Positions 1-64,000 of a stretch of DNA of 64,000 nucleotides are shown here, piece after piece. The translations under genes and the position numbers were made by a program. This DNA is from Cercozoa sp. M6MM. Taxonomy: Eukaryota > Protista > Endomyxa: Ascetosporea. Under the pieces are notes generated by a model that had not been told where the DNA came from, ran no database searches, and saw only the letters and a program-made list of their open reading frames with translations. Where the stretch lies: the NCBI GenBank assembly GCA_040357565.1, contig JBDODJ010000062.1; one strand, 5' to 3'. Numbering within the stretch: position 1 is the stretch's first letter; every line of letters starts with the position of its first letter.

Positions 1-48
1 TTGCCCTTACCCCCTACCACTATACTTCTTTACCCCCCCCCCCCCCAG

Positions 49-492
49 GTGTTTCCGTCGCCTGTGCGGTCAGCGTTTCATGGAGCGAGTGCGACGCGAC
101 CGGGACAGACGAGACAGGTTGGACCGGTCGGACAGGTCGGACCGAGTGGACAGGGACAGACGGGACAGGTCGGACGGATTGGACGGCGATACGGGAGCGC
201 CAATGACGCGATCGACATCGGCGATGGCGCTGCTGGATTCGATGCAGCTGCACACCACCGATTCCACTGGGACAGGTACAGTTGTACATTAGTACTGTTG
301 TACATTTGTACAGTTGTACAATTGTACAGTTGTACAATTGTACAGTTGTACATTTGTACAGAAAATACAGATAGTACAGGTAGTACAACAGATAGTGCAG
401 GTACAGGTGGTCACACAGACGATGAAACACACCTGCAGGCGCCTGCCTCACGTCGACGGGTTCTGTCCTGGGTACAACGCTTCCTTAACTAA
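49..492 (+). CDS. 3' exons of a hypothetical protein (5' part lies outside the window), Arg/Asp-rich segment
   Basis: Acceptor cag at 46-48. The exon reads ...MERVRRDRDRRDRLDRSDR...; intron 276-406 (GT..AG) joins it in frame to GGHTDDETHL...VQRFLN*, stop TAA at 490-492. Confidence 0.5.
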   Translation: MFPSPVRSAFHGASATRPGQTRQVGPVGQVGPSGQGQTGQVGRIGRRYGSANDAIDIGDGAAGFDAAAHHRFHWDRYSCTLVLLYICTVVQLYSCTIVQLYICTENTDSTGSTTDSAGTGGHTDDETHLQAPASRRRVLSWVQRFLN

Positions 493-515
493 GAGCGCAC
501 CCTTTAGTAAAGTCT

Positions 516-734
516 GTGCACTGACAGAGTGCCGACCGGTTCGCACGTGCGCGTGCTGACAGTCTGTGCTCCGAGTCGCCTGGACCGACTCGAGGCGACA
601 TGAGCACAGCCGCCAGCACCTGCACCAGTCCTGGCAGCACTAGTACCGGCAGCCGGAGTCTGAGCGACGTGGACCAGCGCGAACTCGCTCCATACAGAGT
701 GACTTCCAGCGACGATGACTCCGATGCCTTGCAC
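516..734 (-). ncRNA. Candidate structured ncRNA (~220 nt, two long arms)
   Basis: Nested inverted repeats: 553-571 with 602-619 (~18 bp on the minus strand, with G-U pairs), 572-578/586-592, 648-660/717-728, and terminal gtgca/tgcac. Confidence 0.4.
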
Positions 735-750
735 GAATAATACAGTAAGT

Positions 751-970
751 TTAGTTAGTTTAGTCTACCGTAAACCAACTAGTGTCGTTTCCCTGTACCA
801 CTCCTGGGTCTTGTACGAATGATACAGTTTCGGCACAGTCGGTACGAACGACACCGTACTTGCAGACTGTCCCGTACTGTACCTGCACAGTACGTAGTAT
901 ATGTATATAAGTTACAGTAGTTCAGTGACTTAAGTCTACGAAGGAACCGACTACTGTCGTATGTAGCTCT
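751..970 (-). repeat. Two copies of the dispersed TAGTTGGTTT/GTAGACT element 3' module
   Basis: Minus strand of 751-800 reads tggtacagggaaacgacactagttggtttacggtagactaaactaactaa. Minus strand of 933-966 reads ctacatacgacagtagtcggttccttcgtagact. Both match the copies at 40371, 40720-40758, 48605 and 63082. Confidence 0.65.
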
Positions 971-1116
971 AGCTCGGCCGGGTGCAGTACGGTTGGACCA
1001 TAACTACTGTCGTGTATCCACAGTCATTCAAACTGCCTGCGTCTGAATCAATTCGAACAACCACGTAAAAGTAAAACGAAAACTGAGCGATCATCCGCCC
1101 ACTGACGAGATTGTCT

Positions 1117-1571
1117 CTACTGCTCCTCGTCGCTCGTGCTCTCCTTGGCCGCCTTACTCTTGTCCTCCTTGAGCAACTCGTCCTCTTCCATGCCGGCCTG
1201 CCTGCGCACACGGCAAGGGTGGCATCATAACAACAAGGAACTGTCTAATGCAGGGCCTACTGGATAATGTCTTGGAACGACGACTCCAGCTCGTCGACTC
1301 GCTTGCCCATCTCGTCGACTGTTCACAACAAGACAGTGAAGTTTTTTTTTGAGTGCTGCGAAACAGCGTACTCTTGTCCAGGATCTGCTGCGACATGTCG
1401 ACGAACCGCGTGTGCATGTTCTCTACACCGCAGCAGCCATCAGTCACAGTCAGTTGACACTCACGCAGGCAGCATTCCCAAAGTACCCAGCATGTCCTCG
1501 ACCTGTCGGGCCAAGTCCTCCTCTTGCTGGCCCTGCTGCTGTTGCTGCTGTGCTTCCGGCTCGCCCGACAT
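1117..1571 (-). CDS. HSBP1: Heat shock factor-binding protein 1 (4 exons)
   Basis: Spliced product MSGEPEAQQQQQQGQQEEDLARQVEDMLENMHTRFVDMSQQILDKIDEMGKRVDELESSFQDIIQQAGMEEDE... matches the HSBP1 coiled coil (F..MS.QI...ID.M..RID.LE..I.D...QAG). Confidence 0.9.
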
Positions 1572-1818
1572 TCTGGTTTTGGTTCTGTTGCAAACGAATC
1601 GCGCTCGTCTGGTCGCTTGCGATGTCTAAATGGTGTGACAAACTGCACACACACACCAGGATTTCCTCAGTTTGCCAGGCAAGGCCAACTTTAGTGTATG
1701 CAGGCACCTTTAAAAAACAGTCTGGTTTGTTTTATTTTTTTCTTTGTGAACCAAAGTCCGCGCCCGGTACTCCGGAGCGGCCGATGCGCGCAATCCTGAG
1801 AGAGTGTGTGTGTCAGCG

Positions 1819-1939
1819 ACGCGAATCTCCCCCCAGTGAGCGAGGGTGCTTCCCCGCCACGCACCATCCGTGCGCTGCCGATTCAAGATCGGTTCTGACG
1901 GTCATCGGCGGCCCAAGAACGTGATTCCGTGCGTTTTTT
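1819..1939 (+). ncRNA. Candidate small structured RNA ending in a T-run
   Basis: Stems acg(c)gaatc/gattccgt, ggtgc/gcacc and gctgccgat(1874-1882)/atcggcggc(1904-1912); T6 at 1934-1939. Confidence 0.3.
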
Positions 1940-2575
1940 CCTTTTTTTAATTCGTTTTCTCTTTTCAACAAAAGAGTCCTTTCATTCTTTTCGCGCCTTC
2001 GCCGTTCGGTCCCGCCCATTTGCCTCGCTCAGTCGGGTGTTTATGGCTGTGCGTGCATTTGAATGCCCAGCGCCTGCTAACCCGCAAGCGATCGAAGTTG
2101 TGTACCGGAGTTTTGAGTTTTGGTTTGACACAAAGTTTTTCCCGAGTTGAGAAGCCCGATTCTTGCTGGAGTTGAAATGCGGTTTTTTCGTCATCTCACA
2201 TGCTGTGCTGCGCAGGCAGTCTGGTCATTGCCAAGCGATCACAGTCGCCAGAGCATGGGCACAGCGTCTTCCTCACCGGTATCCAAAATCCAAAAGCATT
2301 TTTGGTCGACTGGTCAGTTGGCCACCCTTACTTTTTTGCATTTTCCGCTTCCGCGCGAAGAGTTATGCTTTTGCCTAAGATCCTCTCCGTGTGTGCGCTT
2401 TGGTTTGCCGCGAGGCAGTCGTGCCGTTCGTGCTGACATATGCCATGGTGGCAGTTTGGCGACTGGGTGGTTGTGCGATTTTTTGTTCCCTTTTTGGTTG
2501 TTTGACTTGATCTTTGGCGTGCGTTTTTTTTTTTCGTTTTTTGTGCTCGTTCTACCTTGCAATTGGTGAGAGTAG

Positions 2576-3652
2576 ACGCGTGAGGAGCACGCTGAGAGCA
2601 ATGCGCAGCGTGTGGCCGAGGAAGTCGCAGCGAGTGCCATTGCATCGCCCTCTCATTCGTCAGTTTCTGCAGGGCCGACTGATTCGGTCTACCCGAGCAG
2701 CGAACGGCCGCGAGACAAGAGCGTGAGTCCGCAGAAAGCCGAGCAGAAGCGACTGGAAGGGCAGCAGAAACGGCTGGAGACAAAGCAGGCGAGACAGGCA
2801 GCGAAGGAGCAGGCGAAGCAGGCGAAAGAGCAGGCCAGGCAGGCCAAGCAGGAGGCCAAGCTCGCCAAGCAGCAGGCGAAACAGCAGGCCAAGCAGCAGC
2901 AAAAGGAAGCGGCCCGACAGGAGAAACTGCGCAAGAAAGCGCAGCAGCAGGAAGCAGCTGCAGCAGACTCGCAGATGCAGCAGCAGTCCAAACAGTCCAG
3001 CAAACAGTCCGGCAAGCTAGCGAGGCCGCCGTCGGGCCGTTCGATGCTGCGTTTCGGGAAGAAGCCGGCGGCGGCGCGTGCGCAGTCGGCCGATGACGGC
3101 ACAGTGTCGGGCATGCGTCGCTCGCGCTCGATGCACGCTTTCCCGCTGGACGCGACGCGGCCAACACAGGCAGCGTCGAAACAGCAGCAACAGCAACCAG
3201 TGCAACAGCAGCAGTCGCGTTTGCTGTCGCGTAGCAAGAAGACGCAGCAGCAGTCGAGACCAGCGACGAGACCAGCGAGTGGCGGCAAGACACACGGCCA
3301 CGTGCCCTACAAGATCGTGCGCGGAGGCGAGGCCCCGTCGGGTGCTGCCACACGACCGGCGCAGCCGCCGCGTCGCAGTCAGCAACAGCAGCGCAATCTC
3401 GACGCACTGCGCGCCTCGCGCTCCGTGCCGAACTTCCAGGTGCTGCTGGGACGCACCGACTTTTCGCGTCAGTCCTCCGAGGTGTGTCACTGTCTGTGTC
3501 TCTATGCCCGTGTCCATGTATGTGTAAATCTTGACGCTGGCGTGTGCAGGCGCAGATGTACCAAATGATGGTAAAGCGCGTGCGCCAGCTGCCGGGTCCG
3601 TACGCCCGTGTTGCGCGCATGGTATGCACTTGGCTTAATATCTACCTCGTAA

Positions 3653-3734
<82 letters not shown>

Positions 3735-4529
3735 CATGTGTTTATGTATTTATGTGTGTGTACGTAGTGTGTGTATAGATGTGTATTTATGTATGTGTGT
3801 ATGTGTATGTGCATCTATGGCATCTATGTTTGTGTGCGAGTAGGAACGCTCGCCGCCGTCAATTCCGGCGGTGCGCGAGGAAAGCGACGAGGACGATTCG
3901 GACGACAGTTCGGAGCACGAGATGGACCTCGGACAGCACTTTGGCAGTGTTGCCGAGAGCGAGTTGCGCGCTCCGGTAGGCTCTCTGTGCATATAAACAT
4001 GTACAAAGATACATATGTAGTATGATAGTATGTTGTATGTATACATGTCTATATGCGTCGTTGTACGTCCGTAGATCACGTCGCTCAAGGCGTACGAGCA
4101 TGCGCCTCGCGCGATTTTCTTCCGCGACCGCGAGCCCATCGCGACTCGGAGAGGTACACTGTATCTGTATAGAGTATATATATATATATAGATATGTCTA
4201 TAGGGAGCGATCGTTCGCGTCGCTCGCTGCTGTCGAAGCCGATGCGTCGCAGCAGCAGCACAACATGCATGGAGTTGCTGACCACGTCCGACGTGCCTGC
4301 GCCGCCACTGCCGGCATCAGCGTCGTCAGGCCGCTTTTCCAATGGCGTCGATTCGCAGGGTGCCCTCTTCAGCCCATTATATGTCCATCTATAGATATCT
4401 ATAGATATCTATATGTATGTATGTATATACACTTCTGTAGGAATGACGCCCAATGCCAAGAGCAGCGCCGACTCCTTCCCGGCTTCTGTGGCCGCTGCTG
4501 TCGGCGTGATGAACGAAGAGAGTGACTGA
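2576..4529 (+). CDS. Hypothetical multi-exon protein with a Q/K/A-rich coiled coil and low-complexity Ser/Arg regions; 5' exons (~2043-2470) unresolved
   Basis: Long exon 2576-3481 (KQARQAAKEQAKQ... repeats), further GT..AG-bounded exons, last exon ...VGVMNEESD* with TGA at 4527-4529. Confidence 0.6.
3657..3731. repeat. (TA)n(TG)n microsatellite in an intron
   Basis: Seen directly in the sequence. Confidence 0.95.
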
Positions 4530-4864
4530 GCCCGCGACGCAAGCGACTTCGGAGCTTCCTTGCCAAACGCAGCAAAGTTCCGATCTGCGCTTGCCTTAGC
4601 TACGATATATAATTTTGTGATTTCCCTATTTGTTTCATTTAACATCCGTCGCTTGTACAACGTAATTTTGGGCAAGCCCGGCTGAAGTAGCTGGTGCAGT
4701 AGCTGCTCTAACCTAGTAGTAAACCAGTGTGCTAAGTAAGATCGGGACTGAAACCGGTCGGCAAGAATGGAGTTGCTGATGCCTGTAGGCACACACAGAA
4801 ACCTCAATCTCACATGCTACCAACCAGGGATGTGGAAAAACGCACCGATAGCACGGCAGGCGAG

Positions 4865-7680
4865 TTAGACGACGACGCCGCCGCCGACCGGAAGGCCGCC
4901 AGAATGTCGGCCTGCGAGCGTATGTGCATAGTTTGGAGGATTAGCCAGGCGGTAGTTGAGATGGGGGTGTACCTTCCGCGCGAGCGACTCTTCGTTCTCC
5001 TCGAAGGACGGATTCAGCATGGCGTACAGTCGCCGTCGGTTCTCGCTGCACGGGGGTAAGAGGGTATAGGATGCATGGGGATGATAGAGGGTACGCATGC
5101 ATGTGCGCCGAGGTGTGCATGTCGTAGGAGGAAAGCGGCAGGACTTGACACTCGTCAGTGTCGCTGTCGATGGTGGTACTGTAGGTGCCGATCGACGCGT
5201 GCGCGTCGCAGGCCGTCTCATCGCCCGGGTCCTCTTCGCTGTTGTTGTTGTCGCCGTGCTCTCTGAGTCGAGTGCCGTGCAGACCACTGTCGTAGCTGTC
5301 GTTGCTGTCGTCATTGTCGCTCTCACTGTCGCTCTCACTATCGCTCTCACTGTCACTGTCCTCTCTCGGGTGCAGCGGCATGCCGTACGTGCATCTATCA
5401 AGGACGGAAGGGTACATGGGAGGGAGGGCACACTAGGCAGACTACCTGTAGACGGTACACGCCGCTTGTGTCATGCGACGGCCCAGGAAACTGCAGATAC
5501 GTTTCGAAGGACGGAACAGCGTCTTCACGACATCGTCGGCTACGCGTGTAGAACATACACCCTCGTACCTCCCTTACCCCCACTCTTATTCCCTCCCCGG
5601 TAGAGTCTCGATAAGTGTACCCAAGTGAAGTGTCTCGAGTTCTTGCTCCTGCGGCGGCGTGTGGAAGGCCGGGTGCGACGACACGTGCGCCAGCAGCGTG
5701 TTGTCCTCCTCCTCGCACTCCGAATCCTCCGCCGCTCGCAGCACTGTCGCGCGCAGGTGTTTAGACCCTGTGAGGTGGGGACAAACGGGGAAGAATACGG
5801 GGCCAGGGTAGACAGAGAGTAAGAGTGTCAGGGTAAGGGTAGTCAGAGGGTAAGTAGTCAGAGGGTAAGGGTAGTCAGAGGGTAGGTAGTAAGGGGTGGA
5901 GGTGTACGCCGCTGCTTCTTTCGCTTGGCCGAGAAGGAGAAGAGCGCGTGCAGGCACAAGTGATCGGTTGGAAACTCGGCATTCGGCAGCGACTTGAGCA
6001 CAGTGGTGGCCAGTTCCTCGCGGCGCCACCAGTCGTGCCAGCGACGCAGCTTCACTCCTGCACCTGCACGGGGGAGGGGTGATGGGGGGTAACAGGGGGT
6101 GATGGGGGGTAACAGGGGGAAGGGGGTAACAAGGAGGTAACAGGCGGGTACCGCCAAAGAAGAGGTAGTCGAGAGTGCCACGGAAGTGGCCAGTCGAGTT
6201 GGTGAAAGCCGGCTCGCCGTGCTCGTCGTCGGGCAGCGCTTCGCCCAGCGACTCCTCGCCCTGCTGGACTCACAACTTATACCCCTACCCCTTGCCCCCC
6301 CCCCCCGACAAGAAAACGCACCGCATCGCGGGCAGCAGCGGAGGCCGAGCGCAGAGTGAGAGCCGAGATTTGTTCCTAGCATGTGTGTATCAGTAGGCAG
6401 GGAGGACAGGGAAGACATGGTACATCGTCATCGACCGAGGTGAGTAGCGACGACAGCGTGCCTCGCACCAGCAGAGTTTGCTTCAGCAGATTGTACACGG
6501 TCTACCAAGGGGAGAGAGGTAGGTGAGATGGTTTAAGGGGTATGGAGGGATAAAAGGTAAGGGGTGGGACAGGGGACCGAGCCAGGCAGCGAGTTGAGGT
6601 CGCCACAGAGCACGACGCCCTTGCAGCGCGGCATGGTCGACAGCGCCGCCAGCACGCGTCGCAGGTGCCGCGCCTGCGCGAGCTTCACCTGGTCGCGCTG
6701 CGGGTCCCAATACAGGTGCGCATTGAGCACCCACACGCCCTTCTGCGACTGCGACTGCCGCGGCTGCAGGAATACTGCGCACACGCATACAGACATACAG
6801 ACGTACAGACACATACATATATATAGACAGGCAGAGTACGGCCGAGTGCGACGTTGTGCGTGCGGTAGGGGTCCCACTTCTTGTTGAGCGCCGTTGCAGC
6901 CTCGGGTACTCGGTCTAGGTCAATGTCCAGGTGCTCCAGCGACAGTGCAAAGACGGAGCGCCGCCAAAACTGCATTAATATAATATTTGTTCATTATATA
7001 TTATGCATATATGCTGAAGTACAGTGGCCACGCCGTCGCACTTTTTGTTGTGTCGCTTAAGAAAAACGCCGTCGAAGCCGTGCGGCGACAGCAGCGCGTA
7101 GACATCCTCGTAGCGATCGACCTCCTGCAGACAGATGATGTCGGTGCAGTCGATGAAGCGCATGATCCACGCCTCCAACTGGATTGGCACACACCACACA
7201 CATGCACACAGACATACAGACATATAGAAATATCTGTATGTATAGATGTACAAAGGGACTTAAGAGACACCTTTCTGAGTCGTCTTCGCCAGCGAAAGCG
7301 CCGGCGGAACTCGTCGACGTCGTACTGCTCAGCGAGCTCGCGAAACATGGCGCGTCGCTGCGCGCAACAAAGCAAAAGCACAGAACATGCTTCAGTTTAC
7401 AGCCTGTGTGTTTGGTTTCTTTGAGTGCTGTCCTACCGTGTACTCCTGGGCGAGGATGTTCCAGCTGAGCACGCCAAACACGAGACGCTCGGTGTTGACA
7501 CGCGACATCGCCGTCTCCTCTCGCCAGCGCAAAGCAAGCCAACAACACGTCAGGCAGACCTAGGGAACAGCGAAGCACACCGTCTTGTGGAAGTTGCGCG
7601 ACAGTCTCGGTTAAACAGAGTCCGCTGCGCACAATTCGACGACCCGATCCTGGGTAATGAACGCTGCCAGACTGCACACC
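4865..7680 (-). CDS. CCR4/nocturnin/angel-family EEP (endonuclease-exonuclease-phosphatase) protein; start uncertain
   Basis: Spliced exons give the motifs VLSWNILAQ, DIICLQEVD, DGVATFWR, NAHLYWDP, VVLCGDLNSLP and FPTDH, followed by an acidic/Ser-rich C-terminal extension. Confidence 0.88.
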
Positions 7681-8201
7681 AAATGCCGATCACTCTTCTG
7701 CACTCGTGCGAGTTCTACTACCTGACAATGAGCTTGCACTGAGCACCAGCGGCCAAGCTGCACATGCGAGTGGTCCTTAGAGCTGTTTTGCCTTCCTTTA
7801 TTTTTATGCCGTCTCACACGGGACAAACGGACGGAGACCTCTTCGGCCCACATTTCTCGCAACACAGTGCGTTAGATCACATTTAAGTACGCTTTTAGTT
7901 AGAAGTGTAGTGTTATGCACACGCAGACGAGCGAGTATTTGTAAACAATGGCGGTTCAGGATCGCCAACTCGAGCGTTTCTCCACCGTCTTGGTCAACAC
8001 AAGCGTTTCTGGGCGAAGCTTGATCTTGGTGTATTTGTGATCTTGAACCGCTCCCATAGGCGCCCACCTGTCTGCAATCTCATTGACAGAGAAATAGGTG
8101 GCCCCTGCAGCGACCTAGAGCAACCGGCGCGGCGGTAGGTTGGTTTGACGCCTTTGAAGCTAACTGTCATTGACTATTTGCAGGATTGGAGCAAATTGAC
8201 C

Positions 8202-9838
8202 ATGACGTCAAAGGCCATTTTGCATGTGTTCGAAGAGTATCAAGTTGCTCGCACGAAGTTCGTGCAGTCAGTCGCTGAGCTCGCTTCAAGGCCACAAAAC
8301 GCCGAAGCTTTGCAGAATGTTGGTGCACTCGCATTGCTGCGGCCGCTCCTGCTCGACAACGTGCCATCGATTCAGCAATCTGCTGCTTTGGCAATTGGTC
8401 GACTAGCAAGCCATTCAGAAGCCACTGCAGAGTCGGTGATTTCTAACGACGTTCTTCCACAGCTTGTCTACTCTCTTGCCGAACAAAACCGGTACTTCAA
8501 GAAGTCGGCTGCCTTTGTGCTGCGGAACGTGGCGAAGCACTCGCCTGCACTCGCCCAAGCCGTCGCCGACAGCGGTGCACTCGAAGCGCTTGTTGATTGT
8601 CTCGGCGATTTTGAACCTGCGGTAAAGGAGCACGCAGCACTCGCTCTCGCTGCAGTGGCTCGGCATGGACCTGAACTCGCACAGGCAGCGCTCGATGCAG
8701 GCGCTGTGTCGCAGCTCGTGCTATGTGTTCAAGAACCAGAGTTGTCGCTAAAGCGAGTTGCTGCGCATTCAATCGGCGAATTGGCGAAGCACTTGCCAGA
8801 CCATGCGCAAGCAATCGTAGATGTTGGTGCAGTGTCATATCTCGCACCTCTTCTGCAGCACAACGATTCGCGATTGAAGCGCCACACTTGCACTGCGCTT
8901 GCACACATTGCAAAGCATTCTGTCGATATGGCCGAAGCAGTGGTGGAAGCCGACGTGTACCCAAAACTTCTTTTCTTGCTGAAAGATTCAGACCTGGTGG
9001 TGCGACGATGTGCGGCTACGTTGGTGCGAGAGACTGTGAAACATACGCCTGAGTTGGCTCGTCTTGTGGTTAACTGTGGTGGCCACGGAGCACTCGTGGA
9101 TTTCGTTGCCGAAGAGATAGTTGACGAGGGCGAGCGCGAAGTGAGTGCTGACGACAAACTGCCGGCGATAATGGCACTGGGCTACATCTCTGCCTTTTCG
9201 GACACACTCGCCTCAGCAGTGATTCAAGCGCACGGAGTGCTCGCTTTGAAGTCCGCACTTTCTCATGGCAACGCCGATTATGTCCGTGCAGCCGCTGCGT
9301 GGAGTCTGGGCCAGATTGGGCGGCATACTCCCGACCACGCCAAAGCACTCGCGCAGGCAGACGTGCTGCGAAAGCTCGTTGAACTCATCGCCGAAACTTC
9401 GGTGGAAGGCGAAACAAAAGGCGAAACCTCAATGCGTGGCGATCTACACGACAAAGCACTCATGGCTCTCCGCACCGCTCTCAACAAATGCACCATGTGC
9501 TCGGCTTTGGAAGCTCTCATGTTCGTACGTCAACTTCAGTTTAAAGCATGCACGGGTGTGTTGTATCAGTTCTTTCCCTGTAGAATGCACCGCACGAAGT
9601 CTTGAAGCTTGTTCTCGAGCAGTTTGTCAAAATCTTGCCGAATGACAAGGCATCGCGAAAGAGCTTTGTCACCTCTGGTTGTCTTGAGAAGGCACAACAG
9701 TTGAAGACGGAAAATGCACCAGTATTCGAAGATGTCGTGGCTGTGCTCAACAACCTGTTCCCTGCAGAGGTGGTCGCTTACTACCAGCCCGACTTCCACG
9801 AGAAACTAATTGAGAAAATTGACGAAATCGAACCTTGA
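8202..9838 (+). CDS. SPAG6: Sperm-associated antigen 6 / PF16, central-pair armadillo-repeat protein
   Basis: MTSKAILHVFEEYQVARTKFVQSVAELASRPQN... is the PF16 N-terminus, followed by ARM repeats. A single coding intron 9525-9583 joins to NAPHEVLK...FVTSG...YYQPDF. Confidence 0.96.
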
Positions 9839-10152
9839 TCTACAGTACAAGTAGATGAAAGCTGTCATGTTTTTACTGTAACTGTCAGAATCACTCAGTA
9901 TAGTTTTTACTGTCCCCCCCGTCTCATTCAGTCACTTTACTGAAAGAGTCGTTTCTTGTCGAACTGACCTCCATCCTGGTCGATCAGTGCTACAAGAGCT
10001 AGCATACAGCACAAGCGCAGCTGATTATGCTGCAGGTGGGCTCGCCGCTAAGTGGTTTTCTCTCGCGGCAAGATGACCGCCAGCTGCACGAATTTGCCAA
10101 TCACGCCCCCGTGTCTGTTTCGATTTTGCCTGCTCGAAACAGGTGAGTTTGC

Positions 10153-12306
10153 ATGCTCTCAGCAGTCTCAGCTTGTGACTCCTCTGCGTATGTTCGTCGT
10201 GTGCATTGTTACCTGTATACTGCCTTTCATCGCAAGGACAGTCGAAGGAAGTTGTCGATCGTCATCCCTCAGTGCTCGAGACGAAACTGGCCACAGCGAA
10301 AACGGCATGAACCCGAGCTCCAAGGCTTTGGCAGTGCGGCGCGCATCGATAAAGTTGCGCTCGTTCAAACTACAGGCACACCTGGGCGCGTATGTGCCAA
10401 TTCGTATCAAAAGGCAGTGCCACTGCAGAAGCAACTTGCGACACCCTCGCAGTCAAAGAAAGGGTACTCTGGTCTCGCGAGTCGAACGAAGCGACCGAGA
10501 TTCGGGGATGGAGGGCTTGAGCAAATATCTCGTTGGACGGCACCAGGTCCTGCCAGCTACGCGCCTCCAGTGCTACAGGCCGAACTGACAACAGACTCGA
10601 GCTCGGAGCTGCCGGCACCTTTTTTTGCTGGGGTATCGTCAACGCTCTTTCTGTTTTATAGAACTGTATTTATTGTGCCACTGACTGGATCGATTCTTCC
10701 CAGATACGTAAGGGGAAGACAGTCCTACGTGACTCTACGATAACTGCAAGCAAGCAGCGAGAAGAATCTCCGAGTCAGCTGCAAAAAAACTTAGGAGAAC
10801 AGTTCAATCCAGAGACACACTGGAAACAACACTCGAAAAGGAAGCGAACCGCCAAGATACTCGACCTGCAGCACAGGAGGCTGCGAAAAGCAACCGTCAA
10901 ATCAGTGAACTCAAGCTGCGAGTCACTTCCACCAGTTTCGAAGCGAGAACTGATGTTCTTCCGCGAACAGCACTTCCGCGAACTCGCTCTGGAAGTGAAG
11001 TTGCACAAGATCGAGCAGCTTGCCCTTGAGAAAACTCGTCAGAAGAAACAGCCAGATGTGCGACAAGCTGCTTCGGCGAGAGGGCAAACCGACGAAACAC
11101 GGCAGACGCAAACTCAAGCGAAATCCTACAGTGCTCGAGCAGTTACGGTGCCCAGAAGACACTTGGAGGAAGAACCGGAATCACCAGCACGACTGAAGAC
11201 GCAGTACAGTTTCACGAATTTGTTGCGCTCGCTTGAACACAGCGAAGATGCAACCGAGTTCGAAACAAGGCTGAAAGAAGAACCTGAAGCGAGTTGGACG
11301 ATGCTGAAACCGCCGAGTCTGGACCTGGCCTCGCTCCGTGGTGCTGATATCAGTTCCGCCTCATTCCCACCGAAACTGCCGAGTCTTCGCGCTGCTGTAT
11401 GAATTGCGCCTCAACTTTTTGTGTTTTCTTTGTCCATTTGAGAGCACTGGTTGCAGCAATGGGTGCGACGACGCGACGGGTCGAACTTCGAGGCAGGCAC
11501 AGGTGCCACGCGGCAAGCGCACCGAAAGACGCTGCTAGGTGCGATTTACATGGCGCTGCAGCAACGTGGACATGAAGCTTCGGGTTTCTTTGGCGGTTTT
11601 TCTGCTCGCGTACTACTCGTTTTTTGAGCCAAAACTACATTAAAATACAGCCCTTTCCGTATTTGGACAGTACGAGTCGGAGGAATCGAGTTCGCTCACG
11701 CCAAAGTCGGCATCAGCGACGACTGCGTCTATCCGCATCAAGACCGCCAAGCGTTTTCCGCGCAGCAGTCGAAGTAGGAGCCTGAGTACCACGGGCTCCG
11801 GCAAGCAATGTTCCAGCCGTAGCACACGAAAGCAACAACAACAACACGCTTCCGTATCCGATCTTGAAAGCATCGACGAAGGTGCACTGGCTGATGTCGA
11901 GCTCTGCTCCGGCAGGCCCGTGGTATGACTCCAGTCACTTGCTTTTTCACGAGTCAAGTTGCGAGGATTAGATGGGATGTATCTGAAGCTTGAGTCGGGA
12001 ATACACACGAGCAGCTCGACAACGACTGGGTGCTGCGATTCGCCGTTCCCGCCGGTGTCACAACGACTGCGCCACACTGCCACTCTCGCTCACGACAAAC
12101 TGAAGCTTCTGCGAACCGGTAATCGTCGCCGACTCAAACTCAGACAAAACAAGGCCCGACATTTGCGACGAGAACGACGAAGTCCCGAGGAGTCTCACAA
12201 TACGGCCGATTCCGCCGCCAATGTTACAGGCACTGGAAATGGCGAGCCGTTAACGTTGCTGATTTCGGCACCGTTTCGGCTTCCTAGTCGGAAATACTAC
12301 GACTAG
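10153..12306 (+). CDS. Hypothetical multi-exon protein with one SHIPPO-like PGPASY motif
   Basis: ORF pieces 10153-, 10703-11396, ~11444-11583, 11651-11922 and 11959-12306 can be joined at GT..AG sites. PRFG...TAPGPASY resembles a SHIPPO repeat. Confidence 0.5.
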
Positions 12307-12880
12307 ATATCGGTAATGGAGTCGCGAACTAACGGAGTCAAGTTTGTCGGCCGCCAGTGTAGGGGGGAGGGGGATAGTACAGTCTATGTACAGTACAGTT
12401 GGTACACACACACAGTGCTGCGGTATCGGCATGCTGCCCGCGTCGCGCAGAGCGCACGGTGTGCAGTCAAGTTGACGAAAAACCTACAGTACGCGGCAAG
12501 GTCGAGCGTCGTCTATCGTATCACGATCGATCTCGACTCTTATCAGTCGAACCAAGTCCTCCGCGGAACATGACCTCAGTTGTGTAGATTTACTGTAAAA
12601 AGCTACGTTAAAGTTGAATGGAGTTTGGTGATTCTGTCGGTCGGGTGTGCCATTCACAAAAACTGGTCCTGTCTGAGGTACTGTTGCCTTTAGATCGAGG
12701 AAGCTTGACTTCTTTCGTTTGACGTCGCTCGACTTGACTAATCTCGCACTACACTCGACTATAACCTGGCGGCAGAACGCAACGCGACGCGACGGTGGAC
12801 TACGAACAAGTCGATCGAAGCTGAGAAAGTATCGTCCGTTGGCCAGTTCGTTCAGTTCGAATTCAGCGCAGTGCTGGCGG

Positions 12881-16337
<3,457 letters not shown>

Positions 16338-16583
16338 CCGCGCGAAAATTTGATTGCACTTGACGCCCGAGTTTTGAGCTCTTGACCTAACCAATGTGTG
16401 TTCAACACGTGCCTCACACGCGTGCGCACAAACGGGTGTATGTATTCGCTAGGGTGACGGTGACGTTTTTAAACTTTTTAGTTTTTAAAGAGGGTTTTGT
16501 TTTGATTTAACCGTACAACGCAATACGGATTTTCGTTCGGCAGCAGCTGCTGTTTTTTGGTCTTCTCGATACCGTCTCACGAT

Positions 16584-17791
16584 TTAAAGCGACGAAGCCG
16601 GCTGCGGCGTCGATCCTTGGTACTCGACACCGGCACATTCGCAACTTAAAACAAACAAAACAACAGTTCTCGGGCCGAAAACAGAACAGCTTAAAAGAAT
16701 CTGGATACATTTGTTCCATGCGATCACTTCCAAAGAAGGGCACCTTGCCGCCACTGCAAAAATATTTTAGTTTCTTGAGGTTTTGGATGGGAAAGGGTCA
16801 AGAACACCTTTCAGTTGTCACAACAATCCAGGGAGCTCCAAATGCGCCCAGTTCAGATGCTTCATCCTGTTCGAAGGGACATGAGAACTCAAAGAATAGT
16901 CAGGAGAGAAGTTGAGGGTGGAATTTACCGTGTTGGCACGCAACAAGTTCTTGACTGAGTCAGAGTTGGCCTTTTCTGTATCGAATATTCTCCACGTCAG
17001 TCGAATCAAGTCAAGTCAGTCAAGTCAAGTTCAGTTCAGTTCGCTGTACCCAGTAGAGTAGCAACCGTGTCCTCCGGCAGTGCACTCAGGATGGCTGGCA
17101 AGTCCTCCTGTCCACCAGCACAGAGTAAAAGCAGCTGAACAGGAAAAGTACGCTATCAAAAACAAAATCAACAGTTTCACAAGGCGACTTGTCACGCCAC
17201 GTCCCGTACCACAGCAGGCGCGAAACCTCTGTTCGCACACTTATCTATACACAGAAAACTGGAAAGTTCCCGTACAATTGTACCCTCACACAAAGCAGGA
17301 CCGCCGTGCTCGAGTGCTGCAGTCGCAACACGCATCAAAGGCAGACTGCGAAACAACACTTGTGGCGAGTGCAGTCCCTTCAACGGCACCTTGAAGTGTT
17401 TGGCACCGCTTTAATTCGCACAAACACGATCAGTCAGTGATCAGTCAGTCGGTTAGCAAAATACAAAGAAGTCTACCGTTGCAAATCCAGCATCATGTAG
17501 CGATTCTTGTACGGATTGAAACCGGGCGGTTTGTTGTTGGCGTTTTTCATTATTCCGCCCAGATACATCTAAGTTAAGCGGAGGTAACTAGCATAACACC
17601 GGATGATACAATACAGTCATCATATCATACAGGGCGCAGATGCAGATCAATCAGCTTCGCCTTTTGGTAGCGCAGAAGTGTCTCAAACGCGAGCCTAACA
17701 AACAGCCGTGCTACATCAAGTACCAACAACACAGTTGTTCGTACCACGAATACGGTGACACGCAGTCATAGAAAACATCGATTCGGCGCAT
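16584..17791 (-). CDS. GSTK1: Glutathione S-transferase kappa (DsbA/HCCA-isomerase fold)
   Basis: MRRIDVFYDCVSPYSWLAFETLLRY...LRPMYLGGIMKNANNKPPG, then GAFGAPWIV and FFGSDRMEQ; the spliced model ends -PASSL*. Confidence 0.93.
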
Positions 17792-18080
17792 GGTCCACTC
17801 TGTCTCAGGAAGCCAACTCCCAAAAATAATACTGCACCGAAAATACAGTACAGTAAATCCTTCAGTACCGGACGGTAGTAAACTGACTTTACTAGCAATG
17901 TACACAGAATGTGCTCACGTTCGTGCCAATACACTTGAGATTTGCTTCAAGTTGCTCTGCCGTCTAGATACGGGAGCAATGATCTCGCAGCTTGGCTTTT
18001 TAATTATCGCGAAACCTGTCTTTGGAGTAATTCGGTCTAAACAACTAACAGCGTACTTTTTTAGTTGGGACGGCATGCTC

Positions 18081-20600
18081 TCAGTTGGCAGGAAACACGA
18101 GTAATTGCGTATCGCGCGAGCCGAGGTTCGTGGTAGCGATCTCGGCCAGAGCGTCGTCGTTCGTGCGCACCTCGCCAACGGCAAAGTCACCGGACGGTGC
18201 GCGCGGAAAGGTGCGTGTCGGCACCAGTCGCATGTTGTGCAGCACGAAGCGTTTCTCGGCGTCGTCGTAGGCGATCGATAGTCGCATGATGCCTCCCGAG
18301 TCGCCGGACGTTCCCACTAACGCGACGCGCGCGGTGCACCTACCATATGGCATTTTAGGGTTGCTATGCCGTCACCGGTCAGTTTAGATTACTGCTGCTC
18401 GACACAAGCAGAGCCGAAGGACCAGCCGAAGTTGTCCAACGGAGCGCCAAACACTTGCGTGATTTCTTCGAGCGAGAATTTGACGGTTTTGGCGGCATCT
18501 CCGATCACACGGCCCTGCTGATCGAGACGTGTGCCGATCAGCAGCAAGGAACCCTCACGGTAGTCGCCGGTCAATATCTCGGGTGCACCATCGCCGTCGA
18601 GATCACCTATCGTTACACATTCAGTACTGTCAGCACTAGTCGTTTGTACTCGAGGGATGAGTTTGTCGCTACCCAAGTAGGCACCGCCTTGGATACCAGC
18701 CCACTGGGTGCGTGCGATTGTGTCGTCGTAGTAGAGACCACCTCCAGGGTATTCGCCTGCCTCCTCAGTGTCGCGCAGGAAGCCCAGTACCAGTGTGCGC
18801 TCATTGTGCCTGTCGATGATTCTCTTGCCACTGCCGGACGCGTTGTTGTCGTAGAACACGAGTGCCACTCGGCCAGGGTAGCGCAACGACTCGTCGCAGT
18901 TCGGGTCGCAGGGTCGAATCGCAAAGCTCCCGAACACTGACACTGAGCCTCGGGGCGTTTCGTAGGTGTCGATGCGACGCGTTCCCAGCGAGTTCTCCCC
19001 GCGGGAGATAACTTGGACGGGCACTGTGCTCTCTCCTGCAGATGCTGACAGTGGAAACCTCTGTGTTCCTTTCACCTGTACACATCAAGAGTTGCCACCT
19101 GTAAACTTACTGCACAGTACACTATACTGTATTACTGTATGATTGGTGAAACTCACTTCGCCCGTGCCTTGTTTCAGGTAGAAGATGATGCCAATCGGTC
19201 CCTCCATGGGCCCTGCTCCAACCAGGTATGCATGCAGTAGAGAGTTCACTCAGACGAGTAATAATAATGGACCTGTTCTTCCATCCGGCACAAACATCAA
19301 CTCATTCAATCCGTCATTGTCCAGCTGCACATCAAGTTTCAGTAGTATGTAAATTACTGTACCGTACCGTACAGAGCCAGCTATGCCAGTGAGGCAAAGT
19401 TTACATCTCGAAACACTCCGACGGTTAGAGGTATCTGTGAGCCAGAGACCACGCGTTCCTGTCGCGCCCACGCGTTCCTGTCGCGCCCACTCGGTCACCT
19501 CCACTCGGTCCTCCTGCGACACAGCGTATTTACCAAGAACAGTTGAGTACAGTACCAGTACAGAAACGTTACCTCGACCTCAATTTTGTAGACAACGAGG
19601 TCTGTTCCACTCAAGCCTCCAAACAGCGCCACCTCGCTCAAGATTAGTTCATCAATGCCGTCGCCATCAACATCCAGTAGTGCTACGCCACCTGTGTGTA
19701 CATATTTGTGTTACATACTAATATCATAGATAGCAGAAAGCATTAATACTGTGCGTACCGGTGGTGTTTTTCGTTCCCAACTGCCACTCGCGTACCAGCG
19801 ACAGGTCGCCCTGCGGTATCCAAGCTGCGCATATATCCGACATTGCGCTTCTGTGTCAGTTTGTGTGACTCCCATCTCAGTTCTCTTTACGCGAGTTTGG
19901 GGACAAGCCGGCGCAGAAGCTTTCGTCACACGCTCGCTCGCGCCTGTCGCAGGCAGCCTCCCCGCAGAACTCGCCTAAAGTTCACATCTCGATGTATGAT
20001 ACACTGATAAGATACTAGTGAGTACCGACAGTACTGTATGGACACTATCCAAATGTTCTTATCTAATTGCTAGTGATTGATTATTACCGCGGACTTCATC
20101 ACGCAACGGGTTGTACAAGTAGGTGCAACGCGACAACTGCGTGCTGACGCAAGTTGATCCGCTTTCAAAAAACCAACGACATGACCTACGGTGTCAAAGT
20201 AAGTTGCAACAACTGAACTGAAGTACCTTCCTTGGTGCATGCCAAGGTGACACTTGGACCCGAACTGTGGCAACGGTTCAAAGTCCCACACGCACTGCGT
20301 GAGAGAGGGACACGCGCTCAACGGGCACTCACTGCGTTTAGTTCATTGAATCGATTTTAGTTCAGTTTTTGCGATTAAAGATGACTAGCAATTAGAGAAG
20401 TACATTTGGATGGTGTCACTCGGGTTCACCGGGTTGAAGCAGCGACGAGCGCATGCCGTTCTTAACTGAAAGATTGTGAAATCTGTCAGTTTTATTTTTC
20501 GGTTTCAGTTAACTTAAATTGTACTGTACCCCATCAGGCACTGGCGAACAGCTATGCCAAAGCGAATACCCAACGGGGCACAAAGATGTCATCCAGTTGC
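18081..20600 (-). CDS. FG-GAP (integrin-alpha-type beta-propeller) repeat protein with a Cys-rich N-terminal part; start uncertain
   Basis: Ca-binding DxDGDG-type motifs LDVDGDGIDELI, LDNDGLNELM and IGDLDGDGAPEILTG, plus NFGWSFG. Confidence 0.7.
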
Positions 20601-21020
20601 TCTAACGTCCAGTTCACTTTGAATTGCGGTCCCGGTTCAGTCAGATGGCTGAAATGCAAAGTGTCAAGGCACCCCAGGTGACGCCGGGGGAACCGAAACC
20701 TTAGTTTTCGGGCTTTGAATCCAAACTGAAACCGTGACCGTTGCGGGCTTCATACGATATGTGTGTTACAGACTGACTTAGATTAGGCAGTCTCCGCGTG
20801 CGTGGATGAACCTAGGCTGACCATTTGTCTCCAATATTGAAGGCATTGAAGGCTTGAAGCAAAAAAGAAGCATCTTCATGTTTTAGCTTCCGTTCGGTCG
20901 ACCGGCACTAGTCAAAGCGTAAAACACCACGTGCGGTTACCATATATACGGGTGGCACCGATGCTTAACAGTTAATCATAACGTAAAATGCAACCTGAGC
21001 GACGGCAAATCGAGACGTAA

Positions 21021-21139
21021 TCATACGAAGAAGGCAAAGTAGGTCATGAGCAGCAGCACGGCCATCAACACGAAGATCAGGCAAATGTATTTGCGACTGC
21101 GCGTGCCTGTTTGGCCACACGGAGTAGGTACAGCATGCA

Positions 21140-21180
<41 letters not shown>

Positions 21181-21282
21181 NNNNNNNNNNNNNNNNNNNN
21201 NNNNNNNNNNNNNNNNNNNNNNNNNNNNNNNNNNNNNNNNNNNNNNNNNNNNNNNNNNNNNNNNNNNNNNNNNNNNNNNNCT

Positions 21283-21313
<31 letters not shown>

Positions 21314-22614
21314 ACACACTCACACACACACACACACAATCGACCAAGCGACAAGCAGCGGGGGGGGGGGGGGTACCCAGGATCTTGTGCATCATCTGCA
21401 TGGCATGCTCCATGCGCGCACTCACCTGAACGACGGAACACACAGACTCGCCGTTGATACACTAGAAAACAACTGCACAACACACCTCATCAGCACGGTC
21501 CTCGATTTCGCCGAGCAGTTCGTTGTGCTCCTACCTCACACAACGAAATCCAAAGAAAAGACAAGAGTTTATAGGGTAAAAGGGTAGAACGAAGGGCTAA
21601 AGTAGTGCGATACAGTTAGCTCTTGGTTCATGTCGTCGGTCATAACGCCCAGTCGCTGCAACGAGGCCAACATGTCGTCCATCACCTCGTCCTGCTCGGC
21701 ACGCGTCTCCTCCTGCGGCGGCGAGGGGAGGGGTAGGATGGATACTGGAGGGGGTGGGGGGTGGGTAAAGTTACAAGCTGCTGCTGCTGCTGCGTGACAA
21801 AGTCGACATTGTGCCGGTCCACTTCTTGTTGAACAGTGTCGCGTGCTCTATCGACCCGTCGCGCCTGCCGGGGCTCAATGAATGGTGAAAGAGGGGGAGA
21901 GATGGAAGGAGCAAACGGTACCGACTGCTCGTCGCGTCGCTCTTTCTGCGTCGTTTCGTGCGAGCGCAGCTGCTCGCGACACTGACGAAACGCAACAACT
22001 GTTCGAAAGAGCACACACAACATATGGCAACAAGGCATACCTCACTCACGATGCCATGTGCTTCCGCAGCGAATGCACTGAAACAACCAGTTTCACAACT
22101 TAAGAACAGAACAAACGAAAGCTACCGCCGTCGGTCAAGTTCGCCGTCGTCAATGTGCACAAAGCGTGCTCTGTCAGCTACAAAAAACAGGATAATGCCG
22201 AAACCAGCAGGACAGAAACGAACCTTCAACAGCTGCAACTGCATTTTGCGCTGACTTGACGCGTTTTTCGACTTTTTTAAGCGTCGCCGTGGCCTGCAAA
22301 CCCAGCAACACGGTCGCTCAATCAGTCAACACAAAATGCGGAGAAACGCAGCTCTACCTGATGCTTCAAGCGCTCATACCTCTCGTTCCTGCAGACAGCA
22401 TCGATGAAATCACACCAAAACTCTCAAAACAACCTCCTACCGGTACGTGTTCTCTGAATCGCGCACCTTCCTGTTCAATTTGGCACAAAGCAGATACAGT
22501 GACTCCGAATCCCAAAAGAGCAAAAACGAACCGCCACAGCGCGACATCGTCTTGCAAACGACCCAAGGCCTGCTGGATCTTTCGCTGGAGGAGGAAGAAT
22601 GGGTCGTTGTCCAT
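21021..22614 (-). CDS. STX6: Syntaxin-6/Tlg1/SYP61-like Qc-SNARE; contains N gap 21181-21280
   Basis: N-terminal DPFF, ID.GEL.RRR, SNARE motif EQDEVMDDMLASLQRLGVMTDDMNQEL..HNELL, C-terminal transmembrane anchor ICLIFVLMAVLLLMTYFAFFV*. Confidence 0.85.
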
Positions 22615-22840
22615 CTTTCAAGCCACTCGTGACAAGAAAACAATTAGTGGCTTAGCAACGCAACTCGTGTGCGCACAGGGTATCTTTTGCTGCACTGCCA
22701 CGCCCAGATACACCTGATCTGTGCCTGAGCCTGCCTGATCGACTTGAAAAATACAAAATCACCAGCTGCCAGAGACATCACCAACCATTTTTGTTGTGAA
22801 GTTACGCGTGTTTCGCGAAGTAAATGAGTTGTGAGCCGCT

Positions 22841-22940
22841 GCACCGTGGAAGCCTCCGGGCGAGCTCGACACCGCCGGGGGCATCGGCACCGACGCTGCA
22901 TTGCAAGCCGATGGAGTCATGGACGACCGCGAGAAGGTGT
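22841..22940 (+). ncRNA. Candidate multi-branched structured RNA/DNA element
   Basis: Stems gcacc/ggtgt, cgtgg/ccgcg, gcctccgg/ccgggggc and catcggc/gccgatg, three of them with G-U pairs on the plus strand. Confidence 0.3.
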
Positions 22941-23201
22941 CTGTGTTACCTTGAGAGTTTGATGATATTGATATTGACGATTCACTGTTGCGGCAAAGAA
23001 ACATGTGACTTTACTGGTAAAACTACCTGTAAAGTTACATGTAATTTTACATGAAACTTTACTTGTAAACATACCTCACGAATTTGCCACTTTTCGCCTC
23101 GCCAATCGAATTGCCATGGAATGTAATGTAATTTACGGCAAAGAAAACAAACAAAACTACGCTACGACAGTACTAGTATCTCTCAGTCTGGACACAATAT
23201 T

Positions 23202-25379
23202 TTAGCTCGCGTGGGCGGCGATCTCAGCCTGCTTCTCGGCCAAGAAGCGAGCGGCCTTGCTGGCCTGTCTCAAATGTACGTGGTATAGATGTGTACATAG
23301 TGTAAGTACATAGATATATATACATATATATATACCGGCATGAACTTGGCAGCCTCGTGCATCTGCTTCTCGAGGATGAAGATGGTGCCCTCGGCGTTGC
23401 CGGGCATGGCCTTGACCTCTTCCAAGTAGGCCTCGGCCTCCTTGAGCTCGTTCTGCGCCGCCTCGAGCTTAGCCGCGGCCTCGGCTGCCGCCTGTCGGGG
23501 GTAGGGGTAGGGGGTAGGGGTAGAGTAGAGTAGGGTAGGGGTAAAACAAGAGTACCGCCTTGGCAGCACTGGCGGCTTCCTCAGCAGCAGCAGCGGCAGC
23601 AGCAGATCTACATGTTGGGGGTAAAGGAGTGGGAGCGAGGTAGGGTAAGAAACGTACTGCTTGGCAGCAGCGGCCGATTTGGCAGCGGCAGCGCCAGCCG
23701 CTTGCGCCGTCGAGCGTGCCTACAGAAACGAGATACTTACCCCCCCCCCCCCACCCCCAGTGTATAGAGACATACGTTATCGGCAGCGTCGGAGGCGATC
23801 TTGGTCACCTTGCGCTGTCGCTTGAGTGCCGATTCTTGAGTGATCTTGGCGCGACGCAGCGGCAGCGGGTCCTCGCTCTTGACCTAGAGGGAGAGGGGTA
23901 AAGGAGGGGTGTGAGGGGGGGGGGGGTAACTACCTGAGCCAGCTCGGCAGCCGCACGATTGCGAGTCACGATGCCAATGCTCTATGAGGGGGGGGGGGGG
24001 GGCAACGGGGCTCGAGTGCGGGGGGGGGGGCAAGATTACCGAGTCGGTGCTCTTGGCCTCAAGCTCGGCGATCTTGCCGTTGTAGGCATCCTCCTCGGCC
24101 TTGAGTGCATCCACGGCCTGCTGCACCTCGGCTTCGGCCGCCTTGGCAACGTCCTCGGCCGCCTGGGACAGAAGGGTAAAGGGAAGGGTAAAGAGTAGGG
24201 GGAGGGTAGGATAGGAGGGATATGGTAGGGTAGGGTAGGAGAGGTAGGGGTAGGAGGGTAAAAACCTGAGCCTCGTCGGCGGCCGCCTTGGCAACAGCTT
24301 CGGCCGCCGACGCTTTCTCGGCCTCCTCGGCCGCCGCCGCGGCTTCGGCGCGCGCCTCCTTGGCTGAGGGGAGTAAGGGGGTAAGGGGGTAAGGGATTAA
24401 GGGCGGGGCTAAACAGTCCTACCCTTCTCAACAGCGAAGAGCTCGGCCTCCACCGACGCCTTGCGTGCCTGCGAGGCCACCGCGAAAGCTGCGTCGCAAA
24501 CAAGGTTGTTTATCCGTCGGTACTACCTCTCTGAGATAGTAGGACAGGCAGTACCTTCTTGCACCTTCTTGAGACGAGTCTCGGCCTCCTATGGGAAGGG
24601 ATACAAAGCTAGGGCAGGGGGGTTAAAAGAGGGAGGGTAAACGCACCTGCAGAGCAGCGCCGTTGCTCGACTGCGGTCGCGTCACCAGCGCCGTCACGTC
24701 CTAGGGGGAAGGGGTAAATGGGGGTAGGGGGCTAACATGTGCAAGCCTACCAGGTTGTAACGGAACACAAGGAATTCAACGAGCGCCATTTTGCCATTGA
24801 AGTCGAGATCAATCTCACGCAGCCTACGGGGGGGGGGGGGGGGGCTAAAGAAGGCAGGAGGTGAAAGAGCGCTAAATTGATCGAACGCACTTCTTGCGCA
24901 GCGCGAGCACCGTGATGGCACCGTCGGTTTGTTCCAAGAATCGGTGCGACTCAAACTCGTCAAGCTCCTGCCCAATTGTTAAAGATCTAGAATAGCAAAC
25001 GGAACAAACCACTCAGTAGCACCAAAAACTTACGTTGCCATCCTCGGCAGCATCGTCAAGCTCAACGAACTTCTCAGCGTAGCCATAAACTGCACCAAGA
25101 TTCAAACAAATACAAAAAAAGCAAAACGCCAACAAACAACTGCAACTGAACTCTTAAAGAACAACCTCAAGTCAAGTCAACTCACCGCTATCGGCCTCCT
25201 CGGCAAGGCCGTCGTTCCAGAAGGCATTGAGAACCCACTTGGCCTGGTCCCAGTGGTTCTTGGCCACTGCGCAGGACGGTAAAGGGGTTTTCCCTTGCGA
25301 GGGTAAGGGCAAAAGCACAAGGCAAAAACGCACCGATGTCGGCAAAGCCGTTCTTCAGCTCGTCGGTCAGCTTCGACAT
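23202..25379 (-). CDS. ABP34/TolA-like EF-hand calcium-regulated actin-bundling protein with Ala-rich coiled-coil inserts
   Basis: DQAKWVLNAFW, ELDEFESHRFLE, LREIDLDFNGKMALVEFLVFRY (EF-hand), AELAQVKSEDPLPLRRAKIT and GTIFILEKQMHEAAKFMP: the motif order of the Dictyostelium 34-kDa bundling protein family. Confidence 0.8.
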
Positions 25380-25902
25380 GTTTTGTTTTCGCTCGTTTTT
25401 GTGCACGCCCAAAAGGAGGGAAACCCTGCAAAAAGGGGAACTCGTATCCATCACACGCACCTCCGGCCAGAACGAGTCCCAATACCTGACCCTTACCTAG
25501 TGGTTGCTCAAACAAGGTGCAGCAAACTAATTTTAGACGATGCTGTGACGTTTTTTGAAAAACACGCACACGCGCGCACGGTTTTACCGATGGAATCAAG
25601 TGGACCTCGTTTTGGACAGATTTTCGACTCATACTCGTCGTGCCAAGCACAGTGAGACTGGCGACTGACGTCTCCGCGAGTGTCAGTAGGTAGCTGTTGT
25701 TTACGCTGGTATGGCATTTTGGCCCGTTCGATGTTACTTTGTTTTCTTCTTTTTGGCTTGGCCTGAAGTGCCCCCAGCGGGATTGCTTGGAGTGCTGGCA
25801 GTGGGTTAGGGTTCATTTCGAGTGTTACACACTGTGAAGCGTGTTATGTCGTGTCTCTGGGGCCAATTGTTTTTTTTTCGTTCTTCAGTAGAAAACGACA
25901 AG

Positions 25903-26521
25903 ATGCCGCCAAGAAAGGTCTCCAAGAAGATCCTCCTGCCGAGTACGCTTCCCGTTTTGTCAATTGTCTTGTGTATGTGTGAGCGTCTGAGGGAATGCCT
26001 GTTCTGAATTGCAGTCTACGCGCTGTTCAAGTTCTTGCAAACGGAATCACATGTAGCTTTTAGTTTTTCGCAAGATCCTTCCGGGATTTAGAAAGCAAGC
26101 ATCCACGAGTGTTGTTGCAGGTGCAAGTAATGCTGTACGAAAACACGGACATGCGTCTTGAGGGCACTCTTTCGGTACGAAATTTTGCTGCTGATACGGA
26201 GTGTGTCGTCGCTAGCTAGTATGGGTGTTTTATTGTAGGGCCTGGACGAGTTCATGAACATTGTGCTGTCGGACGCCGTGGAGATCTCGCTCAAGCACGA
26301 GACGCGCACGCCTGTTGGGTACACCTAACTCTTAGGTTTGTTGAACGTGTGCTGCCGTTAATTTGTACCTTGTATCTGTGTGCAGCAAGGTGCTGCTCAA
26401 GGGTGACAACATCACGGTATGTCCTTCTGTGCGATTGCTTAATTTAGTGTCACCAAATCACTGTTTTCTTCTTATTTAGAGCATCTTCCGCATCAAGGCT
26501 CCAGGCGCTGGCGAGTCGTAG
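25903..26521 (+). CDS. SNRPE: Small nuclear ribonucleoprotein E (SmE), 6 exons
   Basis: Spliced product MPPRKVSKKILLPIYALFKFLQTESHVQVMLYENTDMRLEGTLSGLDEFMNIVLSDAVEISLKHETRTPVGKVLLKGDNIT... Confidence 0.93.
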
Positions 26522-26707
26522 ATTCGGGAAAAGCCGGCTTCCGTTCACTTCACGTCAAGTTCACTTGAGCCCAAACGGACGCGAACCCTAGTCGTGATCT
26601 TACGCAACGTACTATATACCCTTGAAACACATGGGTAGGACGTAATCCATCCGATCGGTTTCCATCCGTCAGATAAATATCGTGAAGTGCTTGACTCACA
26701 AGCAGGC

Positions 26708-28254
26708 CTACTCGGTCTCCGAGTCGGCCGTCTGTGCAAAGGCCGGGTCCTCGTCGCGCAGAGCGCGCGTGTAGTGCTGCGATGACGGCCGCAGCGGCGC
26801 GCGCACGTCGAAGAAGGACTTGTCGTCCAGCACGTCGGACAGCACGCCCTTGGACTCGATGCCAAAGTGCGCAAAGAACTCTTCCTGCCCACACACATGT
26901 CAGTGATATCCTGGCCAGTACATGACAAGAAAGCACCCTCGTGCAGTCCGGGTTGGCCTCGCGGAAGGCAATCATTTCCTACAGACATTATCATAGGAAA
27001 CAAACACACGGCGGGGGAGGGGGTTCAGACATCTTTGGTACCTTTGCATCAGCGTCCGTGATGTGCTCATCGTCATCATACACGAGGTGCCACTTCTCGT
27101 CCAAGCTGTCGAATGCCTGTACAGGGGGGGGGGGTAAACTAAGCCAGGGGGTCGGGGCTAAGGAAAGACTGTACAGTCTGCAAGGCGATCGGGTTCACCA
27201 GCGGTCGCACATGCGTCTCTTGGTATGCCTGTGACACACACTCATGAGTACACCAGTAGCAACTCGAGAAAGACGGAAATACCTCTGCAGCGGCCTCCTC
27301 GAGCGTTCGCTGCTGCCGCAAAAGCTTCACGGCCTCACGCACGCGCTGCAGAAAGAAAATACAGAAAAACTGAAACAAAAAAAACACAACAGTCACCTGC
27401 AACGGCATCGTGCGCTTATCCAAAATCGCGATGAGTTCTTGCTTCTCCACGTGCATCTGAGCAAGCCAATCAACGGAGATCACAAAGACAAGAACAGACA
27501 GGGCTGGGGTATACCTCCTTGAGAATGTGCGCCAGGTTCGGTAGTCCATGGTCGCGATCTTCCTCGGGCTTCTGCTCCACCTTGCCTGTGCACAATTAAG
27601 GGTGCACTTTATTAAAAGAGCACTTTGTTAAAGGTGCACGTTATGAAAAGGTACCGAAAGCATCGATCGTGTACGGTGCCTCCAATCTCGGGTCCACGTA
27701 GGCCTTCATCTGCGATGATGCACAAGAGTAGAACAGTCAAAAAAGACATGAGTAATCAATTTCTACCGGCGACTCATCCAAGTCCTCCGGAATGTTGAAA
27801 TTCGTCCACTTTTCGACCTACGCCAGAATACCGATTCTTGTAGCTGGCAACTCCCAAGTCACACAAACAAGACCGATGAAGTACCTTCTCCTTGTCGAGG
27901 ACAAAGTGGCCGTTTCGCGTCCAGTGACCTGACAACCGCTCACATATCGCGCCTGTGGTAGACACATTGCAAGCAAAATTTACCGAGCTTCGATGCTGGC
28001 GCACCGCGGCCCTTGTAGAAGTTCTTGTTGCTGCAACAGTCGCAAATGAAACATCAGATTCTACTTTTTATGGTTTGATTGCCAGGATAATTGATCAAAC
28101 ACAACACAAAATTGCTGCACTAAGCTGCCACTCGTACACACGAACACGCGAAAAACAAGCAGTACGCCATCTTGGACGTCAAGTTGCGCCGTTTGGCCTT
28201 GTTGGCCAGGCATCGCACCTGCCGACCGAAGGTCCGCACCACTGCCCGCTGCAT
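26708..28254 (-). CDS. MRPL41: Mitochondrial ribosomal protein mL41 with a long C-terminal extension
   Basis: Arg-rich presequence MQRAVVRTFGRQVR, then LTSKMANKNFYKGRGAP..LGHWTRNGHFVLD...FNIPEDL..SPMKAYV. Confidence 0.82.
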
Positions 28255-28626
28255 TTGGTGTCTTTGAGTGTGCACGCGCTGGAGTACACTCGTGCGGCCT
28301 CGCGCGCGGACACTCTTACACCAGCTCGATCTGTACAGTGTGGGAATAAAAAGTCAAATTTGGTGGTTTGAGCCGGGTCATTGCCTCAGAATTTTCAGGT
28401 ATTTGGGAGTCTGAGTGTGCGCACGCGTGTTCTGTGACCCGCGGGTGACATGTCGTTTGTGCCAGAGAACGCGTCGGCATTGCACGAGTACGGATTATTC
28501 TGTCGGACAATTTAAAAAAAAAAGTGAGACGAAAAACATGGGTGCGCAGTGTGCTGCTGAACCGACTGCCGGGTTTTGCCGAGTCGCGTGTTCTTGCCGT
28601 TACCGGTGTGTTACTGTTGTGTATCA

Positions 28627-29250
28627 GGTGTGGGAAGAAGTGAATCAGTGTGGTCTCCAATGCAGGTGCCTACTTTAAGAAGCTGAGTGAAAGGTACATT
28701 CCATACAGACATACTGGTGTCGTAAAAGGCAACAAGTCGAGCTTTGCGCAGAGGAGAGTGGACGCCCAGCGAAGAGGAAGCAACAGTGATCAGGTAACTT
28801 GTTGTGCCTGTGTTGTGTGTCGATACAAAGCGAGTTGTGTGTTCTCTGGACAGACGGCGCGACGAGCGACGAGTGCTCAGTTGTATGGTAGCCTGCGGCG
28901 TCGTCCTGCTGGGCACCTTCCCTTTGCTGCGTGTCATCACGTCCAAGGTGAACTTTACCCCCCTCCCCCCATTACTTGCCTTTACCCCCGCCTTCCTCTC
29001 TGGCNNNNNNNNNNNNNNNNNNNNNNNNNNNNNNNNNNNNNNNNNNNNNNNNNNNNNNNNNNNNNNNNNNNNNNNNNNNNNNNNNNNNNNNNNNNNNNNN
29101 NNNNCTTTTACCCCCCCCCCCCCCCTGGCAGATCGTTCGGGCTCGCGCAGCACGTGGCGTCGGCAGCAGCAGCAGCAGTCGCAACAAGGCGGCAACGGCG
29201 ACGGCTGGTTTGGCAAGACGACGCCGGCCGACCCGTGGGGCTCGACATAG
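28627..29250 (+). CDS. Hypothetical protein, interrupted by N gap 29005-29104
   Basis: Short GT..AG-bounded exons, a hydrophobic stretch MVACGVVLLGTFPLL, and last exon ...QQQQQSQQGGNGDGWFGKTTPADPWGST*. Confidence 0.35.
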
Positions 29251-30337
29251 CCTCCTGACCGTCCAATTGACCTGTCAATTTGACCTAACTGACTTGTTGG
29301 CTCAGTTTTATCGGCGCACTATTTTTACCCGACGATAGGAGGGGGTTGGGACCGCATGGCCTCGAGCCGGCGGCAGGTCATTCGAATTGCCGCCCTAATT
29401 GGACCCACTAAGGAAGATACTCAGATGTGCCCCGAGAACCAGGGTCGCGTAATTATAATATGCGCCGAATCGACGCACACAGCACAGCACCTCCGGATAT
29501 CGTGGAAGCTCTTTCGTTGTGCACGTGCAGAAGCTTGTGGGTGGGAGGAGATCTTTTTTCAAGCATATGTGCTTTCAACACCTCAGTTAAACCCTATGCG
29601 ATGTTGTTTCGCAGATTCAAAAGCTGTGCCACAAAGTTCACCGGAACTTGGCTTGGCAAATGCGTACGCTAGTCATTGTTGAACTGCACGCTAAATTTTA
29701 CTCACACTGTGCTGTTGCTAAATGCAGGTTTGCCGCCAGTTTCGCTGATACCGTTGGGCGATAAGCGTACAACATACATCACGTTGCTCCTTTGCATATC
29801 AAGGTGTTCAACTGATACACAGTAACTGCGGACCGATCCGTACGGGTTTGGTTGCGTTTTACAAACAAAAGTGTACCGCTTGACTCTGGGTTGCGAGGAT
29901 AGAAATACTCATTATTAGACCCTATTAGACGATATCGGTACCGACATTCTTGACGGGAGCTCTCGCTTTCAACTTCGACGAGAGGTGCTGTACATAGCGT
30001 GCATGTTAAGTTACTATCGGCATTCATATTGTTGCACGTTTCGAAGTGAGCAACCTTAACACGCGCTCTTCGCTGTCGAGAGCCTTCATTTCGACATGTT
30101 TTACCCCCCAGTGCATTCACATTTGCCAGCACTGATTTACTGCGCTCTTCAGTTAGTCAGATGTTAGGTGGTATTGTTTCTTTTAGGGCCGAAGACAATA
30201 CAAACAGTGATGCAGGCATCGTGCGGATTCCGTCGTGTTCTGGCATCGTGCGTATTCTCTTCCCCCCCCCCCCCCCACACACACACACACACACACTTTA
30301 CACTTCTTAAGGTTGAGTAATGATGTCAGTGGACGGA

Positions 30338-31461
30338 TCACTCAAGATCAGCAGCTTCTGAGACTTCAGCATGTGCGGCCTTCTTTAGGTTGGCCGTGTT
30401 GGACTTCAGTCGGTTCTCCGGGCGCTCGTGGTCGGTGGGACGCGGGCGGCCGCGAGGAGTGTCCGCGCGGACCTCGTCGGGATTGACACGCACATGACGA
30501 GCGACCTCTTCGACCGGGGAGTGCGCTTCATCCGCCTCCGATGCTGCCCAGTGTACATGTGGTAACATATGTAAATACAGTCCGTTTGTAATAACTGACT
30601 AGAGAGGCAGGGATGGAGTACACTTCTTGGAAGACTCAGAGGAGGCAGCGGCGGCAATTTCCATGAGTCGTACTGGGTCCAGTCGGCGGCACTCGTGCTC
30701 CAATGTCAGCGGCCGAAGCAGCGGACGCAGCACATGCGCAAAGGCGGCGAGTTCACGCTGCTGTTTCTGGAGGGCGCGTCGCGAGGCCGAGCAGAGCGAC
30801 GAGAGTGCTGCGCCGGTCTGCATACTCAGTGAGGAGAGACACACCTCGACCGGCGTTCCGAGACTCGCGTGCAGCACCTCGCACATGTCCTTCCGTCTGC
30901 ACAAGTAGTCTAGCTGTATTCTCTTTGAGAGACAGGGAGGAGAGTACGTTCGGTGCAGTGCAGTGGCGGCACAGCGTAGTCGACGCAACTGGAGGAACGG
31001 GTCGTGCCGTGCCTGCGACACCTCACCCGCTTCGTCGTTTCTCTGTCGACATACACTTAGGGGGTGGGGTAAAGTCTTCCAGGTGAAGGACTCACGTAGC
31101 GCGACTTCATGAGCACGTGCAGTTGGCGCCACTCGTTGCGCTGCCGGTCGTGCAGCGACTGTGTCCGCGCGGACAGCTGGTGCAACTCGTGCTCCTGCAG
31201 CAGTGCGCTGCCAGGTGGGGAGTGGGGGGTACTTGACTCGTATAAAGTTACACACGTCTGAGAGATGAAGAAACTTACATTTGCTGTTGCTCACAGCGAC
31301 GCTTGATACCTGCAGCAGCGCTCATGGTCTTCTCGCCCTGCTCACGTCGTATTTTCTTAAACATACACATCGTGTCTATTATACTGTTCATACAGGTATA
31401 AATCCGTAAACATACTGACATAAACTCACAATACACCAACAAATACGATTCTCAAAGAAGA

Positions 31462-31522
<61 letters not shown>

Positions 31523-33962
31523 ATTTATATGTATATAGTCAACACAGTCTACCAACACAAGCAGTGCGCGCGGTGTGAGTCGCATGGCTCGGTGCGCACT
31601 CAACAGGGCACCGCACGCGTTGCGCGTGTCGCGCGTTTCGCTAAATCGCTGTGCAGTCGTTTCGTCCGGGTCGCGCAGCCACACTAAAAACAGTAGCGGA
31701 TACAGACTAACTTCCGTGACCCCCCCTAATCTTCTGACCACCATACCAGTCTGTTCGGCAGTGATTCGAGCGTCGGTGGCGACGGCGTTGATGCGCAGAC
31801 GTTGCTGAGCGGCTTCCGGACTGGTTTCGAGTTGTTTCTACGGGATAAATGGGAGGGGTAGGGAAGGGATAGGGGAGGGGTAGGGTAAGGATAGGGGAGA
31901 AGGGGTAAGGGCAAGGGTAAGGGTAAGGGTAAGGGGCAGGGGGTCACCTCGGCAGCGAGCAGGTGGAGTTTCTGCTCACTAGCGGCCGTGTCGAGTCGGC
32001 GCAGAAGACGCGCAACGCGCTGCGGCAGCTGCGTCACCGAGTGCAGCGACGACATCAGCAGACGGTGCCACTGCTGGATGCGGTTCCACCTGTTGCCATA
32101 CCAGAAGTCTATATATAATTATATACATAAATTTATATATATATATATATAGATATGTGTGTATGTATAGAAATATAATACATATACATAGAGAGAATGT
32201 ATAAACACACACACAGTGAATACTCAAAGCAGGGTGTACTCGCAGTCATCCATGGCAGCAGCGAAAGCGACGTGGTTTCGCATCTCGTCGATTTTCGCGT
32301 TCGAGTGGAACTGCCGCTCGAGTATCTGACATCCCAAAAAAAGAGTATATGGCCCGTTTACAGAACTCCCCCATACTAGTCGGTACAGTTGTACCTCGGT
32401 CACTCCGAGGTGCTTCCACTTGCGCTGCATGCGATGCGTCAATTCGCGTGGCTTGAACTTCACCTGGAACACTGGCTGGTCCTCGGGCACTGCCTTGGCA
32501 CGTGGCGACTCGGCACGAGGCATTTCGATCGCCAACTCCTCTGTGCCAGTAGCTGTACTAGGATAAACTTGTCTGGAGTCAGTTTACCAGAGACGATTTC
32601 GAGTTCGACTTCAGCGAGTTTGGCACCCTGTAAGAAGCTCGCTTGGGTTATGTCTTCTCGGAATTGAAAGACTGTTTCTTACGCTTTCGGCGAGTGCAGT
32701 CGCCACGTTTTTCGGCACTTCGACGCCCTCTCTGTGTATGACCAGACTCATCGACCCATCGAGAGACAAAGTGAACAGTCAGTGGGATCTGTACTTTCGA
32801 GCAGCTGTAGCAGCAGCTTGAAGCACATCAAAGAAGGTCTTTCGCGTCGAAGTTTGCGCCAGTGTGGCCGCTTGCAGCAGCGAACTCTGTTTCAACAGGT
32901 GAAGGAAGCTGGTAGAAAACTGAGAAACTGACTACCTCCAAGAGTGCCGAGTCCTTCTCTTGAGTCGCTTTTTTCAACTGCTCTTCGCACTCGATTTCGC
33001 GCTCAATTTCCTGCAATTTGACACACTCAAGTTTCAAGGAAACATGCAGATTGACTGATGTGAAGTGTACTCGCAGGGCGTCGCGCGCCTGTTGCGACCA
33101 CCGACCGAGAGCCGCGCGGATGGTTTCTCTCTGTTCAATAAGGTTCGGATCAGTTTCGATCTGACAAATGCAAAAAAGAACGAACGACTGGTCTTACCTG
33201 TCGCTGTGAGACAAAAGGCATGGCCTCCAGCACCGTTTTTGACGAGATCTGTTTTCAATTTTTCCAGTTTCTTCCAGTGGTTGTTCTTAATCAAGTCAAC
33301 AAAGGCAACACCTCGTCCGAGTCGATGATTTTGAGTTGGATCAGTTTCGTAGTGGCACCTTGAGCCACCTCCTTGCCTTCCACGAGCTGCACACATGTCC
33401 ACCATGAGAGGAACGATTCGACCACACTACACGGGTGATACAGCAACGACATTGACGAGTGTCTGCGCCTGACGAGTCTTCAGTCCTCGTGTCAGCAGTT
33501 TGTGCACCTGGGTATTCCAACAGATACCTTGGAGGGGTGGAGTGGGTTGGGGGGGAGGTAAAGCAAGCATACAGGAGCACAGGACATGAAGAAGCGTTGG
33601 AAGCGCCAGCGCAGCCACATGCGCTGCACGGTGCCGAAGATGCGCTCGTGCACCACCGTGTACAACTGTACACAATAGCCAAAACTCTCCCTTAAAACAA
33701 AACCGTTTTGACCCCATGAATCAACTGATACTTTCTCGAACAGATCGAGCGCCTTCTGACGAAAGAAAACGCGAGTTTTGCCCACTTGGACATCTTCATT
33801 GGCATGTGCCTTTTTCGAACATGAAACCAGATAGGTCAGTTTTAGTCGAGAGGGCAGTTTTATTACCTTGGACAAGTCGTGTTTCAGTGCGTTCAACAGT
33901 CGATCCACGGCAGCTTTCCACTCGGCCCTGGCGTCGCTTCTGTTTCACATAGACTCTTATTG

Positions 33963-34011
<49 letters not shown>

Positions 34012-37000
34012 GAATAGTATGGTACTCTTTCTTGGATTTGGCATTGGCTTTCGTCATCAAGTCGCGCACCTGTGTATTGCGTATGGGGGAGGGGGATAAA
34101 GGGAGGCAGGAGGTACCTTGACACGTTCGGTGTCGTCTTCGAGAGCGTAGATGTATCGGTCCACGAAGCGTTGGAACAGTCGGCGGTGCTCATAGCCAGC
34201 ACGACGGACCTGTACAGTTGGACTAGGTACAGTTGGACCAGGTACGGTTGGGCCAGGCAGTTAGTACAGTCCAGACGGACTAGATACTGTACTGAGGATT
34301 GCTGGTACCCGCAATGCCTCGAAGACGCCGCCGTACTCGAGTTGCTCCAGGACCTGTCCGAGGGGATTAAGGGGGTTAAGGGGGTTAAGGGGGGTTAAGG
34401 GGAGTAGGCTACATAGACTGCGTCGAAGAGACCCGGGTCGCGAGCAGCGTTTGGATTGATGCACCTCACGTAGAACGGGTGCGTCGCCTTTATTGCCCTG
34501 TCGGGGTAGGGGTAAGGGGTGGTAGGATAAGGGGGCAAAGGGGGCGAAGGGGGGGGGGGGGTAAAAACTCACTCGTCAAGATCGCCGAGCTGACCGACGA
34601 AAATCGTCGCCGTCGAATGCGTCTTGCGTCTCTATTTTAAGTGAGTATATAAAGGTGTGATTAAGGGGTGATTAAGGGGTGTTAAGGGGTGATTAAGGGG
34701 TGATTAAGGGGTAATTAAGGTGGTAATTAAGGTGGTGATTAAAGGAGTGATTAAGGGGTACTCAAAAGGGGTGAGATGGCCAGGATACCGACTCAGCCTC
34801 GCTGTAGCGTTGCATGTGCATCTTGACCAGAGCACTGGCCAGTGGCAGCTTGCTCTCTGCCACCGCCTCGGCCAAGGCACCTGGAAGTAGGGAGTGGGGA
34901 GGGGTAAGGGGGCAGAGGGGATGAAGGGGGAAAAGGGGTAAAGGGGACGAACGGAGCTACCAGCCAGTTGGTTGCGATTGCGATCGAGGAAGTCACCGAC
35001 GTCGTACTGCACCTCGCCGGCGTAGTGCTTGATCTGGACAGAGAGCGAGTTCACTCTTTACCCCCCTGTTTACCCTCCTGTTTACCCTCCTGTTTACCCC
35101 CAAGTAAAGCACACAGGAGTACCAAGAAGTGAGTGCGCCGCTTGGAGCGCAATACTTCGTAAAACGCGTGATTCTCGAACTTTTTGTTGCATTTGTCGGT
35201 GAAGCCTTGCTCCGAACCTAGGAAAAAAGGTAGGGAGAAGGGTAGGGTAGGGTAGAGTAGGGTAGGGTGGGAGTATGTACCATTGGGCAGCAGCAACTCT
35301 TCATTCAACACGTCCACGACGCCGCCTGAATCACAGGTATGTTGAGGAGGGTATGGGAGAGGGGTATATAAGGGTGCACCCTGTCCACTGAACAACTCGA
35401 CGCAAGGCTTGTTGTCGCGGAAGGCAATGTCTACGGGGGGGGGGCCGGCAAAACACAGGGAGTAAACAGGGTAAAGAGCGGGTAAAGGGGGGTTAAAAGG
35501 AGGTAAGCAGGGGGTAAACAGAGGATAAAGAGCGAGGTAAAGAGCGAGGTAAAGAGAGGTAAAGAGCGAGATAAACAGGGGGTAAACAGGGGGCAAACAG
35601 GGAAGTGAGTAAATATACCTTCGGTCGGAATGCCTTCCTCTCGGTGCTCCTCCAGTTCCTGTTCTCCTTAAACAAACCAAAAATAGCCAGTAGCCAAAGG
35701 CACCTTTATTTTTTTTTCAGGGGGAAGGTCCAACCTGCTCGAACACGTGTTCGTTAAAGTGCCGCTGCAGCGTCTCATTCGCGAAGTTTATGCAGAACTG
35801 CGCGAATCTGGGGAGGGAGTCAAAGGGAGGGTCAAACAGAGGGTCAAAGGGAGGGTCAAAGGGCGGGTCAAAGGGCGGGTCAAAGTTCATAACTGCACCG
35901 GTTCGTGTCGAAAATCTCAAAACCGAAAATATCCAGCACGCCGAGTGTGACGGCATCTTCCCTAAAATTTGTTTCACCCATCCGCGCGGACACGACACCA
36001 GCAAACAAGTATGTCCGTACAGTAGAACAAATTTACTTGGGAATCGACTCGCCTTTGGTGCACGTATTTATGCAGTCCTGTGGGGGTAAGGGGTAAAGAG
36101 GGGTAGAGGGGAGTAAAGAGGGGGTGAAGAGGGGGTAAAGAGGTAAAGAGGGTAAAGAGGGTAAAGAGGGGTAAAGAGGAGGTGAAGAGGGGAGTAAAGA
36201 GGGGGTAAAGAGGGAAGTAAAGAGGGGGTAAAGATGGGGTAAAGAGGGGGGTTGAAGGGGGTAAAGCAAGAAGATACCACGAGGTGGTCGAACAGCAGTG
36301 CATACAAGGTTTTGACGAGCGAGTCGCGATTCGCCTTGGCAGCGTCCGGGTTGAGTGCCACGAGTGTCGTTTCTCCTACGGGGAAGGGGAGGGTAAGGGG
36401 TATAAATACACACACAGAGAGACACCCTGCACAGTGATGGCACGCGACGACAGTGCCTTGGCGACTGCTTCTCCATCGCTTTCATCTGGGGGGGGGGGGG
36501 GTAAAGAGAATAGGGGTATGGGTAAAGACCAACTGTACCTAAGTGCAATAACGCCAATGCTGTCTCTAGGTCCTCTCTTGTCTACGGGCGGTAGGGGGTA
36601 AAAGTGGAGGTAGGGTAGAGGTGTAAAGGACATACGGCGTCAGTGACACGAGAGGAGTCGCCGGGTGCCTCTTCGAACTCGACGTTGCCGAGCCACAGCA
36701 GGGCCGACAGGAGTCGCCACACCTCCAGCTGTCTCTCCGCCGAGAAACCAAAGGCACTCAGTCCGTCCAGCAACTCGTCCAACTCGGCGTCCTCGTCGCG
36801 TGCCTCCACCTCGCGCAGTGCGCCATTGTTGTCACCTCGCAGCATTGCAAAGTCATCTGGGGGTAGGGGTAACAGAGGGAAAGTAAGGAGTCAGGGTGCA
36901 AAGGAGGTAAGGGTAGGAAGTAGAAGGAGGGGGGTAAAGCTGCTACCAGGCGTAACGACGTGATTGTTGACGAAGAGTTTCGCATCAGCCGCGACGTCGC

Positions 37001-38493
37001 TGTCGCGTCTTGCCATACACAGCATCTACATGGTATACACTAGTTATACTCCCTTCCCCTATACCCCCTCTTACCCCACTTTGCCCCCTCTTTACCCTCT
37101 CACCCCTACATTACCCCTGTGCCCTTGTACCGAGTAGAAGGCGTGGAAGTTGCGCTCGCCAGCGCCGACACGAACGACTCGCGACTGCTCGAGCAAATAA
37201 TGCGTCTGCTCGCATCCGACCACGGCCATGCTGCGAACACTCCCTTCCGCAGTTCCATACATAGCCTCCTTCCTAAGCAAGTTGTACCCTTTGGACGAGT
37301 CGAGTGTCAAACTGAGCCACTTGCCGAATCTTGACGAATTCTGCGAGGGAGAGGTAGAGGAGGTAAGACTAAAGGAAGGAAGGCAGGAAAACCTTGTTGC
37401 GCACAGTGCACGCGTTGCCGAAAGCTTCGAGAATGGGCGACGACTTGAGCACGAGTTGGTCCAAGTCGAGCTGCATGACACGCCCAGGATATCACACGTG
37501 GTCACTCAGTTTAACAGAGAAGCATACGTCATTGCCACCCGCTTGTGCAGACGGTAGACACTCGGCCACATAAGTTAGCACACTGGGAGAAGGTACAATA
37601 GCCAAGAAGTGCCGCAAACTGAAGATACCGTCGCACGAGGAAGGTCTTGCCACTGCCACTCTCGCCTGTCACCACGAGCGACTGCGAGAGCTGGTCCTAT
37701 TGAGGTACAGCGGTACCTTGGTAACTGGAAGGAACATTAACGGTCACAGTTAAACCCGCTGTATGGCTTGCAGTGCTGCCGCTGTGACACCGTAGGCATG
37801 TGGCTTGTTGCTCTGTCATTGTTTCACCTCTCTGCCATGAATACACGCTATCACAAAACTGTACCAATGGAGAATCCGATGCGCGGTAGAAACTCGCTTG
37901 TGCTTCGTCGTACACTCCACTCTGAAGAAAATTCAAGGCAGAAGTAAAGTATACAAAGAGTGTCGGAAGTCAAATATAGCTTTACGCGAGGCTCGTGCGG
38001 ATTCAGCGAAACGAGGATCGACCCGACGCCGACAAAGACTGCTTTGTTTTCGAACTGTTGTCTCACCTGTCAAAGGAGTCATTAGTAAAGAAAGAAAATG
38101 AGAAGGCACAGAAGCGACAACTCACCTGCCACAGGACGGCACCGTGCGAGAATTCGGCCAGTTCCACAAGATTCGGAACGCTGAGGAAAACAAGATGCTT
38201 TAAAAATACCGGGCTGCTCTAAACAGCGCTAGATACCGCTCAGTGAAGGACGTGTGTGCAGCAATGTCGCATTCGGCCAGTTTTTCAGGCTTGATGCGCA
38301 GCTCTCCATGTTTCTCCTGTCAAAAGTCATTCAGTGTTTTCCGTCGAGCAAACTAAAGTGACCATGAGGAGTGTACGGTTTGCAAGAGCACGCGTCCGTC
38401 TTCCGTAGAGCCCGCAACACGTGCAGGCAAGAAGCAGTGCTTCGGGTGTGGTGCCCACACCCAAGTGTCCACGGGAAAAGGCAGGCTAGGCAT
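30338..38493 (-). CDS. Unconventional myosin heavy chain (N-terminal SH3-like domain, motor, IQ-like motif, unrecognised tail)
   Basis: TWVWAPHP, ILVSLNP, P-loop GESGSGKT, EAFGNARTVRNKNSSRFGK, YLLEQSRVV...ERNFHAFY, LDIFGFE, QFCINFANETLQ, IKHYAGEVQY, FYVRCINPN, GKTRVFFR. Tail exons continue in the same orientation to the stop at 30338. Confidence 0.93.
34655..34760. repeat. Intronic minisatellite (GGGGTGATTAA)n
   Basis: About 9 degenerate 11-12 nt units seen directly. Confidence 0.9.
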
Positions 38494-38947
38494 TGACGAC
38501 GACTGACTTCTGACTTGAGTGCCGACACGAAAACTGCCAACTGACTTGATTCGCCTTTGGCTTGATTTGGATTTACTTTGCACTAGCAGCCGAATTCGGT
38601 TTCTATCAGGACCGACAACAAAACCAGGACATTGAGTAACCCCGGAAAACCCGACTTAAGGCAGACCTGCGGTGGGGCGCGAAACTGCATGACAACCCGT
38701 GCCCTGTTTCCATCAATACCCGTAGATCTGTAAGATTTTCCACTGTTTACGCTGGAACCCAAGTTCTTACGCCTCTCTTTGTGTGGAAACTGCAGTGGAA
38801 AATACTGTACAATCAAGAGCACGGTTCGCCGCAATCGAAACCCTGAACCTGGATCGATTCAATACTGCACAGGACTCCGACATAAAAAGTTTAGAAAAAC
38901 TAAGTCCTGCAAAACTCACCAAATCTAGCATAGTTTTGTGTGCCGGC

Positions 38948-40284
38948 ATGTCAGCATCCGTCAGCAGTGCGCCCAGCGAGTCGGCAAGCACTGGCGATGT
39001 GGACTCTGCGCTTCGTGAACTCGATGTATTGCATTTTAGTTTTTTTCTTCAGGTTTTATTCTTTCTGGATTCTTGTGCTGTCGTTAGAGAAGCGTCCGCG
39101 TGGATGAGCGACGCGGTGAAGTGACCCGCATTTTGAAGGTATTGGTGTTTGAGGTAACCTGCGAAGGATCTACCACTCGCTTGCGCGCAGGCACCAAAGC
39201 TAAACCCGTTTATCATTCTGGGTGTTCCAACGACCGCGACTGGACCATCAATTCAGGTATGTTTCATTTCATGTGAGTTTATCGCTTAGTGCACAACTGA
39301 CTGTTTGACTGCAGAAACAGTACCGCAAATTGTCGCTGTTTGTGCATCCCGATAAGTGCCGCGACTTTCAAGAGGGTGCTCGTTGTTTGTTTGCTGAGTA
39401 TTGGAGGACTGCACGACTGTGTTTGTTTAGATGCCAGACGTGCATTCGAAAAGCTTGACAAGGCCAAAACGCAGCTGCTTGATGCCGAACAACGCGCGCA
39501 ACTGTCCGAGCTTGTACCCTATCACTCGTGCACTTTATGCGAGAGGTGTATTTTTAACTTTTAACAGGTGAACATGGCACGAGAGAACGCTCAGAAAAAG
39601 CGCGACGAAATTGAAAAGCAAAAACGCATCGAGCAGCTTGAAAAAGGTCTATTCTCGCCCTCGTTCTTAACTGTAGGTTTTTGAGATGGCCGAAATGCGT
39701 GAGTGTGGAATTCTGCAGAAGCGAACCAGAGCGACGGCGAAGAGAAAGAAGACGAAGAAGCAAGCATCTCTACCGAAAAGGTAAATCTTTGTCGCGAACA
39801 AGAAAGCTTGGGTGTGTATGTACGTCGTTCCTTGCAGAAAACGGAACTGGCCTACGACCACGATTTCGAACTCGAAGTTCTCAACGAACTCAACGAAATT
39901 CTCATTGTAGCTTGGCTTCCCCTTTTTGTTGTGTTTTCCCACATATGTTGCATTTGCACAGGCAAGAGAATGGGAGCGGAGACAACAAGAGCGCCATACT
40001 CGGTACTCTTGGTCTAACTTAAGCGTAGTCACGCCTCTTCTATTCTGATAATCCACAGAGAGATGGAACGACGCACGCAGGAACAAGTAGACCAGCTGCG
40101 ACAGGCCAAGGTGCACCAGAATATACTCTCCCCAAGACTTGCGCTTGCACCAACACCCGGGTGTGCGTGAAAGCAGGTTGAAGCCGAAAAGGTGCGCAAG
40201 CAGTGGGAGCAATCGCGCGACAAGCGCGTCTCCAACTGGCGCGACTTCTCGAAGCGCAAGAAGAAGAAGCGTCGCGTTGTTTAG
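38948..40284 (+). CDS. DNAJC8: DnaJ homolog subfamily C member 8 (SPF31), 11 exons
   Basis: LNPFIILGV...KQYRKLSLFVHPDK (J domain) and C-terminal WEQSRDKRVSNWRDF. Confidence 0.92.
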
Positions 40285-40370
40285 CCACCGCTGCTCGTTA
40301 ACTAACATTCCGCGTAGAAATCAAATGAGACGAAACGGCTCTCCGGAACCCGTGTTGGCAGACGAGTTCA

Positions 40371-40509
40371 GAAAACCAACTATGTAGTTCCCCTGCACCA
40401 GTCCGGGGTGGGTCACAAGATGGCCGTGTCTACCACCCGCTTAGGGTAGGACCATACAACTCCCCTCTTGACATTCCCCCGACACCGACGTCGATTTCAT
40501 GGTTGGTGC
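40371..40509 (-). ncRNA. Structured ~140-nt element, copy A (paralogue of 62965-63110)
   Basis: Shares exact blocks of 35 nt and 31 nt with 62965-63112; substitutions keep the stems paired; ends in TTTT. Confidence 0.65.
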
Positions 40510-40546
40510 CGGTAGCCGGCCTCGATAACTAAACAAAACAAACAAA

Positions 40547-40766
40547 GGACAGACTTAGGGCCACCATTCTGGTGGCTGGAGCTGACTAAAAAGCGAGTTG
40601 GATAGCCCACCCTAAACCCAGGCGAGGACGGACCGGCACAGGGAAACTTGTTACTGACGGTTGTCAGTGAAAGCGGAGACTGCATCACGTAATCTGAGTC
40701 AGTCTGCCCGTAACAAACTACATACGATAGTTGGTTTCTTAGTAGACTGAACCAACTAAAAAAAAA
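40547..40766 (+). ncRNA. Structured element of the same family with an inserted stem-loop domain
   Basis: ggcacagggaaac (40635-40647), inserted stem ttgttac/gtaacaa, then actacatacgatagttggttt..gtagactgaaccaacta and an A-run. Strand assignment is uncertain. Confidence 0.45.
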
Positions 40767-42003
40767 CTAATCCTGCATGGCGTCCGACTCGGAGTCTTCA
40801 GCGTCACTGTCGCTCGCGTCGATGCCTTCCTTCCTCCGCACCTTGTTAGCAACGACCTCACGGAGTTCCTTCACCGCCGCTTGCGAGAGTTGCTGCGCCA
40901 TCTTCAGAGTGCCTGTTCAACGGGTTTCAGCGAGTAGGAGGTACCCCAACGCCCCTGGCCAGTATCCTGATTAAAACAACATACCAAAGAACTCGTCGTT
41001 GGAACGGAACTTGCGCGAGCGGAACTGTGAGAAAACGAGGGTGTCCTCGCCGTTGAGAAAGGCGAGTGTGCCGCATCTGCAGCAAGCAACTTGTGTGCGT
41101 GCGTGTGTGTGTAATATCTAAGAGGAGTACACTCGAAGCACGGCCTCCTCATCGGCCAGCGGGTCCACAATGAAGTCGTCGTCCTCGTCAAGACCCGCCG
41201 TGGCGGCGCCAATCACTCCGCGCAGAGGCACGCCGGCGTCCATGAGGGCGCCCACGCAGGCGTTCAGCGCACACGAGAGCAGCGCGCCGTCGTCGCGCAC
41301 CACCTGGACAGCGATGGCCACCACGCAGCGGGGGTGCAGCTCCCTCTGTACGCACAGTTATACATACAATATATACATACATTATATACATACATATATA
41401 TATATATATAACATTATACTTATCGGTGTGCATGCATGTGAAAAGTACCATCACAACAGTCTTAAGCGTATTCTCGATGGCGTACTCGCAGGCAACCTCG
41501 TCGCCACTGCTGGTACCGGAGGCTCGCGACCACGTGACTGCCAATATACATATATATATATATATATATGCATGTGTGTATATATATATATATATATGCA
41601 TGTGTGTATATATATGCATGTGTGTATTTAAGTATAGATACAATTGTATATATGCAGTTAAAGCACACACACACCCTGTAGCCTGGCGCCGTCTATTTGC
41701 TCGCGACGCGGCGCATCGGCGATCGGGCCGGTGACACTGCAGACGACTGCAAGGACACTGCACATACCAAAACGCACAGTGTAGTCAGTGCTACCCTCAG
41801 TGTCGCCGTTTCTCCACCGACAGCTGCCATCCGCACGGGCAAGAACGCCCAACTCGCACGTCAGCGGGCGAGACTCGCGTTTCTTACTGTCCAGCACGCA
41901 CAAGGACAATGCAACCAACCCCCCCCCCCCACACATCCCATCACATTTTATAGTACCGCCCGTCTGCGCGAGTGTCGCCGATATGCGCTGATTTGTGCTC
42001 CAT
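40767..42003 (-). CDS. EXOSC5: Exosome complex component RRP46 (RNase PH fold)
   Basis: RPLTCELGVLARADGS, VVCSVTGP, HPRCVVAIAVQVVRDDGALLSCALNACVGALMDAGVPL, DPLADEE. Confidence 0.92.
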
Positions 42004-42751
42004 TGGCAAACAAGTACACTGTTACGCCGTCCGCACTCTCTCTACGCAAGAAAGCGCGCTCAGCGTCAAGTGGCGGTATTTGTTAAGGCTGCTGCAAGCT
42101 TCACCCTCGGTCCATGCCAAACTGGCCCCCGAGACAGTGTTTAACGCCAGCAAACTCGTGCCGTTGTGTAATACGCCTCAACGTTGCTTTGGGCAACGTG
42201 AATCGTCAGCGAGAGTGGCCGGTTGTTGCCGAGTGGGCGATCAGTTTTCGACGGTGCTTTTGGATCATAGCTCACGTGTGGTACCATTTGCTATCAGCAT
42301 TCTGTATTGTTTGGTTTGTGAAATAACCGTGAATTGGGTTCTGCAGAAGTGAAATCGCTTTGTTTACTGGCCACACGCACGGCATCAGGCTGGTTTGAAA
42401 TGTGCCTTTTTCACTTCGCGGAAATTGATTGATCAGTTGATTTTATTGCCCGGCATAAGCCAGAGAGCCGTGTGACGCCCGCATACGCACAAATACGAGC
42501 GCGCTTTGTGTGATTGTATGTTGTGTGCGTCTCCTCAACATACTGTATCGTTTTGTTGGTTGTTCATTTGATCGTTCCACACGTTGATTGTTTTGGAGTT
42601 TCTGTTGTTTGCGCGGCCTGATTTGGCGCGCAATCGTGTCATCAAGTGATTTGTGTGCGTGTGTGTTGCGTTCAGTGACGCTGAGAGGTGTGTCGTGTCG
42701 TTTTACCGCGAGGCCATTTTCAGTGCGTTTTGAATGATTGATTCAGTTGTA

Positions 42752-48472
<5,721 letters not shown>

Positions 48473-48556
48473 GTTGCTCCTTGAGTCTCGTCACGTCAGT
48501 TTGCAACTCGAGCTCACGTCAGCTCGTACTGTGCTAATTTAATATAAAGTTCAGTC

Positions 48557-48645
48557 GTTCGCGAGTTGAGTTCCAGTCTACCGACTGACACGCTCGGCTA
48601 AGAGTAGTTGGTTTCATAGTAGACTGAACTAACTAACTAACGAAC
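48557..48645. repeat. Imperfect palindrome built from two inverted copies of the GTAGACT/AACTAACT module
   Basis: agttgagttccagtctac (48564-48581) pairs with gtagactgaactaact (48619-48634); outer pair gttcg/cgaac. Confidence 0.7.
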
Positions 48646-48689
48646 TATACAACAATCAGGTGAGTGTGTTGTACATGTCGCATCCATGA

Positions 48690-51278
48690 TCACGCCGACT
48701 CGGCCACGTGCGCCAGCGTGCGGCAGAAGGCGTGCACCAACGAGGCTGCGAGTTCGCGGTTGTCGGGACTCGTGCTGCCACCGGTGCCAACTCCGTCGCT
48801 GACGACAGCCTCGTGGCACGCCGTCACTGTCACCGTCATCTCTTGCGCTGGAAGCGGGGGGGGGGGAACAGGAAAGAGCAAGGATAAGAGGGATAGGAGG
48901 GGTAAAAAGCAAAGCGATACCATCATTGGCGGTGCAGAAGTCGAAGCGAAGTGAGCGACCGAACGGATTCGCCGTGGCGGCCACTGATCACACCGACGAT
49001 TTAGACCCCCTTACTTTCTTTACCCCCCCCCCCCCCTCTTACCTAGAGCAGCATGCGGCAGCTGCAGACAGCCGTAGTTGTTGAGACACGTCGAGGCGAC
49101 GCAACTGGCCAGCACGGTCGGCACCGAAGGCGTGCACTTCTCCAGCGCCGCCGTTGCTCCCGTCTCTACCCGAAGGTTAAAGGTAGGATAAGGAGGGCAA
49201 GGTGTAAGGGGGTGAAGGCAGTGTACCCCACAGCGCACGCAGCGCCGGCAGCAGCAGCACATTGAACGGCATGTACATACTCGCGCATGCACGCCGATAC
49301 GCCTCGACCTTGCCGCCCTCCAGGTGCTTCATCTTGCGCTCTACTGAGAGTTAAACAGGGACGGTTCAAGGGACGATTAAAGGGGCGTTAACAGGGGTAG
49401 AGGATTAAAGTCCACCATGCACGCGCTGCGCCACGGCCCAAAAATCCTCGTTTTCGTCGCTTTCGTCGCCGCCGAACGGATTCGCGAGTGTCACCACGAA
49501 AAAGTAGTTTCCTATCGACTTCTCTGCATTCAGGGGGGGGGGGGAATAGGGAAAGTAAACGGGAAGAGTGGCATAACCCACCGATGTCGGGGAACTCCTT
49601 TCGCAACGATACCGGTGTCACCGAGGCCGCACTTCGCAATACCTGAAGGCGGTAGGGGGTAAAGAGGGGGGTGAATGGGGTAAAGAAAGGGGTAAAGAGA
49701 GGAGCAAAGAGGGGGGTAAAGACGGAGAGAGGGGGTAATGAACCTCGTGACACACGCGCATGCCGACGGTGGTCAAAACCGTGTCGATCGGAATTTCGCG
49801 TCGCTTGCACGCGCGCAGCAATGCCGCTACGTCGACCTGTAAACAATCCTATCCCCTCTTTACCCCCTTTACCCTTACCCTACCCTCACCCCTACCCTTA
49901 TCCCCACCCCTACCCTTACCCCCACCCCTACCCTACCCTTACCCCATACTCCCTTTACCCCCTACCACACGAGTCTCCAGAGCAAAGGCTTCACGCAAAG
50001 GCGTCAATTTCTCTCTGCACAGGGGGGTTAACAGAGGGGTGAACAAGGGATAAAAGAATAAATGGGAGGGGTAAACACACACATGCGGCCTGAGAACAGA
50101 GTGCATCTCGCGCGTTTTTCGAAACAAGGAGCGCGCCGCCTCGTTTTCGTCGCTCGCGTCGGCGGAAAAAAGCGCCACGGGCGGCACGTCGATTCGCGTC
50201 TTTTCCTCCACTGTTTCGGGCAGTCCCGCTCGCACTGCCTCCTCTATCTCTGGGGTAACAGGGGGTAAACGGGGGGGGGGTAAATAGGAGAATAAACAGG
50301 AGGATAAACAGGAGGTAAAACAGGGGTAAACAGGGGGTAAAACAGGGGGTAAAACAGGGGTAAACACGGGTAGAACAGGGGGTAAAACAGGGGGTAAAAC
50401 GGGGGGCAAATGGGGGGTAAAACTACCACTCACATCGTCGAAGAGAAAGTGCAGCAGCACGCGCGCAATGCCGGCGCAGCCCAGTCCGTCGACCAGCAGG
50501 TGCGACGCACTCACCGTCATTCCGACGCACGCCTCGCTGCCCTCGCGCACGATGGCTCGCACTCGCCACAGCGGCGCTTCGTGCCACTCAAAGCTCTGCA
50601 CACCCGCATCGCACATCTTTCGCCAATCCCACGCAAAGCTTTCGCCAATCTCACGCAAAGCTTTCACTCTTTTAGCAACGCGTTCACAATTTCACGCAAA
50701 GCTTTCACGCTTTTCAGCATAGTTTTCACACTTTCACGCAAAGCCATCCGCAAAGCCGTTACACTCTCACGCAAAACTATCGCATTCTCAAGCTTTCACG
50801 TGAGACATAGACGCGTTTACCACTTGTTTCAACTCGTTTTCGAGCGCCTTGTGCAGCGTGGCACTTCGGTTCAGCAGCGCGTCGCTGGACTCGACCTGCG
50901 GAGCGGCGAAGGCGCGCTCGGCGGCCGCAGCATCGAAGGCGTGCAGTGCCATGCGAATGCCACGCGAACTGACATCCAGAGTCGCGCGCAGAGTCGGAAC
51001 TTCGCGAAAGCAGCGAATCGTCGCAAGTTTCAGCTGCTGCAGCGTCACTTCGCTCTCCAGGTCTAAATCCGCACAAAGCCAAACAACTGACGGCACGAGA
51101 TGGAGAGAGGGGAGAGAGAATGTACACAGGCCGAAGATGGCTCCAGGTGTGCCGGATGGCGCTAAAGTAAACAAGCACCGGAGCAAGAGTAAAGAAAAAA
51201 AGAAAAGGGCAAGAACTGAAACAACTTACGCTGGAAAAAGCCCTCACAGCAAACGAGATTTTGCAAATGCTGAGACAT
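48690..51278 (-). CDS. CoA-dependent acyltransferase of the condensation/alcohol acetyltransferase (AATase/PapA5-like) superfamily
   Basis: PTLRATL, PLWRV, catalytic SHLLVDGLG (HxxxDG), LLRACKRREIPIDTVL, PVSLR. Confidence 0.75.
50612..50820 (-). repeat. Intronic degenerate tandem repeat (GCTTTGCGTGA...)n
   Basis: Repeated tcacgcaaagc units on the plus strand, between a gtaaac donor and a gcgaaag acceptor. Confidence 0.8.
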
Positions 51279-51459
51279 AACCCTTGCACGTCTATACTTA
51301 TGAATGGGACCTGCTAGCAGTTCGCACTCCAGTTTAGCAGTATAATTGCAGTATCTATGAGTGCTCGTCTCGAAATTATTGGATTTGGGGTTCTCAGAAT
51401 TGTCCGGGTCTCTTTTGTGTAGTAAAATAAAAAACAATCGAGCGGGAGCGTCGGTGTGA

Positions 51460-52604
51460 TTAGCTGCCACAGCACCAGGTGTTGGAGTTGCCGCTGTTGA
51501 GATCTACGGTGCCTTGTTGCTCTTGTTGCTTCTGCAGCATCTCTTCTCGCCGACGCACGTACTGCGGAGGAGGTTAAAGAAGCGGGGGGGGGGGGGTAAA
51601 GGGGTAGACGGGCGTAAATGAGAAGGTGAAGGGAAGGGTGTAGTACCTCCTCGATGGCGTGGTTGAACATGTCGTCGACACCGTCGCCCGTGAGCGACGA
51701 CGTCTCAAAGTACTTGACCTCCTCGCGCAGTCGCTCGTGCTGCAGCGCCTCGATGTCGGCCGCCGGGACCTGTCAGTCACAGCAACTTAAATCTCACATC
51801 CGCGCGGAAGCCTGAGGTCACACCAGAAAGGCCAGGGTACCACTCGCTTCGACTGATCGCTTTTGGTGCCGCACAGCAGCAACTGACCCTGCAGAAAGTA
51901 ACAGAGAGGGTGAGAGAAGATAAAGAGAGGTTAAGAATGGGGGGTAACAGTACCGTAGCATTGTGCCGACGCACCTCTTGCACCCACCTGGTCACGTGTT
52001 CGAACGAGTCGTACGCGTTCAGATCAAAGCACACCACGATGGCGTGCGCACCTGTGGGAAGGGTACAAGGGGGACAAGGAGAGTAAAGGGGGAAGGGGTA
52101 CCGCTGTAGTAAGCGCGCGTAATGGCACGGAAACGCTCCTGCAGGTCAGGCCATTTCGTAGTTCTCATACATGCAAGCTTCCGCGCGGACAAAGATCTGT
52201 TTGAATACCTGACCGGCAGTGTCCCAGAGTTGCAGCTTGACCTGCTGGCCAGATGGACTGCTCTTGGGTGTCACCACCTTGACCAAGAAGTCCACGCCTG
52301 TCAGACAGTCACATTACATACCACACTGATTCTGACTGGCTGAACAAATTGACTGATGAAAGCTACCGATTGTGGAGATGTACGAAGGGTCGAAGGCACC
52401 GTTGCCAAACCTGCCAGCACACAAGGACAAAGTGACCCAATCAAAAGAAAAACCAGAGAACACACCGGTTCAGCAGCGCCGATTTACCGACACCTGCATC
52501 ACCAACAATCACGACCTTCATCCTGCCCACCAGACACAAATCTCGTCCCCTGTCAGACGCCGCATCCAGAAAACTCGGTACAGGATGTCGCGTTGCGAGT
52601 CCAT
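51460..52604 (-). CDS. Rab family small GTPase (Rab1/Rab8-like, divergent), 9 exons
   Basis: [41 protein letters not shown], FETSS, and C-terminal prenylation motif WCCGS*. Confidence 0.95.
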
Positions 52605-52976
52605 TTTGTGAAATATGTATCGCCGTTTCTCTGCAATCCCGAAAAGGCTCTAAACTGTGTCAGAACACGTTAAATTAACAGTGCACAGGCTGACAGCTGT
52701 TCTGCGTCGCGAGAGCAACCGCCACGAATCGCCACGACAAAAAACCACGAACAGTCGAGATGTCTTTCTCGCGTTTTTGCCTGCTTTTGTAGAGCTTTAT
52801 TGATCTTAATATCTATTTTATCGGTAAAAATGCAAACAATATTGTGTTTGGTGTGTGATAAGGCGTTCTTATTTTTTGTGGCGGTGGAATCGAGCTTTTC
52901 TGTTTTGGTTTTTGCTTTGTTTTCATCACTGTGAACCAGAACAGGGTGTTTGCCAGCATCAGTGAGCTTCACGAGC

Positions 52977-53994
52977 ATGATCGACTTAAAAAAGGAGCTC
53001 GTGTTCTATGGTGTGTGGAGACATATTATTGCCCATCAACTGAAAGAAAAACTTGGTTGTCATCTGCACAGGTGCATACCACAGCAACACAGGGAACGTC
53101 GTGATCCACGTTATTTTTGTGCCTCTGATCCGTACAATGTTCTCTTCTAGTCACAGCCTGTCGTGTTGGTTTCCAGTGTCGGTTATTTTACTATCCGCGC
53201 GCAGTCTTCACTGCCCAAGCAATGCTGAGTCAAGTTGCCTTGATGGTGAGGCGATTTTATTCGACTAATTGTTTGTTTCACTTGATTCCGTGCACTCACA
53301 GGAAGGTACAGTAGGCGATTTCTTGCCGGAAGCACTGCATGTCATCCCTTGCCTCTCGCAACTGCAGCTCACGCTTGGATTGGTCAGTTGAAGTGCAACT
53401 TGATTGGTTGATTGACTGACTGATCAACTGAAACACGACACTGCAGGCTGTCACAGCGTTCTACACGGCGTATTACCTGCTGCTGGAACCGGTTCTTTCA
53501 ATCGTTGTGGCACCGACGCTCGTTGCTGGCATGTGTTTGGCGCAACAAGTCGCCACTATGGTACAAACACTCAAAGATCTAACGTCTCTGTTTCACTGAT
53601 TCATTATTTGACAGGACAACGCAATGTCGATTTGTGCTTTCCTGCACATTCTTAGCTGGGTCTTGCAGGTCCAAGTTGGGCACGTCATGTTGGAGAAACG
53701 CAAGCCTGCACTTATGGATGTCAGTTTTTATTACAGTATGTTGTTTGAGTGTTGGTTATGAAGTCAACTCTTAACTGAGCAGAGCTTTATGCAATCCTTC
53801 GTCACTGCCCCACTGTTTGTGGCACTGGAGGTCGCCTTCTTTTTTGGTACTGTATGGTCTGAACTGTCTTTGATCAGGCAGGATTATTGAGTCTTTCCCC
53901 CGCAGGTTACCGACGCGAACTGCAGCGCGAAGTGGACGCGGAGGTCAAGAAAATACACCAGCGCTGGCGAGAGGAAAGTGCGAAGGCGGACTGA
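52977..53994 (+). CDS. MPO1: Mpo1-like 2-hydroxy fatty acid dioxygenase (DUF962)
   Basis: MIDLKKELVFYGAYHSNTGNVVIHVIFVPLI, SWVLQVQVGHVMLEKRKPALMDSFMQSFVTAPLFV.LEV. Confidence 0.9.
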
Positions 53995-54155
53995 CGTGAC
54001 ACGACTTCAGTTCTAGTCGTATCAACTCGACTAACCGACTAACGTAAGTAACCGACTAACCGAAAGCGAAAACTGAAGTGAGACAAAGGGAATTTTTACT
54101 CGGCGGGCAGTTGTAGTAACGATTAAACCATTCGGACGTCAGGTATGTTGCCAGC

Positions 54156-54554
54156 TTAGAACATAAAGTCCTGGAAGATATCGTCGGTGGTCTTGTTGGC
54201 TTTCTTGGGCTTGTTGGTCTTTTGCGCGTTCTTGCTGGAGGCGCGCGACGTGATGTTCTTGGTGCTCTGCGAGTACAGGTTGCATGCATACAGATAGCCA
54301 AAAGAGTGCTGTGAAAGCTGGTGCAAGTTACGCGCTTCATCTTCTCATCTTCGATGGCCTTGTGCCACATGGAGTCCTGCATTCACACCCAACACTCATA
54401 CCCAACACGTGGCCGGTGTGCCGGTGTGCCGGTGTGTGTGTGTGTGNNNNNNNNNNNNNNNNNNNNNNNNNNNNNNNNNNNNNNNNNNNNNNNNNNNNNN
54501 NNNNNNNNNNNNNNNNNNNNNNNNNNNNNNNNNNNNNNNNNNNNNNTGAGTGTT

Positions 54555-54606
<52 letters not shown>

Positions 54607-56117
54607 CTCGAAGAGTGTACCTTAGCGAACGCATGGTTCTGAAGCCTGGTGAGCAGCTACACAAACACACACGCAGATACAACAAGGTCGGGGGGGGGGG
54701 GTAGTTTTTCGAACCGCGTTGCGTCCTCGGCGAATCGCCAAAGTCTCGGCTTCCTCATCCACAGCGTCGAGCGGCTACGCAAGGAGTAAAAGGGAAGAAA
54801 GGAAAGTGAAGGGGGGGGGTAAATTTACCGACTCATGCGGCAACAAGTCATCGAACTNNNNNNNNNNNNNNNNNNNNNNNNNNNNNNNNNNNNNNNNNNN
54901 NNNNNNNNNNNNNNNNNNNNNNNNNNNNNNNNNNNNNNNNNNNNNNNNNNNNNNNNNTCTGAAGCCTGGTGAGCAGCTACACAAACACACACGCAGATAC
55001 AACAAGGTCGGGGGGGGGGGGGTAGTTTTTCGAACCGCGTTGCGTCCTCGGCGAATCGCCAAAGTCTCGGCTTCCTCATCCACAGCGTCGAGCGGCTACG
55101 CAAGGAGTAAAAGGGAAGAAAGGAAAGTGAAGGGGGGGGGGTAAATTTACCGACTCATGCGGCAACAAGTCATCGAACTCGGGGCGCAGGTGCTAGGCAA
55201 AAGGTACAGTCAAAGGGGAGGGGGGTAAACTGGAGAAGGAAGACACTACCTTGGCACCACGTCGCTGGCGCAGCACCTCTGCCTTTGCCTGCACAATTGC
55301 AAGTGAGGTGGCCGCAGGGGGGAAGGTCAAGAGAAGATATACCTGCACGCGAGCCTTGGCATCGATGATGCCGCGCAACTCGCGCGAGCCGAATTCAATA
55401 CGACGCCGACTCTGGGTCTGCACTCAGGGAGTATATCGGCAAAGACAGGGAGGGTGGGGTGGAATGGGTAAGGGTACAGCACGCAAGCTCTTCTGCGCAG
55501 CGAGCGCTCGCTTGTACTTGTTCAAGTCGCCGACCTTCTTGGACTCATAGACCTTATCCAGCAGTGCCTCCTGCTGCGCCAGCTCATTGCGTTCGACATC
55601 TGTCTCAGTTTAGTCGAACATGAGATAGGAAAGTGAATGCACTGACACGGGCAAAGCAGTACCCTCGAGGATTGCGGCCTCGCGCTGCAGCTGCGACAGG
55701 TCGAAGGGCATGCCGGCATGCTTGGCTACATCCAAGGGTGTAAATCTTATCTGTATATATATTCTATATGCAAGAACTACGCGTGTGCTCGACGAGCTCG
55801 ACGTCCGTGTCGCCCAGAGCAGCCTGCAGACGTCGCAGGTGTCGCTTCTTGTTGCGCGCCTGTTAGCACAATTGAAAACTTACAGACACACACACACAAG
55901 GCCAGAAAGCATGGTGGGCCTACCGTCTCCACGATGAACTGGAAGACCGGCCGCTCGCGGAACCACTTGTCCTGCTGCAGTCGCACGCCTGCACACAGTG
56001 TGTTACATTAGAGTCAGACACACTACTGGCAGCATAAATACCAGCCAGCGGGTTCTGTTCCGTGGCGCGGCTTTGGAAGACCTGAAGCCAACACATTATA
56101 GATACATACATACATAT

Positions 56118-56153
<36 letters not shown>

Positions 56154-56899
56154 GCGTGTATGCATAACACCCAGGTATACCTGCAGTTGAGCCAAACGGT
56201 TGGCATCGGCGTCATTGTAGCCGCGACGACGCATCTCGGCGTACGCGTGCTGTCAACACAGTGGTGTATATATCTACGCACATACACAACGCCCCACAAA
56301 CACACCTCGTAAAGCATAGACTTGCGGGTCGTGTTCTTTGAGTAGTTCTTGGCTTGCACGTCAAAGTAAGCGGCGTTGCGGTCCCACTTTGCCTAAACAT
56401 ACGGTGCAGATGAGCGTGCAAATTAATTGGACAAACTGACAATCTACCTGGCCGGCATCGGGCGCAGCTTCTTCCGGACTCACCTAAGGAAACAGAACAG
56501 AAAAATAGACAGCGAAATTAATGGCTGTGTGGTGCAGAGGCGATGGTACAGTGGGCATGCGTACACGGTCCAACTTCGGAGGTGCCGGCCACCCTGTCAC
56601 AAATGTGTATGAGCACACAAGCACATCAATCCAATGTCAGAAGATACATTTAGCAAAATGAGGCGGCTGTCGCTTGTGCGCGTCCACCTACACACGGCAC
56701 GCAGGTCAGACAGCCAGGACAGCAAACACGGCCAGTACCCATCGCAACGGACGGAAGTAGCCGCCCTTTTGCCAGTCGCGCACGACCTATTTTCCCGTAT
56801 ACTTCGTGTTGTGCAAACCAAAGAAAAAACAATCGCAAGTAAGTGCACCTCGGCGAGCGACCAGCGCGCGGGGTCTCGAAGCTTGTGCAGCTGCGCCAT
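54156..56899 (-). CDS. Multi-exon protein, possibly mitochondrial ribosomal protein mS23/Rsm25; contains two N gaps
   Basis: The exon structure is clear. The N-terminus VVRDWQKGGYFRPLRWVDAHKRQPP...PKLDRVRMP and LYEHAYAEMRRRGYNDADA loosely resemble mS23, so the family call is weak. Confidence 0.4.
54638..55179. other. ~220-bp direct duplication flanking N gap 54858-54957 (probable scaffolding overlap)
   Basis: 54638-54857 equals 54958-55179 except for G-homopolymer lengths. Confidence 0.85.
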
Positions 56900-57062
56900 C
56901 TGCTGGTGCTGTGCGTTGTCACTCTTAGCCCTGCGTCAGCACTCGACCCGGTCGCGCGACATTCTTTAAGTTTTGTCCACTTTCGCCCGCCTATGTACGA
57001 ATTGGACAAGATCATCGCAGAGCTTGGCGCGAAGGCGCACTAAATGACAACTTTTGTGCTTT

Positions 57063-58292
57063 ATGACATCTAGATTTGCGCCAAGAATTGTTCTGCAAAC
57101 GAGCAGCCTCTGCCATGTATTCATGTATCCAGATTTTTTGAGTTTTGCTTCCATGATCATTTGTGTCGGTTGGTAGGTGTTGAAACGTGGAGAGTGTCCT
57201 TTCGAGATTCTGCGCTTAAGAACTCAAGAGGTCGCAGAATACTATAGTCACACACTATGTCGCGACTCGAATGAGTGTGTGTGTGTTCTTGCGCAGCTGT
57301 GCGGCACGCCGTTTTCTTATGTTGATATTGCCTATCACGAAGAAACGTTGTATGGTGTGCCAGTCAAGTGTATCTGTAACTGTGTTTGTCTTGGACAAAG
57401 TTGCACCTATGTACAGTGGGCGAACTGTCCGGGAGGAAGGATGCCTGGCGAGTGCCATTCGGCCGAGCACACATGAACAACTTGCCGACTCGCGAGTTCT
57501 CGGACCGTTCGCTTCCTGATGTACCCTTTCGTTTGCCAACTTTGCTTTCGTGTCTGTACTTCTATTGCAACTTTTGCCTCGGCGTGCAGGTCATGCTGGG
57601 CGTCTGCGTGATTGCGCGCAATAGCAAGACAGAGCAGGTGCTGGTGGCCAAGCGAGGCGCCAGTGCAATGACCTTTCCGAACACCTTTGTATACCCGGGC
57701 GGGCACATCGAACCCGGCGAGTCGCTGCAGGTAAAGCTAAAGTTACACCTTACATGTCTCGTGCCTGTGCTCTAGATTTACAAGTGGAGTAACAGGCCTG
57801 TGGAAGCAGAGAAATCCGCGAAGAAACCAACATCGATGTGAACCAGGACTCTCTGAGACCGGTGTGTCTGTGGTTGTCGACTTACCCAGGTACCTCACTT
57901 TTCTTTGACCTCTTGCTGTCCAGTATCTCCTTCGGTTGCTTTTTTATCTTGTTTTATTCTGTTGCTTTACTGGTAAGTCGTGCCATTCGTTGCTATTTGG
58001 GCAGAACGACTGCCGATGAAAGCTCAGCATCTGGTGCTCGTGCTGGAAGGGACTGCTGCCAGCAGCGAGATTCGCATCGATCCTGCCGAGCTGGACCGTT
58101 TGTTTCCTTTTAGTTTTGTCTTTGTTGCTGCACCGTTGTTGAGCAGAGGCACTGTGGATGACGCCGCAACAGGTGGTGGAACTCGCACACACAGACGACG
58201 CCAACAACGACTTTCGCATCGTTCCTGAGGGACATCTGTTTGCGACGCACTTGCTGCTGGAGTCCCAGGGCACGAGTGCTCAGCATCGATAG
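57063..58292 (+). CDS. NUDT17: Nudix hydrolase, NUDT17-like
   Basis: VMLGVCVIA..EQVLVAKR...[32 protein letters not shown] (Nudix box), then PVCLWLSTYP and QHLVL. Confidence 0.82.
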
Positions 58293-58713
58293 CTTATCTC
58301 GTCTATGGAGAAATATAAAAGGCCTAAATGCTTAAACGTGTCTAAAGTCCAAACGGCCGATAACTTAATAAATGTCTAAACTTACAGTCGAGTGTGCGTG
58401 GAAGCAAGAAAACACGTCAGATCTTCCGTTGGCTGCTCGAATTGCGTTGCGTCTGCAGCGCCATAGCGGTACGTGCCAGCAGCGCAGCTGTGCCCTGGAG
58501 ACACTATGTACGACTTGCCCGGTGCATTTATATACCTTATTTACTGAAACCATGGCACTCTAGCTGAGTTTTACGTCTATAGTTTAGAGCTTCACGTGCA
58601 CTAAAAAGCCAGGATACAGTACATTTGGTGCTGTTGCAGGAGACGAGACTGTCAGTGTAATTTACTGTACCCGTAAGTTTGACTTATACAAGGCAGACCT
58701 GGCGACTGTAAAT

Positions 58714-61700
58714 TTATTGTTCGGCGCAATTGAGAAATTCGGAGTACAGGTGAAGTTCCTTCGCGTCGGCGCGCGTTCTGGGATCGCTGTCTCACGTGAA
58801 CCAAGCATCAGTCACGAGTGCACCTTCCATAGTAGGTACAAGAATAGAGCTGCACTTACACGACAAAGCAGCGCCGCAGGAAGTCGCGTAGTCTCCGAAG
58901 ATCACGCGCGTGCAAATCTACGCTGCCGTGAACGTTGTCGTTGTCGTTGATATCACTGACTGGACTCGGAGGATGCAGTGTTTCAGCTAGAGATTCGACC
59001 GTCGCTACAGCAATACATCTTAGCTCTGTGCATACAGTACCTACTCATACAAAGGCAGGGTGTCACTTAGTTTCAAGTGAGTGAGCAGTACCAGTTGTGT
59101 CCAAGCAAGTGCAGCTCTCATCACTGTGCCGACTGCTGTCGTATGACTCAGTCGACAAGTAATGCTGTGTACGCAAAGTGCCAAGTGCCAACGACAGCAA
59201 TGTTTGTGTGACTCGATCGACGTCTCTGTGTACAACAACGAGCAGACATTTGTTACACCGAGGTACACCAAAGTAGTGCGCGTACCCACGACTAAGCACA
59301 CGCTCCTGCGAGGTCTCGTGTATTGTGCTCATGGGCACACTGACCAGCGAGTCGTTGTGGCACTGCATGACACTGTAGGAGCGCACCACCTTGTCCAGAA
59401 AGTGCGGCAATGACTGTACACACGCACAAGGAAAGGTAGGCCTATACGCTAGACTGCGCGTGTGATGTGTACTTGGTTGCGACTGGCCAGCTGGTGAACG
59501 AGAATGCCGAGTGCCCAGACGTCGATTCGGTCGGACAGGTGGATGTCGGCAATGTCGACGACGGCCTTGTTGTTGGTGCAGCTGTGGTAGTGGTGTGACA
59601 ACAAAACTACCTCTGGCGCGCGTGCAAACCATGTGCCGAACGAGGTGCGCGTGTACAACTGCATGGGTCCGAGTGGATTCAGAGTAGAGTACTGGGTTCA
59701 AACTTTTAATAAATTAAAACAGTGCTGTAAATGTACCACAGGGCGACCGCACTGGTCTCGCTCTACTGGGTGCAAGGCGTACCCAGGCAAGTCACGTGTT
59801 CGAACGCTACAAGCAAAGGCGTACTCTTCTCAGCAATGGATAGCAGGTCAAGAGGGGGAAAAAGGTACAGAGGGTAAGGGGGCAAGGGTAAGAGGGTATG
59901 GGGACAATCGGGGTAAGGGGGGCAAGGGGTACTGTCGTACCAATGACCGAAATCCGAAAGCAAGACGTCGAAAGATTCCGACAGAAGCGTGTTGCCGAGC
60001 TTCACGTCACAGTGCGTCCAGCCTGACAGCGGGGTGGGGAGGGGTACAGTAATATAATAAACACTTTAAGGACAGTGATTTATGTACCGTGCGAGTGTAT
60101 GTGAGACAGAGCACTCGTGACTTGTGTCGCCACGTGCCGCAGCAAATCGAGCTTTTTACATAGTAATCATTGATGGGATACTGGCAGTCACTCGATGTGC
60201 GGGTACCTTTTGATGAAGAGGACCCCACCGCGACGATAGGTGGTGCAGAGAGTTGAACGATGCCACTTTCTAAAAGAAGAGGTATTTAGGGGTCTGTATA
60301 GTATGGACTTGACATACCAACCAGATGGCGCCACCGTCAATGCTTTCGTGATGGCATAGCATCTGCACAATGTGCCGGTGCTGTGCTGCCTTCGATTGTA
60401 GGAACCTGGGAGCGAGAAGAGTCGTTACGCAAGGCGCTCTTTCAAAAAAGTGAAACAGTACTCGACTTCACAGCGAAAGTCGCGCAGTGCCATGCATTCG
60501 TCGATTGGAACGTCGTCGTTGCTGCCGTTTTGACGCTCGTTGAAACTCATGTAGCCGACCTTGTTGAAGTGTACTAGCTACAGCACAGGTAAAACGTACC
60601 CAATTTAACACGTATCGAAAGTGCACAAGTAGACAAACCTTGACAACGGCTACCAGTCCCGTGTGCAAGTGGAGACACTGGTACCTGCTCAGGTACAATG
60701 TGGGTCGCTGCATTTGTCTGAGAAGTATAAATCAAGGTACACGTTGCGATGCAAGGCAGGCAGCTGGAGACTCCAGTCGCCCAGTCGCACCGTGCTTGGC
60801 TTCACTTGTGTCTCTGCAAGGACTCGGATACCTCATACACTTGAGATACTGTACTGTACAGGCTGTAAATTTACCAGAAGGAGCGTCGTCCTGCGCGCAG
60901 ACAGAGAAAGTCAGGAGGTCCTCTTTTTCGAATGCCTGTCTTGTTTCCAGAGAGCGCTTTGGCTTGCGTCGCCAACGCAGGAACACGCAGATTGCGGCCA
61001 GCGCTGCCGTCTGCAGAGACAGATTCAGCCAATGCCAGATGGGTGCGATACAGCGAAGTAAACTTAAACCCACCAGGAAGGAAATGGCCAGCAGCGACAC
61101 GCGTGATGGTCTCTGCGTCAGTGCGCCCAACAAGTGCTCCGTTGAAAAATATCAGTGGCTCGGTGGGGTATGCCCGAGTCGTTCTAGGGATGTTTGGTAT
61201 CGATGATGACACTCTGCGCGGTGGTGGATGGGGCACGGCGCTGTCTTCTGCGCTCTGTGTGCTAACTCTGCTCTCGTTGTCGGCAATGCCACTCAGCGCC
61301 GTGTCATGCACAGTGTCGTTAAGAGCGTCAGTAGACTCAGACTCACTACGAACGATTTTGCCATGGTCACTCGATTGCGATGTGGGACTACATTCGCCGT
61401 CTTCATCCGTGTGTGTATCTTCGACTGTTTCTGTTTTGTGTTCCTGTGCCAGCTGTCCCTGTTGTATCTGTTGCTGTTGTGTCTGCATTTCTTCTGTCGT
61501 TGTGCCACTTGTTGCGCTTTCAGAGGCTTCACAGTATTGATGATTATACTGGAAGATAGGAGTGCAGTGCAGTACCAGTATCATTGGCGATACTGTCTTT
61601 GTTCTTCTTCGTCGGTGTGAAGGCAGAATTAGGAGAGCTCGTGCTGGTTTAACAACGGAGAAGAATTCGGCATCACATCGGTAATGGGAGACTACTACAG

Positions 61701-62779
61701 TAGGAGTGAATCACATACATACTACTGGGCGAGGAGCCCCCGGCTGTCGTACAAAGCACACAAACAGTGCATTAAATTACCACACGCCACTGTAACTGGA
61801 GGTATAGACACAGTAAATGTAAGTTTACTTTCCGGCGACCGACTTTCGCTTGGTGTAAAAGGAAGTGGCACCGGCCGTACTCGAATCACTCTCATAGGTG
61901 TAACTCGCCCAGGCTTTTCGGGCGCCCCTCTTTTAACTTCGCACGCTGGCATGGGTGTTGAAGGTCTAGTCGCGTACCTGCCAGCAAATCGATAACAATT
62001 TACTCATCGCTAATCAGCAAACTTACGAATCAGGAATAAGCACAGACACAGTGCTTATAAGTTTATGTAAATTAAATTGCCTGGGTATGTAAATTGAGTG
62101 CGCAGTACCTTAGCTTCAAAGGTGAGCTCTGCTCGGCAGTCCGAGCCTGCTCTTTCAACTCGGGCAAGGTATGCAAGTCAGCTGTTGGATTGGGCGTAGG
62201 TGCGGTTGCTCTGTTTTTGGGTATCGGGGATAAAAGTTCGCTCGTTGCGACAGTGTCTGCCGTTGTTGCTTCTACGAGTCCTTGCACACAGCGAGTTCCA
62301 GTCCGTCTGCCAACTGATGCTACAGTACAGTTACAAAGGAAGAAAACTCAGGGACAGCAAGTTTATAGTTTGATCAGTTTTTAAGTGTGGTGCTGCGGAA
62401 TTTACAGCCACAAGAAGAAGGACCGGGTGTGCTCTCGACCGGACTTAAACTTGAAAGACAGCTTCCGGTGCGCGTCGCCGGCGACCCTTGCTAATAAAAA
62501 ACAGTTACGTAGTTTAACATTGTTGCTTCGTATCGATACTGTACCCCTTTTCCGGATCCCCTGACGACCTCAACATCGACATCGGCTGAGTTAAGTGTTG
62601 GCTGCCCATCAAAAGGCAGTACAGTAAATTATATTTCTAACTTAAACATACTTTAGTGAATAAATTTAGAAAAACAACACATTGCACAAAAAACAACACA
62701 CCGCACTTATCCCTCGTCGACTCGCGATTTCTTCCGTTTCTGGGTCAGACTGGTCAGCGACGTTCATTTTCCGTTCCAT
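58714..62779 (-). CDS. Ser/Thr-type protein kinase with a long low-complexity N-terminus; start uncertain
   Basis: VYQCLHLHTGLVAVVK, CEVEFLQ..HRHIVQML, QVTSALSHIHSHGWTHCDVKLGN, LSDFG, GTWFARAPE, DVWALG, DFLRRCF..DPRTR. Confidence 0.85.
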
Positions 62780-62830
62780 CCGTGCGGTAGCAAGGAAGTC
62801 TCGGCGCCTTTAGAGTGTCTTTTCGTCAGA

Positions 62831-62958
62831 GGTTCGCCATAAGGCCCGTGTTCGGACTTTCGTCTGCGTTTGGTCGCAGGCCCGAGTTGTCGCTAGCCGC
62901 TAGCGCTCGGCAATACAAGTACTTACTGCTGGGCGGCGTTTCAAACCGGACCCTTTTT
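62831..62958 (+). ncRNA. Candidate ~120-nt structured RNA ending in a T-run
   Basis: Stems ggttcg/cggacc, gtctgcg/cgcaggc, ttgtcg/cggcaa and cgctag/ctagcg; T5 at 62954-62958. Confidence 0.4.
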
Positions 62959-62964
62959 CTTTAT

Positions 62965-63127
62965 GCGCCAACCATGAAGTCGACTTCGGTGCCTTGGGGA
63001 ACGTCGAAAGGGGAGTGTATCGTATGGTCCTACCCTAAGCGGGTGGTAGACACGGCTATGCTCTTATGACCCACCCCAAATTGGTGCAGGGGAACTACAT
63101 AGTTGGTTTTCTAGACTCAACTAACTA
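62965..63127 (+). ncRNA. Structured ~140-nt element, copy B, plus 3' hairpin tail
   Basis: Reverse-complement paralogue of 40371-40509; ends tggtgcaggggaactacatagttggttttctagactcaactaacta. Confidence 0.65.
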
Positions 63128-63144
63128 TCAGCTTTACGATATTG

Positions 63145-64000
63145 TCAGAAAGTTGCACGGGCGATGGCATGCACGCAGGCGGGGTCAGTGCAGGCCGAGG
63201 TCATGTGGCCTCTCGGTTGGCCCGCGTTTCCGAACGCAAGTCGTCGCGTTGCCCGTTGACCGGCGTGTTGTGTGGCTGCACAGGCGTACTCAAAGATAAA
63301 TATATACATATATACAAATATACTTCTAGATAATATATGTAATAAACACACACATATATATATATACACATGCATGTATGTATAGACAGATGTATAGATA
63401 TAGATACCACAAGAGGCGGCGACAGCAGGTCGACAGCGGCCCCGCGGCCGACGGCGATGGCGGCGTCGCGCGTCACGATGAGTCGCAGTCCGCGCAGCGC
63501 GTCGCCGCCGCTCGAGTTGACGCTGGCCGCCTCGCGCAGGATGGCCAGACCAGCGGCGACGTCGCGCTTCTGCGCCTCGTTCAGCTCGAGTTGCAGCGAG
63601 TCCAGGTAGCGCCGCATGCCCTCCGACTCGTCCTCTTCAAGCTCTTCCGACTCCTTGGACTCTTCCGACTCTGCATTGGGCTCATTGGACTCGTGGACAT
63701 CGTGAGTCGGTGCACTCGGTCCAATAGACAGTCCGGTAGTCAGTCTAGCAGTCGGTCCAGCATTGGGCGGACTGGCCGGCGCATTGTCCTGCTCCAGTAG
63801 CAGGAGAAACTCCTGCTCCAGCGAGTCGTGCGACAGCGACAGCGCCACCGGCGTCACGCCGCCCACGTCGCGACCTGTCGCGCCTCGCATCGTCACCTGC
63901 GCGGGGAGGGAGGGGGGGTAAGAGGGGTAAGGGGGACGGTGTAAAGTACAGTGGCAGGCGCCGCTCGCGGCAGGTGCAACACCGGCGTTATCACCGACTT
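63145..64000 (-). CDS. 3' exons of a hypothetical protein (5' part lies outside the window); stop at 63145 or 63201 depending on the acceptor
   Basis: Long GC-rich exon ~63406-63896 with an acidic tract, flanked by a (TA)-rich and a C-rich intron. Confidence 0.55.

Follow-up and report, generated by a model that had tools for sequence, protein, structure and literature searches.

The two similar elements found in the window (the whole 64-kb stretch of DNA analysed here), referred to as copy A and copy B, do not represent a new RNA gene but ordinary transposon debris. Very probably both are dead, 5'-truncated insertions of a multicopy LINE, and the block by which they attracted attention is the strongly folding distal domain of its 3' UTR. 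The element is a non-LTR retrotransposon that has spread by target-primed reverse transcription, and the likeness between the two copies is most likely the result of their common descent from this LINE. An earlier note on the same DNA had taken them for a two-member paralogous family and had proposed a novel ncRNA under structural selection. The first of these proposals is overturned by the genome-wide collection of copies, which yielded 136 to 233 motif matches as compared to 0 in the controls; the second does not agree with the absence of covariation, nor with the presence of an endonuclease/reverse transcriptase ORF directly upstream of the block in the full-length copies.

The LINE family and its copies in the window

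The copies were collected from the window's own assembly, which comprises 23.6 Mb in 2235 contigs. A BLAST search of this genome with the block gave 306 candidates, and all 40 of the candidates that were scored share about 90-92% identity with copy A. In the motif searches up to three mismatches were allowed, and the reversed-pattern control that was run for each motif gave 0 matches in every case. There were 233 matches to the 3' terminal 25-mer and 136 to the apical hairpin; the 25 nt with which the block opens gave 122, and the 25 nt that immediately precede it gave 66. The genome thus holds at least 136 to 233 occurrences of the block of ~150 nt, and the copies become fewer going from 3' to 5', with a fall from 122 to 66 across ~30 nt at the 5' boundary of the block.

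An alignment of 31 copies together with their flanks showed that most of them keep conserved sequence upstream of the start given in the earlier note, and that all of them extend ~25 nt beyond the TTTT with which that note had ended the element, up to …CTCAAC(TAAC)n; from there on the flanks bear no relation to each other. The boundaries had therefore been drawn too narrowly: copy A reaches upstream to ~40579, and both copies pass the TTTT to end in a (TAAC)n-type tail. The TTTT is internal to the element, and corresponds to TTTCC in the dominant subfamily.

Up to 9 kb of upstream sequence was fetched for four of the copies, and one of these loci, L033, holds a near-full-length element (positions 2839-9140, ~6.3 kb) that is bounded by an 18-bp direct repeat. 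A second copy, which is internally deleted, has an identical 5' start and a flanking repeat of 14 bp, and other loci hold 3' pieces of 2.5 kb, 0.9 kb or 0.24 kb. The coordinates of the two ORFs are listed in the table below, together with those of the copies in the window. No Pfam match was found for ORF1. The ORF holds internal tandem repeats, which show up as many overlapping self-similar BLAST pieces in L033 as well as in L031. The ORF2 region matches the Pfam families Exo_endo_phos_2 (2e-10), an apurinic-type endonuclease, and RVT_1 (1.8e-15). The match to RNase_H (3e-4) is below the cut-off of Pfam in the copy examined, and on the basis of this sequence match an RNase H domain in ORF2 is probable. 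The closest relatives at the protein level are endonuclease/RT/RNase H proteins of eukaryotes, with an identity of only 22-28%, and the nearest Atlas clusters consist of RT/RNase H proteins, found most commonly in Ascomycota and Arthropoda.

Features of the window and of the parent LINE
Feature	Sequence	Position	Strand	Description
Copy A	window	40352..40579	-	read as an old LINE copy, 5'-truncated; 3' UTR complete except for an internal segment of 63 nt
Copy B	window	62964..63127	+	read as an old LINE copy cut at the T/GCACC hot spot; distal 3' UTR domain and CTAACTA tail remnant
3' end of a second, related LINE lineage	window	40629..40770 (may begin near 40598)	+	head to head with copy A
ORF1	L033	3052-4290		412 aa
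ORF1	L031	6733-7842
ORF2 region	L033	5010-8835		two frames in this copy; Pfam

In L033 the stop codon of ORF2 is located at 8835 and the block starts at 8976, with 135 nt in between. The ORF is followed by a 3' UTR of ~300 nt, of which the block constitutes the final ~160 nt, and the element ends in (TAAC)n. A palindromic hairpin of ~20 bp spans the ORF2 stop codon (L033 8824-8873), a remnant of which is found in the window at 40560-40577; Rfam gave weak miRNA-like matches for this palindrome, on both strands.

The (TAAC)1-4 at the end of the element directly precedes the downstream target-site duplication. More than 20 short copies have clean target-site duplications of 11-19 bp and of variable sequence, which start right after the tail and the first bases of which often continue the TAAC register. 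The common 3' end, the variable 5' ends and the duplications in tail register together point to target-primed reverse transcription that is primed on the tail.

Copy A on the minus strand and copy B on the plus strand were recovered at the places reported before, and the identical blocks of 35 nt and 31 nt are indeed present in both. In a pairwise alignment with flanks the two are ~85-89% identical over ~150 nt, and the similarity to copy A drops abruptly at either side of copy B. Copy A could be sub-divided into a proximal piece (40521-40579), which aligns with L033 8840-8901 (82%) just after the ORF2 stop, and a distal piece (40370-40520), which aligns with L033 8965-9118 (92%). The 63 nt deleted in between are equivalent to L033 8902-8964 and are present in other copies. 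The element delimited in the earlier note (40370-40509) corresponds to the distal structured domain of copy A. Copy B aligns with 3' UTR positions 140-297 (89%), and the 183 nt immediately 5' of it are unique in the genome. The two copies carry 19-21 differences from the family majority (21 in copy A), each of them being 8-11% diverged, and no closer relative of either than the main family was found. The differences between copy A and copy B probably represent, for the most part, neutral decay after insertion, CpG-to-TpG changes among them; the apical T of both copies is a CpG site in the main family. No target-site duplication is recognisable around copy A or copy B, and the tail end of copy A has decayed. 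A tblastn search found no RT-coding sequence of the LINE family within the 64-kb window.

The second LINE lineage represented next to copy A has the terminal ~45 nt (…ATAGTTGGTTTCTTAGTAGACTGAACCAACTAA…) in common with it. Parts of this piece are similar to the contigs C1541 and C142 (77-91%), and about a dozen other loci resemble its terminal ~43 nt (89-95%). In the relatives in C1541 and C142 the folded domain is separated from the shared terminal hairpin by ~250 nt of additional sequence. LINE 3' ends also occur as inverted pairs, some of them tail to tail, at C847:5435-5686, C750:1554-1756, C1741:296-374 and L086 (C21:89935-90450), and one LINE copy is inserted in the opposite orientation in another, the target-site duplication being the reverse complement of the domain start. 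This suggests that insertions may land in sequences resembling the tail.

Elsewhere in the window (8145-9605, plus strand) an ORF with armadillo repeats was identified that has SPAG6/PF16, which belongs to the central pair of the flagellum, as its nearest match. This suggests that the host is a flagellated eukaryote.

Predicted fold and substitutions between copies

The sense strand of a main-family copy has a predicted folding energy of -60.7 kcal/mol (z -2.66), which is equalled by 2 of 200 shuffles, whereas the antisense strand (z -1.22) is not set apart from its shuffles. For the whole 3' UTR in sense orientation the z-score is -3.45. The predicted fold consists of four parts, namely a closing helix, a small hairpin, a long interrupted hairpin that bears the CCUACCC…GGG(C/U)GG apex, and a 3' terminal hairpin. 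The (UAAC)n tail can in addition pair with UAGUUGGUU just upstream, and so form an alternative terminal hairpin.

The claim of structural selection was founded on substitutions between copy A and copy B that preserve pairing, and a test of covariation across all collected copies had been proposed as the way to check it. In an alignment of 15 diverse copies, with copy A, copy B and the most diverged ones included, none of the 41 base pairs in the RNAalifold structure showed compensatory changes, and the covariation term was penalising (+1.55). The preservation of pairing is not above chance: the fraction of paired cells is 95.8% in the RNAalifold structure versus a mean of 95.8% after shuffling (score 0.087 versus 0.087), and 92.2% versus 92.2% for the five stems put forward in the earlier note. 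In a per-pair tally made by hand over the 15 copies, ~33 one-sided changes left the pairing intact and 25 changes disrupted it, which is close to the outcome of random transitions, since a transition in a helix results in a wobble or Watson-Crick pair in at least half of the cases. The lack of covariation is in fact to be expected, because most differences between copies post-date insertion and have not been subject to selection.

Two individual observations read differently in the family alignment. The change of both sides of the stem cgggg/ccccg appears there as a U-A pair that became a G.G mismatch in copy A (pair 36-127), and the apical hairpin, described as invariant on the basis of the two copies, has an A-U pair in 3 of the 15 diverse copies and A.C in the other 12, the most abundant subfamily included. 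Outside this genome, pattern scans of metagenomes gave no match to either the domain or the terminal motif.

Most plausibly, the folded 3' domain acts as the recognition and priming tail for the reverse transcriptase of the element. This role is proposed on the basis of the strand-specific stability of the predicted fold and of the terminal ~45 nt, which are common to several LINE lineages and which in some cases have been inserted as that stretch alone. The ORF2 protein would recognise the folded 3' domain, the terminal hairpin and the repeat in the LINE RNA, and would begin cDNA synthesis on that 3' tail, as in the LINEs of the stringent type.

Positions of the 5' ends

To describe the truncation, 102 copies were sampled with a perfect 3' motif as the sole criterion. 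About 32 of them reach ORF2, and 70 are cut off within the 3' UTR. The 5' ends of 12 of these 70 are located at 3' UTR positions 139-141, with which the closing helix begins; 0.8 would be expected there (Poisson 5e-11, or 1.3e-8 when corrected for the choice of window). These positions are equivalent to L033 8974-8976 and to 62964-62965 in copy B, and they also coincide with the start of the element in the earlier note. Seven of the junctions are confirmed by target-site duplications. The remaining 5' ends include 5 at positions 129-131, the base of a G+C-rich hairpin, 31 at 198-248 and 1 at 249-271. The 3' strands of predicted helices contain 30 of the 70 ends, versus 31% expected (p = 0.024), a modest enrichment that fits with stalling of a reverse transcriptase during the unwinding of a folded template. 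The location of the 5' ends suggests that the RNA template was folded.

The starts at 139-141 occur in at least two subfamilies, the main one and one that is characterised by a TAAACT insertion. The short copies L069 and L109, which carry this insertion, match the long contemporaries L084 and L140, and no diagnostic substitutions specific to the short copies were found. Since the short copies match their long contemporaries, they have been made repeatedly from LINE RNA and do not represent a SINE lineage. The precise end may be due to fall-off of the reverse transcriptase before the G+C-rich hairpin, to protection by a bound protein, or to RNA processing.

We consider it possible but rather doubtful that the folded domain is freed as an RNA of ~158 nt with its 5' end at T140/G141, and that the LINE repeatedly mobilises such promoter-less mini-elements. 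If true, the freed RNA would account for the fact that 12% of the 102 copies, from at least two subfamilies, start within the same 3 nt. It is very unlikely that the domain of ~158 nt is a discrete RNA in its own right, processed or internally started at T140/G141 and copied by the LINE as a SINE-like unit of which copy B would be one example. The pile of 12 ends within 3 nt, the target-site duplications at seven of them and the drop in copy number at the same boundary are in line with this possibility, but the short copies lack diagnostic substitutions of their own and are spread over at least two subfamilies, so that there is no self-propagating lineage, and neither a known ribozyme nor a head of tRNA, 7SL or 5S origin was found. 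Moreover, there is a simpler cause, as the reverse transcriptase may drop off after copying the domain, before the very stable G+C-rich hairpin upstream of it, and it is at the base of that hairpin that the smaller pile of 5 ends is located.

A SINE was rejected as an identification for the short copies, which have no lineage of their own and for which ARAGORN and Rfam reported no tRNA, 7SL or 5S head. ARAGORN detected no tRNA-like gene, no Pol III A and B boxes were recognisable by eye, and a partner SINE that has a promoter of its own was likewise not found. The precise 5' end was also the reason to attempt a threading of the domain onto an HDV-like ribozyme by hand. P1- and P2-like pairings can be drawn, but L3 would measure ~85 nt and there is no J4/2 to supply the catalytic C, and this identification was rejected as well. 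The Rfam searches, carried out on the whole window at the gathering threshold and on both copies and one full 3' UTR with E up to 10, gave nothing relevant.

The earlier note had left a choice between an RNA-mobilised element and a Pol III-type ncRNA. The former was right in kind, as the element is the 3' end of a LINE, and the latter is contradicted by the internal position of the TTTT. An independent structured Pol III ncRNA gene that was repeated by accident, perhaps with CCUACCCUA as a telomere-like template, has a negligible probability in our view: the sense strand is more stable than its shuffles, copy A and copy B both have the T-run and CCCTAA-like motifs are present, but this is opposed by the lack of an Rfam match (E up to 10) and of covariation, by a T-run that the dominant subfamily has as TTTCC and that precedes the true end by ~25 nt, by the RT-encoding ORF immediately upstream, by the target-site duplications, 5' truncation and repeat tail, and by the location of the putative template in a predicted helix. 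The template role that had been considered for CCUACCCUA is not in agreement with the position of this motif within a predicted helix of a transposon UTR, and a telomerase RNA was rejected on that ground and on the occurrence of the motif in more than 130 copies.

Comparison with other LINEs

In stringent-type LINEs the ORF2 protein is described to strictly recognise the cognate 3' stem-loop and to start target-primed reverse transcription there (PMC4176376). A stable predicted stem-loop near the 3' end of the sense strand, as expected for a tail of the stringent type, is found in the LINE described here (z -2.66 to -3.45). In UnaL2 of eel and ZfL2 of zebrafish, both of the L2 clade, a stem-loop near the 3' end is followed by a short tandem repeat. 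The present tail resembles theirs in that all copies have a folded tail, a terminal hairpin and (TAAC)n, the terminal hairpin being found across several lineages. It differs in the size of the domain, which comprises ~120 nt in a predicted three-way junction in addition to the terminal hairpin, and, unlike the elements of the L2 clade, this LINE has an RNase H-like region.

In R2 the 3' UTR reportedly measures a few hundred nt and is folded, and it is this RNA that determines protein binding and target-primed reverse transcription. The 3' UTR described here is likewise a few hundred nt in length and is predicted to fold, and by analogy may have a similar role in binding. The endonuclease of R2, however, is restriction-like and site-specific in 28S rDNA, whereas that of the present LINE is of the apurinic type and its targets are dispersed, showing only microhomology in the register of the tail.

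The LINE clades that combine RNase H with an apurinic-type endonuclease include I, Tad1, LOA, Ingi and related ones. Some of these have a short-repeat tail rather than poly(A), and the I factor, for instance, ends in (TAA)n. The order of endonuclease, RT and probable RNase H in the present LINE, together with an ORF1, is like that in these clades, whereas the best relatives in the databases are only 22-28% identical. Like the 5'-truncated copies of L1, the copies are dead on arrival and have a common 3' end, a variable 5' end and target-site duplications. Unlike in L1, the 5' ends pile up at positions 139-141 and 198-248 of the 3' UTR, and the tail is (TAAC)n and not poly(A).

What had been a candidate novel ncRNA with covariation thus turns out to be transposon debris, and a comparison of just two old repeat copies yields pairing-preserving transitions by chance. 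At the same time an abundant LINE family has been documented, which comprises many near-identical copies and whose folded 3' tail is large. Finally, the truncation points of this family map onto the predicted RNA structure, which makes it a convenient natural case of a LINE reverse transcriptase that either passes a structured template or drops off it.
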